Of a stretch of DNA of 32,000 nucleotides, positions 1 through 32,000 are shown piece after piece (the first letter of the stretch is position 1; every line of letters begins with the position of its first letter). The stretch covers positions 1,410,001 through 1,442,000 of the forward strand of contig NC_013202.1 in NCBI RefSeq assembly GCF_000023965.1. The letters run 5' to 3'. Position numbers and translations under genes: made by a program. This DNA comes from Halomicrobium mukohataei DSM 12286 (GTDB lineage: Archaea; Halobacteriota; Halobacteria; Halobacteriales; Haloarculaceae). The notes under the pieces were generated by a model. It saw nothing but the letters and a program-made list of their open reading frames with translations. It did no database searches and was not told the origin of the DNA.

Positions 1-159
1 CACAACGCGCGACTCCACTTTCATCGACCTCCAGACGGGAACGCCGTCGAAACCCTCTCGCTGGAGGACACGCATCCGCTCGATCTCTATTCGATCGTGC
101 TTGGCGCGGTCGAAGAACGTATCGACCACCTGTGGGAAGACTCGACCGAGTCCGACTGA
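1..159 (+). CDS. C-terminal fragment of an unidentified protein (gene continues left of the window)
   Basis: Frame +1 is open from base 1 to TGA at 157-159 (52 sense codons, ending ...IDHLWEDSTESD*). The tail is acidic. No start is visible. The next gene's ATG lies 21 nt downstream on the same strand. Confidence 0.3.
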   Translation, partial: HNARLHFHRPPDGNAVETLSLEDTHPLDLYSIVLGAVEERIDHLWEDSTESD

Positions 160-179
160 CCGAAATCAACTTCGAACCA

Positions 180-635
180 ATGCACCTGCGCTACTACGCC
201 GAAGCCGACACCGACGTTGACCACCGTCAGACGGTCGAACTCCTCGAATCGATCGCTGATCGACACGCGATCGCAGTCGAGATCGTACAGGTCGAGCCAC
301 AGAGAGCACCACCCGAGGACTTCTCGGGGACCGTCGAACACCGCACGCTTGCGGAAGCGTGGGACGATTTCACGTACAATCCGGCGCTACAGCAGGGACT
401 GGGCGAGCCACCGTCGAGTTGCTACGACGGCCCCGAGGACCTCGTCGGCAACGTCGGGATCGTCGTCGACGGCGATCTCGTCTGGGCCACGCGCTTCTGG
501 GGGACACACCACGGCTGGGGACCCGTCGATCCCGAGGAGACGGCGATCGGCTTCCTCGAAGCGGTCGAAGAGCGAGGTGTCACGGCAATCGACGAACGTC
601 TTCCGCCTGAAGCACAATTCCTTGAAGAGTCATGA
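180..635 (+). CDS. hypothetical acidic protein (151 aa), translationally coupled to the SWIM gene
   Basis: This is ORF 132..635. I prefer ATG 180 (MHLRYYAEAD...) because GTG 132 would overlap the upstream open frame that ends at 159. Its TGA stop overlaps the ATG of the next gene (ATGA at 632-635). I recognise no motif. Confidence 0.6.
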   Translation: MHLRYYAEADTDVDHRQTVELLESIADRHAIAVEIVQVEPQRAPPEDFSGTVEHRTLAEAWDDFTYNPALQQGLGEPPSSCYDGPEDLVGNVGIVVDGDLVWATRFWGTHHGWGPVDPEETAIGFLEAVEERGVTAIDERLPPEAQFLEES

Positions 636-2602
636 CCCGCTCCGATCCCGATTCCGAACTTGATCCCGACTCCCGCGACCTGACACCGACCCGCGATGCC
701 ATCAGGAGCATCTGCACCGCACAGTCATTCCAGCGCGGCGTCGAGTACGTCGAGGACGGTCGAGTGCGCGACCTCACCGTCACAGGTACCGAGGCGGAGG
801 CGACGGTCAGGGGAAGCCACGACTACCGAACGGCCGTCGACCTGTCAGTCGAGGGGTTCGACCCGCAGTGTTCGTGCCCGTACGACCACGCCGGCGAGTG
901 CAAGCACGTCGTCGCGGTGTTACTGACTGTGATTGAACAGTCGGCAGAACTGTTCGATGAACATGCGGAACACGATTTTGGAGTGCCAGATCACGAAATG
1001 TTGACATCAGGCGTCGCGGTTGACGATCGATCGACACGGCATGCCGTCGAACGAGCTGTCGACGAGGCTGACCCGGAGACGATGCGGGCGTTCCTGCGCG
1101 ACGTGCTCGCCGAGGACTCCGACCGTCGAGAGCAGTTTCTGGTCGCCGTCGGGACGCCGGCCGAGAAGAGCGTCGCAGACTATCGGCGTGAGATCGACCG
1201 GAAGTTCGAGCAGGCCACGGATCGCCGCGGGATCGTCGCGTACGACACGCAACTCGACTTCCGCCAGTACTACGACCGCGCGGACACCTATCGGGAGCAC
1301 GGCGACCACGAGCGAGCGCTGACGATCTATCGAGCGCTCGCCGAGGGAATCCAGCAGAACCTCGACCGGATCGACGACAGCGGCGGCCACTACGCGGGCC
1401 AGATCGAGCGCGCGATGGACGTAGCCGTCGACTGCATCAACGAGATGGAGTCCGACGCCGAGCGGCGACGCGAGTTCCTCGACACTCTCTTCGAGCAGTA
1501 CGAGGCGACTGAATACGCCTTCGTCATGGAGTACTACGACGACGCGCTCCGGTCGATCTGTGAGACGACCGCGGACCTCGAACACCTCCGTTCGCTGCTG
1601 GAGCCACACCTCCCCTCGCCTGTGGCGGAAGGCGACAAACGCATGGACGAAACGGAAACCAGTGAGGGCGACGAGGGTGGCCTCCCGGACCCGACCCGGG
1701 ACCGCCTCGACGCCGATCTGCTCACCGGTGGTGTGCTCGACATCGACCGTCTCTCCGAGAGCCCGCTCGACGTATCCGATTTCGTCGGCGAGACGCTCGC
1801 GACAAAGCTCGCGTCGACGGAGGCGGGGGGCGCGACTGCAGGCGACAGCCAGCACTCCCAGACGGGACTCTCGGCCGAGGCACAGACGGTGGTCTCGACC
1901 TACGCTTGGGTGCTGTCGGAACTCGACGAGAACGAGGCACTCCGCGCTGTGCTCGAACCGGTCGCAACCGAGACCCCGACGCTCTGTTGCCGATACGTCG
2001 AGGCGCTCCTCGCGGACGGCAGCGACGAACGCGCCCCAGCGGCGCTCGAATGCGGACTCGATCGGTTCGGCCACTCACGGGAACTCCATCGCTTCGCGGC
2101 CGATTGCTACCGTGATCGCGACGACGAGCGCTACCGCGACCTCCTGCAGACGATGTTCGTCCGCTTTGCGGACTGGGAGGCCTACGACGAACTCGTGAGC
2201 GCCTGTCCCGACGACGAGTGGGAGTCAGTCTTCCACGGGCTCGTCTCGCAACTCGGACGACTCGACGCCGACCGGCTGATCGACCTCTACATCCGCGAGG
2301 GGGAACGCGAGAAAGCCCTGTCGCGCGTGCTCGACGGCGAGGATCCCGAACTCCTTCGTCAGTACCAGACAGACCTCGCCGATCTTGATCCCGAGGCGTA
2401 CTTCGAGACCTACCGAGAGGTACTGGCGTCGCATCTGGCCGACGACACCGGGCGAGACCACTACCGGGCGGTGATCGGCCACCTCCGTGAGATGTCACAG
2501 CTGGCCTTCGACGAGGAACTGGCCGCGTTCGTCGCCCGGCTGCGAGAGAGCCACTCGAACCGCCCGGCGCTGCTGGACGAACTCGACGACGCCAGATTCT
2601 AG
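632..2602 (+). CDS. SWIM zinc-finger domain protein with long helical repeat-like C-terminal region
   Basis: 656-aa ORF. A CxC...CxH SWIM signature is present (QCSCPYDHAGECKHVVAVLL). The rest is acidic and helical. There is a 4-nt ATGA overlap with the upstream ORF. Confidence 0.85.
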   Translation: MTRSDPDSELDPDSRDLTPTRDAIRSICTAQSFQRGVEYVEDGRVRDLTVTGTEAEATVRGSHDYRTAVDLSVEGFDPQCSCPYDHAGECKHVVAVLLTVIEQSAELFDEHAEHDFGVPDHEMLTSGVAVDDRSTRHAVERAVDEADPETMRAFLRDVLAEDSDRREQFLVAVGTPAEKSVADYRREIDRKFEQATDRRGIVAYDTQLDFRQYYDRADTYREHGDHERALTIYRALAEGIQQNLDRIDDSGGHYAGQIERAMDVAVDCINEMESDAERRREFLDTLFEQYEATEYAFVMEYYDDALRSICETTADLEHLRSLLEPHLPSPVAEGDKRMDETETSEGDEGGLPDPTRDRLDADLLTGGVLDIDRLSESPLDVSDFVGETLATKLASTEAGGATAGDSQHSQTGLSAEAQTVVSTYAWVLSELDENEALRAVLEPVATETPTLCCRYVEALLADGSDERAPAALECGLDRFGHSRELHRFAADCYRDRDDERYRDLLQTMFVRFADWEAYDELVSACPDDEWESVFHGLVSQLGRLDADRLIDLYIREGEREKALSRVLDGEDPELLRQYQTDLADLDPEAYFETYREVLASHLADDTGRDHYRAVIGHLREMSQLAFDEELAAFVARLRESHSNRPALLDELDDARF

Positions 2603-2869
2603 CGCCGCCGCGAATCCGCGTCGTGGCTCCGGTTTCGCGTCGATTTAGTACTTCATCGAGTGGATTTCGACGGATCGGCCGTCAGTTCCGTCGTCGCCGT
2701 CTCGGGTCACAACTCTGCGAGCGCCTCGCAACCTGAACTGTCCGCTCGCCGATGTCGTGGTTTCACGGTGCGGTCGAGGAGAACCGACCGGCCCTCGGCC
2801 TGCAGGCGGAACTCCTCGAGAAGTTCCAGGCTCGCGAGGAATCGTTCAAACTCGATGGGGGCTTACTGT

Positions 2870-3259
2870 TCAAAGGACATCAGTCGGCAGCTTCGCACCG
2901 TGTTCAACTAGCTCACTATCGAACGAGACGAGTGTTGCGTCGATCGCATCCGCGGCCGCGAGTATCATCGCGTCCATCGGATACAGCAGGGTCTCGGACT
3001 GAAGCCGGTTGGCTGCTATCATATCTGACGCGTCGGGAAAGGTGACTGTTGTCCGAGACGAGATGCGTTGCTCGATCTGCTCGATTCGCTCTCGTTCGAA
3101 CTGCTTCTTTTTCGTTAGCACACTGCGGAGTTCCATGAGACTCAACACGGAAACGTGGGGGTCGTCTGCTTGATTGAGCAATTCGATCGCTTCGTCGGAA
3201 CGGTCGGTATCGGCTGTCACTGCTGCAACGAGCACGTTCGTGTCGAACAGAACCGTCAT
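2870..3259 (-). CDS. vapC: PIN-domain ribonuclease, type II toxin VapC
   Basis: 129 aa. The N-terminus MTVLFDTNVLV is typical of PIN domains, and conserved acidic positions follow (D in FDTN, E in LMEL, D in MDAMILAAA, D in SFDSE). G+C is visibly lower than in the neighbouring genes. Confidence 0.85.
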   Translation of the reverse strand: MTVLFDTNVLVAAVTADTDRSDEAIELLNQADDPHVSVLSLMELRSVLTKKKQFERERIEQIEQRISSRTTVTFPDASDMIAANRLQSETLLYPMDAMILAAADAIDATLVSFDSELVEHGAKLPTDVL

Positions 3260-3408
3260 AGCTGTTCGCGCACGTCACGAACGGCTTCGACAGCGTCGAC
3301 CTCGACATCGACGGCTAACTCGTCGAGTGCATCCCCGAGTGGGTCTGTCTCGTCGTCATCAGGATCCGTTATCAAGAAATCACGGAAATCCTCTGCTGTG
3401 AGACTCAT
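3256..3408 (-). CDS. putative VapB-like antitoxin, 50 aa (below the ORF-track cutoff)
   Basis: Hand translation of the minus strand gives MSLTAEDFRDFLITDPDDDETDPLGDALDELAVDVEVDAVEAVRDVREQL*. Its TGA overlaps the vapC ATG (ATGA at 3256-3259). A T-rich TATA-like box lies 25-31 nt upstream of its ATG. Confidence 0.55.
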   Translation of the reverse strand: MSLTAEDFRDFLITDPDDDETDPLGDALDELAVDVEVDAVEAVRDVREQL

Positions 3409-3432
3409 AACTGTCTCTTGCAGCAGAGTTTG

Positions 3433-3439
3433 CAAAAAG
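3433..3439 (-). promoter_or_regulatory. TATA-like box (CTTTTTG on the minus strand) for a leaderless vapB-vapC transcript
   Basis: It lies 25-31 nt upstream of the ATG at 3408. It sits inside a small inverted repeat, cagcag (3421-3426) / ctgctg (3440-3445), which could act as an autoregulatory operator. Confidence 0.35.
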
Positions 3440-3523
3440 CTGCTGGTGATATGAGTTGCAGCCCTCGTTCTGTCTTGACGTCAGGAACTTGTTCTTGGAC
3501 TGAACTGCTGGCCGACCCACCCA

Positions 3524-3530
3524 GTTATCC
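3524..3530 (+). promoter_or_regulatory. TATA-like box (GTTATCC) for the aldo/keto reductase gene
   Basis: It lies 26-32 nt upstream of ATG 3556. This fits a leaderless mRNA and supports the internal start. Confidence 0.3.
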
Positions 3531-3555
3531 GGCTCGCGCTCTCACACCCGACCGT

Positions 3556-4569
3556 ATGCACTACCGACGACTCGGTACCACGGGACTGCAGGTATCGCCG
3601 ATCTGTCTCGGGACGTGGCGCTTCGGCAAGGAACACGAGGACAGCGGCGTCGTCGAGACGGACCGCGAGGACGCCCACGAGCTGCTCGACGCCTTCGCAG
3701 AGCGCGGCGGCAACTTCATCGACACCGCCAACGGCTACGGCGGCGGGGACTCCGAGCGGTGGATCGGCGAGTGGCTCGAAGACCGGGACCGCGAGGACTA
3801 CGTCATCGCCTCGAAGTGCTTCTGGTCGACGGTCTCGCGCTTTCAGGAGAACCTCTCGAAGAAGAACGTCCGCGCGGAGGTCGAGGGATCGCTCGACCGG
3901 CTGGGCACCGACTACCTCGATGTTCTCTACCTGCATCGGTTCGACGACGACACGCCGATCGAGCAGACGCTGCGCGCCGTCGACGACCTCGTCAGCGAGG
4001 GGAAAGTCCACAACGTCGGCCTGTCGACGGCCGACGCCTGGAAGCTCACAAAGGGACTGTGGAAGGCGGACGTGAACAACTACGAGGCCTTTACCGTCAC
4101 GCAGCCCCTCTTTCACGCCGCCTACTACGAGGACGTGGCCGAGTACCTCGACGTGTGTGCCGACCAGAATCTCGCGGTCTGTCCGTACTCGCCACTGGCC
4201 GGTGGCTTCCTCACTGGCAAGTACGAGCGTGCGGGCGACGGGACTTACGAGCTGGACGCGCCCGAAGACACCCGCGCCCAGTTCGACGATCGCTTCCTCG
4301 ATTTCTACGTCTCGGAACGGGGCTGGCACGTCCTCGACGAGGTCCGAGCCGTCGCCGAGGAGGTCGACGCCTCGCCGGCACAGGTCGCTCTGCGGTGGCT
4401 AATGGACCAGCCGGACTTCGACTGCGTCCCGATCGTCGGCGCGCGGACCGTCGACCAGCTCGACGAGAACCTCGGGGCGATCGACGTGACCATCTCCGAC
4501 GATCAGTTCGACCGGATCTTCGAGGCCCGCTACGACGACGACGGCAGCCTGTACAGGACGAACGCCTAG
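3556..4569 (+). CDS. aldo/keto reductase family oxidoreductase
   Basis: Within ORF 3418..4569. I chose the start MHYRRLGTTGLQVSPICLGTW, a typical AKR N-terminus. Internal AKR-like blocks are present (FIDTANGYG, DVLYLHRFD, VGLS). Confidence 0.9.
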   Translation: MHYRRLGTTGLQVSPICLGTWRFGKEHEDSGVVETDREDAHELLDAFAERGGNFIDTANGYGGGDSERWIGEWLEDRDREDYVIASKCFWSTVSRFQENLSKKNVRAEVEGSLDRLGTDYLDVLYLHRFDDDTPIEQTLRAVDDLVSEGKVHNVGLSTADAWKLTKGLWKADVNNYEAFTVTQPLFHAAYYEDVAEYLDVCADQNLAVCPYSPLAGGFLTGKYERAGDGTYELDAPEDTRAQFDDRFLDFYVSERGWHVLDEVRAVAEEVDASPAQVALRWLMDQPDFDCVPIVGARTVDQLDENLGAIDVTISDDQFDRIFEARYDDDGSLYRTNA

Positions 4570-4644
4570 GAAGACGCCTCGTCGCCGCGAGCCCGTCGCC
4601 CGCGACCACATCGCTTTTAGCCCTCTCTGTCGGCAACGTAGCCA

Positions 4645-5079
4645 ATGAACGACCTTCGCGTCCCGCTGTTGCCGTCGCGGCTCCGGTGGCTCGCCGTCGC
4701 CGTGGTGGGCGGTGTGATCTTCACGCTCTCGGTGGTCGTCGCGCCGCCGGTAGAGCCGGTCGTCAGGCCCTTCGATTTCCTCCCGCTGGACAAGTGGCGT
4801 CACTTCCTCGCGTACGCCGCCTTCGGTGGGACACTGGCGTACGCCACGAGCACCTGGCGGTGGTCGACCGGTCGGCTCGCGGTGTTCGTCCTCGGGATCA
4901 CCGTGGCCTACGGCGTCGGCATCGAGATCTGGCAGTCGTTCCTGCCGAACCGCTACTTCGGGCTGGGAGACGCCTACGCCAACGCGCTCGGGGCGGTGCT
5001 GGCGAGTCCGTGGTTCCTCCTCCGCGATCGCCTCTCGTTCGTGTCGCTGTCGGAGTGGGCGTCCGCGATCGTCGACTGA
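4645..5079 (+). CDS. VanZ-like membrane protein
   Basis: 144 aa with 3-4 hydrophobic segments. The pattern is VanZ-like (DKWRHFLAYAAFG ... EIWQSFLPNRYFGLGDAYANALG). Confidence 0.7.
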   Translation: MNDLRVPLLPSRLRWLAVAVVGGVIFTLSVVVAPPVEPVVRPFDFLPLDKWRHFLAYAAFGGTLAYATSTWRWSTGRLAVFVLGITVAYGVGIEIWQSFLPNRYFGLGDAYANALGAVLASPWFLLRDRLSFVSLSEWASAIVD

Positions 5080-5091
5080 CACGGACGGTCG

Positions 5092-6102
5092 TCACGACCG
5101 TTCGAACGAGGCCCGAAAGTCGGCGGTGGCGTCGCGCCACGCGTCGATCAGCGCGTCGTCGGTCTCGCTGTCCCATGGTTCGATCCGGTCCTCGGCGTCG
5201 AGTCGCTCGACGGTACGACCAACCCCTTCCTCGAAGGTGACGGTGTACTCGAAGTCCAGGTCCCGTCTCGCCTTGCTGTTGTCGAAGACCGTCGAGAACT
5301 GGAAGTGATCGAGCAGCATCGCCGTGCGGTCCGGGGCGGCCTCGACGAGCGCGTCAGTGGGGATGTGGACCAGTTCTGGCTCGGGAGCGTCCAGCGCGTC
5401 GGCGACGGTCCGGTGGTACTGGTTCCAGGTGATCACCTCCTCGCTGGTGACGTGGTAGCATTCGCCGTAGGCGTCTCCGTTGCCGACGGCGGCGACGAAC
5501 GCCGCGGCCACGTCGTCGCGGTAGCACGGTCCCCACAGCGACTGGCCGTCGCCGTGGACGACGATCGGCTTGCCCTTCCGGATCCGGTCGACGTAGTAGG
5601 TGCCGACGCCGAGCGTGTGCAGCACCGGCCCGCCCTCGCCGTAGGTGCTCCACGGGCGGAGCACGGTGGCGGCGAACGCGCCCTCGTCGTGGGCGGCCAG
5701 GAAGCGGTCCTCGCAGGCGGCCTTGTCCGCGCCGTACTCGCTGACGGCCGGCTCGCGGGCGGCGTCTTCCGTGACGGGGTTGGTCGCCAGCGGGCGGTGG
5801 TACACGTCGACCGTCGAGCAGAAGACGTACTGCTCGATCCCCGCGAAGATCTCGACGGCGGCCTCGGCCTGTGCGGGGGCGAAACAGACCATGTCGATCA
5901 CGCAGTCGGGCTCGACCGCGTCGCGAGCGCGTTTCAGGGCGGCGTCGTCGTCGCGGTCCCCGTGGACGAACGACACCGCGTCCGGCAACTCGGCGTCGGT
6001 CTCCCCGCGAGTGAAACAGGTCACGTCGTGGCCGGCCTCGACGAGCTGGCGCGAGACGCCCGTGCTGATCAGTCCGGTGCCGCCGATGACGAGTACGTCC
6101 AT
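5092..6102 (-). CDS. NAD-dependent epimerase/dehydratase family protein
   Basis: Within ORF 5092..6141. I chose the start MDVLVIGGTGLISTG, a Rossmann GxxGxxG motif at the N-terminus. A TATA-like box sits 24-30 nt upstream of that ATG, so the longer start is unlikely. Confidence 0.85.
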   Translation of the reverse strand: MDVLVIGGTGLISTGVSRQLVEAGHDVTCFTRGETDAELPDAVSFVHGDRDDDAALKRARDAVEPDCVIDMVCFAPAQAEAAVEIFAGIEQYVFCSTVDVYHRPLATNPVTEDAAREPAVSEYGADKAACEDRFLAAHDEGAFAATVLRPWSTYGEGGPVLHTLGVGTYYVDRIRKGKPIVVHGDGQSLWGPCYRDDVAAAFVAAVGNGDAYGECYHVTSEEVITWNQYHRTVADALDAPEPELVHIPTDALVEAAPDRTAMLLDHFQFSTVFDNSKARRDLDFEYTVTFEEGVGRTVERLDAEDRIEPWDSETDDALIDAWRDATADFRASFERS

Positions 6103-6125
6103 GCCGGTGGGTGCGACCGCAGAGA

Positions 6126-6132
6126 GATAAAG
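6126..6132 (-). promoter_or_regulatory. TATA-like box (CTTTATC on the minus strand) for the epimerase gene
   Basis: It lies 24-30 nt upstream of ATG 6102. Confidence 0.35.
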
Positions 6133-6230
6133 CACCGCCACGCGGCCGCGGCGTCCGAGCGGGCGCTGGGTCGCGTTCGGAGGGGATCCGCGGCGGTGGA
6201 GAGTAGTAGCCGGCGGCCGAACGGTCGCGT

Positions 6231-6704
6231 ATGGAGATCATCGCAGTCGCGGCGGTCGGCGAAAACGGCGTCATCGGCAGCGGTGACGAACTGCCCTGGC
6301 ACCTCCCCCACGAGTCCCGGCGCTACCGCGAGCGAGTCGCCGACGACACCGTCGTGCTCGGCCGCAAGACCTTCGAGATGTTCGAGGAACTGCCCGGCGC
6401 GCGACAGCTCGTGTTGAGTCGGAGCGAGCGCTCCTTCGAGGCCGAGACGGCGACTCACGCGGCGAGCGTGGACGCGGCGATCGATCTCGCCCGCGAGCGC
6501 GGCGATCCGGTGCTGTACGTGCTGGGCGGTGCCGGAGTCTACGAGGCGTTCCTGCCACGGTACGACCGGATGTTGCTGAGCCGCGTCGACGGCGAGTACG
6601 AGGGCGACGCGACGTTCCCGGCGTTCGACCGCGAGGCGTGGACACTCGTCGACGAGACGCCGTACGACGGGTACACGCTCGAAACGTGGGAACCCGCGGC
6701 GTGA
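6231..6704 (+). CDS. folA: dihydrofolate reductase
   Basis: 157 aa. MEIIAVAAVGENGVIGSGDELPWHLPHE...VVLGRKTFE...YVLGGAGVYEAFLP closely matches the DHFR pattern, including the haloarchaeal DHFRs I recall. Confidence 0.9.
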   Translation: MEIIAVAAVGENGVIGSGDELPWHLPHESRRYRERVADDTVVLGRKTFEMFEELPGARQLVLSRSERSFEAETATHAASVDAAIDLARERGDPVLYVLGGAGVYEAFLPRYDRMLLSRVDGEYEGDATFPAFDREAWTLVDETPYDGYTLETWEPAA

Positions 6705-6755
6705 GCGCCACCGACACCCGACAGTATCTTAGGGCGGCCCCGCCACCGACCGGAT

Positions 6756-8324
6756 ATGGAAGTCGGACTCGTCATTCTGGACGGCTGGGGACTGAACCCC
6801 GACACGGACACCCGGGACGCGGTCGCCGCGGCTGACACGCCCAACGTCGACCGATACCGCGAGATCGGTGCCGACAGCACGCTCGAAACCCACGGGCGTC
6901 GCGTCGGTCTCCCCGAGGGCCAGATGGGCAACTCCGAGGTCGGCCACCTCAACATCGGGGCCGGCCGCGTCGTCACGCAGGACTCGGCTCGCGTCACCGA
7001 CGGGATCGCAGACGGCACCTTCTTCGAGAACGACCGCCTGGAATCGGCCTTCGACTACGCCGAGGCCAACGACGGCGCGGTCCACTTCATGGGGCTGGTC
7101 TCCGACGGCGGCGTCCACTCCTACCAGAAGCACCTCCACGCGCTGATCGACCTCGCCGCCGACCGCGGCGTCGAGGCGGTCACCCACGCCTTCACCGACG
7201 GCCGGGACACCTCGCCGACCGGCGGCGAGGAGTATCTCGCCGACCTGGCAGCCCACGCCGAGGAGCGTGGCACGGGCCACGTCGCCACCGTCGCCGGGCG
7301 CTACTACGCGATGGACCGAGACCAGAACTGGGAGCGCACCCGCCGGGCCTACGACGCCATCGTCTCGCGCGAGGCCGACCACAGCGCCGACACGGCGGTC
7401 GAGGCGGTCACCGGCTCCTACGACCGCGGCGACACCGACGAGTTCGTCGAGCCGACGCTGGTCGAGGGCGATGCCCGACGGGCCCCGGAGAGCGAACGCC
7501 GGCGCGGTGAGCGGGACCGGCCGGCCCTCGACGACGGCGATGCCGTGATCTTCTTCAACTTCCGCTCGGACCGCGCGCGTCAGCTCACGCGCATGCTGGG
7601 CGACGTTCGCCCCGAGGACTGGGGCGGCGACACGGAACCGCCGGAGATCCGGCTGGTCACCATGACCCAGTACGACGCGACCTTCGATCTCCCGGTGGCC
7701 TACCCGCCCAACCAGCCCGAGGACGTGCTCGGAGAGGTGCTGGCCGAGACCGGCCACACGCAGCTTCGCCTGGCCGAGACCGAGAAGTACGCCCACGTCA
7801 CCTACTTCCTCAACGGCGGCCGCGAGGTCGAGTTCGACGGCGAGATCCGCCGGATCGTCGAGAGCCCGGACGTGCCGACCTACGACCAGCAACCGGAGAT
7901 GAGCGCACCCGAAGTCACCGACACCGCCATCGCGGTCATCGAGGACGACGATCCGGACGCGATGGTCTGTAACTACGCCAACGCCGACATGGTGGGCCAC
8001 ACCGGCGACTTCGAGGCCGCCACCGCGGCCGTCGAGGCCGTCGACGAGCAGCTCGGGCGCATGGTCGAGGCGATCACCGAGGCCGGCGGTCACGTCCTCG
8101 TCTGTGCCGACCACGGCAACGCCGACGACATGGGAACCGCCGAGGATCCACACACGGCCCACACGCTCAATCCCGTCCCGTTCGTCTATCTCGGCCCCGA
8201 CGGGACGGCGGCGGGCCGAGAGGCCCGCGACGGCGGGACGCTCGCGGACCTCGCGCCGACGATGCTGTCGCTGCTGGGGATCGACCGACCCGACGCGATG
8301 ACCGGCGAACCGCTGGTCGAGTGA
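6756..8324 (+). CDS. gpmI: 2,3-bisphosphoglycerate-independent phosphoglycerate mutase
   Basis: 522 aa. iPGM blocks are present: LVILDGWG, GNSEVGHLNIGAGR, GLVSDGGVHS, FTDGRDT, NYANADMVGHTG, ADHGNA. Confidence 0.95.
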   Translation: MEVGLVILDGWGLNPDTDTRDAVAAADTPNVDRYREIGADSTLETHGRRVGLPEGQMGNSEVGHLNIGAGRVVTQDSARVTDGIADGTFFENDRLESAFDYAEANDGAVHFMGLVSDGGVHSYQKHLHALIDLAADRGVEAVTHAFTDGRDTSPTGGEEYLADLAAHAEERGTGHVATVAGRYYAMDRDQNWERTRRAYDAIVSREADHSADTAVEAVTGSYDRGDTDEFVEPTLVEGDARRAPESERRRGERDRPALDDGDAVIFFNFRSDRARQLTRMLGDVRPEDWGGDTEPPEIRLVTMTQYDATFDLPVAYPPNQPEDVLGEVLAETGHTQLRLAETEKYAHVTYFLNGGREVEFDGEIRRIVESPDVPTYDQQPEMSAPEVTDTAIAVIEDDDPDAMVCNYANADMVGHTGDFEAATAAVEAVDEQLGRMVEAITEAGGHVLVCADHGNADDMGTAEDPHTAHTLNPVPFVYLGPDGTAAGREARDGGTLADLAPTMLSLLGIDRPDAMTGEPLVE

Positions 8325-8423
8325 GGGCACCGATCGGCCGTCCGAAGCCGTCGTCGATCGGCTCGGCGTTTCGTATCGACGCACGATCGGTGGCCGTCGC
8401 CGCGCGTTTCCGCGCTGTTCGAC

Positions 8424-8455
8424 AGAAATGCACACTATAAATGATTAATTTTTAG
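8424..8455 (+). promoter_or_regulatory. AT-rich promoter-like block (contains TATAAA at 8436-8441) far upstream of the chitinase gene
   Basis: It is the only AT-rich patch in the 271-bp gpmI-chitinase spacer. It lies about 140-170 nt upstream of ATG 8596, which implies a long 5' leader. Confidence 0.35.
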
Positions 8456-8595
8456 CCGGCGAAACACCACAGTACTGTCGCGGTCGGGCGTCCGCTACGG
8501 TCGCGGCCATCGGGGTGTCCGGATGTTGGGGGCACTGGCAGCTGCCCGATCGGTGTCGCCGTCGTACTGCCGTCCCGGCCGTCGAGGGATCACAT

Positions 8596-10041
8596 ATGCG
8601 ACGACGGACGTACGTACGATCACTGTCGGCGCTCGTGGGGCTCACGGGCGTCGGCGCGGCATCGGCACAGCAAGAGTACCCGACGTGGGATGCGAGCGCG
8701 ACCTACACGGAGGGTGACCGGGTCGTCTACGAGGGGACGATCTACGAGGCCCAGTGGTGGACACAGGGCGACGAACCCGGTAGCACCCAGTGGGGACCGT
8801 GGACCGTCGTCGACTCTTCGGACGGTGGCTCCGACGGGGGGAGTGACGGAGGTAGCGACGACGGGAGCGACGACGGCACGGACGGTGGCAGTGGGGAGAC
8901 CGACTATCCGGCCTGGGACGCCGGCACCACGTACACCGGCGGCGATCGGGTCGTCTACGAGGGGACGATCTACGAGGCCCAGTGGTGGACTCGGGGAGAC
9001 GAGCCCGACGCCGGTGGACCGTGGGACGAAGTCGGTCCCGCAGACGGTGGCGGTGGGGACGACGGCAGCGGTGACGACGACAGCGACGATTCAGACGGGG
9101 GCACGGGCACACCGGGCGCGATCCCGGAGAACGTCTTCGCCCCGTTCGTCGACGTGGCACTGGACGACCAGCAGGCGCTCACCGACGCGGTCTCGAACGC
9201 CGGAACGAAGTACTTCACGCTCGCGTTCGTCAACTCCGCCGGGGGCGAGCCGGCGTGGGCCGGCGACTCGAACCTGATCGTCGGCGAGAGCGGAGCACGC
9301 CTCGACATGCAGGGCCAGATCGCCGATCTCAGGGCCGACCACGGCGGCGAGGTCGTCGTCTCCTTTGGCGGTCTCAGTGGCACGTACCTCGCGGAGGCGG
9401 TGACGAGCGCGAGCACGCTCAAAGAGAAGTACGCGACCGTCGTCGATCGGCTCGACGCGCAGTTCATCGACTTCGACGAGGAACAACACATCCGGGACAA
9501 TCCGGAAGTCATCGAGCGTCGGAACGAGGCACTCGCTCTGCTCCAGGAGGAGTACCCGGAGCTGTCGATCTCGTACACGCTGCCGGTGATGCCCAGCGGG
9601 CTCCCCGAGCAATCGAGCAACGACGTGCTGTTCGTGCTCGAAGACGCGGCCCAGCGCGGCGTCGAACTCGACGCCGTGAACCTCATGACGATGAACTACG
9701 GCTCGGCGTTCGAACTGAACGGCGAGACCGTCGTCGACGCCGCCGAGAGCGTCCACGGACAGCTGGCCGACATCTATCCGGAGCGGTCGGCCGCCGAGCG
9801 CTGGAACGCGATCGGCCTGACGCCGATGATCGGCCAGAACGACGTGGACTCGAACGTGTTCTACCCCGAGGACGCACAGACGGTGCTCGATTTCGCCCAG
9901 GAGAAGAACCTCCGGTGGCTGTCGTTCTGGGAGCTCGTCCGCGACAACGGCGAGGGGAGCGCGCTCTACGAGAGCAGCCAGATCGATCAGGAACCCTACG
10001 AGTTCTCGTCGATCTTCGACGAGTTCACGAGCGACAGCTGA
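8596..10041 (+). CDS. secreted GH18-family chitinase with two N-terminal CBM5/12 chitin-binding modules
   Basis: Within ORF 8515..10041. The start is at the Tat signal MRRRTYVRSLSALVGLTGVGAASA. There are two copies of the Y..WD....Y..GDRVVYEGTIYEAQWWT.GDEP module, separated by a low-complexity linker rich in Asp, Gly and Ser. The catalytic domain has VVVSFGG and an intact DxDxE motif (FIDFDEE), plus TPMIGQND. Confidence 0.85.
   Translation: MRRRTYVRSLSALVGLTGVGAASAQQEYPTWDASATYTEGDRVVYEGTIYEAQWWTQGDEPGSTQWGPWTVVDSSDGGSDGGSDGGSDDGSDDGTDGGSGETDYPAWDAGTTYTGGDRVVYEGTIYEAQWWTRGDEPDAGGPWDEVGPADGGGGDDGSGDDDSDDSDGGTGTPGAIPENVFAPFVDVALDDQQALTDAVSNAGTKYFTLAFVNSAGGEPAWAGDSNLIVGESGARLDMQGQIADLRADHGGEVVVSFGGLSGTYLAEAVTSASTLKEKYATVVDRLDAQFIDFDEEQHIRDNPEVIERRNEALALLQEEYPELSISYTLPVMPSGLPEQSSNDVLFVLEDAAQRGVELDAVNLMTMNYGSAFELNGETVVDAAESVHGQLADIYPERSAAERWNAIGLTPMIGQNDVDSNVFYPEDAQTVLDFAQEKNLRWLSFWELVRDNGEGSALYESSQIDQEPYEFSSIFDEFTSDS
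8719..8990 (+). repeat. 44-nt perfect direct repeat (8719-8762 = 8947-8990) inside the chitinase gene
   Basis: Both copies read cgggtcgtctacgaggggacgatctacgaggcccagtggtggac. They encode the core of the two CBM5/12 modules. Confidence 0.9.
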
Positions 10042-10048
10042 CGTTCGC

Positions 10049-10894
10049 TCAGGCGTTCGCGACGGCGAATCTCACCTTCAGCGGCTCCAGCGTCTCGACG
10101 ACGGCCGCGCGTTCGCGTTCGATCGCGTCGGGATCGCCGGGCGGGTACGCCCGTGCGAGTTCGAGTGCCCGGTCGTAGGCCTCGCGCGCGTCGACGAGGA
10201 GTTCGTAGGCCGATTCGTCGTTGTCGGCCGCCAGCTCCCAGTCGGCGGCGTCTGCACACGCCGCCGCGTGCTCTCGGTGGGCGGCGACGAGCCGAGCGAG
10301 CACGGCTTCGGCGTCCTCGCGGGCCGCCCGTTCGGCGTCGCTGACCGGCTCGTCCTCGTCGCCCAGCAGCGTGGCCGCGCGGCGGTACGCGTCGAGCGCC
10401 GCCTCCAGCTCTGTGGCGCTGTCGGCGGGCTCAGTGGCCTCGCGCGCGGACTCGTGGTGGGCGCTGGCCCGATCGAGGACGTGCTCGGCGAGCGTCGACT
10501 CCAGCACGTCGACGGCCTCGTCGACCGCTCGTGCCTTGCGCGCGGTGAACTCGAATCGCTCCCTTTCCGTCTCGACGACGAGTGACTGTGTCAGGGTCTC
10601 CGTTCGTTTCTCGACGGCCTCGACGTCGTCGTAGGCGACTTCCGTACGGAAATCCGTCTCGTGGCCGGGCGGCACGCCCACGAGAAACAGGAGCCGACGG
10701 TCCGTGATCGCGGCGACGGCACCGTAGTCGGTGCCGGGTTCGATCACCGTCGTCTCGTCGCCGCCTCTGGTGAGGCCGACGCGCCTGTTGGTCAGGACGT
10801 GGTGGACCGTCTCCTCCGTGTCGCAGACGGCAGAGAGCGGCCGCTGGAGGAGATCGTCGGCGAGCGCGGCTGTCTCGTTGTTTTCCGACGCCAT
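10049..10894 (-). CDS. hypothetical acidic protein; N-terminal part looks like a bacterial-type PH/GRAM-like domain, C-terminal part helical
   Basis: 281-aa ORF of acidic composition. The segment ...AITDRRLLFLVGVP... resembles PH-like domains (from memory, weak). It converges on the chitinase gene with a 7-nt gap. Confidence 0.6.
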   Translation of the reverse strand: MASENNETAALADDLLQRPLSAVCDTEETVHHVLTNRRVGLTRGGDETTVIEPGTDYGAVAAITDRRLLFLVGVPPGHETDFRTEVAYDDVEAVEKRTETLTQSLVVETERERFEFTARKARAVDEAVDVLESTLAEHVLDRASAHHESAREATEPADSATELEAALDAYRRAATLLGDEDEPVSDAERAAREDAEAVLARLVAAHREHAAACADAADWELAADNDESAYELLVDAREAYDRALELARAYPPGDPDAIERERAAVVETLEPLKVRFAVANA

Positions 10895-10996
10895 GTGTCC
10901 CTACTCGTCGTTGTCCCCAGCGTCCACTGTCTCGATCGAACTATCAGCGATACGTCGCATAAGCGTAACGGTCCCCCCCAACGTGTGTGGGTGATC

Positions 10997-11020
10997 GGAG
11001 CCGGCGGCCCAGTCGGCTCC
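10997..11020 (-). terminator. hairpin downstream of nadC (7-bp stem ggagccg/cggctcc, 10-nt loop)
   Basis: Inverted repeat 10997-11003 / 11014-11020, about 25 nt past the nadC stop. Archaeal termination usually depends on oligo-T tracts, so its function is uncertain. Confidence 0.3.
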
Positions 11021-11044
11021 GCAGTGCTCGGCGTGGCGTCGATC

Positions 11045-11860
11045 TCACCCGGTCCGAAAGGACAGATCCAGCGTCGGCGCGGAGTGAGTGAGACTGCCCA
11101 TCGAGAGCACATCGACGCCGGTCGCGGCGTAGTCGGGGACCGTCTCGACGGTGATCCCGCCCGAGGCCTCGGTGAGTGCGTCGGCGTCGCTCTCAGCCAC
11201 GAGATCGACGGCTTCCCTCGTTTCTTCGGGCGTCATGTTGTCCAGCAGAACGATGTCTGCGCCGGCCTCGGCGGCCAGCGGAGCGTCGGCTGACTCCTCG
11301 ACTTCCACGTCGAGTTGGGTGGCAAACGAGGCTCGCTCGCGGAAGTGCTCGATCGCGCCTTCGAGGCCCATCTCGGCGACGTGGTTGTCCTTGACCATCA
11401 CCATATGAGAGAGGTCGAGCCGGTGGGTGTCGCCGCCTGCCGCGACGACAGCTCGCTTCTCGACGCCGCGGAGGCCGGGCGTGGTCTTGCGCGTCGCGGC
11501 GATCCGCACGTCCTCGTCTACTTCGCGGGCGGCGGCGACCGCGGCGTCGGTCTTCGTCGCGATGCCGGCGGCGTGGCCGGTGATGTTGACCGCCACGCGC
11601 TCGCCGCGTAGCACCGCTTGGGCCGGCCCTTCGACCCGGAGGACCACGTCGCCCGGCTCGATCAGTGTACCGTCGTCGGCGCGCTCGGTCACGGCTACGT
11701 CGAGGTAGTCGAAGACGGCTGCGGCGGCGTCGAGCCCTGCGACGACGCCGGCCTCCTTGGCGACGAGTCGCCCGGTCGTCTCGCCCGGCACGTCGTTGGT
11801 CACGTCGTGATGGCCCACGTCCTCGCGGAGCCACCGCTCGATGTCGCTGTCGGTGAGCAT
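11045..11860 (-). CDS. nadC: nicotinate-nucleotide pyrophosphorylase (quinolinate phosphoribosyltransferase)
   Basis: Within ORF 11045..12445. The true start is MLTDSDIERWLREDVGHHDVT at 11860. Its ATG shares one base with the nadB TGA (TGATG). QPRTase blocks are present: TRKTTPGLR, GGDTHRLDLS, MVKDNH, LLDNM. Confidence 0.9.
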   Translation of the reverse strand: MLTDSDIERWLREDVGHHDVTNDVPGETTGRLVAKEAGVVAGLDAAAAVFDYLDVAVTERADDGTLIEPGDVVLRVEGPAQAVLRGERVAVNITGHAAGIATKTDAAVAAAREVDEDVRIAATRKTTPGLRGVEKRAVVAAGGDTHRLDLSHMVMVKDNHVAEMGLEGAIEHFRERASFATQLDVEVEESADAPLAAEAGADIVLLDNMTPEETREAVDLVAESDADALTEASGGITVETVPDYAATGVDVLSMGSLTHSAPTLDLSFRTG

Positions 11861-13512
11861 CAGTCGTCGGCCTGTGTTTCGGGCTGCTGGGCCGCTTCGT
11901 CGTCGGTCACCACGTAGTGAGTGCCGACGCTCTCGTCGTTCTCCAGTGCGTGGCGAGTCACCAGCAGCGCCGTCACGCTGGCGTTGCGCAGTTCGTACAG
12001 CGACCGGGAGGTACGGGTGCGGACGTAGGCGTCGACCTCGCCCTTGAGCCGTCGGAGCACCCCCAGCGCCCGGTTCAGGTCTGCCGGATCGCGTTCGAGG
12101 CCGACGTACTCCTCGGTCACGCGGCGCAGGCGGTGGAACTTCTGGCGGGCGAAGTCCTCGGGCAGATCGGGGTCTCGCTCCAGCAGGTCCGGTGCCTCGA
12201 TGACCTCGGCCTCGTTGCCGGCGGCGTCGGCACCGGCGCGAAGGCCCCAGACCAGCCCTTCGAGCAGGCTCGTCGAGGCCAGTCGGTTCGCACCGTGGAC
12301 GCCGGTGCGAGCACACTCGCCGACGGCGTACAGGCGGTCGAGGCTCGTCTGTCCACGGTCGTCGACGGCGACGCCGCCACAGAGGAAGTGTTCGGCGGGT
12401 GCGACCGGGATACCCTCGGTCCAGTCGACACCGCGGTCCTCGCACTTCTCGACGAGCCCGGGGAACTCGCTCTCGAAGTCCAGCGGGCTCACGTCCAGCA
12501 CGACGGTGCCAGTCGCCTCGCGCTCGGCGGCGACCGCACGCGCGACCACGTCGCGAGGAGCGAGTTCGGCGTCCGTGTGGTAGTCTGGCATGAATCGCTC
12601 GCCACCGGGAGACTCCGTCTCCCGAGCCTCCGAGTCAGAAGACTCGGAGACGTCGCCGTTCCGGAGGAGTGCGCCCTCGCCCCGGACGGCCTCGCTGAGG
12701 AGGAAGCCGTCTTCCCCGTCTTCTGCGGCATAGGCGGTCGGGTGGAACTGAACGAACTCCATGTCCTCGACGTCCGCGCCAGCAAGGGCCGCCATGGCGA
12801 TGCCGTCGCCGGTCGAGCCAGTCGGATTCGTCGAGTGGGTGAACAGGTCACCAATACCGCCGGTGGCCAGCACGGTCGCGCCGGCGTAGACGGGCGAGTA
12901 CTCGCCGTCGGATTCGAGCATCGCGCCGTGGACCCGCCCCTCGTGGCGGATCAGATCGAGCGCGGCCGTGTCGTCTCGCATCTCCACGTTCTCGTGATCG
13001 TCGAGATAGTTCAGGAACGGGATATGGATGTGCTTGCCCGTCGCGGCGTCGACGTGGAGGATTCGGTCCTCGCTGTGGGCGGCCTCGCGTCCGAAGTCGA
13101 ACTCCTCGTCTCCGTCGCCGTCGTTCTCGCTCACGGGTCGTTCCTCCCCGTTCGCCCGTTCCGAGGACTCCCGCTGGTCGTCCTCGCCCTCGACATCAAA
13201 TTCCACGTCCAGCGTCTCGACGAGCACGTCACGGACTGCCTCGTTGGCGTTCTCGACGAGCACGTCGACCGCGTCGGGGTCGGCCGTGTTGTCAGAGGCC
13301 GCGAGGATGTCCTGCTTGAACTGCTCGGGGTGGTCGCGGGCGACGGCGATGCCACCCTGTGCCCACCAGGAGGAAGCCCCCTCGGGCCGCGTTGCCTTTG
13401 TCGCGACGACGACGTTCTCGCCCTGGCGGGCGGCGGCGAGTGCCGCGGCGAGGCCGGCAATCCCGGAGCCCACGACGAGCACGTCAGTCGTCTCGTGGTC
13501 TGTTCCACTCAT
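11860..13512 (-). CDS. nadB: L-aspartate oxidase
   Basis: 550 aa. The FAD-binding N-terminus is DVLVVGSGIAGLAAAL. Further blocks are AQGGIA, ATGG, GDGIAMA, FHPT and HGANRLASTSLLEGLV. Confidence 0.95.
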   Translation of the reverse strand: MSGTDHETTDVLVVGSGIAGLAAALAAARQGENVVVATKATRPEGASSWWAQGGIAVARDHPEQFKQDILAASDNTADPDAVDVLVENANEAVRDVLVETLDVEFDVEGEDDQRESSERANGEERPVSENDGDGDEEFDFGREAAHSEDRILHVDAATGKHIHIPFLNYLDDHENVEMRDDTAALDLIRHEGRVHGAMLESDGEYSPVYAGATVLATGGIGDLFTHSTNPTGSTGDGIAMAALAGADVEDMEFVQFHPTAYAAEDGEDGFLLSEAVRGEGALLRNGDVSESSDSEARETESPGGERFMPDYHTDAELAPRDVVARAVAAEREATGTVVLDVSPLDFESEFPGLVEKCEDRGVDWTEGIPVAPAEHFLCGGVAVDDRGQTSLDRLYAVGECARTGVHGANRLASTSLLEGLVWGLRAGADAAGNEAEVIEAPDLLERDPDLPEDFARQKFHRLRRVTEEYVGLERDPADLNRALGVLRRLKGEVDAYVRTRTSRSLYELRNASVTALLVTRHALENDESVGTHYVVTDDEAAQQPETQADD

Positions 13513-13513
13513 G

Positions 13514-14644
13514 TCAGATCTCTATCATCCGGTCGAGCGCGACCTGAGCGAGTTCCTTCTCTTCGGGTGCGACCTCGATAACGTTGCGCTCGCGACCTTC
13601 GACCAGCTCTTCGAGCACCCACGCGAGGTAGTTCGGGTCGATCTGTCGCATGGCGTTGCAGTCCATGCAGGCCTCGCCACACAGCGGGACCACGTTCACC
13701 TCTGGGTGCCACCGCTGGAGGTGGTGGGTCAGGTGGATCTCCGTGCCGATAGCCCACGTGTCGCCGGGGTCGGCCTCTTCGACGACCTCGCAGATCCGGG
13801 CCGTGGAGCCAGCCTCGTCCGCCGCCTCGACGACCTCTCGGCGACACTCCGGGTGGACGATGACGTTGGCGTCGTCGTACTCCTCGCGCACTTGCTCGAT
13901 GTGGGACTCGCGGAACCGCTCGTGGACCTGGCAGTAGCCGTCCCAGAGGATGATGTCGTTCTCGACGGCCTTGCTGGCGTCCTTGGAGTCGGGGTCCCAC
14001 GGGTCCCACTCGACGATCTCGTCTTCGAGTCCCAGCCGGTGGGCCGTGTTCTCGCCCAGGTGCTTGTCGGGCAGGAACAGGACCTTGTCGCCCTGCTCGA
14101 AGGCGTACTCGAAGGCCTCGTGGGCGTTGGAGGACGTACAGACCAGCCCGCCCTGCTCGGCACAGAAGGCCTTCAGGTCGGCGTAGCTGTTCATGTACGT
14201 GATCGGGACGACGTTGGCGTCGGTCTCGGCGGTCAACTCGGCCCACGCCGCGTCGACCTGGAGAGCCTCTGCCATGCCGGCCATCGGACAGGACGCCTCC
14301 ATGCTCGGGAGGATCACGCTCTGGTCGTCGTCCGTGATGATGTCGGCGGACTCGGCCATGAACGTCACGCCGCCGAAGATCACGTAGTCGGCGTCGGCGT
14401 TGGCTGCCTCCTTGCTCAGCTGGTAGGAGTCGCCGATGAAGTCGGCGTGCTCGACGATCTCCCGGCGCTGGTAGTTGTGTCCGAGGATCACCACGTCGTC
14501 CCCGAGTGTGTCGAGCGCGCTCTCGATTCGCTCGGTCCGTTCGTCCTCCCCGAGATCCCGATACTCCGGCGGGAGCTGTTCGAGGTTGTCGTACTTGAAG
14601 AGACTGAGGTCAGTCTCGAACTCCGCGGATTCCATTGCTGGCAT
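13514..14644 (-). CDS. nadA: quinolinate synthase
   Basis: 376 aa. NadA-like blocks are present: ILGHNYQ, FIGDS, FGGVTFMAES, CPMA, NSYADLKA, CTSSNA. Its stop lies 1 nt from the nadB start. M4 (14635) is an alternative start. Confidence 0.95.
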   Translation of the reverse strand: MPAMESAEFETDLSLFKYDNLEQLPPEYRDLGEDERTERIESALDTLGDDVVILGHNYQRREIVEHADFIGDSYQLSKEAANADADYVIFGGVTFMAESADIITDDDQSVILPSMEASCPMAGMAEALQVDAAWAELTAETDANVVPITYMNSYADLKAFCAEQGGLVCTSSNAHEAFEYAFEQGDKVLFLPDKHLGENTAHRLGLEDEIVEWDPWDPDSKDASKAVENDIILWDGYCQVHERFRESHIEQVREEYDDANVIVHPECRREVVEAADEAGSTARICEVVEEADPGDTWAIGTEIHLTHHLQRWHPEVNVVPLCGEACMDCNAMRQIDPNYLAWVLEELVEGRERNVIEVAPEEKELAQVALDRMIEI

Positions 14645-14682
14645 AGCTGGCTACCCCTGTTGTCTCTTCCTACGGAACCCCG

Positions 14683-14707
14683 TATTGAAAAGATTTTACC
14701 TTCAATA
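14683..14707. promoter_or_regulatory. AT-rich inverted repeat upstream of nadA (tattgaa-N11-ttcaata)
   Basis: 7-bp perfect arms at 14683-14689 and 14701-14707 around aagattttacc. It lies 39-63 nt upstream of the nadA ATG, in the divergent spacer. Confidence 0.35.
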
Positions 14708-14901
14708 TGCGGGACCGGTGGCATTCTGGGAGTCGATAGCCGCCGTTGTAGTATCGTGATGTTTGTTAGCACACAATCGGCGCGGCCGCCGAGCCGACGG
14801 GCCGCGTGGAGGCCCGAAAGCCTCGGTACGGTTGACTTACCGATCGTCGGTCGGCGGTTGGCTCCAAATAACAAACCGCCCCACGGAGAGAGACGAGGGG
14901 T

Positions 14902-16296
14902 ATGGGAGACAATTCGGGCGGTAATCCCGGACCGAACGGCGAGTCTGACGGGAGCACACGGCGGGCGTTTCTGGGAGTGACACTCGGGGGCGCGCTCGTG
15001 GGAACCGCTGGCGTCGCCGGCACCGCGACGGCACAGGTAAGCGACAGCCAGTTCGCGATCGGCTGTGACTACGTCGAGGTTACCAACTCGACCGGCATCG
15101 ACGCCGTCCGGGTCGCCTTCGAAGACGGCAGCTCCGTCCAGTCGAGAAACGGGGTCTCTCTCGACGACGGCGAACCGGTCCGCTACGGCTCGCCGGGACG
15201 GATCGTCGACTCGGTCACGATCAACGGCACGCAGACGGTCGACAACCCGGACCCGTGCCAGCGTCGACACAGAGCCACGACGTTTACGGCCGCCAGCGTC
15301 CACGTCCCCGTCGGCGAGTTCGTCCTCTCTGGGGGCGTGCCGTCGGTGCTGACCTCGCGAGTTCGCTTGCACTTCGTCGACGGGACGACCGAGACGAAGC
15401 AGCGCTACAGCGAGGACGGAGTGGGCGACACCGACGACTTCCCGGAGCTGTCCGGCATCCGCGACACCGACGGCATGGACGCCGTCCCGAACGTCTACCG
15501 GGGGAGCGGCCAGCACGCGGGCAAGACGATCGAGGCCATCGAGATCGAAACCGACCAGGACTACCGTCGACACTACCTCTGCAGCGACGTGGCCGAGGCC
15601 GCCACACTCGGCACGGAGACGCCCCAAGAGCGCTGCGTCGAGGTCGTCGGAGCGAGCCAGGGCGACGTGAGCTACGAGCTGACCGCGACCGGACCGATCC
15701 GGCCGACGACGATCAACGACCGGATCGGTGCCGGCGACAACGACACCGTCAGCCGGAACGACGACGGCACGTGGACGGTCAGTGGCTTCACCGGGAACAC
15801 CGGATACGGCGACTCGTTCGTGGTCAACGGCGCGATCACGGAGATCAGACAGACCGGCGGCGACGGCGACTACGTCGTCCGCGAGATGGACCGGCGCGTC
15901 GTCGGCGGGAGCACGGACGCCGTCGGCGGCTCCCCGGACGGTACCAGTGACGGCGGTGGGGAGGACGGCAGCGGCGACGAACCCACCACTCACGAGGTCG
16001 CCGTCGTCGCCACCGAACGGGGCGAGGTGCGCTACGAGTTCACCGTCGACGGATCGGTCGAGCGAGCGGCCGACGTGGCCGACGACCTCGTCGCCGAGGA
16101 CAACGACGCGATCACCGACAGCGGCGACGGGACGGTCACCGTCTCGGGGTACACGGGCAACCCCGGCTACGGCGACACCTTCCTCGTGACCGGGGACCTG
16201 ACCGCCTTCGAGCGCACCGGCGGTGACGCGGCCTTCCGGATCGAACTCGACGGCGCGTCCGTCACCGCCGACGAACTGGTCGAACGCCTGTCCTGA
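14902..16296 (+). CDS. Tat-secreted protein of unknown function with two tandem ~90-aa repeat domains
   Basis: 464 aa. It carries a twin-arginine signal (STRRAFLGVTLGGALVGTAGVAGTATA). Two homologous C-terminal modules share the pattern V.YE.T..G.......D.....DND....D.GT.TVSG.TGN.GYGD.F.V.G.......TGGD. Confidence 0.75.
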   Translation: MGDNSGGNPGPNGESDGSTRRAFLGVTLGGALVGTAGVAGTATAQVSDSQFAIGCDYVEVTNSTGIDAVRVAFEDGSSVQSRNGVSLDDGEPVRYGSPGRIVDSVTINGTQTVDNPDPCQRRHRATTFTAASVHVPVGEFVLSGGVPSVLTSRVRLHFVDGTTETKQRYSEDGVGDTDDFPELSGIRDTDGMDAVPNVYRGSGQHAGKTIEAIEIETDQDYRRHYLCSDVAEAATLGTETPQERCVEVVGASQGDVSYELTATGPIRPTTINDRIGAGDNDTVSRNDDGTWTVSGFTGNTGYGDSFVVNGAITEIRQTGGDGDYVVREMDRRVVGGSTDAVGGSPDGTSDGGGEDGSGDEPTTHEVAVVATERGEVRYEFTVDGSVERAADVADDLVAEDNDAITDSGDGTVTVSGYTGNPGYGDTFLVTGDLTAFERTGGDAAFRIELDGASVTADELVERLS

Positions 16297-16338
16297 CGGA
16301 TCAGAACTGTTAGGGGAGTCGCCCGCAAGCATCCGGTC

Positions 16339-17550
16339 ATGACCGACGCCGAGGAGCTCGCAGCGCGCGTCCGCGATGGGGAGCTTCGCCTCTACGAACT
16401 CGAAGAGCACGCCGACGCCGAGACCGCCGCGACGGCACGCCGACGGTTGCTGGCCGAAGAGACCGGCGTCGACCTCGAATCGATCGGCGACTACACCTTC
16501 GAGGCCGCCGACGCCGAACCCAACGTCGAGAACATGATCGGCGCGGCCCAGCTGCCGATGGGCGTCGTCGGACCCCTTCCCGTCGACGGGAGCGCCGCCG
16601 ACGGCGAGCACTATCTCCCGCTGGCCACGACCGAGGGCGCGCTCGTGGCCAGCGTCAACCGCGGCGTCAGCACGATCAGGCGCGCCGGGGGTGCGACCGC
16701 TCGCGTGCTCAAGTCGGGGATGACCCGCGCGCCGGTCTTCCGCGTCGAGGACGTGGCCGCGGCCGGCGAGGTGTCGGCCTGGGTGCGCGAACACGTCGAG
16801 GACCTCGCCGAGGCCGCCGAGGCGACCACCGGACACGGCGAACTCCAGGACGTGACCCCCTACGTCGTCGGCGACAACGTCTTCCTGCGGTTTTCCTACG
16901 ACACCAAAGACGCCATGGGGATGAACATGGCGACGATCGCGACCGAAGCCGCCTGCGAGATCGTCGAGCGCGAGACGCCCGCCGAGCTGGTCGCGCTGTC
17001 GGGCAACCTCTGTTCGGACAAGAAGCCCGCCGCGATCAACGCCGTCGAGGGACGGGGCCGCACCGTCGCCGCGGACGTGTTGATCCCCCACGAACAGGTC
17101 GAGGAGCGACTCGGGACGACCACCGAGGCCATCGCCGAGGCGAACACGCGCAAGAACCTCGTGGGCTCGGCCAAGGCCGGGGCGCTCGGCTTCAACGCCC
17201 ACGCGGCAAACGTCGTCGCCGCGGCCTTCCTCGCGACCGGCCAGGACGCCGCACAGGTCGTCGAAGGCGCGAACGCGATCACGACCGTCGACGCCCGCGA
17301 GGACGGGCTGTACGCCTCCGTGACGCTGGCGTCGCTGGAGGTCGGCACCGTCGGCGGCGGCACGAGCCTCCCGACCCAGGCCGAGGGGCTGGACGTGCTG
17401 GGCTACGCCGGTGGCGGCGACCCCGCGGGCAGCAACGCCGACGCCCTCGCGGAAGTGATCGCCGCCGGGGCGCTGGCCGGCGAACTCTCCCTGTTGGCGG
17501 CACTCTCCTCGCGGCACCTCTCCAGTGCTCACGAGGATCTCGGCCGATAG
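16339..17550 (+). CDS. hmgA: hydroxymethylglutaryl-CoA reductase (class I, archaeal)
   Basis: 403 aa. Blocks present: ENMIGAAQLPMGVVGPL, LATTEGALVAS, DAMGMNM, SGNLCSDKKPAAIN, GRG, VGTVGGGT. Confidence 0.95.
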   Translation: MTDAEELAARVRDGELRLYELEEHADAETAATARRRLLAEETGVDLESIGDYTFEAADAEPNVENMIGAAQLPMGVVGPLPVDGSAADGEHYLPLATTEGALVASVNRGVSTIRRAGGATARVLKSGMTRAPVFRVEDVAAAGEVSAWVREHVEDLAEAAEATTGHGELQDVTPYVVGDNVFLRFSYDTKDAMGMNMATIATEAACEIVERETPAELVALSGNLCSDKKPAAINAVEGRGRTVAADVLIPHEQVEERLGTTTEAIAEANTRKNLVGSAKAGALGFNAHAANVVAAAFLATGQDAAQVVEGANAITTVDAREDGLYASVTLASLEVGTVGGGTSLPTQAEGLDVLGYAGGGDPAGSNADALAEVIAAGALAGELSLLAALSSRHLSSAHEDLGR

Positions 17551-17555
17551 CAGCA

Positions 17556-17575
17556 CTCGAACGATCGATTTCGAG
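17556..17575 (+). terminator. short hairpin just after the hmgA stop (ctcgaa-cgatcgat-ttcgag)
   Basis: 6-bp stem at 17556-17561 / 17570-17575. It is weak and has no adjacent T-tract. Confidence 0.2.
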
Positions 17576-17744
17576 CGATATCGTCCAGACAACGCCGGTG
17601 TTCGGCCTGCTGTCTTGCGTGTCGCCATACGTTCGGCGTGGCTTCGACCTTAATCTTGCCGAACGAATTCAGTACACTTATGTTGGCAATATTTGACAGG
17701 TGTAGCTGTAGCCGTCGAACGGTCACCGAGTCAACATCACTGTC

Positions 17745-18968
17745 ATGTCTCAGTACAACCGTCGGTCACTGCTCCGTGCGGGTGTCGTCGCCGGAACGGT
17801 CGCTACTGCCGGCTGCCGTTCTCCGCGGCGTCCGGAGCGGACGATCCGATCCGATCGACGACCTCCGGCGGGGACGTGGCCGTCACAGCACCGCGGCGTT
17901 CGAAACAGTCGCCACACTCCAACTGCTGTGCCACCGAGACAGACACCCGAACGCGAGTGGCGCGTCGACCTCCGGGGAACGGTGTTTCGGATGGTCGCAA
18001 CCGACGCGACAGTGTACTGTCTGACGCTGCGATCGGGTGGGTCGGGTGACGTGTACGCCGTTCGGACGGACGGTGTGATACGGTGGCACGAGGCGGATCT
18101 CGACGGTGTCGGATCGCTCGACTACGTCGCTGGGCGGCTGTACCTCGGCGGACGGACGTTCCGGGCGCTGGAAGCGGACTCGGGCGGGGAGCTGTTCGAA
18201 ACGAAGCTCCCGGACGGACAAGCGTACTCGGCCGTCGAGCACCGCGGCACGATCTACGTCGCGACGAACACTGACTCGTTCTACGGACTCGACGCGGACA
18301 CGGGGGCGATCCAGTGGCACGCGTCGATCGGTGGCGACCACGGCGTCAGCATCTACCGGGGGCAGCCACTCGTCTCGTCGCCGTACCGAATCCGCTGCTA
18401 CCGGTCCGACCGTTCGCCGTTGACGGCCCTCCTCGGTGAGCCACCGGCGATTCACACGTCCTGGCAGCCACCGCATCAGAGCGTCGCCGTCCTGTGGCCT
18501 GCCGTCGTCGATGGAACGCTGTACCGGGGAGCCGTCGGCACGGACCGATCGACCGTTCCGCTGATAGCGTACGATCTCGACGCCGGCAGACGGCGGTGGC
18601 ACCGAGAACTGGCCAGTTACGTCTACACGCCGGCAGTCGATCCCGACGCCGGCCGCGTATACACGTTTGCCCGTCCAGCGGGCGCTCGAACGTCCCACGG
18701 CACCGTGTACGCACTCGACAGTGCCAGCGGCGCGACAGCGTGGTCACAGCCCCTCGACTTTCGCGCGGGCTGTCCCGTGATCGCCAACGAGACGGTGTAC
18801 CTTTCGGGACCGGATGACGACGGCGGGCGCGTCGTCGCCCTCGACAGCTCGACCGGAGCGGTGCGGTGGGAGGCCGGCGTCGGAGACAGCCAGGTCAACC
18901 ACGCGCTCCTCTCGGTCGGCGAGCGACTCTACGTCGGCGGCACTGGAGAGATGGTTGCACTGGCGTAG
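17745..18968 (+). CDS. PQQ-like beta-propeller repeat protein, predicted Tat lipoprotein
   Basis: 407 aa. MSQYNRRSLLRAGVVAGTVATAGC combines a twin-arginine motif with a lipobox Cys. Repeats of the form IYV....G.LYALDA.TG...W are typical of PQQ/BamB-like propellers. Confidence 0.8.
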   Translation: MSQYNRRSLLRAGVVAGTVATAGCRSPRRPERTIRSDRRPPAGTWPSQHRGVRNSRHTPTAVPPRQTPEREWRVDLRGTVFRMVATDATVYCLTLRSGGSGDVYAVRTDGVIRWHEADLDGVGSLDYVAGRLYLGGRTFRALEADSGGELFETKLPDGQAYSAVEHRGTIYVATNTDSFYGLDADTGAIQWHASIGGDHGVSIYRGQPLVSSPYRIRCYRSDRSPLTALLGEPPAIHTSWQPPHQSVAVLWPAVVDGTLYRGAVGTDRSTVPLIAYDLDAGRRRWHRELASYVYTPAVDPDAGRVYTFARPAGARTSHGTVYALDSASGATAWSQPLDFRAGCPVIANETVYLSGPDDDGGRVVALDSSTGAVRWEAGVGDSQVNHALLSVGERLYVGGTGEMVALA

Positions 18969-19078
18969 CCTGCTCTGAAGCTACCACGAAACACACGCTA
19001 GCGCGTGCCACGCTGTGGCTCGTCTGTGACGCGGTCCAGCGGTCGCGACTGTCTCGAAACAGCGAGAACGGGCCGTGG

Positions 19079-19438
19079 TCAGGACGCCCGTCGCTGGATC
19101 GTCACCAGCCACCCTGCGCCGCCGACGAGCGCCGCCACGCCGACCACGAGCAGCAGGTCGCTCCCCAGCGCGACGCCCCCGACGAAGCCGACCAGCGAGA
19201 CGGCGAAGACCGCGTGTGCCGCCGCGAACAGCGCGTAGCCCTGCCGGTAGAACACGAAAGCCCCGAGCGCGAGTCCCGCAGCGAGCACGATCGGAGCGGC
19301 CAGCGCCGGCTGGATCGGGACCCCGCCCACGTCGATCGGTCCCGTGATCGGCTGGGCGAGAAAGAGCAGTCCGGCGGTCCCGACCAGGACACCGACGGCG
19401 GTCCGGCCCGGCTCGACGGCGTAGCCGGCGACGTTCAT
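19079..19438 (-). CDS. small integral membrane protein (119 aa, about 4 TM segments)
   Basis: Within ORF 19079..19576. The start MNVAGYAVEPGR at 19438 overlaps the stop of the upstream gene (ATGA at 19435-19438). The protein is hydrophobic throughout. Confidence 0.6.
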   Translation of the reverse strand: MNVAGYAVEPGRTAVGVLVGTAGLLFLAQPITGPIDVGGVPIQPALAAPIVLAAGLALGAFVFYRQGYALFAAAHAVFAVSLVGFVGGVALGSDLLLVVGVAALVGGAGWLVTIQRRAS

Positions 19439-19965
19439 AGTCGCCGGTAGGTCCCACCGCTCTCGGTCACCTCGCCGCGGCGACGGAGCTTCGCCAGTGC
19501 GTCGCGGACGTAGTCGGCCGGGACGCCGCGCTCGGTCGCGTAGTCGATCACGTCTGCCTCGGTGGGCGCTTCGCACTCGCGCAGCGCCGACAGGACGATC
19601 TCCGTTCGGCTCTGGCCGCCGCCAGCGCCGCCTTCGGACCGCTCGGCGGCGGCCGCGACTTCCTCCGTGTCGACGCCGGCCGCTTCGAGCACCGCCTCGT
19701 CGCTCGGACCGGCGTCGTCGAGTCGCCCCTCCATCTCGGAAAACGAATCGAGTTCGGCGAACGCCTCACCGTGGTCCTGCCGGTTGGCCAGCATCGACGA
19801 CCGGACCTCGCGAGCGTGGTCTTCGTCGTCGGTCTCGACGAACTTGCGGCGCTTCTCGTGCTTTCTGGTCGTGCCACAGCGGGGACACTGGGTCGTCGCC
19901 GGCCGCCCCTCGACGATCCACAGCGCCGAACAGTCGCTACACCCCACGACGGCGTACATACTCAC
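19435..19965 (-). CDS. zinc-ribbon protein with acidic linker and C-terminal winged-helix-like domain (resembles the haloarchaeal DUF5817 family, from memory)
   Basis: 176 aa. The N-terminal CxxC...CxxC is VVGCSDCSALWIVEGRPATTQCPRCG. The C-terminal end ...YVRDALAKLRRRGEVTESGGTYRRL looks like a wHTH domain. Confidence 0.7.
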   Translation of the reverse strand: MSMYAVVGCSDCSALWIVEGRPATTQCPRCGTTRKHEKRRKFVETDDEDHAREVRSSMLANRQDHGEAFAELDSFSEMEGRLDDAGPSDEAVLEAAGVDTEEVAAAAERSEGGAGGGQSRTEIVLSALRECEAPTEADVIDYATERGVPADYVRDALAKLRRRGEVTESGGTYRRL

Positions 19966-19996
19966 CGTTGGGACGGTCGCCGATTGAATCTGGCGG

Positions 19997-20827
19997 TCAC
20001 ACCGGCAGGGCGGCCAGCAGCGTCTCGGGAGCTGCCGCCATCTCGTCGCCGTAGACGAGACCGATGTACAGGAACAGGACGAGCGTCGAGTTGTAGACGC
20101 CGTGGATCACCGCCGGGACGACGATGTTGTCCGTGTACTCGTAGCTCGTGCCAAACACCAGCGCCGGCCACAGCAACACGACCAGCACGAGCGCGTTCCC
20201 GACGGTCGACCCGCCGACCAGTGCGAACCCGTGCATCCCGGCGAAAGCGGCGCTGGCAAGGAGGATCGCGACCGCTGGACTGAGGACCTCCCGGAGGCGA
20301 CCCTGGACGACGCCACGGAAGAGCAACTCCTCGCTGGGGCCGACGACGAACAGCATCACCGGGATCAGGTAGAGGACGATTCCGGGGTTCGCCATCGCGA
20401 CCTCGCCGAGCTGGTTCTGTCCGGTCTCGACCTGTAGCTGTGAGAGGACGAGGAGGCCGACGAACACGCCCGCGAAGGCGGTACAGTACCCCCCGAAGAT
20501 CACACCGAAATCGCGCAGGTCTGGCACGCCGTAACCGATGTCGAAGGGCGTCGATCCGGGTTCGAAACCCAGTCGCTCTCTGAGCTTCGGCCCGAGCGAC
20601 GGTCTGGCGTTGACATACAGCATCGACACGCCGAAACAGCCGACGCCTTGAATGAAAAACAGCGAGAGAATCAGGAACTCGACGCTCGTCGGCTCGATGT
20701 CGAATCCGGCCAGAAGCAGCCCGAGTGCTGCGACGTTCGCCAGGAGGGCTCCCAGGAGCAAGCCGCCAGCGCCGAGCCCGAGCGCGGAGACCAGTGCGAC
20801 GGCCGTTCGCTTCGATTGCTCGTTCAT
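19997..20827 (-). CDS. CPBP-family intramembrane glutamic endopeptidase (Abi/CAAX protease-like)
   Basis: Within ORF 19997..21139. I chose the start MNEQSKRTAVALV (20827). It is multi-TM and has the motifs EELLFRG, FAGMH and IHGVYN. Confidence 0.8.
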   Translation of the reverse strand: MNEQSKRTAVALVSALGLGAGGLLLGALLANVAALGLLLAGFDIEPTSVEFLILSLFFIQGVGCFGVSMLYVNARPSLGPKLRERLGFEPGSTPFDIGYGVPDLRDFGVIFGGYCTAFAGVFVGLLVLSQLQVETGQNQLGEVAMANPGIVLYLIPVMLFVVGPSEELLFRGVVQGRLREVLSPAVAILLASAAFAGMHGFALVGGSTVGNALVLVVLLWPALVFGTSYEYTDNIVVPAVIHGVYNSTLVLFLYIGLVYGDEMAAAPETLLAALPV

Positions 20828-20957
20828 CTTGGTGGTACTCGATCCTTGGAGGCGACGGCATGAAAACTGTTCTCCAGTCCGCCGACGCGTCCCGGCTCGC
20901 CCCTCCCCACTGATCATCCCCGGTAGGCTTACCTGCCGCCCTCTACTCACCTCGATT

Positions 20958-21293
20958 ATGCAGGTCTGTGACACCGCCGACAGCGAGTTCACCGAGGTCG
21001 TCGACGGCGTCCACATCGCGCCGCTGGCGGTCGGCGAGCGGATGAACGTCCAGCACTTCCACATCGAGCCGGGCGCGGTCGTCCCGGAGCACAGCCACCC
21101 CAACGAGCAGGTCGGTTTCGTCGCTCGCGGCACGTTCACGTTTCTCGTCGACGGTGAGGAACAGGTCGTCGGTGCCGGCGACTCCTACGTCGTCCCGGCC
21201 GAGGAGCCCCACGAGGCGGCCAATCGGACCGACGAGCCCGTTCGCGGGATCGACGTGTTCAGCCCGCCACGCGACGAGCCAAACTGGGAGTGA
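20958..21293 (+). CDS. cupin domain protein
   Basis: Within ORF 20652..21293. I chose the start MQVCDTADSEF (20958). The cupin metal-binding motifs are PEHSHPNEQ and G......P...PH. Confidence 0.8.
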   Translation: MQVCDTADSEFTEVVDGVHIAPLAVGERMNVQHFHIEPGAVVPEHSHPNEQVGFVARGTFTFLVDGEEQVVGAGDSYVVPAEEPHEAANRTDEPVRGIDVFSPPRDEPNWE

Positions 21294-21295
21294 GC

Positions 21296-21317
21296 GCAGC
21301 GTGACGCGGGACGCTGC
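21296..21317. terminator. hairpin between the convergent cupin and hexosaminidase genes (gcagcgt-N8-acgctgc)
   Basis: 7-bp perfect stem at 21296-21302 / 21311-21317, in a 41-bp convergent spacer. Confidence 0.3.
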
Positions 21318-21334
21318 CCGCGCCCGCTGGCCGG

Positions 21335-23785
21335 CTACTGCCAGTCGACCAGATCAGACTGGTAGTAGTTGACGTTCGCCTGCGCCCAGCGTGGGCCCTG
21401 CAGGGCCAGACGCTGGCTGAACGCGTCGAAGTCGCCGATATCGGACGACGACGACCAGCCCAGTTCCGCGATGGCCGCCAGCCGCGGGAACACCATGTAC
21501 TCGATGTCGTCCTGGGTCTCGACGAACTCCGTCCACAGCGGTGCCTCGACGCCGGCGACCGAGGACTCGTCGACGCCGTCGATGTAGCTGCCCGGATCCC
21601 AGGTGTAGGCGTCCTCGACCGAGACCGGTCCCGCCCAGTCCTGGCCCACACCGTCCTGATAGTTGTAGTCTTGATCGAGGTACGCGAGGTGGGCGGGCGA
21701 GGCGATGACGTCGTTGCCCTCGCTGGCCCGGGCCGCGACCTCCGGGGCCTGTGCGTCGGTTCCCCAGTAGTGGAGGAGCGCAGACGTAACGGGCTCCGTG
21801 CTGGCGATCTGGTGCCATCCGATGGGGGTCTTTCCGGCGTCCTCGATCATCGGGAGGACCGCGTCGATGAACTCCTCGTACTTGGCATCCGACAGCACGT
21901 CGGCTTCGTCGCCTCCGACGTGGAAGTACGGGCCGTCCGTCATCTCGGCGACCGCGCTGATGACGTCGGCTGCGAACTGGAGACTCGTCTCCTTGTGCTC
22001 GTCGTCCATGCACAGCGTGGTGTCGCCGACGTTGATGCCGGTGTCTTCCTCGCGTTTCGTGTCGTCACAGTTCAGTTCCGCGTACGACTCCAGGGCCGCC
22101 CCGGTGTGGCCGGGCATGTCGATCTCCGGGACGACCGTCATGTGGCGATCCTGCGCGTACTGGATGATCTCCTGGTAGTCGGCCTTCGTGAAGTAGCCGC
22201 CGGGCCCGCCGTCGACCTCCGAGTCTGCCCCTTCGTCGGTGAGGTTCGGCCAGTCGTCGATCTCGATACGCCAGCCCTGGTCGTCGGTCAGGTGCAGGTG
22301 CAGGTGATTGATCTTGTAGGCCGCCACCTGGTCGATGAACTCCTTGACGACCGACTTGTCGAAGAAGTGCCGTGCCACGTCGAGCATCGCGCCGCGGTAC
22401 TCGAAGCGCGGTGTGTCGGTGACCGAACCGCCGGGGACGACCCAGTCGACGGACTGATCGGTGTCGGCCTCGACCGCCGCCGGGAGCACCTGGCGAAGCG
22501 ACTGGACGCCGTAGAACAGCCCCGCGGCCTCGTTGGCTCGGATCGTGACGCCGTCGCTGTCGACGCTCATCTCGTAGCCCTCGTCGCCGACCGACGAGGG
22601 AGCGCCGTTGAGCAACAGCGCGATGCTGTCCGCGGACGCGGACGAGCCACTCTCGACGGACAGATCGAAGCCGGTCGCCGGCCCCAGCAGGTCGGCGAGG
22701 TACTGTCCGACTTCGGTCCCGCTGCCCTCGGCGACGATCGTCGTCGAGGACGTGATCTCGAAGCCGTCGTCGGCGGTCGTGATGTCGCCCGGCTTCGGCA
22801 CGAGATCGGCCAGCGTCTTCGTGACTGGCTCGGGCGGCCCACAGGCGGTGATCTGCTTCCAGGGGCCTCCATCGCTACTGGGCTCGTCGCCCTTGCTCCA
22901 CCACTTGGCTTCCCAGAGCGTGCCGTCGTAGATGACCTGGTCGCCGCCGGTGTACGTCGTTCCGGAGTCCCACTCCGAGACGCCGCTACACTCGCCGCCG
23001 TCGCCGCCGACGCTGACTGTCGTCGCGTTGGTGTCGGTCGCACCGTCGTCGTCGGTGACGGTGAGTGTGATCGTGTACTCGCCCGACGAGTCGTACGTGT
23101 GGGTCGCGGTCTGACCGCTGGCGGTCGCGTCGTCGCCGAAGTCCCAGGCGTACGACGAAATCGACCCGTCGGCGTCCGAGGAGTCGGCAGCGTCGACGGT
23201 CACCGACTCGCCCGTCGTCGGCGAGGACGGCGAGACGGTGAACGACGCGTTCGGAGCCTCGTTGTCGCTTTCCGAGACGGACACCGTCGTCGATGCCGTC
23301 CCGCTCGCGCCGTCGTCGTCGGTGACGGTGAGTGTGACCGTGTAATCGCCTGCAGAGCCATACGTGTGACTCGCGGTCTGTCCGGTCGCCGTGTCGCCGT
23401 CGCCAAAGTCCCAGGCGTACGAACTCACGGAGCCGTCCGGATCGGACGAGCCCGACGCGTCGAAGGTGACGGACTCGCCCGGCGCGGGTGTACTGATGCT
23501 CGCCGTGAACGACGCGACCGGAGCCTCGTTCTCGGTGTCGCCACTACAGTCGCCGATCTTCGTCCAGACCGAGTCGCTCTCTTCGGGTTCGTTGGCCTGG
23601 GTCCACCACTCGGCTTCCCAGAGAACGTCGTCGTAAACGACGCGGTCGCCGCCGTTGTAGGCGGTGCCGGATTGCCACTGCTGAACGTCGCTGCAATCTG
23701 CTGCCGATGCGGTCCCGCTGACGCCGATCGCCAGCGCAGACAGTGCCGATGCCTTCCGTAGGATGTTGCGTCGTGTCTCTCTCAT
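21335..23785 (-). CDS. secreted GH20 beta-N-acetylhexosaminidase with CBM5/12 - PKD - PKD - CBM5/12 N-terminal modules
   Basis: 816 aa. The Tat signal is MRETRRNILRKASALSALAIGVSGTASA. There are two W..G..Y..GD.V.Y....WEA.WW modules and two PKD modules (F.AS.S.D.DG.I..Y.WDFGD....G....H.Y...G.Y.V.L.V.DD.G). The GH20 core has HLHLTDDQGWRIEI and FHVGGDEA. Confidence 0.9.
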   Translation of the reverse strand: MRETRRNILRKASALSALAIGVSGTASAADCSDVQQWQSGTAYNGGDRVVYDDVLWEAEWWTQANEPEESDSVWTKIGDCSGDTENEAPVASFTASISTPAPGESVTFDASGSSDPDGSVSSYAWDFGDGDTATGQTASHTYGSAGDYTVTLTVTDDDGASGTASTTVSVSESDNEAPNASFTVSPSSPTTGESVTVDAADSSDADGSISSYAWDFGDDATASGQTATHTYDSSGEYTITLTVTDDDGATDTNATTVSVGGDGGECSGVSEWDSGTTYTGGDQVIYDGTLWEAKWWSKGDEPSSDGGPWKQITACGPPEPVTKTLADLVPKPGDITTADDGFEITSSTTIVAEGSGTEVGQYLADLLGPATGFDLSVESGSSASADSIALLLNGAPSSVGDEGYEMSVDSDGVTIRANEAAGLFYGVQSLRQVLPAAVEADTDQSVDWVVPGGSVTDTPRFEYRGAMLDVARHFFDKSVVKEFIDQVAAYKINHLHLHLTDDQGWRIEIDDWPNLTDEGADSEVDGGPGGYFTKADYQEIIQYAQDRHMTVVPEIDMPGHTGAALESYAELNCDDTKREEDTGINVGDTTLCMDDEHKETSLQFAADVISAVAEMTDGPYFHVGGDEADVLSDAKYEEFIDAVLPMIEDAGKTPIGWHQIASTEPVTSALLHYWGTDAQAPEVAARASEGNDVIASPAHLAYLDQDYNYQDGVGQDWAGPVSVEDAYTWDPGSYIDGVDESSVAGVEAPLWTEFVETQDDIEYMVFPRLAAIAELGWSSSSDIGDFDAFSQRLALQGPRWAQANVNYYQSDLVDWQ
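23009..23530 (-). repeat. tandem duplication encoding two PKD modules (about 255 nt each, diverged)
   Basis: Roughly aa 86-170 and aa 175-259 of the hexosaminidase align. Nucleotide runs such as gtcgtcgtcggtgacggtgagtgtga recur. Boundaries are approximate. Confidence 0.7.
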
Positions 23786-23970
23786 GTGTTCGAATGTCGC
23801 CTTCGGCAGTCGCTCGCTGGCCGGGTCGGGCCGACCGATAGTCCGCGCGACCGCACGGTGTCCACATCCCCCAACCGGGCCGTTGCGATCCGAAGCGTCC
23901 GTCGTCGATCGTCTCCCTGTACTCGAACTGACGGATCACACGCCAGTCAACACTAGCCACGAACCCTCAC

Positions 23971-24007
23971 GTATTAGTACATTTCCACTGTATTTTTATA
24001 TAAAGAG
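23971..24007. promoter_or_regulatory. AT-rich block with TATA-like sequences readable on both strands (tatttttatataaag)
   Basis: It is the only strongly AT-rich patch in the 667-bp spacer. It lies about 190-220 nt upstream of the hexosaminidase ATG (23785), which implies a long leader. It could equally drive a plus-strand transcript antisense to the icd 3' region. Confidence 0.35.
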
Positions 24008-24146
24008 TTGTAGATGTGTATCGAACTGGGCGGCGTCTGGCGAGACCGTGCCAGTCGGGCGAGAAAGTGAACGGACGGGAATGGATGTGTCCAGTCTGCA
24101 GGGACTGCTGTGGACGATCGCACCGATCCGAGACGAGAGAACAGTC

Positions 24147-24473
24147 GAACGGCGACGACGTCGGTGGCGCGAGCGTCTCGCCGTTCACGCGGTGACGCTA
24201 CGCGAGCCAGGCGACTCGCTTACGCGAACTTCTCGATGTCCTCAGAACGCAGGACGTTCTGACTGCCCGAAAAATCGTCTTCAGGCCAGTTCTTCGATGT
24301 TCTGACGGCGCAGCCGTCAGAGGACGAGAAACGGTCTACGACAGTTTCTCGATGTTTTCGCGGCTACGCCGCGAAAGCCCGAGAAGCTTGCGTACGCAAG
24401 CTTCTCGATGTTCCCGGAAGTCTCCGATTTCCGGGCGCACGAAAAGTTGGCCTTAGGCCAACTTTTCGATGTT
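24147..24473 (-). repeat. array of six copies (one genuine, five extragenic) of the icd 3'-terminal 21-nt core, each embedded in hairpins; period 55-61 bp
   Basis: Cores lie at 24453-24473 (true end), 24392-24412, 24336-24356, 24281-24301, 24220-24240 and 24165-24185. All contain cgatgt or a variant. See the findings for minus-strand translations and stems. Confidence 0.85.
24441..24467 (-). terminator. perfect 12-bp hairpin with the icd TAA stop codon as its 3-nt loop, ending in a U4 run on the transcript
   Basis: gaaaagttggcc (24441-24452), tta (24453-24455), ggccaacttttc (24456-24467). On the minus-strand RNA this reads GAAAAGUUGGCC-UAA-GGCCAACUUUUC. Confidence 0.45.
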
Positions 24474-25730
24474 TTCGACGATGGCGTCCGAGTACTCCTC
24501 GGTGCCGAGCTTCTCGGCGTCTTCGAGCTGGCGTTCGAGGTCGTAGGTGACCGTGCCCGAGGAGATCGTCTCCTCGACGGCGTCGCGAACGAGGTCGGCT
24601 GCGTCCTTCCAGCCCATGTAGTCGAACATCAGACGGCCCGAGAGGATCATCGCGGTCGGGTTGGCCATGTTCTGGCCGGCGCGTTTCGGGGCCGAGCCGT
24701 GGACGGGCTCTGCGAGCACGCGGGCGTCACCGAAGTTCGCGCCGGGCGCGATGCCGAGGCCGCCGATCTGTGCGCCGGCGGCGTCCGAGAGGTAGTCGCC
24801 GTTGAGGTTCGGCATGGCGAGAACGCTGAACTCGTCGGTCCGGAGCTGCATCCACTGGAGCATCGCGTCGGCGAGTCTGGACTCGACCATGACGGCGTCC
24901 TCGGGAATGTCGATCTCGTCCTGGGTCTCCCAGAGAGAGTCGGGCGCGGCGAAGACCTCGTCGTCGGGGTACTCCTCGTCGGCGACTTCCATGCCCCACT
25001 CGGTGAACTGGCCCTCGGTGAACTTCATGATGTTGCCCTTGCCGACGAGCGTGACCTTGTCGCGGTCGTGCTCGATGGCGTAGTCGATGGCCTTGCGGAC
25101 CAGCCGCTTGGAACCGAACTCGGTGATCGGCTTGATGCCGATGCCGATCGGGCCGTCGTGCATCACGTCGTCGAAGCCCATGTCCTCCTCGACGAACTCC
25201 CGGACCTGCTCGACCTCTTCGGTGCCGGCCTCCCACTCGATGCCGGCGTAGACGTCTTCCGTGTTCTCACGGAAGGTGACCATGTCCATCTCCTCGGGCG
25301 CTTTCATCGGCGACGGGACGCCGTCGAGGTAGTAGGTCGGTCGGACGTTCGAGTAGAAGTCGAGCGTCTGGCGCAGCGCGACGTTGAGCGAGCGGAAGCC
25401 AGCGCCGACCGGGGTCGTCAGCGGCCCCTTGATGGCGACGCGGTGCTCGTCGATCGCGTTGACGGTGTCGTCGGGGAGGTTCTCGTCGTACTTCTCTCGG
25501 GCGGACTCGCCAGCGAAGACGCGCATCCACGAGATCTCGCGGCCTGTGGCGTTCGCGGCGGCCTCCAGGACCTTCTGGGCGGCCGGTCCCACGTCCTTCC
25601 CGATGCCGTCCCCGTGGATGATGGGGACGATCGGATTCTCAGGAATATCGAGTTCGTCGTTGTCCTCGTCGACGACCTCGATCTTCTCGCCTTCGGCAGG
25701 CACCTCGACCTTGTCGTAATCGTAGCTCAT
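24453..25730 (-). CDS. icd: isocitrate dehydrogenase (NADP-dependent)
   Basis: Within ORF 24453..26348. The true start is MSYDYDKVEVPAEGEKI (25730). Blocks present: IIHGDGIGKDV, IKGPLTTPVG, FRSLNVALRQ, NLNGDYLSDA, GGLGIAPGAN, EPVHGSAPK. A TATA-like box lies 24-29 nt upstream. Confidence 0.95.
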   Translation of the reverse strand: MSYDYDKVEVPAEGEKIEVVDEDNDELDIPENPIVPIIHGDGIGKDVGPAAQKVLEAAANATGREISWMRVFAGESAREKYDENLPDDTVNAIDEHRVAIKGPLTTPVGAGFRSLNVALRQTLDFYSNVRPTYYLDGVPSPMKAPEEMDMVTFRENTEDVYAGIEWEAGTEEVEQVREFVEEDMGFDDVMHDGPIGIGIKPITEFGSKRLVRKAIDYAIEHDRDKVTLVGKGNIMKFTEGQFTEWGMEVADEEYPDDEVFAAPDSLWETQDEIDIPEDAVMVESRLADAMLQWMQLRTDEFSVLAMPNLNGDYLSDAAGAQIGGLGIAPGANFGDARVLAEPVHGSAPKRAGQNMANPTAMILSGRLMFDYMGWKDAADLVRDAVEETISSGTVTYDLERQLEDAEKLGTEEYSDAIVENIEKLA

Positions 25731-25752
25731 ACCCGGCCAATCGAAAGTCGCG

Positions 25753-25760
25753 CCTAAAGG
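25753..25760 (-). promoter_or_regulatory. TATA-like box (CCTTTAGG on the minus strand; palindromic cctaaagg) for leaderless icd
   Basis: It lies 23-30 nt upstream of ATG 25730. Confidence 0.35.
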
Positions 25761-25857
25761 AGTGCCGCTTTCCGCGAGGGCGTGGTAACAGGGAACACAG
25801 GCCCTCTCCGCTTCGTTCGCCCGGTCGCTTTTGGCCGTGGCGGCGCTCGACCCCCAT

Positions 25858-26703
25858 ATGGATCTGATCGTCCACGGCGGCGCTGGATCGGCCCCCGACG
25901 AACCCACGGCCCGGCAGGCGGTCCTCGACGACGCCGCTCGTGCGGGCAGCGACGCCGCGTCGCCACTCGACGCAGTCCGGGACGCGGTCGCCGTCCTGGA
26001 GTCGAACCCCCGCTTCAACGCTGGCGTCGGAAGCACCGTCCAGAGCGACGGCGTCGTCCGGACGGACGCGAGCGTGATGACCGACGACGGTCTCGCCGGG
26101 GCCGCCTGCGCGATGCCCGGTGTCGAACACGCCGTCGACGTGGCGCGAGCGGTCGCGACGGAGACGCCCCACGTCTTGCTGGCCGGGGATCGCGCCGTCG
26201 AGTTCGCGGACGCGGTCGGCGTCGAGACGGACGCGGATCTGTGGACGGACGACACGCGGGAGCGCTGGCAGGCGGCCGATCCGCCGGACGGAGACGCCGC
26301 CGAGCAACTGGCGTGGGTCCGCGAGCGGTTCGGTGCGAGCCACGACACGGTCGGTGCGGTCGCGACCGACGGCGATCGAGTGGCGGCCGCGACCTCGACG
26401 GGCGGCCGGTGGTTCGCGCTGGCGGGCCGCGTCGGCGACGTGCCACAGCTCGGGGCGGGTGTCTACGCCGACGAGCGAGGCGGTGCGAGCGCGACCGGCG
26501 AGGGAGAGGCGATCGCTCGGTTCGGACTCGCGAAGGAGGCCGTCCGGGCGCTGGATCGACACGACCCGAGCAAGGCCGCCCAGACGGCCGTGGACGCCTT
26601 CGCGGACGCGATCGGCGGCCGAGCGGGCGTGATCGTCCTCGACCGCGCCGGCCGCGTCGGAGCGGCCGAAAACACCGACGCGATGCAGACGGCCACGCGG
26701 TAG
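25858..26703 (+). CDS. isoaspartyl peptidase / L-asparaginase (plant-type, Ntn-hydrolase)
   Basis: Within ORF 25831..26703, whose track start is TTG. I prefer ATG 25858 (MDLIVHGGAGS). The nucleophile block is HDTVGAVA, and GAGVYAD and ATGEGEAI are also present. Confidence 0.85.
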   Translation: MDLIVHGGAGSAPDEPTARQAVLDDAARAGSDAASPLDAVRDAVAVLESNPRFNAGVGSTVQSDGVVRTDASVMTDDGLAGAACAMPGVEHAVDVARAVATETPHVLLAGDRAVEFADAVGVETDADLWTDDTRERWQAADPPDGDAAEQLAWVRERFGASHDTVGAVATDGDRVAAATSTGGRWFALAGRVGDVPQLGAGVYADERGGASATGEGEAIARFGLAKEAVRALDRHDPSKAAQTAVDAFADAIGGRAGVIVLDRAGRVGAAENTDAMQTATR

Positions 26704-26712
26704 GGCAGGTCG

Positions 26713-26937
26713 CTACTCGTCCCAGGGGTCGAGCTTGTTGTCGTACTGGGGTTCGCGATCGAACCGGTCGACGACGGCGAGCAACGCGGTCATGAGGGCC
26801 ACGGCCGCGCCGGCACTCGCGAAGACGACGACACCCGACCAGAGGTCGCGCGCCACGATGACGGCGGCCGTCGCCAGGAGCACGAGCCCCCACAGGAGCG
26901 TGCTGGCGTAGATCGGTCCCTCACGGTTGGTAGCCAT
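26713..26937 (-). CDS. small membrane protein (74 aa, 2 TM) with acidic C-terminal tail
   Basis: Within ORF 26713..27063. I chose the start MATNREGPIYASTLLWGLVLL (26937). It is divergent from map across a 59-bp spacer. Confidence 0.55.
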   Translation of the reverse strand: MATNREGPIYASTLLWGLVLLATAAVIVARDLWSGVVVFASAGAAVALMTALLAVVDRFDREPQYDNKLDPWDE

Positions 26938-26960
26938 TACACCCCTATTCACGTACAACG

Positions 26961-26973
26961 GCAAACCCTTTGC
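26961..26973. promoter_or_regulatory. palindrome gcaaa-ccc-tttgc centred exactly midway between two divergent start codons
   Basis: Its centre (26967) is 30 nt from ATG 26937 (minus strand) and 30 nt from ATG 26997 (plus strand). The T-rich half lies 25-29 nt upstream of each start. It is a candidate shared bidirectional TATA/BRE element. Confidence 0.3.
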
Positions 26974-26996
26974 CCCACAGTTCCGAACCCACTCCC

Positions 26997-27890
26997 ATGA
27001 CAGACGTGGACCTGGCCGCCGAGAAGTACGAGAAACATCGCGAGGCCGGAGAGATCCTGGCACAGGTGCGCAACGAGGCCGCCGATCGACTCGAAGTGGG
27101 GACCGGCTACCTCGAAATCTCCCAGTGGGCCGAAGACCGGATCCGGGAACTGGGCGGCGAGCCCGCCTTCCCGGTCAACGTCAGCGTCGACCACGAGGCC
27201 GCCCACGGGGCCGCCGGGCCGGACGACGACCGCACCGTCGGCGAGCAGATGGTGAAACTGGACATCGGCGTCCACATCGACGGGTGGCTGGCAGACACGG
27301 CCGTCACGGTGGATCTCTCGGGCAACGACGAGCTGAAGACCGCCGCCGACGAGGCCCTCGACGCGGCACTGGACGCCGTCGAGGCCGGCGTCCAGACCGG
27401 CGAAATCGGTGCCGTCATCGAGGACGTCATCGAGGGGTACGGCTACAACCCGGTGGTCAACCTGACGGGCCACGGGCTGGGCCACTGGGAGCAACACACC
27501 GAGCCGAACGTCCCCAACCGGTCGATTCCCGGCGGTGCGACCCTGGAGGCGGGACAGGTCGTCGCGATCGAGCCGTTCGCCACGACCGGGACGGGGAAGG
27601 TAAACGAGGGCGCGACAGAGGAGATCTTCTCGCTGGAACGGGAGGGGTCGGTCCGCAACCGGGAGGCCCGACAGGCGCTGAACCAGATCACCGAGGAGTT
27701 CAGGACCCTGCCGTTCGCGGCCCGGTGGCTCGACGTGTCCCGTCCGGGGATGGCGCTCCGTCGCCTGAAACAGCAAGACATCGTTCACGGCTATCCGGTC
27801 CTCCAGGAAGCCGAGGGCGAACTCGTCAGCCAGAGAGAACACACCGTCATCGTCACCGAGGACGGCTGTGAAGTGACGACGCGGCTGTAG
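26997..27890 (+). CDS. map: type II methionine aminopeptidase
   Basis: Within ORF 26970..27890, whose track start is TTG. I prefer ATG 26997 (MTDVDLAAEKYEKHREAGEI). Blocks present: AFPVNVSV...AAHG, KLDIGVHIDGWLADTA, GHGL, EHTV. Confidence 0.92.
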   Translation: MTDVDLAAEKYEKHREAGEILAQVRNEAADRLEVGTGYLEISQWAEDRIRELGGEPAFPVNVSVDHEAAHGAAGPDDDRTVGEQMVKLDIGVHIDGWLADTAVTVDLSGNDELKTAADEALDAALDAVEAGVQTGEIGAVIEDVIEGYGYNPVVNLTGHGLGHWEQHTEPNVPNRSIPGGATLEAGQVVAIEPFATTGTGKVNEGATEEIFSLEREGSVRNREARQALNQITEEFRTLPFAARWLDVSRPGMALRRLKQQDIVHGYPVLQEAEGELVSQREHTVIVTEDGCEVTTRL

Positions 27891-28013
27891 CACCGGTCGC
27901 GACGGAGGAGCGATCGGCTTTTTCCCCCAGGTTTTTCCACGAGGGGTCGTGAGCGTAGCGAACGACCCGCAGTGGAAAAAGGTGGTAGCCGACGGCTGTG
28001 AAGTGACGACGCG
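27861..28013 (+). repeat. 23-bp perfect direct repeat of the map 3' end (27861-27883 = 27991-28013) bracketing a 107-bp insert
   Basis: Both copies read gacggctgtgaagtgacgacgcg (encoding DGCEVTTR). The first continues gctgtag (L*) and the second continues tctcgactga (LD*). Confidence 0.9.
27916..27990. other. long imperfect palindrome inside the insert (possible miniature mobile or protein-binding element)
   Basis: The core arms are tttttccacgaggggtcgt (27932-27950) and acgacccgcagtggaaaaa (27962-27980). 16 of 19 positions are complementary, around an 11-nt loop. Weaker pairing extends out to ggct (27916-27919) / agcc (27987-27990). Confidence 0.7.
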
Positions 28014-28067
28014 TCTCGACTGACGCGCTCTCGGTGGACTGCCGTCGAGTACGCTGGCGCTCGACGG
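28010..28067 (+). terminator. two hairpins after the displaced (second) copy of the map end
   Basis: cgcgtc (28010-28015) / gacgcg (28022-28027) has the TGA at 28021-28023 straddling its loop. An 8-bp stem follows: ccgtcgag (28042-28049) / ctcgacgg (28060-28067). Confidence 0.3.
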
Positions 28068-28198
28068 TGAGCGCTCAGAAGGTGGCGTGGGTGGTGGGTG
28101 GTGCCGGGATGTCGGTCGCGTACGGCTTCTCGTCGCCGTTTTCCCGGTCGACCGCACGTCGTCGTGCGATCGATCCGGTGCAGACCGACAATACTCCG

Positions 28199-28396
28199 TC
28201 AGGCGTTGTTCATTCGCGTCTCTGTCGTGGTGCCACAGACTCGACACTCACTGACGCGATACGGTTCCCGCGAGAACGCTGCGTTCTTCGATTTGGTGCT
28301 TTCGGTCAGTATCTGGACGGAGACGTCGTGTGGCGTCGTTCGTTCACACGTCGAGCACGTCTCCGACATGTGGGTGTCGGTGTCTGTGACTGCCAT
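28199..28396 (-). CDS. small zinc-finger protein (about 65 aa; CxxC ... CxxCG)
   Basis: Within ORF 28199..28426. The cysteine pairs are CSTC and CRVCG. A T-rich box (TTTTTATG on the minus strand, 28424-28431) lies 28-35 nt upstream of the ATG at 28396. That favours this start over 28426. A start at 28369 is also possible. Confidence 0.55.
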   Translation of the reverse strand: MAVTDTDTHMSETCSTCERTTPHDVSVQILTESTKSKNAAFSREPYRVSECRVCGTTTETRMNNA

Positions 28397-28641
28397 CCCA
28401 GTTCGACTAACGCGAGAGATGCGCATAAAAACCCCCCACAGTTCGGGGCCGTTTAGACCGTTTTATCGCAATACGGCGGCCGAATACGCAGCAGTACTGT
28501 CTTAGAGGGGTCCAGATTGTTTATAGTTATCTCTGGCTCCGTCTCGGTGGATAACAGTCCGTGAACGGCAACAAGAGTTAAATACTACTTTCTCCCGTCC
28601 TGTGGCAAAGCGATTTACCGTCTCGCGGCCGATCCACGGCC

Positions 28642-29211
28642 ATGGAACAGGTGTTCGCGCCGTGGCGGATCGAGTGGGTCGAACGGGAGGAGAAGAACCC
28701 GGACGTCGACTGCGTGTTCTGTGCGTTGCCCGAGCGCGACGACGACCGGGAGCACAGAGTCGTCGCCCGCAACGACCACGCCTACGTGTTGCTGAACAAC
28801 GCGCCGTACAGTCCCGGCCACCTCATGGTCATCCCCTACCAGCACACGGGCGACTATCGAGCCCTCCCGGAGGAGGTGTTGCTCGCGCACGGGCGACTGA
28901 AACAGCGGACGTTCGACGCCCTGGAGGCGTCGCTCGACCCGGACGCCTTCAACGCCGGGCTGAACCTCGGTGGGGGACCCGCGGGCGGCTCGATCGAGGA
29001 TCACCTCCACACCCACGTCGTCCCCCGCTGGGAGGGAGACACGAACTTCATGCCGGTGATCAGCGACACGCAGGTGATCGTCGAGGGTCTCGAAGACACG
29101 TACGACCGCGTTCACGAAGGGTTCGCGGCCCAGGACGACGCCACGGTCGTCGACGACGACACCGCCGTCGCGTTCGGGTCCGAACGTGGCTCGAACTGTC
29201 GGGAGCGATAA
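28642..29211 (+). CDS. HIT (histidine triad) family nucleotide hydrolase/transferase
   Basis: 189 aa. It has the histidine triad HLHTHVVPRW and the upstream block NNAPYSPGHLMVIP. Confidence 0.85.
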   Translation: MEQVFAPWRIEWVEREEKNPDVDCVFCALPERDDDREHRVVARNDHAYVLLNNAPYSPGHLMVIPYQHTGDYRALPEEVLLAHGRLKQRTFDALEASLDPDAFNAGLNLGGGPAGGSIEDHLHTHVVPRWEGDTNFMPVISDTQVIVEGLEDTYDRVHEGFAAQDDATVVDDDTAVAFGSERGSNCRER

Positions 29212-29258
29212 TGTCATGATCGTCGGGCGGTGAGCACTGCAACAGACGGAGTCTTCGA

Positions 29259-30977
29259 GTGATCATTCAGTTGGCTGGTGACCTCACCTACGCGGGCTAT
29301 CTCCTGGTGTTCGCTGTGGCAACACTGGCCTGCTTCGTGAGCATCGACCGGGTCCAACAGCTCGAAGAGCCGGGCACGCGGCGTGGACTGACGGCGCTGC
29401 TCCTGGCCAGCGGCGGCTGGGCGCTCTCGTATCTGGGCTACTTCCTCGTGCCAGACCCCCAGCTCAAAACCGCGTTCTACGTCGCCGGCCTCGTCGTCGG
29501 CCTCGCGACGGTCGGTGCGTGGCTCTACTTCTGCTCGGCTTTCACCGGTCGGACGCTGCATCGCAGCACCGGTCTACGACGCGCGGCCGTCGCGATCTTC
29601 CTTGCGATCGTCGCCGTGAAAGTCACGAACTATCACGGCCTGTACTTCGCGACCCGGACAGCGACGGAACCGTTCCCACACATGGCGGTGACACACGAGC
29701 CGCTGCACTGGGTCGTCGTCGGACTCTGCTACGCGCTGACGGCCGTCGGATACTTCATGCTCTTCGAGCGGCTCCGACAGGTCAGCTACCAGACGTGGTC
29801 TTTCGGCCTCCTCGTCGGGGTGACGGCTGTTCCTCTCCTGCTCAACCTCGTGGGCCACGCGACCCCGCTGCTCGCCGACGTGAGCCACGAACCCCTCGGT
29901 GTCGCGGTCTTCGCCGTCGGCGTCTCGTTCGTCTTCCACGAGCGGTTTCAGGCGATCGGGCTCGCGGAGGGAGACGACAAGCCCATCGTCATCGTGAACG
30001 AACGCGATCAGCTCCGCGAGTACAACGCGGCGGCGGCCGACCTCTTTCCCGCGCTCACCCGGCCGGACGTGATCGGGAAACCGCTGTGGAGCGTCGTTCC
30101 GTCCGTCGCCGAGGTGCTCGACTCCGAGTCGGGCGTATTGTCCGTTCGTGACGGCGAGGAAACCCGATACTACCAGCTCACCGAGAGCCCGTTCGCGGCC
30201 GGACGGTCACCGGTCGGTCGGCTCGTGCTCTTTACCGACATCACGGAGCGCGAACGCGACCGACGCGAACTCCAGCGCCAGAACGAGCGCCTCGAAGAGT
30301 TCGCCAGCGTCGTCTCTCACGACCTCCGGAACCCCTTGCAGGTCTTGCGGGGCGCGTTCGAGGGGGCTCGCGAGACCGGCGACCCCTCGCACTTCGACCG
30401 CGGGGAGCGAGCGCTCGACCGGATGGAGACGCTCATCGACGACGTGCTCTCGCTCGCCCGGCAGGGCCAGCCCATCGACGAGACCGAACCGATCTCGCTC
30501 GCGTCGCTGGCGGCGTCGTGCTGGGAGGTCATCGAGGCCGGCGACGCCGATCTCGTCGTCGAAACCGATCTCGATCTCGTCGCCGATCCCGACCGCTTCC
30601 GTCAACTGCTGGAGAACCTCTTTCGGAACGCGGTCGAACACGGCGGTGACGACGTGACCGTTCGAGTCGGGCGACTACCGGACGGCAACGGATTCTACCT
30701 CGCAGACGACGGTCCCGGCATCCCGGTCGACGAGCGCGAGGCGGTGTTCGAGTCCGGCTACTCGACGACCGACGGGGGGACCGGCTTCGGACTGGCGATC
30801 GTCAGCGAGATCGTCGACGCCCACGGCTGGGAGATCACGGTGTCGGGGCGAGCGGCCGACGACGCCCCCGACGGACACACGGACTCGGAATCCGGTTCGA
30901 GAACGGCCACCGGTGCCTCCTTCGAGATCACTGGGATCGGTTCTCCAGACGGCGTCGACGCGAGCGAAGCGGCTTAG
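29259..30977 (+). CDS. membrane-bound sensor histidine kinase (multi-TM N-terminal sensor, PAS-like region, HisKA, HATPase_c)
   Basis: 572 aa. The start is GTG and is uncertain. There are about 6-7 TM segments. The H-box is FASVVSHDLRNPL, the N-box LLENLFRNAVEH, G1 DDGPGI and G2 GGTGFGLAIV. Confidence 0.85.
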   Translation: MIIQLAGDLTYAGYLLVFAVATLACFVSIDRVQQLEEPGTRRGLTALLLASGGWALSYLGYFLVPDPQLKTAFYVAGLVVGLATVGAWLYFCSAFTGRTLHRSTGLRRAAVAIFLAIVAVKVTNYHGLYFATRTATEPFPHMAVTHEPLHWVVVGLCYALTAVGYFMLFERLRQVSYQTWSFGLLVGVTAVPLLLNLVGHATPLLADVSHEPLGVAVFAVGVSFVFHERFQAIGLAEGDDKPIVIVNERDQLREYNAAAADLFPALTRPDVIGKPLWSVVPSVAEVLDSESGVLSVRDGEETRYYQLTESPFAAGRSPVGRLVLFTDITERERDRRELQRQNERLEEFASVVSHDLRNPLQVLRGAFEGARETGDPSHFDRGERALDRMETLIDDVLSLARQGQPIDETEPISLASLAASCWEVIEAGDADLVVETDLDLVADPDRFRQLLENLFRNAVEHGGDDVTVRVGRLPDGNGFYLADDGPGIPVDEREAVFESGYSTTDGGTGFGLAIVSEIVDAHGWEITVSGRAADDAPDGHTDSESGSRTATGASFEITGIGSPDGVDASEAA

Positions 30978-31002
30978 TCACCCCCGGCGCAACGACGACG
31001 TG

Positions 31003-31911
31003 ATGTCACGTCGGGACGTACTCCGCCGGGTCGGTCTCGTCATCTTGGGCGCGAATCTCGCCCTCGCGCTCCTGAAGGGCGTCGTCTGGGCGGAGACCGG
31101 GAGCCTGGCCGTCGGTTCCGAGGCGGTCAACAGCCTCGCCGACACCGCCTACAGCCTCGTCATCGTCGCCGGGCTCTACCTGACGACACAGCCGCCGGAC
31201 TTCGAGCACCCCCACGGCCACGAGCGGATCGAGCCGTTCGTCTCGCTGTTCGTCGCCGTCGGGATCTTCGCTGCCGGTGGGATCATCCTCTGGCAGGCCG
31301 CCAGCTCGCTGCTGTCGGGCGACGTCGGCGTGAGCCGTGGCCCCGCCGCCGTCGGCGTCCTCGTCTTCTCCGGCGTGCTGAAGTACGCCCTGTATCGGTA
31401 CTGTCTGTCCGCCGGGCGAGACCACAACTCTCCCGCGCTGGTCGCGACGGCACTGGACAACCGCAACGACATTCTCACGGCAGCCGCGGCCCTCGTCGGC
31501 GTCGTCGGCGCGACGCTTGGCTACCCGGTCCTGGACCCGATCGCCGCGATGGTCGTCTCCGTGGGCATCATCTACACCGGCGTCGAGGTCGTCCGGGACA
31601 ACCTCGATTACCTCGTCGGTGCTGCCCCGCCCGAGGAGCTGCGGGCGGAGATCGTCCGCCGCGCGCTCGAACAGGACGACGTGGAGGGTGCCCACGACGT
31701 GATCGCCCACTACGTCGGCCCGGAGATCGACGTGAGCCTCCACGTCGAGGTCGAGGGCGACAAGACGCTGTTCGAGGCCCACGACATCGAGACCGCCGTC
31801 ATCGAGGCGATCCAGGAACTGCCGGAGGTCGACGACGTGTTCGTCCACGTCGACCCCAAGGAACTGGGCGAGTGGAAAGCCGACGCCGACGTGGACCGCC
31901 TCGTCGACTAA
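31003..31911 (+). CDS. cation diffusion facilitator (CDF) family metal efflux transporter
   Basis: Within ORF 30913..31911. I chose the start MSRRDVLRRVGL (31003). The six-TM core has SLAVGSEAVNSLADT and HGHERIEP. A C-terminal cytoplasmic domain is present. Confidence 0.9.
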   Translation: MSRRDVLRRVGLVILGANLALALLKGVVWAETGSLAVGSEAVNSLADTAYSLVIVAGLYLTTQPPDFEHPHGHERIEPFVSLFVAVGIFAAGGIILWQAASSLLSGDVGVSRGPAAVGVLVFSGVLKYALYRYCLSAGRDHNSPALVATALDNRNDILTAAAALVGVVGATLGYPVLDPIAAMVVSVGIIYTGVEVVRDNLDYLVGAAPPEELRAEIVRRALEQDDVEGAHDVIAHYVGPEIDVSLHVEVEGDKTLFEAHDIETAVIEAIQELPEVDDVFVHVDPKELGEWKADADVDRLVD

Positions 31912-32000
31912 GCGCCGGTAAACGCGTACAGCACGGTCAGCAGTCCGGCGATTCGACACGTCTGGGCGAGCAGCTCCGCCTCGGCGGTCGTCGCCAGCGA
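31908..32000 (-). CDS. C-terminal fragment of an unidentified, probably membrane, protein entering from the right edge
   Basis: The minus-strand frame is open from 32000 to TAG (31908-31910): SLATTAEAELLAQTCRIAGLLTVLYAFTGA*. It is only 30 codons long and its stop overlaps the CDF stop codon. Confidence 0.25.
   Translation of the reverse strand, partial: SLATTAEAELLAQTCRIAGLLTVLYAFTGA

Follow-up and report, generated by a model that had tools for sequence, protein, structure and literature searches.

Work on mobile hairpins of the REP type has been almost confined to bacteria, with the REP/BIME arrays and REPINs of E. coli and Pseudomonas, for which mobilisation by RAYT transposases is presumed. 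A different kind of DNA uses the 3' end of the E. coli icd gene, into which e14 and phage 21 integrate. Palindromic elements also lie within genes, as known for the bacterial RPE elements (Rickettsia palindromic elements) of 100-150 bp and the mitochondrial byp elements bypassed by the ribosome. For IS200/IS605 elements transposition is not expected to duplicate local sequence. In some cases a bacterial REP contains the stop codon for the gene before it or enters an existing palindrome, and REPs occasionally lie within coding genes (PMC3733652). The PATEs of Haloquadratum walsbyi are transposase-free derivatives of IS200/IS605 elements, including a form of 52 bp consisting of the termini only (PMC3119063).

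We analysed a 32-kb window, i.e. one whole stretch of DNA of Halomicrobium mukohataei, with an array of short, clustered extragenic palindromes downstream of icd. As in REP/BIME arrays, these are GC-rich palindromes of 20-35 nt, the foot being conserved and the top variable, that form head-to-tail clusters directly 3' of genes and vary in copy number among relatives. In contrast to REP/BIME arrays the host is an archaeon and the copy number per genome is apparently low, the GTAG or CGTC tag of REPs is replaced by a linker of the TAGCA type and by RACATC as 3' tail, and the hairpins within a unit are not inverted copies of each other but unrelated, one of them copying the host gene's own end. 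With IS200/IS605 elements and PATEs, the hairpin doublets described below share sub-terminal hairpins at both ends without terminal inverted repeats, an apparent insertion 3' of a short specific motif and a size similar to the minimal form of ~52 nt; they lie 3' of CATC and end in GACATC, and one family is found inside the right end of TnpB elements. They differ from IS200/IS605 in having the motif on both sides of the insert and in the possible duplication of a local stretch of 21-26 nt. The likeness to e14 and phage 21 concerns the gene itself and the incoming DNA carrying or recreating a substitute end, with the old end persisting as a downstream pseudo-end, a displaced copy that is a former translated gene end. 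However, the 'element' comprises 55-60 nt without genes or integrase, several generations of ends are stacked, many genera are concerned, and the copies lie 55-61 nt apart with no multi-kb integrase element between them. As for RPE, mitochondrial GC-clusters and byp, small palindromic mobile elements seem to be tolerated in protein genes (here histidine kinases, nadB and carbonic anhydrase). In the literature we found no description of haloarchaeal REP-like or hairpin repeats or of repeats downstream of icd, the closest being PATE/SMR of Haloquadratum; the putative mobile hairpin family, for which we found no archaeal description, looks like a REP/BIME- or PATE-like one. With moderate confidence, we favour the reading of the region as a BIME-like array of small two-hairpin modules, arisen by displacement of icd ends and by unequal recombination.

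Six gene ends within a train of hairpins

The icd gene encodes a protein with the Pfam Iso_dh domain being identical to H. mukohataei WP_015762466. E. coli Icd terminates at the residue aligned with ENI of the window protein, and Archaeoglobus Icd carries the C-terminal sequence ENLQSL. As this tail is comparable to EKLA, we rejected an origin of the EKLA tail from the hairpin element. The array comprises the following features, all on the minus strand, the 21-nt cores corresponding to the last seven codon positions of icd:

24453..25730, minus strand: icd (NADP isocitrate dehydrogenase), translated into 425 aa with the C-terminus ...AIVENIEKLA*
24440..24473, minus strand: unit 1, true end AACATC and palindrome P1 with a 13-bp stem (CGAAAAGTTGGCC / GGCCAACTTTTCG), the loop being the stop codon TAA; 21-nt core 24473-24453, NIEKLA*
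24413..24435, minus strand: hairpin S_A (CCCGGAAATC GGA GACTTCCGGG), then AACATC
24380..24412, minus strand: unit 2, displaced copy P2, a perfect 13-bp palindrome; 21-nt core 24412-24392, NIEKLAY
24356..24376, minus strand: hairpin S_B (TTTCGCGGC GTA GCCGCGAAA)
24325..24356, minus strand: unit 3, displaced copy P3, 12-nt arms 92% complementary; 21-nt core 24356-24336, NIEKLS*
24301..24321, minus strand: hairpin S_B' (TCTGACGGC TGC GCCGTCAGA)
24268..24301, minus strand: unit 4, displaced copy P4, 3' arm decayed; 21-nt core 24301-24281, NIEELA*
24242..24262, minus strand: hairpin S_C (TCAGAACG TCCT GCGTTCTGA), GGCAG before and GGACATC after
24201..24240, minus strand: unit 5, displaced copy P5, hairpin partly decayed; 21-nt core 24240-24220, DIEKFA*
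24147..24186, minus strand: unit 6, the copy with the strongest decay, which now serves as 5' arm in another, imperfect long hairpin; 21-nt core 24185-24165, NGETLAP

Each unit follows the plan AACATC, hairpin P, a linker of 4-5 nt, hairpin S and RACATC. The last icd codons (E-K-L-A/S) form the 5' arm of hairpin P, the stop codon lies in its loop and the 3' arm complements the 5' arm. P1, and P1 only, resembles an intrinsic terminator in being stable, located at the stop codon and structurally conserved between species. Neighbouring copies are separated by just one hairpin of 21-27 nt and short linkers, resulting in core-to-core distances of 61, 56, 55, 61 and 55 nt. The whole array folds as a train of about ten hairpins with a minimum free energy of -192 kcal/mol compared to -150 +/- 6 for shuffled sequences (z = -7.0), and the window contains 23 perfect hairpins with a stem length of at least 8 bp, five of which fall into positions 24242-24468. 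It is the only hairpin array in the window; 51 hairpin trains were counted in 1.2 Mb of haloarchaeal contigs. For each 'synonymous' change in a 5' arm, the 3' arm of that palindrome shows the complementary one. Neither the near-perfect hairpin train nor the arm-compensated changes had been part of the preliminary description.

An Rfam scan of positions 23500-25000 (E<=10) returned chance matches only and no CRISPR repeat family, and the scan for sigma-70 promoters and terminators gave a single terminator-like match on the antisense strand, which is uninformative. Counting G:T versus A:C mismatches as an indicator of RNA- versus DNA-level structure was not relied on, the set consisting mostly of spurious weak hairpins.

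Over the 24 codons of copies 2-5, 11 are identical to the true icd end, 9 differ synonymously and 4 non-synonymously. The underlying 16 nucleotide differences fall on codon positions 1/2/3 in the ratio 6/0/10, leaving the second position invariant. When an equal number of changes was placed at random, four or fewer non-synonymous codons were obtained in 0 of 20,000 trials, and with the changes limited to hairpin-stem positions at a frequency of 0.0001 (overall P<=1e-4 for copies 2-5), so the synonymous excess does not arise from the palindrome constraint alone. The motif AACATCGAGAA (<=1 mismatch) has six matches in the window, four of them in the array (expected 0.35). Copy 6 is weak, matching the consensus at 14 of 18 positions in phase with the period, for which we roughly estimate a chance probability of ~0.01-0.02. 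The cores with their coordinates, sequences, translations and spacing of 55-61 nt, as well as the codon tally, are exactly those of the preliminary description, and the hairpin constraint, which it had put forward as a possible source of coincidence, does not by itself account for the excess. Together with the conservation of stop codons described below, this codon-periodic variation bears out its argument against in situ decay of a non-coding duplication and supports the downstream cores being copies of translated icd termini.

Arrays and their growth across Halobacteria

Downstream copies anchored by an exact A[CT]ATCGA were collected from 87 distinct haloarchaeal icd loci, yielding 44 copies in 32 loci of many genera. 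Codon 7 is a stop codon in 27 of the 44 copies compared to 0.6% of 2660 background sites. None of them equals the icd end of its own gene over 18 nt, while ten are identical over this length to the real end of another species, as expected from the earlier suggestion that units match native icd ends elsewhere. Within the window array, the 21 nt of P3 are identical to the real icd ends of two loci (L019 and L080), and the P4 stretch ATCGAAGAACTGGCCTGA is the real end of a third (L007). P5 is orthologous to copy 2 of H. katesii (L001), in which unit 6, possibly the oldest end, is also conserved. Hairpins of the S_A type are found 3' of icd in Halosimplex, Halorubellus, Halolamina and H. salinisoli and furthermore as the leading hairpin of doublets away from icd; relatives of S_B are present in L006, L028 and L163, and the S_B' type also in L062. 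Copy number varies within the genus, which had likewise been anticipated, with 5-6 copies in H. mukohataei, 3 in H. salinisoli and 2 in H. katesii.

The P hairpins covary across 30 or more species, double changes being seen in 6 of 9 RNAalifold pairs; the 34 good P hairpins have 26 distinct arms. In Halolamina (L045) a change from E to H in the 5' arm is matched by the 3' arm, and in several Natronococcus species a T6 run follows the last P hairpin in the manner of an intrinsic terminator. Two strains of H. salinisoli differ by a compensated double change within a non-coding copy, showing that hairpins stay perfect after displacement; this upkeep could reflect a functional role.

Comparison of filled with empty sites shows that new units enter on the gene side, pushing the old end downstream. 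In Haloarchaeobius, L038 carries an insert of 59 nt relative to L035 and L040, and its distal copy, the stop codon of which has since mutated to GAG, is joined to orthologous downstream DNA, identifying this copy as the ancestral end on its original downstream sequence. The argument is weaker for Halosimplex L004 and L011, where the distal copy would be the ancestral end judged from spacing and a T-run: the distance from the last copy to the T-run terminator is as in L003, L010 and L016, which have no clear S units. Both 21-nt copies of L038 contain the lineage-specific CAG codon, and the 3' arm matches a K-type end. A local duplication around an imported 38-nt piece, by template switch or staggered cut, fits this better than the arrival of a complete ready-made module. 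A Campbell-type single crossover was rejected because both copies carry local bases, with donor bases in neither.

Unequal recombination clearly acts on the icd arrays as well. In H. katesii (L001) a deletion has created a chimeric hairpin, its 5' arm coming from P1 and its 3' arm being of the P4 type, and block duplications are apparent in L065, where P1+S_C resembles P3+S_C, and in L163, where P1 resembles P4 including a rare ATT codon.

S hairpins away from icd

Members of the S_C family occur at many non-icd sites in hypersaline metagenomes, in ten or more recurrent contexts. Only 8 of 83 high-GC metagenome loci with S_C lie at icd, the context frequencies being biased by the selection of this set for S_C presence. 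Across the 83 loci, S_C is followed directly by GACATC in 29, and in 41 the last four of the next 6 nt are CATC. The doublets follow the plan hp1-TAGCA-hp2-GACATC with a hairpin near each end and no terminal inverted repeats. The palindromes have xAGCA as 5' flank and RACATC as 3' flank, and no GTAG or CGTC tag. In most contexts CATC or CATT precedes the first hairpin, and GACATC is found at the right end as well. Local sequence of 21-26 nt is duplicated at icd and in kinases, and L181 contains two doublets in tandem (GGCATC / hp-TAGCA-hp-GACATC / hp-TAGCA-hp-GACATG). Taken together, the S hairpins are dispersed in Halobacteria, usually 3' of CATC, and, as judged from these contexts, probably mobile.

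An in-frame copy is present in histidine kinases (HATPase_c), another site lies directly 3' of tRNA-Ser, and TnpB elements carry the hairpins at their right end, which is the only transposon association seen. Three lineages have the same 58-nt doublet in a beta-carbonic anhydrase gene at GACGACATC / GACGAG; it is identical in two of them, the downstream flanks of which differ at 14 of 51 codons. This insert is flanked by matching GACATC triplet pairs and shifts the frame by +1, so that the carbonic anhydrase might need frameshifting or bypass to stay functional. A gene of the window is affected, too:

12606..12649, minus strand: nadB (L-aspartate oxidase), an in-frame insertion of 48 nt made up of two perfect hairpins side by side

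Small hairpin pairs thus also occur inside genes of the H. mukohataei genome. In Halarchaeum a P-like hairpin occupies the position of the first hairpin in a canonical hp-TAGCA-S_C-GACATC doublet. Modules of the icd type (P+S) were seen at no non-icd site, and may therefore spread by homology between icd loci alone. In ~590 kb around icd from 80 genomes no S or P hairpin was found away from the array, and on this basis the copy number per genome appears low, unlike that of bacterial REPs.

Origin of the array and its meaning

The preliminary description had tentatively related the array to e14 and phage 21; in this model integrase-bearing elements repeatedly entered the 3' end of icd, each with a substitute end of its own, and were later lost, leaving stacked att remnants. 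Its first part holds, the copies behaving as displaced ends with new ends on the gene side. The integrase part does not: the copies are separated merely by hairpins conserved across genera and short linkers, precise excision would leave one att site instead of two, no second distant copy of the icd end lies within 3 kb (80 genome loci and the window), and no integrase gene is called beside icd in this genome. Nothing convincing came from the phage and plasmid collections either, BLAST of the array returning nothing except an isolated S_C-like hairpin on Haloterrigena turkmenica pHTUR01 (E=0.8), the P core and S_C having only chance matches in viral contigs, all in non-haloarchaeal DNA, and no haloviral or plasmid sequence in the collections searched carrying the icd-end core. 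The lack of donor bases in both copies of L038 is also at odds with a single crossover. We regard the integrase model as largely refuted and give it very little credence; our verdict is that the array was probably built by hairpin modules of ~55-60 nt and unequal recombination. A degenerate or off-target CRISPR-like array, duplicating a ~33-nt repeat with each insertion of a ~25-nt spacer, would account for the regular spacing and for a 'repeat' apparently duplicated as a new piece enters beside the leader-like gene end. Instead of near-identical repeats and unique foreign spacers, however, we find repeats diverging by 15-30%, with changes compensated within each repeat and no match to a CRISPR repeat family in Rfam, and the CRISPR reading is excluded, with virtually no probability left to it, because the 'spacers' are conserved hairpins of few families, common to several genera and found singly elsewhere.

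Two further explanations dispense with foreign modules or stress function. A purely local tandem array would have formed by slippage or unequal crossing-over of a unit of P and a second hairpin and diverged under hairpin selection or quasipalindrome correction without mobile DNA, its coding appearance resulting from first-position turnover. The chimeric hairpin of H. katesii, with unequal recombination clearly at work, the block duplications in L065 and L163 and the compensated change in the non-coding H. salinisoli copy are in line with this. However, successive S hairpins belong to different families (A, B, B' and C), each with close relatives in other genera, families A and C also occur at unrelated loci, the 3' arm of the L038 insert mismatches the local 5' arm, and the downstream copies match ends of other species and never their own, making a purely local origin quite improbable. 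Alternatively, the hairpins may constitute a selected functional 3' UTR acting at the RNA or DNA level in termination, protection against 3'-exonucleases, promoter insulation or protein binding, with P as functional module. The very strong folding, the P covariation, the tracking of the E-to-H change in Halolamina, the T6 run of Natronococcus and the perfection of displaced copies all agree with it. Against it, the array is absent at most loci, copy number ranges from 2 to 6 within one genus, structure does not explain invariant second codon positions and in-frame stops, and the same S hairpins interrupt coding genes. We consider it unlikely as an account of the array; a functional reading of the first hairpin is compatible with our main explanation and does not exclude it.

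According to the favoured BIME-like model, the S hairpins would be members of small palindromic families dispersed in Halobacteria, usually located 3' of CATC, which recreate their own target because they end in GACATC. Addition of a module at the icd end would place the last seven codons on both of its sides; the gene-proximal copy would remain in use, and the older end with its hairpin would shift downstream and slowly decay. Unequal recombination between copies would delete, duplicate and reshuffle units, a copy returned to the first position still having to encode a workable tail and stop codon. Insertion might proceed by an IS200/IS605-like single-strand mechanism 3' of CATC or by template switching or unequal recombination via the 9-nt homologies AACATCGAG and CTGTCGTAG. 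We infer that, for the most part, the array is selfish or neutral DNA that icd does not depend on.

A broader reading, which we raise tentatively, is that Halobacteria possess undescribed site-specific mobile hairpin doublets of ~50-60 nt inserting 3' of CATC and regenerating their target, that one lineage captured the terminal hairpin of icd as its first hairpin, and that repeated homing, also between species, stacks former ends, coding genes being colonised too. Such doublets would correspond in archaea to REPINs/BIMEs, or they would derive from IS200/IS605 as a minimal form. In this reading an essential gene with its conserved terminal AACATC / GAG would serve as a safe harbour because the element brings replacement last codons and a stop codon, an example at the ~55-nt scale of a substitute end making insertion into an essential gene harmless. 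A haloarchaeal family of this kind would raise the question of its mobiliser, candidates being TnpA, TnpB-linked elements and replication template switching. The icd arrays would furthermore represent a widespread natural record of successive gene-end replacements readable like strata, from which insertions, and gene flow among genera of haloarchaea, could be dated. For annotation, the arrays account for spurious ORFs and hairpin-rich 3' regions and draw attention to hairpins inserted, in frame or with a frame shift, in nadB, histidine kinases, carbonic anhydrase and trpB.

Copies of the icd end and the hairpin train

The end of icd is present in six 21-nt copies on the minus strand (24165-24473), spaced by 55-61 nt, copy 1 being the true gene end. 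The Icd protein exactly matches WP_015762466 (Halomicrobium mukohataei), and the array is also found in CP045142 and in the assemblies of five runs (SRR017869-SRR017873).

24453-25730, minus strand: icd, NADP isocitrate dehydrogenase, 425 aa, C-terminus ...AIVENIEKLA*
21335-23785, minus strand: gene of a CBM5/12-PKD protein, the next same-strand gene after icd

We confirmed the positions and sequences of all six copies as reported in the preliminary description and reproduced exactly its codon tally (11 identical, 9 synonymous, 4 non-synonymous). The 16 nucleotide differences of copies 2-5 from the true end are distributed 6/0/10 over codon positions 1/2/3, and none of 20,000 permutations, each preserving the number of changes in every copy, gave four or fewer non-synonymous codons. 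The synonymous excess also survives the palindrome constraint, which the preliminary description had named as a possible ground for refutation: with changes restricted to stem positions, four or fewer non-synonymous codons occur at a frequency of only 0.0001, so this constraint alone is insufficient to account for the codon pattern. Each 'synonymous' change in a 5' arm is accompanied by the matching change in the 3' arm of that copy.

The array region is a train of hairpins, a feature that escaped the preliminary description. Its minimum free energy is -192 kcal/mol compared to -150 +/- 6 kcal/mol for shuffles (z = -7.0), and 5 of the 23 perfect hairpins in the window with stems of at least 8 bp lie within 24242-24468. 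Read on the icd strand, a unit consists of AACATC, a palindrome P, a 4-5-nt linker and a hairpin S unrelated to P, followed by RACATC as the start of the next unit. In P the 5' arm (CGARAAnnTnnCN) is formed by icd codons, the loop by the stop codon and the 3' arm by the exact complement. The S hairpins differ between the five units of the window.

Types of S hairpin in the window array
Type A: CCCGGAAATC..
Type B, two hairpins: ..CGCGGC GTA GCCGCG.. and CTGACGGC..
Type C: TCAGAACG..

Hairpin perfection declines with distance from icd. A TATA-like AT-rich island is located near 24000. Beyond the array, a tandem repeat within the CBM5/12-PKD gene (267 nt, 1.9 copies, 77% identity, 23038-23534) probably represents duplicated PKD domains.

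Spread and remodelling of icd arrays in haloarchaea

We compared the icd loci of 80 haloarchaeal species, eight metagenome contigs and four further genomes (87 distinct loci), counting a downstream copy only if it carries the exact anchor A[CT]ATCGA. This resulted in 44 downstream copies in 32 of the 87 loci, belonging to Halomicrobium, Halosimplex, Halorhabdus, Haloterrigena, Natrinema, Natronococcus, Halolamina, Salinibaculum and others; Halorubellus and Halarchaeum have comparable arrays with copies lacking the exact anchor. Most species compared have no array, and the copy number, which the preliminary description had proposed to compare among relatives, varies from 2 to 6 within Halomicrobium. 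A stop codon is placed exactly at codon 7 in 27/44 copies versus 0.6% of 2660 background ATYGA sites, and the copies vary at the same positions and with the same bases as real icd ends. Over 18 nt, ten of the 44 have exactly the sequence of another species' native icd end (window copy 3 that of loci L019 and L080, window copy 4 that of L007), and none has that of its own species. Either transfer or common descent could account for these matches. The P hairpins covary strongly, with double changes at 6/9 pairs (RNAalifold) and 26 different arms among 34 good hairpins; in a Halolamina locus (L045) even an E-to-H replacement is tracked by the 3' arm. A different insert of ~85-90 nt directly follows the icd stop codon in L007, L012, L014, L032 and L037, having AT-rich, MITE-like terminal inverted repeats (e.g. 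TAGTGATTATTGTAG...CTACAGTAATCACTA), which suggests that the icd end attracts small elements of more than one kind.

Comparisons of close relatives indicate that new units join beside icd, shifting older ends away. Haloarchaeobius baliensis (L038) carries a 59-nt insert compared to H. iranensis and strain FL176: the local end is followed by 38 nt (ACAGTTTCTC TGGCA plus an S_A hairpin, i.e. type A) and is then repeated, and the repeated end, its stop mutated to GAG, runs into orthologous downstream DNA. In two Halosimplex loci (L004, L011) the spacing from the last copy to a T-run terminator equals that of species without clear S units, an argument based on spacing and the T-run and not on alignment, and the Natronococcus locus L061 has one additional gene-proximal unit compared to L063 and L068. 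Growth from the gene side agrees with the window's hairpins becoming less perfect the farther they lie from icd. Recombination remodels the arrays as well: Halomicrobium katesii has only two copies, the first hairpin being a chimera of a P1 5' arm and a P4-type 3' arm, the three copies of H. salinisoli follow the order A...C, and block duplications are present in the L065 and L163 arrays. Between two H. salinisoli genomes (L194, L195) the non-coding copy P2 shows one compensated pair of changes, GAT...ATC in one and GAC...GTC in the other, and both retain a perfect 12-bp palindrome. Hairpin perfection thus outlasts displacement, suggesting that displaced copies are kept perfect by selection or by hairpin-templated correction.

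Hairpin doublets away from icd

S hairpins are not icd-specific. Scanning metagenomes with the type C pattern CAGTCRGAACG-N1-7-CGTTCYGAC, thus sampling by one hairpin type, yielded 83 high-GC loci, only 8 of which lie at icd. Hairpin trains in intergenic DNA are one recurrent other context, and the contigs, a biased sample, contain many trains of perfect hairpins (51 in 1.2 Mb). The general plan is a doublet, [hairpin 1]-TAGCA-[hairpin 2]-GACATC, positioned after CATC or CATT; the six bases 3' of S_C are GACATC in 29/83 loci and end in CATC in 41/83, and L181 contains a tandem pair of doublets (GGCATC|..GACATC|..GACATG|).

Mobility is most clearly evident from a 58-nt doublet in a beta-class carbonic anhydrase gene. 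Intact homologues have the sequence ...WVRMTDDIDEACAAQ. Three diverged lineages (metagenome contigs L153, L170 and L161/L173) carry the doublet at GACGACATC|GACGAG, and it is identical in two whose downstream flanks differ at 14/51 codons. The insert shifts the frame by +1 and puts a TGA in frame, both gene halves being conserved; these would be either recent independent knockouts or genes needing frameshift or bypass. In trpB (tryptophan synthase beta; L095, L111) a reversed doublet preserves the frame by its length but brings an in-frame TGA. The window itself also holds a hairpin pair inside a gene:

12606-12649, minus strand: two adjacent perfect hairpins in nadB (L-aspartate oxidase, 11860-13512), a 48-nt in-frame insertion

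These hairpins (CTCCGAGTC TTCT GACTCGGAG and CGGGAGAC GGA GTCTCCCG) encode VSESSDSEARETESPG between GGCGA direct repeats at both borders, and the insertion is missing from E. coli NadB and the 11 haloarchaeal homologues compared (73-81% identity). In histidine kinases (L101, L134, L166, also L142 and L149) the S_C hairpin lies within the HATPase_c domain, is read in frame as SSQNASRSDD and is placed between two DAVEHGST copies, themselves a palindromic coding segment with only synonymous, mutually compensating differences.

Doublets start at the base next to tRNA-Ser(TGA) in L165 (3200-3340), L159 and L162. Further downstream in L165 the tRNA 3' end recurs twice, once inverted and once as a second direct copy, a layout that resembles the one at icd. 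Doublets also occur ~60 nt past the stop of TnpB genes (Cas12f1-like TNB domain; L106, L109, L122, L140, L143, L144, L179, L183), inside the element's conserved right end where the omega/reRNA is expected. On Haloterrigena turkmenica plasmid pHTUR01 a lone S_C-like hairpin with GGACAT after it (L081, 2501-2527; a borderline BLAST match, E=0.8) lies in an unannotated gap near IS6, TnpB and orc1/cdc6 genes.

Proposed module entry, known analogues and possible function

The preliminary description had read the stacked ends as a possible record of repeated integration or replacement at icd, on the precedent of e14 and phage 21 with their substitute gene ends. This e14/phage-21 model fails, as no such element lies between the copies. 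Neither phage nor plasmid collections yielded a convincing match, viral contigs yielded only chance matches in non-haloarchaeal DNA, and Rfam had nothing at the array. The icd unit is organized as a doublet whose hairpin 1 is P, and Halarchaeum has a P-like hairpin followed by TAGCA-S_C-GACATC; we therefore interpret the array as the result of two-hairpin modules being added repeatedly at AACATC|GAG. Every added module would leave a working end beside the gene and displace the previous one. IS200/IS605-like insertion 3' of CATC would fit the tandem doublets and identical-site insertions. For L038 a simple single crossover is excluded, since both 21-nt copies have the lineage-specific CAG codon while the 3' arm complements a K-type end; template switching would fit, as would a staggered cut that duplicated local sequence on either side of a 38-nt imported piece. 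Among the loci and metagenome contigs compared, icd-type modules were found only at icd, so spread may rely on homology between icd loci, possibly following interspecies DNA transfer.

The preliminary description knew of no such array in archaea, and our search of non-subscription literature likewise returned no description of haloarchaeal arrays or hairpin families. The closest analogues appear to be bacterial REP/BIME arrays, which supply stop codons, target palindromes and are occasionally located in genes (PMC3733652), followed by the PATEs of Haloquadratum, which derive from IS200/IS605 and have a minimal form of 52 bp (PMC3119063). In contrast to REPs, the haloarchaeal hairpins lack the defining GTAG/CGTC tag. 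The hairpin structure of P1 is clearly maintained and a T-run follows the last hairpin in some genera, making a role of the first hairpin at the icd 3' end plausible. We regard the stack of copies, given its patchy occurrence and variable number, as mainly neutral or selfish.

Follow-up and report, generated by a model that had tools for sequence, protein, structure and literature searches.

Downstream of icd, the NADP isocitrate dehydrogenase gene of Halomicrobium mukohataei DSM 12286, four additional copies of the last seven codons of the gene were found, each accompanied by two hairpins. The icd end is thus present five times in total (gene and array), at spacings of 61, 55, 56 and 61 nt. 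We tentatively propose, at somewhat less than even chances, that recombination stacks new gene ends and pushes the old ones outward by way of palindromic modules, each of which closes with a copy of the icd core (ACATCGARAA). Superseded icd 3' ends, joined by short palindromic repeat modules, would in this way have accumulated into the array. With the same arrangement present in numerous related genera, the locus appears to be a little-described recombination hotspot and not an isolated structure.

Organization of the icd array

The array lies in the 32-kb stretch of DNA that was analyzed (the window). Here, hp1 denotes the hairpin spanning the stop or pseudo-stop codon and hp2 the second hairpin of each unit. 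The features are as follows, from the gene outward.

24453..25730, minus strand: icd, NADP isocitrate dehydrogenase (ICDH), 425 amino acids (Pfam Iso_dh, E = 2e-87)
24453-24455, minus strand: icd stop codon TAA; the last seven codons are AACATCGAAAAGTTGGCCTAA at 24453-24473
24440..24468, minus strand: unit 0 hp1, spanning the stop codon; 14-nt arms 24440-24453/24455-24468, 100% paired, stop central
24413..24435, minus strand: hp2 of family C, CCCGGAAATC gga GACTTCCGGG; 10-nt arms 24413-24422/24426-24435, 90% paired
24392..24412, minus strand: unit 1 pseudo-end AACATCGAGAAGCTTGCGTAC, reading N-I-E-K-L-A-Y, stop lost
24380..24407, minus strand: unit 1 hp1, a perfect 28-nt palindrome; arms 24380-24393/24394-24407
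24356..24376, minus strand: hp2 of family B, TTTCGCGGC gta GCCGCGAAA; arms 24356-24364/24368-24376, 9 bp, perfect
24336..24356, minus strand: unit 2 pseudo-end AACATCGAGAAACTGTCGTAG, reading N-I-E-K-L-S-stop
24325..24351, minus strand: unit 2 hp1, 11/12 pairs; arms 24325-24336/24340-24351
24301..24321, minus strand: hp2 of family B, second copy, TCTGACGGC tgc GCCGTCAGA, preceded by the linker TCC; arms 24301-24309/24313-24321, 9 bp, perfect
24281..24301, minus strand: unit 3 pseudo-end AACATCGAAGAACTGGCCTGA, reading N-I-E-E-L-A-stop
24268..24296, minus strand: unit 3 hp1, degraded; its 3' arm ends in T5C (GATTTTTCG)
24242..24262, minus strand: hp2 of family A, TCAGAACG tcctg CGTTCTGA; arms 24242-24249/24255-24262, 8 bp, perfect
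24220..24240, minus strand: unit 4 pseudo-end GACATCGAGAAGTTCGCGTAA, reading D-I-E-K-F-A-stop, common to H. katesii
24172..24219, minus strand: distal flank with two weaker hairpins (24202-24219 and 24172-24199), common to H. katesii

The icd product is 99% identical to the ICDH of H. katesii, and the exact protein is present in H. mukohataei assemblies. The 5' arm of unit 0 hp1 is formed by the last four to five icd codons, and its 3' arm is GGCCAACTTTTCG, with T4 followed by C. Unit 4 is the oldest unit of the window array, and the distal flank beyond it stands outside the repeat grammar. The gene after the array encodes GH20 in the same orientation. A TATA-like box, from which antisense RNA could arise, lies near 23985.

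The layout described in the original prediction (hp1 around the stop or pseudo-stop, a core, hp2 and a spacer) was recovered, and every stem listed there is present, several of them longer than stated. The hairpin of unit 1 is indeed a perfect palindrome, of 28 rather than 26 nt; the near-complete pairing of unit 2 holds, at 11/12 over longer arms instead of 10/11; and the stem at the true icd end is perfect with 14-nt arms rather than 12 bp. The two most distal hp1, predicted to be degraded, retain 3 and 5 pairs. The spacer after hp2, given as 5 nt, is 3 to 4 nt when the full stems are measured.

The hairpins are 19 to 29 nt long and are joined by conserved linkers of 3 to 7 nt: GCAG for family A, TGCG for family C, and GGC or TCC for family B. 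In the sense direction, family C of the window is preceded by TGCG (24436-24439) and followed by AACATC, the first family B copy (24356..24376) stands between GGC and (A)ACATC, and the family A hairpin (24242..24262), identical in H. katesii, stands between GGCAG and GGACATC. Each unit starts directly after ACATC, the sequence with which the module itself also closes; the G of GACATC is part of the module. The core TTCTCGATGTT is the reverse complement of the codons N-I-E-(K) together with the module linker.

The array exceeds what chance would produce. With at most one mismatch, TTCTCGATGTT has six matches in the window, four of them inside the array, where 0.29 would be expected. The RNA fold of 351 nt gave z = −8.0, with none of 100 shuffles folding equally well, and hairpin rows of at least 8 bp number 17 in the window (8 of them within the array) versus 5.4 in shuffles. 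Tandem Repeats Finder reported no repeat for the array because the units are too diverged, and a comparison of the array with Rfam 15 gave chance-level matches only (E = 0.39 and 1.3, far below gathering scores).

Three hairpin families recur after icd in haloarchaea

The hp2 stems had been regarded as unrelated in sequence but equivalent in position. They are not copies that diverged in place but belong to three distinct conserved families, A, B and C, that recur across genera; in the window their order going outward from the gene is C, B, B, A. Modules follow icd at the same position in about 33 of 81 haloarchaeal species, which belong to several families and many genera, and 23 of the 81 loci carry at least one extra pseudo-end. 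Unit number and family order differ between genomes. Family C occurs at icd in seven further loci (L011, L018, L022, L029, L034, L038 and L045), and adjacent units are often of the same family (B,B in the window; A,A in L054, L061 and L070). The hp1 arm co-occurs with hp2 and is missing from loci without hp2. Arrays are missing in more than half of the species, close relatives included. In a scan of the window and about 560 kb around icd from 80 species, hairpins of families B and C and the good ones of family A were confined to +14 to +140 relative to the icd stop codon. The three hp2 families each meet the core at the same nucleotide, give or take 1 nt.

Covariation of the stems

The prediction that structure was kept rather than sequence is borne out by orthologous and related loci, where compensatory change was observed in hp2 A, hp2 B and hp1. 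Orthologous regions conserve the stems, so the refutation proposed in the original prediction fails on this point. Family A hairpins are 96% paired, a value inflated by ascertainment since the alignments were built with a hairpin finder; 7 of 10 pairs show double changes, and there are 27 compensatory cells versus 8.4 in shuffles (0/500 shuffles as high). For family B, pairing is 95%, inflated in the same way, with 16 compensatory cells versus 4.6 in shuffles (0/500). Across species, hp1 shows double changes in six of eight outer pairs. The stems of families A and B covary while their linkers stay conserved. Watson-Crick pairs make up 89 to 92% of the stems versus 2 to 7% for G.T pairs, figures biased by the hairpin finder, and the comparison of G.T with A.C mismatches in family B and hp1, a test subject to the same bias, revealed no strand asymmetry.

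Inside the array, arms had been seen to match their own differently spelled partners, and this was taken as compensation between units. It is largely inheritance, each pair deriving from a different former gene end with codon-like variation. Should the recombination explanation hold, it would call for caution in covariation analysis, given that apparently compensatory pairs in one array may be inherited from different source alleles and not have evolved in place.

Pseudo-ends and allele exchange

The pseudo-ends vary mainly at third codon positions (0.93 versus 0.45 bit, permutation p = 0.013), and most of them still read x-I-E-x-L-x-stop. Because this variation and reading have been kept, the pseudo-ends were once real gene ends. 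The number of hp1 pairs drops with distance, from 10.1 at the gene end to 9.2 in internal units and 5.7 in the last unit; distal hp1 decay while the hp2 remain intact.

ICDH sequences form two allele classes, with five genera divided between them and the same GNAT gene after icd in both; icd alleles are exchanged in situ between genera. Despite 99% ICDH identity, H. mukohataei carries four units and H. katesii one, and the H. katesii arm resembles a combination of window units 0 and 3, suggestive of a deletion between repeats. In Halosimplex, a native arm-less flank directly follows the last pseudo-end. In L110, a close metagenomic relative, the hp2 hairpins follow the same order as in the window, B-B-A, but the hp1 and pseudo-ends between these hairpins are completely different. 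The units are therefore not inherited as fixed blocks. A chimeric icd 3' end in L110 was also examined and was uninformative.

Related hairpins away from icd

Modules A and C, with identical linkers (GCA-hairpin-GACATC), are also found in a dispersed four-hairpin element. This element is about 125 to 130 nt long, has GTsGTTCGArAG as inverted ends and occurs in at least six different gene contexts; a full copy lies on a Halomicrobium urmianum plasmid (85% identity, E = 6e-30), and no Rfam family matched it. A- and C-like hairpins are also found inside the flanks of IS605-type tnpB/tnpA transposons with no icd nearby, and a B-like hairpin lies downstream of a CDC48 gene, away from icd. In locus L116, [hairpin]TAGCA[hairpin]GACATC is repeated in tandem about every 58 nt, and a Halovenus IS contains a 58-nt two-hairpin element. 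In the IS605-type elements of Halobacterium DL1 and Halovenus, the A/C-like hairpins are internal to the flanks, and the terminal palindromes (CCTCCGCG..CGCGGAGG, ..GGTCAA) differ from them. The icd modules are thus akin to the dispersed four-hairpin element and to the hairpins of IS605-type flanks. This bears on the earlier view that the extragenic copies gained or kept structure relative to the SDAIVE segment of the gene: A and C occur with the same linkers away from icd, and a B-like hairpin is found after CDC48, which contradicts a gain of structure from that segment.

A reading in which the family A hairpin is the last scaffold stem of a TnpB guide RNA and the icd end its guide was dropped, because in the IS605-type element examined some 55 nt separate the A-like hairpin from the right end, to which it is internal.

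Proposed formation of the array

In the explanation that we favor, a unit comprises the last five to seven codons and the stop codon of a former icd allele followed by a pairing 3' arm (hp1, with the stop in the loop), then a linker of 3 to 5 nt, one A, B or C hairpin (hp2) and the linker RACATC. Since the conserved icd core is repeated at the end of every module, an incoming icd end with its module could recombine with the resident gene inside ACATCGARAA. The new end, arm and module would land beside the gene body, and the resident end would be displaced outward, where it would decay; unequal recombination between cores would delete units again. The joining would be ordinary homologous or microhomology recombination with incoming icd alleles, for which a dedicated enzyme would not be needed. 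Recombination with incoming alleles is frequent in haloarchaea, a group known for promiscuous gene exchange. The hairpins would be kept as structures acting in the single strand, most likely as a putative terminator or 3'-end-protecting stem for icd; the 3' arm of hp1 frequently closes with a T-run and a C, the terminator motif known from Haloferax.

This explanation has its difficulties. The core common to the modules and the gene is only 11 to 20 nt, which is short for efficient homologous recombination. The abutment of three hp2 families at the same nucleotide is more typical of a site-specific or structure-guided process and counts against recombination. A simple ratchet leaves unexplained the comparison of the window with L110, where the same B-B-A order comes with different pseudo-ends, and recombination between cores also leaves unexplained how a module was first joined to the core.

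A bolder and rather doubtful version is that the modules are a self-propagating "gene-end hitchhiker," a palindromic cassette that carries the most conserved terminal codons of an essential gene and that spreads and stacks with each icd allele exchange, without a transposase or integrase of its own. If so, the array would be a readable record of past allele replacements at icd, and the four-hairpin element would be either an array fragment that became independently mobile or the source of the cassettes. Should the recombination explanation hold, it would provide a simple record, at the level of sequence, of the frequency and the sources of replacements of a core metabolic gene in haloarchaea. 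It would also point to a family of archaeal short palindromic repeats related to the Haloquadratum elements, whose mobilization has been called enigmatic. The conserved linkers and covarying stems would make a role of these repeats in enzyme recognition or at the transcript 3' end testable.

Alternative explanations

The kinship with dispersed modules raises the alternative that the units are miniature mobile palindromic elements, of the PATE/short mobile repeat or REP/BIME-like kind, inserted 3' of ACATC by a single-strand DNA transposase (IS200/IS605 TnpA or RAYT-like). Only copies whose left end restores the icd C terminus would be tolerated, and the hairpins would be the structures recognized by the enzyme. 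The presence of A and C modules with identical linkers in an element bounded by inverted repeats and in IS605-type flanks argues for this, as do the 58-nt periodicity of L116, the two-hairpin element of the Halovenus IS, the covariation of stems with conserved linkers, and the precedents from Haloquadratum that lack target duplication (PMC3119063). Units invariably start 3' of ACATC, as such insertion requires, but recombination in the common core predicts the same pattern. We nevertheless consider insertion unlikely: ACATC is far too common to account for insertion exclusively at icd, no A, B or C module was seen outside icd in the window or in about 560 kb around icd (80 species), and the pseudo-ends bear the coding signature of different alleles, which one transposing element would not give. 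Moreover, the hairpins differ from the terminal palindromes of the IS605-type elements examined, and the window has no transposase or integrase gene. Integration on a larger scale, in which the icd 3' end is an attB site and the units are scars of integrative plasmids or proviruses that carried a replacement end in attP, would place the new end proximal and the old one distal, as found, with the sharp homology boundary seen at the core. Plasmids queried with the array gave weak matches only, those in Halocatena being due to chance; pHTUR01 of H. turkmenica matched an A-type hairpin followed by GACAT (E = 0.8), adjoining orc1/cdc6 and an IS6 transposase, which is weak but suggestive. However, each element would need a precise deletion down to about 40 nt, and no second, distant copy of the pseudo-end or core was found beyond the array within 3 kb in any of 80 loci. 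Among the best 25 of 58 Pfam families from 87 representative downstream open reading frames, all were housekeeping and none was an integrase. Searches of 2.9 million viral contigs with the pseudo-end pattern and the family C and A hairpins returned unrelated chance matches or none, and 50,697 phage records gave no match. Attachment-site scars are disfavored and highly improbable.

The original prediction saw in the array a possible multi-hairpin 3' UTR of icd (a fail-safe terminator, stability element or source of an sRNA) or an array of protein-binding sites. In this view, a functional 3' UTR would have formed by tandem duplication in place, with its stems maintained by compensation. The strong predicted fold, the covariation across species and the frequent identity of family between neighboring units are in line with this. 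So are the hp1 3' arms, which give T4-T5 followed by C, the terminator motif of Haloferax (PMC7237163), and insulation would be useful with GH20 following in the same direction. Nonetheless, the arrays are dispensable, as over half of the species, close relatives among them, have none, and the contrast of four units with one between H. mukohataei and H. katesii stands against such a function. The decay of distal units argues against selection on the whole array, family order varies between genomes, and the same modules occur away from any icd. The chances of this view are small. Smaller still is the likelihood that the compensatory changes are purely mutational, with template switching during replication of quasi-palindromes copying changes between arms and no function needed. 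A number of stems form perfect palindromes in which wobble pairs are very rare, and the lack of strand asymmetry between G.T and A.C in family B and hp1 would fit a symmetric process at the DNA level. Template switching leaves unexplained, however, the persistence of three families and their linkers across taxonomic families and the decay of distal hp1 next to intact hp2, and it is silent on how the array formed.

Several other systems were dropped. The plus-strand boundaries (..GATGTT|CCCGG, |TTCGC and |CTGAC) do not fit the GTTRRRY of integron attC sites, and for Xer/dif, CRISPR, C/D-box sRNA and casposon target duplication the sequence does not fit the defining motifs or geometry.

Comparison with known systems

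The repetitive extragenic palindromes of bacteria (REP/BIME) are imperfect palindromes of 20 to 40 nt with a GTAG or CGTC tag at one end, mobilized by a RAYT (TnpA-REP) whose gene is present in the genome, and typically number more than 100 per genome. Like them, the icd units are short GC-rich hairpins just after stop codons, arranged as a mosaic of few hairpin types with short conserved linkers, and their copy number varies between close relatives. By analogy, the roles proposed for both, in termination and mRNA 3'-end protection, may be similar. Unlike REP/BIME, the icd hairpins all point in the same direction and lack a GTAG or CGTC tag, and, essentially, the observed copies belong to a single gene end, each with the last codons of that gene; they are not present in high copy number in the window and about 560 kb around icd (80 species). 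We know of no RAYT in the archaeal host of the array.

Haloquadratum walsbyi contains 52-bp PATEs that consist of termini only and short mobile repeats (SMRs) of 80 to 120 bp without target duplication (PMC3119063). HqIRS42, 43 and 55 are among the Haloquadratum SMRs. The icd units resemble these in being dominated by palindromes within 50 to 130 nt, in an apparent lack of target duplication, in their association with IS605-type flanks and in their loss by deletion between short direct repeats. They differ from both in duplicating a gene end, for which PATEs and SMRs offer no described precedent, and from PATEs in that the terminal palindromes of the examined IS605-type elements are other than these hairpins. 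Insertion into palindromes of PATE/IS605 elements is among the criteria for SMRs. Compared by description only, the dispersed four-hairpin element appears to fit the SMRs in size and inverted ends.

In Escherichia coli, the e14 element and phage 21 integrate at the icd 3' end and supply a substitute end. The likeness extends to the gene, to the substitute 3' end beside the gene body with the old end as a downstream pseudo-copy, and to copies that differ synonymously. With e14 and phage 21, the copies are separated by a kb-sized prophage that has an integrase, and the duplication of the end covers about 165 bp, whereas here the copies are 55 to 61 nt apart, stacked four deep and separated by hairpin modules, and no link to an integrase or virus was found.

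In Haloferax, termination occurs at a T-stretch followed by C, and hairpins can also bring it about (PMC7237163). The 3' arms of hp1, often with T4-T5 followed by C right after the stop and a stable stem before it, may resemble such intrinsic terminators, judging from their sequence. Unlike in these terminators, the T-run lies inside the stem and not after it, and many units have only TTCTC. The T-run followed by C is found in unit 0 (T4C) and unit 3 (T5C); in other species, about half of the arms at the gene end have it.

Architecture of the icd array

The window is from Halomicrobium mukohataei, and the array lies at the 3' end of one gene:

25730-24453, minus strand, icd (Pfam Iso_dh)

Read in the sense direction, icd ends in AAC ATC GAA AAG TTG GCC TAA, and four more copies of this seven-codon end follow downstream, spaced 61, 56, 55 and 61 nt. 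Each unit starts with RACATC, GAR AAR CTN NCN and a stop codon. A 3' arm complementary to the end codons then forms a first hairpin (hp1) with the stop inside its loop, and after a linker of 3 to 5 nt comes a second hairpin (hp2), with the next RACATC immediately behind it. Every stem listed in the original prediction is present, several being longer than stated there. The RNA fold of the array is far better than that of shuffled sequences (z = -8.0), and the array is the sole hairpin cluster within the 32-kb window. The only other hairpin pair there, two adjoining perfect hairpins of 8 and 9 bp (12606-12649), lies within an FAD-dependent oxidoreductase (nadB-like) ORF (11860-13512).

Assembly GCA_009217585.1 and five sequencing runs contain the exact ICDH protein, together with an identical spacer of 668 nt from icd to the next gene. 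The neighbouring genes encode GH20 and GH18 chitin enzymes, nadA/nadB, iPGM, asparaginase, methionine aminopeptidase and a histidine kinase; none of the genes surrounding the array in the window is a mobile-element gene. Two secreted chitin-related enzymes flank the region, one combining GH18 with CBM5/12 (8515-10041) and the other GH20 with PKD and CBM5/12 (21335-23785). The GH20 gene is the downstream neighbour of the array and has the same direction as icd. Between the array and the GH20 gene is an AT-rich stretch (23960-24015) with a TATA-like box (TTTTTATATAAAG). It lies some 200 nt before the start of the GH20 gene and could start transcription in either direction, also antisense into the array.

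Distribution and covariation of the hairpins

Together with the window, icd loci of 80 further haloarchaeal species were compared (81 loci). The package of hp1 arm, linker and hp2 lies immediately 3' of the icd stop in about 33 of them, 23 of which carry one to four extra pseudo-ends (displaced copies of the last icd codons). Since the hp1 arm and hp2 occur together, the arm being almost never present in loci without hp2, hp1 belongs to the module rather than being a terminator shared by all icd genes. The second hairpins belong to three families:

Family A, GCAG-TCAGAnnn..nnnTCTGA-CGACATC
Family B, GGC/TCC-TCTGGCGGC nnn GCCGCCAGA-ACATC
Family C, TGCG-CCCGGAAATC nnn GATTTCCGGG-AACATC

Each family spans several taxonomic families (Haloarculaceae, Natrialbaceae, Halobacteriaceae and Haloferacaceae). 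Their order is C, B, B, A in the window and C,B; B,C; A,A,B; A,B,A; B,A; or B,B,A in other genomes.

Covariation was computed on gap-free alignments of homologous hairpins from different genomes. The family A stem was 96% paired, with double changes in 7 of 10 pairs and 27 compensatory cells versus 8.4 after shuffling (0/500); family B was 95% paired, with double changes in 4 of 9 pairs and 16 compensatory cells versus 4.6 (0/500). The instances were gathered with a hairpin finder, which inflates these paired percentages and leaves the double changes unaffected. In slid controls for both families the paired fraction dropped to 25-58%. Six of the outer eight pairs of hp1 also showed double changes, GAG/GAA and AAG/AAA being matched by C/T in the arm. 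The central claim of the original prediction, that structure is kept and sequence is not, therefore holds on the compensatory double changes in other genomes. Comparing the four window units among themselves, as had been done originally, gives no such evidence because these units are of different families.

Pseudo-ends as former gene ends

Across 28 pseudo-ends, third codon positions showed twice the variability of the first two (0.93 versus 0.45 bit; permutation p = 0.013), and x-I-E-x-L-x-stop was still readable in 22, which marks the pseudo-ends as former real gene ends. The number of hp1 pairs falls with distance, from 10.1 at the gene through 9.2 (internal units) to 5.7 (last unit), and a native flank without an arm, like that of array-free relatives, adjoins the last pseudo-end of Halosimplex. 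Both observations argue that new units join beside the gene, with old ends shifting outward and decaying.

The first codon after A modules is GAC or GAT without exception, and neither occupies this position in any real icd gene of the set. Their G comes from the linker of the A module itself, so the junction between module and old end falls within ACATC.

In H. katesii, whose ICDH is 99% identical to that of the window, there is one A unit only, identical to the most distal window unit. Its hp1 arm resembles a hybrid of window units 0 (at the gene) and 3, which would fit a deletion between repeats. The H. katesii flank distal to the array (L001, about 4350-4400, versus window 24172-24205) contains about 49 additional nt (CGGCTTGACACCCTGCCAGCCGTGAACGGGTGGCTTCCGCCCGCTACGT) that are missing in the window.

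Related hairpins elsewhere in haloarchaea

A metagenome scan for an A hairpin followed by GACAT returned 23 loci, namely 6 icd arrays and 17 copies of another, conserved element with the layout GTGGTT[CGArAG..CTyTCG]TCATT[C-type hairpin]TTGCA[A hairpin]GACATCA[CGAGAG..CTCTCG]AACGAC. This four-hairpin element (loci L096-L118 and L121) is about 125-130 nt long, with inverted-repeat ends, conserved linkers and variable stems, and has no match in Rfam. Its outer hairpins share the foot CGArAG..CTyTCG with icd hp1, and its GACATCA-CGAGAG mimics the AACATC-GAGAAG of icd. It adjoins unrelated genes: CDC48, the RNase P RNA gene and several ORFs that are cofC-, lpdA-, HAD phosphatase- and RND exporter-like, judged by their N-terminal sequences. 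A B-like hairpin was also found downstream of a CDC48 gene. A full copy is present on Halomicrobium urmianum plasmid NZ_CP084091 (284799-284918; L121 2501-2620; 85% identity, E 6e-30). Further, partial matches fall within the flanks (5' and 3') of IS605-type tnpB and tnpA/tnpB elements; these flanks contain A- and C-like hairpins whose linkers equal those of the modules:

L119 2440-2560, Halobacterium sp. DL1 plasmid, IS605-type flank hairpins
L120, 3' flank of tnpB beside tnpA, Halovenus salina plasmid, IS605-type flank hairpins

The latter holds a 58-nt two-hairpin unit, GTCGTC[hp]TGATCA[hp]AACGAC, about 100 nt inside the right end.

Published haloarchaeal elements include PATEs, 52-bp terminal-only PATEs and short mobile repeats of 80-120 bp, the mobilisation of these repeats having been termed enigmatic (PMC3119063); the dispersed element and the modules are in line with such elements as described.

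At metagenome loci L106 (1-52 and 200-700) and L107 (3480-4033) the four-hairpin element is preceded, about 500 nt upstream, by the 3' end of an archaeal RNase P RNA gene, and beyond the element direct repeats of GGCTGGGGCTTTGGAGGTGTTCACC alternate with TTTATAAAT boxes, resembling promoters or origin-recognition boxes. A lone A-type hairpin followed by GGACAT and unrelated sequence (weak match, E = 0.8) is intergenic on Haloterrigena turkmenica pHTUR01 (169846-169872; L085 4001-4027), with an orc1/cdc6 gene about 1.5 kb away and an IS6 transposase beside it.

Origin of the array

The array is best read as a stack of displaced icd ends that recombination built up and short palindromic repeat modules of haloarchaea hold together. 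We found no earlier description of such a stack in the literature consulted; it is a variation on known kinds of feature, namely REP/BIME-like repeats and gene-end duplication at insertion hotspots. At E. coli icd, a duplicated gene end is of integrase/prophage origin. Such an origin is unlikely here, given that no second copy of the core (ACATCGARAA, the icd stretch copied at the end of every module) occurs within 3 kb past any array (80 loci), no mobile-element family is among the best 25 of 58 Pfam families of the downstream genes, and viral contigs and phage records gave no matches to array sequences.

Two ICDH allele classes, with about 75% and 85-99% identity to the window, split five genera (Natrinema, Halobiforma, Haloterrigena, Halorubellus and Halorussus). 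In both classes icd is nevertheless followed by the same GNAT acetyltransferase gene, which indicates that icd alleles have been swapped in place by recombination. As each module ends in a core copy, an incoming allele with at least one module could recombine there; a crossover within icd at the left and within the core at the right would place the donor units ahead of the resident icd end. Recombination of this kind would explain proximal growth, intact hairpin pairs derived from different sources and the same module families in several taxonomic families, and would need no dedicated enzyme. It leaves without account how the first junction arose, why the hp2 hairpins of the three families all adjoin the core with nucleotide precision, and the mosaic of the window and its close metagenomic relative L110, which have a common B-B-A backbone and differing hp1 between modules. 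Structure-guided single-strand transposition therefore stays a serious rival.

Possible role of the hairpins

The observation in the original prediction stands, and its interpretation is supported in part. Many hp1 3' arms end in T4-T5 and then C; in Haloferax a T-run followed by C serves as terminator motif, and termination by hairpins occurs there as well (PMC7237163). As icd and the next gene share their direction, the most economical inference from these sequences would be that the hairpins terminate the transcript or protect its 3' end. A purely mutational process may maintain the palindromes. Arrays are missing in over half of the species, vary between near-identical genomes and decay toward the distal end, all of which speaks for the proximal structures alone being of importance at a given time.

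Follow-up and report, generated by a model that had tools for sequence, protein, structure and literature searches.

The window analysed here is a stretch of 32,000 nucleotides from Halomicrobium mukohataei DSM 12286, in which the gene for a type II methionine aminopeptidase, map, ends in a direct repeat that brackets a palindromic, noncoding insert (Table 1). The gene is read from an ATG at 26997 to a TAG at 27888-27890, and its product, which matches PF00557, shares 95% amino acid identity with Map of Halomicrobium katesii. The window contains GACGGCTGTGAAGTGACGACGCG at 27861-27883 and at 27991-28013 and nowhere else, and 100 dinucleotide shuffles gave no matches, even with three mismatches allowed. 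The perfect 23-nt duplication reported in the first-pass annotation is thus real, as are the two gene ends described there, EDGCEVTTRL closed by TAG and, downstream, DGCEVTTRLD closed by a TGA at 28021-28023 and followed by a hairpin of its own. With one G/T mismatch the repeat extends to 26 nt (27861-27886 and 27991-28016). Its two arms, designated A (upstream) and B (downstream), are very similar over these 26 nt and differ only in their tails, that of B being the TTRLD ending used by relatives.

Table 1. Features at the 3′ end of map, in window coordinates.
Feature	Position	Strand	Basis
map (type II methionine aminopeptidase), 297 aa, ...EDGCEVTTRL-TAG	26997..27890	+	ORF list, sequence
Copy A, map 3′ end, in frame and functional; upstream repeat arm	27861..27886	+	Repeat comparison, empty-site alignment
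Double-hairpin element, 104 nt; starts GTAG (supplies or overlaps the stop), ends ...AAAAAGGTGGTAGCC	27887..27990	+	130-bp gap relative to H. katesii
Hairpin 1: stem CCGGTCGC / GCGATCGG, loop GACGGAGGA (GA-C-GGA-G-GA mini-hairpin type)	27893..27917	+	Folds, family-wide equivalents
Conserved core GCTTTTTC-C-CCCA-G-GTTTTT	27917..27936	+	Block invariant in 42 aligned copies
Hairpin 2, long imperfect palindrome	27927..27985	+	Repeat comparison, folds, family covariation
Copy B, displaced or spare map end, DGCEVTTRLD-TGA	27991..28023	+	Repeat arm 27991-28016, mismatch at 28014
Native downstream hairpin CCGTCGAG...CTCGACGG, arms 28042-28049 / 28060-28067	28042..28067	+	Sequence; also present at relatives' empty site

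The insert between the two map ends is palindromic and 104-107 nt long; the 104-nt element within it contains no ORF. Its predicted folding is more stable than that of shuffled sequences both as RNA (-46.9 kcal/mol, z -3.2) and as DNA (-24.4 kcal/mol, z -3.7). The long imperfect palindrome recognized in the first-pass annotation was recovered as hairpin 2, with arms at 27927-27950 and 27962-27985 that are 79% complementary; it consists of a base of CCAGG-TTTTT / AAAAA-GGTGG, an inner stem of GGGTCGT / ACGACCC and, at its apex, the mini-hairpin GAGCGTAGCGA (27951-27961). Hairpin 1, with arms at 27893-27900 and 27910-27917, had not been singled out before. The ends of the element, GTAGCACC... 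and ...GGTGGTAGCC, have only a 4-nt CACC/GGTG in common, and its inverted repeats are those of the internal hairpins.

The succession of a stop codon (27888-27890), a hairpin (27893-27917) and CTTTTTC (27918-27924) corresponds to an archaeal intrinsic terminator motif, defined by a run of at least five T that ends in C soon after the stop and may follow a hairpin. In Haloferax volcanii, intergenic termination sites are T stretches that end at C and often follow hairpins (PMC7237163). The conserved core of the element holds two T5 tracts, the first of which ends in C directly after hairpin 1. Judged by these features, the element is likely to be a portable T-stretch terminator, made up of a stable hairpin, T5-C and a second T5. 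Hairpin 1 was missed by a simple terminator scan, its 9-nt loop being longer than the scan allows.

Empty and filled map sites in relatives

Two relatives were checked in DNA, H. katesii (L001) and a second H. mukohataei strain, WOYG01 (L129). Both carry ...ACGACGCGGCTCGACTGA once and without an insert, in flanks that are 95-97% identical to those of the window, and the tail of copy B together with the sequence downstream is identical to their functional gene end. Three other Halomicrobium isolates also have the TTRLD map end. Filled and empty sites differ by exactly 130 bp, which is the sum of the 104-nt element (27887-27990) and the 26-nt repeat. The single-copy site that the first-pass annotation proposed to look for therefore exists, the downstream copy corresponds to the gene end in use among close relatives, and the map element is an insertion/deletion polymorphism, with an intact single-copy site in close relatives.

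The map position is filled in other genomes as well, namely at L133, where the element is identical to that of the window at 90 of 104 positions, at L130-132, and at L127, where it stands twice in tandem. These element-bearing sites belong to more distant Halomicrobium-like lineages and to another genus. The 86.5% identity of the window and L133 elements is maintained despite a 33% difference at third codon positions of map, indicating that the element is constrained.

The CTG-TAG ending of the window's functional gene is found in Salinibaculum rarum without any element; copy A may for this reason be an imported allele rather than the product of the first bases of the element. Comparison of the window map with that of the closest strain gave no recombination tract, the mismatch density being uniform at 1-4 per 100 nt. 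With such even divergence beside the insert, import of a foreign end is not demonstrated at this locus, and ancestral presence of the element followed by loss in the relatives would account for the sequences equally well.

The element family across Haloarculaceae

A BLAST match to the insert on a plasmid of Haloarcula marina shows compensatory changes in the stems. The insert forms a multi-copy family with elements in Halosimplex, Halorientalis, Haloarcula, Salinibaculum and Halovenus, and the search for further copies suggested in the first-pass annotation had a positive outcome in these genera. Members share the order hairpin 1, GCTTTTTC-N-CCCA-N-GTTTTT, hairpin 2, GAAAAAGGTGG, and the window element matches the family profile with an nhmmer E value of 2e-18. 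A core-pattern scan of species-representative genomes yielded at least about 75 matches in Haloarculaceae, with at least 8 copies in Halosimplex aquaticum and at least 9 in Halorientalis regularis; among the matches listed, those outside haloarchaea look like chance. The 32-kb window contains a single copy, and 21 kb of H. katesii contain none. The core variant specific to the window gave three chance matches only in a metagenome collection, the core pattern four low-GC chance matches only in viral contigs, and a BLAST search of phage records with the insert a single chance match. Rfam searches with the region and with eight element-bearing loci returned no family, and a literature text search that covered both the core sequence and published repeats of these genera yielded no earlier description. 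This family of double-hairpin, terminator-like repeats of about 100 bases is apparently undescribed.

The core is invariant in 42 aligned copies, while the stems covary: CCAC/GTGG is replaced by CCAT/ATGG in 8 copies. A hairpin-1 motif, GA-N-CG-N-AG-N′-GA, is present in 47 of 82 copies with N and N′ complementary in all 47, and it is mounted on 29 different outer stems, with any base as the N of the loop. The loops form C-GNA-G mini-hairpins with tandem G-A on either side. The motif counts were made copy by copy; RNAalifold, applied to a MAFFT alignment, found no more than the base of hairpin 2, as stems of variable length misalign.

Copies of the G type typically stand behind genes, with a co-oriented gene end upstream in 39 of 44 cases, 36 of them within 150 nt. 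The targets are housekeeping genes, among them those for OTCase, PheT, HisF/H, NusG and SufS. Gene-end repeats flank about 30 copies, with B beginning 0-15 nt after GGTGG, and consist of a different gene end at each locus, with perfect cores of 19-96 nt and gapped lengths of 26-132 nt. In the CCCACG/GGTGG subfamily, the element normally lies between the functional gene end (A) and a spare copy (B) of the final 19-130 nt of that gene. The 26-nt repeat at map is thus a hallmark of the family and not a one-off, although it is not obligatory, since the CCCATG/GATGG subfamily, which is rich in Halosimplex copies, has no flanking repeats. In the arrays at L111 and L107, the gene-end copies are identical and the hairpins differ.

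The first-pass annotation had pointed to a lineage-specific process acting on gene termini, with the icd array of the window as a parallel case. A general process is borne out by the dozens of genes that have an end-element-end arrangement, while its restriction to one lineage is contradicted by their distribution across Haloarculaceae genera. The icd array resembles map in the stacking of gene ends but does not include this element, and an array of map ends at L131 likewise has none.

Mismatches between A and B number 18, 11 and 57 at codon positions 1, 2 and 3, respectively; of the codon changes, 55 are synonymous and 27 nonsynonymous. Three comparisons with relatives were informative, and in two of them it is the functional copy that has diverged. 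At L043, the functional copy of a sister species differs from B by 2 mismatches and from the locus's own A by 6; at L071, A is the outlier and B differs by 1 mismatch from the B of L065.

Two ideas about the repeat found no support. The 5′ arm of hairpin 1 resembled the start of the duplicated segment about equally within and across loci (5.97 and 5.63, permutation p = 0.07), which does not support construction of hairpin 1 from local target sequence. Retention of a promoter for a co-directional downstream gene showed no clear link to the duplication, as copies with the repeat have 18 co-directional and 12 convergent neighbors and copies without it 7 and 10, and the gene 3′ of the window map is itself convergent.

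Origin and spread of the element

The variable length of the repeats, the synonymous-site differences between their copies and the divergence of the functional copy argue against a transposase target duplication or an att core, and the same three features favor insertion based on recombination or replication, precise loss, and exchange between orthologous gene ends. On balance, the evidence leans toward an explanation in which this copy of the two-hairpin, terminator-like family, placed co-directionally at the end of map, was moved by recombination or replication. The A-element-B unit would be made and moved in this way without a transposase or integrase specific to the element. Recombination between A and B would delete the element precisely and could regenerate empty sites such as that of H. 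katesii. The gene body and B could act as homology arms and transfer the cassette to an orthologous gene, whether on a further copy of the chromosome or in a different strain or species, with a foreign A end imported alongside, and gene conversion in polyploid cells would keep B close to A. Efficient gene conversion is described for polyploid Haloferax (PMC11276520). As a best guess, the first A-element-B unit at a new gene might arise by template switching at stalled forks bounded by hairpins or by a homology-anchored illegitimate join. Several points weigh against this explanation: the GGTGG right end and the conserved core might just as well be sites recognized by some enzyme; an arm of 26 nt may be inefficient for homologous recombination; and, with one copy in the window and a core variant that has no further genuine matches in the metagenome collection, recent mobility in Halomicrobium is unproven.

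A more tentative proposal is that the element is a protein-free, "homology-armed" mobile terminator of about 100 nt, whose right flank is a spare host-gene 3′ end and which homes by homologous recombination. If this were true, it would imply precise excision, and homing into the same housekeeping gene across chromosome copies, strains and species. Gene ends would be swapped and old ends stacked downstream, which might explain the fossil gene-end stacks at icd and map. Such a mode of spread is not known to have been described for small repeats of prokaryotes.

Among the alternatives, an element of the REP/PATE kind, mobilized in single-stranded form by an IS200/IS605- or RAYT-type HUH (Y1) enzyme, is possible but unlikely. 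In that case, the gene-end duplications would be secondary, resulting from slippage or unequal crossing-over at the hairpins. The C-GNA-G loops are the motif of extraordinarily stable DNA mini-hairpins (PMC13037366; PMC3201870), their N varies as freely as it does in that motif, the hairpins are subterminal, and the first four bases of the window copy, GTAG, are those of the REP head (PMC3733652). IS200/IS605 elements and their hairpin-only derivatives (PATEs) are also abundant in haloarchaea (PMC3119063), which adds to the case. These systems, however, insert without duplication, whereas the 130-bp difference between the window and the empty site includes the duplication, and a conserved target tetranucleotide is not evident at the left junctions. 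In 24 of 43 copies a TAG stands before hairpin 1, against a background of 36%, a 2.2-fold enrichment, and this TAG is usually the stop codon of the gene.

A non-autonomous transposon (MITE), mobilized by a trans-acting transposase whose staggered cuts leave a long target-site duplication, is likewise unlikely, if slightly more so. The family is multi-copy with a sharply defined right end, and filled and empty map sites differ by a clean 130 bp that includes a direct repeat of target sequence. Some haloarchaeal IS elements produce unusually long duplications, which also speaks for a transposon. Transposases, however, give duplications of fixed length, whereas the repeats range from 19 to about 130 nt between loci and are missing from the CCCATG/GATGG subfamily, so the fixed target duplication of a classical MITE is lacking. 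Terminal inverted repeats are absent beyond the 4-nt CACC/GGTG, and the synonymous-site differences and divergent upstream copies (L043, L071) would be unexpected from duplication in situ. No transposase-bearing version was encountered among the copies.

Still less probable is a structured RNA element, either a 3′-UTR module or a small RNA, that functions at the RNA level and is inherited vertically and lost, without mobility. The covarying stems, the constraint evident in the 86.5% identity of the map element to L133, and the consistent orientation relative to the upstream gene fit such an element. Rfam gave no match, however, and copies stand behind unrelated genes in different genomes and in arrays, are absent from the closest relatives of the window, and have a loop type typical of DNA rather than RNA hairpins. 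A function in RNA and the preferred explanation by recombination or replication are mutually compatible.

Integrative elements leave a second copy of the 3′ end of the gene they enter, and the 23-nt repeat might on that ground be an att core left by an integrase, with the 107-nt insert as a remnant. This suggestion of the first-pass annotation is very improbable: the insert is noncoding and a complete member of a ~100-nt family, the flanking repeat is the 3′ end of a different gene at each locus and ranges from 19 to about 130 nt, and the ORF list contains no integrase gene at the site. A local accident, with a gene end doubled through replication slippage and a palindrome formed on the spot, would suit direct repeats beside hairpins, which are classic slippage products, and the element-free gene-end arrays at icd and at map in L131, but is just as improbable, since at least about 75 homologous copies elsewhere mean that the insert was not generated locally. 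A diversity-generating retroelement was rejected, as the sole difference between the repeats is G versus T and involves no template adenine; inspection of the ORF list for 25.5-30 kb revealed no reverse transcriptase-like ORF.

In bacteria, small structured repeats such as REPs and MITEs influence both transcription and the plasticity of the genome; few have been characterized in archaea. The family would give Haloarculaceae a recognizable, portable terminator module. Essential genes acquire rewritten or duplicated C-terminal coding ends, which could otherwise be misread as variable C-termini or pseudogene fragments, and housekeeping genes would preserve a legible trace of insertions, losses and recombination between lineages. 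If homology-armed spread were true, this would be a noncoding element made mobile by host recombination alone in polyploid, recombination-prone archaea.

Comparison with known systems

Bacterial MITEs of the Correia/ERIC type are small palindromic repeats near gene ends that can terminate or stabilize transcripts; they differ from the element in having terminal inverted repeats and a fixed TA duplication. Intrinsic terminators of haloarchaea (PMC7237163) have a motif that is reproduced by hairpin 1 and GCTTTTTC, directly after stop codons, but ordinary ones do not recur as a homologous 100-nt module, nor do they have its second long palindrome and conserved 3′ end.

The bacterial REP/BIME sequences associated with RAYT transposases (PMC3733652) are, like the family described here, short GC-rich extragenic palindromes that occur in many copies directly behind genes and keep their structure more than their sequence, and roles in termination and mRNA stabilization have been proposed for them. 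REPs are single hairpins of 20-40 nt without a conserved T-rich core and without duplicated gene ends, whereas the element has two hairpins and about 100 nt. The PATEs, MITEs and SMRs of Haloquadratum walsbyi and other haloarchaea (PMC3119063) resemble it in their length of ~50-110 nt, lack of a transposase and prominent hairpins, and some vary in presence between strains, as does the map element. PATEs and SMRs, which derive from or target IS605 ends, show no target duplication, unlike the 26-nt duplication at map; the MITEs of that study have terminal inverted repeats and short fixed duplications; and none of these repeats has been described between duplicated gene 3′ ends (PMC3119063). No sequence similarity to them was found by text search.

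The order of gene body, inserted 3′ end, insert and native 3′ end, seen in the window and at about 30 other loci, has a counterpart in the gene hybrids formed by mORF homing endonuclease genes in fungal mitochondria, at atp6 of Allomyces and at atp6, atp9, cox2 and nad3 of Glomus (PMC3630166). The mORF inserts are ~1 kb long and encode the endonuclease that drives homing, whereas the inserts considered here are noncoding hairpins of ~100 nt, in archaeal chromosomes and with duplicated ends of only 19-130 nt. In both cases, a gene body is followed by an inserted C-terminal end, the mobile insert and the native C-terminal copy, and in mORF hybrids, as at L043 and L071, relatives can resemble the downstream copy more than they do the functional one.

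The map end and its filled and empty sites

The gene map, which encodes a type II methionine aminopeptidase, carries near its 3' end the 23-nt sequence GACGGCTGTGAAGTGACGACGCG, which occurs exactly twice in the window and would be expected zero times in shuffled window sequence, even at three mismatches. Allowing a single G/T mismatch lengthens this direct repeat to 26 nt. The DNA between the upstream, functional copy of the gene end (copy A) and the downstream, displaced one (copy B) folds into two hairpins, with significantly more stability than shuffles (z of -3.2 for RNA and -3.7 for DNA), and the first-pass annotation was accurate in describing a 23-bp duplication of the map end around a palindromic insert.

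Features in the window and at compared loci
Feature	Position	Description
map	window, ATG 26997; TAG 27888-27890	in-frame end is copy A, ...TTRL
23-nt repeat, copy A	window 27861-27883	
Element	window 27887-27990	104 nt
Direct repeat in element	window 27919-27944	13-nt unit TTTTTCCCCCAGG repeated as TTTTTCCACGAGG, 85% identical
23-nt repeat, copy B	window 27991-28013	
End of copy B	window, TGA 28021-28023	would read DGCEVTTRLD-TGA
Native region past map	window 28076-28085	CAGAAGGTGG, after a hairpin
icd 3' end	window 24200-24480, minus strand	five successive copies of last ~20 nt
icd 3' end, H. katesii	L001 7380-7480	two copies only
Diverged internal repeats	window 22880-23700	209 nt at 23009/23276 (76% identical); 114 nt at 22880/23585 (75% identical)
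Decayed map-end copies	L131 2491-2590	~20 nt each, past copy B; also in L132 and L130
nusG/spt5 copy B and ~40 nt after	L065 1666-1770; L071 954-1060	98% identical
Long element variant	L103 6775-6920	
Short element version	L018 1221-1275	GCTTTTTCGCCCACGTTTTT, small hairpin, then AAAAAGGTGG

Halomicrobium katesii, with a Map 95% identical to the one in the window, aligns at ~95% on both sides of the map end at the syntenic locus, with exactly 130 bp absent and the end present once (...ACGACGCGGCTCGACTGA). The site is likewise empty in a second H. mukohataei strain (map 97.2% identical), and the 90% protein cluster of the window Map also includes Halomicrobium isolates whose 298-aa Map ends in TTRLD. 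The extra block in the window consists of the 104-nt element and the 26-nt repeat. Copy B and all sequence downstream are therefore the gene end used by relatives, which upholds the proposal that an insertion displaced the ancestral map end.

Halomicrobium-like metagenome contigs (map 86.5% identical) carry an element at the same map position with the same repeat boundary. The window element matches that of locus L133 at 90/104 positions and those of L130-132 at 82/104, and a locus from another genus (L127, Map 80% identical in amino acids) bears a long-hairpin variant as a tandem pair at this boundary. No element was present at the map end in L134, Halorientalis IM1011 or Salinibaculum rarum, the last of which ends map with CTG-TAG, as in copy A of the window. 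Between the window and L133, the element differs by 13.5% and third codon positions of map by 33%; because the element is the less diverged, it is, as judged from these distances, under constraint. It may be either an old insertion, precisely lost in the nearest relatives, or a re-acquisition by the window's lineage; a tract of extra divergence was sought in the window map next to the insert, and none was present.

Several other repeats were observed. Beyond map, H. katesii carries CAAAAGGCGG in place of CAGAAGGTGG; both resemble the element end GAAAAAGGTGG and could reflect an older degenerate copy or coincidence. The decayed map-end copies of L130-132 directly abut without a hairpin element, each closing with an in-frame stop (…TTGTGA, …CTCTGA, …TCGTAA, …GGTGA), and the GTGAC microhomology seen where units meet points to slippage. 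The icd copies are NIEKLA-stop variants (TAA, TAG, TGA and one TAC), spaced at 61/55/56/61 nt; two hairpins follow each copy, the first of them made from that copy's reverse complement. The suggested kinship of this array with the map arrangement holds for gene-end stacking with coding-like variation, but the profile of the map element found no match in the icd units. The diverged internal repeats probably lie inside a large PKD/CBM-domain gene known from the H. katesii locus.

A family of double-hairpin elements

The first lead to a family was a weak BLAST match in a Haloarcula marina plasmid, with two conserved blocks split by hairpins bearing compensatory changes. A scan of one genome per species with the pattern GCTTTTTCNCCCANGTTTTT matched at least 120 stretches. 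Among the matches listed, about 75 were family members in Halosimplex, Halorientalis, Haloarcula, Salinibaculum, Halovenus and unclassified Halobacteriales MAGs, several per genome (at least eight in Halosimplex aquaticum and at least nine in Halorientalis regularis by pattern scan); the others lay in bacterial coding sequences of low GC content, as chance matches would. The insert belongs to a multi-copy family, whose distribution across these genera contradicts the earlier view of a lineage-specific process.

The element comprises hairpin 1, GCTTTTTC-N-CCCA-N-GTTTTT, hairpin 2 and GAAAAAG-R-TGG, with a core lacking variation in 42 aligned copies among the matches listed. Hairpin 2 covaries at its base between two subfamilies, CCCACG/GGTGG and CCCATG/GATGG (CCAC/GTGG versus CCAT/ATGG, 8 double changes). 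Hairpin 1 contains GA-N-CG-N-AG-N'-GA in 47/82 of the copies listed, with N and N' complementary in all 47, any base in the middle of the triloop and 29 different outer stems. Such a C-GNA-G loop, with G-A pairs on either side, is the signature of DNA mini-hairpins of extraordinary stability (PMC13037366, PMC3201870). Rfam searches matched no family and text searches of the literature found no description of the element; neither the family nor its placement between duplicated gene ends seems to have been described before.

Long variants (L074, L093, L095, L103, L112, L127) have two or three extra nested GA-N-CG-N-AG-N-GA modules in hairpin 2, which suggests that hairpins accreted module by module inside the palindrome. 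The short version in L018 lies on the contig of a DPANN archaeon (Candidatus Aenigmatarchaeota MAG, 41% GC) quite unlike the haloarchaeal carriers in base composition; cross-lineage transfer or haloarchaeal-host contamination is possible.

Placement behind genes and divergence of the gene-end copies

A co-oriented gene end lies upstream of 39/44 CCCACG/GGTGG copies among the matches listed, in 36 of these 39 within 150 nt of the core (median 50 nt), so that hairpin 1 directly follows the stop codon. The hosts are housekeeping genes (OTCase, PheT, HisF, HisH, NusG/Spt5, SufS-like, ETF-alpha, Map), and TAG is over-represented among their stops (24/43 versus 36% background in the matches listed, p = 0.014). 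In Haloferax volcanii, the intergenic termination signal is a T stretch ending at C, often behind a hairpin (PMC7237163); the element likewise has hairpin 1 followed by C-TTTTT-C, with a second T5 13 nt later, and its opposite strand carries CCACCTTTTTC. This motif match, with which the steady placement behind stop codons agrees, points to a putative transcription terminator.

Behind about 30 elements among the matches listed, the 3' end of the upstream gene occurs a second time, starting 0-15 nt past GGTGG, which bears out the earlier idea that a broader process acts on gene termini. The repeats have perfect cores of 19-96 nt and gapped lengths of 26-132 nt. At several loci, units made up of a gene end and an element form arrays; the gene-end copies are identical, yet hairpin 1 (L111) or hairpin 2 (L107) varies by unit, so these arrays did not arise by simple tandem copying. 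Only the 5' part of an element often trails the last gene-end copy downstream (L043, L091, L089, L025). The CCCATG/GATGG subfamily, mostly from Halosimplex, lacks the flanking repeat and has a further hairpin upstream, and its GATGG end adjoins a convergent gene's stop codon in 25/28 cases among the matches listed. Four of its copies (L077, L083, L098, L029) have a doubled right end, e.g., GATGGAAACTA-GATGGTCTA, giving the convergent gene two in-frame stops at a distance of 9 nt; L029 has ends of the GGTGG and GATGG types next to each other, as if one had inserted beside an older one.

Across 37 A/B pairs, mismatches at codon positions 1/2/3 number 18/11/57; of the codon changes, 55 are synonymous and 27 nonsynonymous. 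The third-position share is 66%, versus about 44% expected, by our own estimate, if B merely decayed while A was under selection. Stop codons are swapped for other stops (L080, L041), and B is far more diverged over its first 5-15 nt, beside the element, than elsewhere. In argF, 2 mismatches separate B of Halorientalis pallida from the functional copy of H. regularis, and its own A is 6 away. In nusG, A of one Haloarcula genome (L071) is the outlier, and its B is 1 mismatch from that of the other genome (L065); the functional copies are 83% identical and the flanking genes 90-93%, and B may overlap a constrained signal, e.g., the downstream gene's leader. At other shared sites, A equals B within a genome, with 6-18 mismatches between species. 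One-time duplication followed by neutral decay does not fit these patterns; concerted evolution through gene conversion does, with foreign gene ends imported now and then.

Proposed routes of spread and comparison with known systems

The first-pass annotation had likened the repeat to an integrase att core. Such a core, or a transposase ruler, is hard to reconcile with repeats that range from 19 to about 130 nt and consist of another gene's end at every locus, with a subfamily that has none, and with the A/B divergence patterns; we therefore favor spread and loss of the element by recombination or replication. Under this recombinational or replicative route, exchange between A and B would remove the element precisely, the gene body and B would provide homology arms for transfer to orthologous sites, and gene conversion, reported to be highly efficient in polyploid Haloferax (PMC11276520), would homogenize A and B. 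The first A-element-B arrangement at a new gene could have arisen by an enzyme acting on the conserved core, with an HUH/ssDNA route still a candidate in view of the DNA-type loops, by hairpin-bounded template switching at stalled forks, or by a homology-anchored illegitimate join.

The duplication is real, and the element is a kind of small structured prokaryotic repeat. Unlike the fungal mitochondrial gene hybrids made by mobile ORFs, in which a gene is followed by a foreign C-terminus, an endonuclease ORF and the native C-terminus (PMC3630166), the insert has no ORF; these hybrids are nonetheless the closest described architecture to A-element-B.
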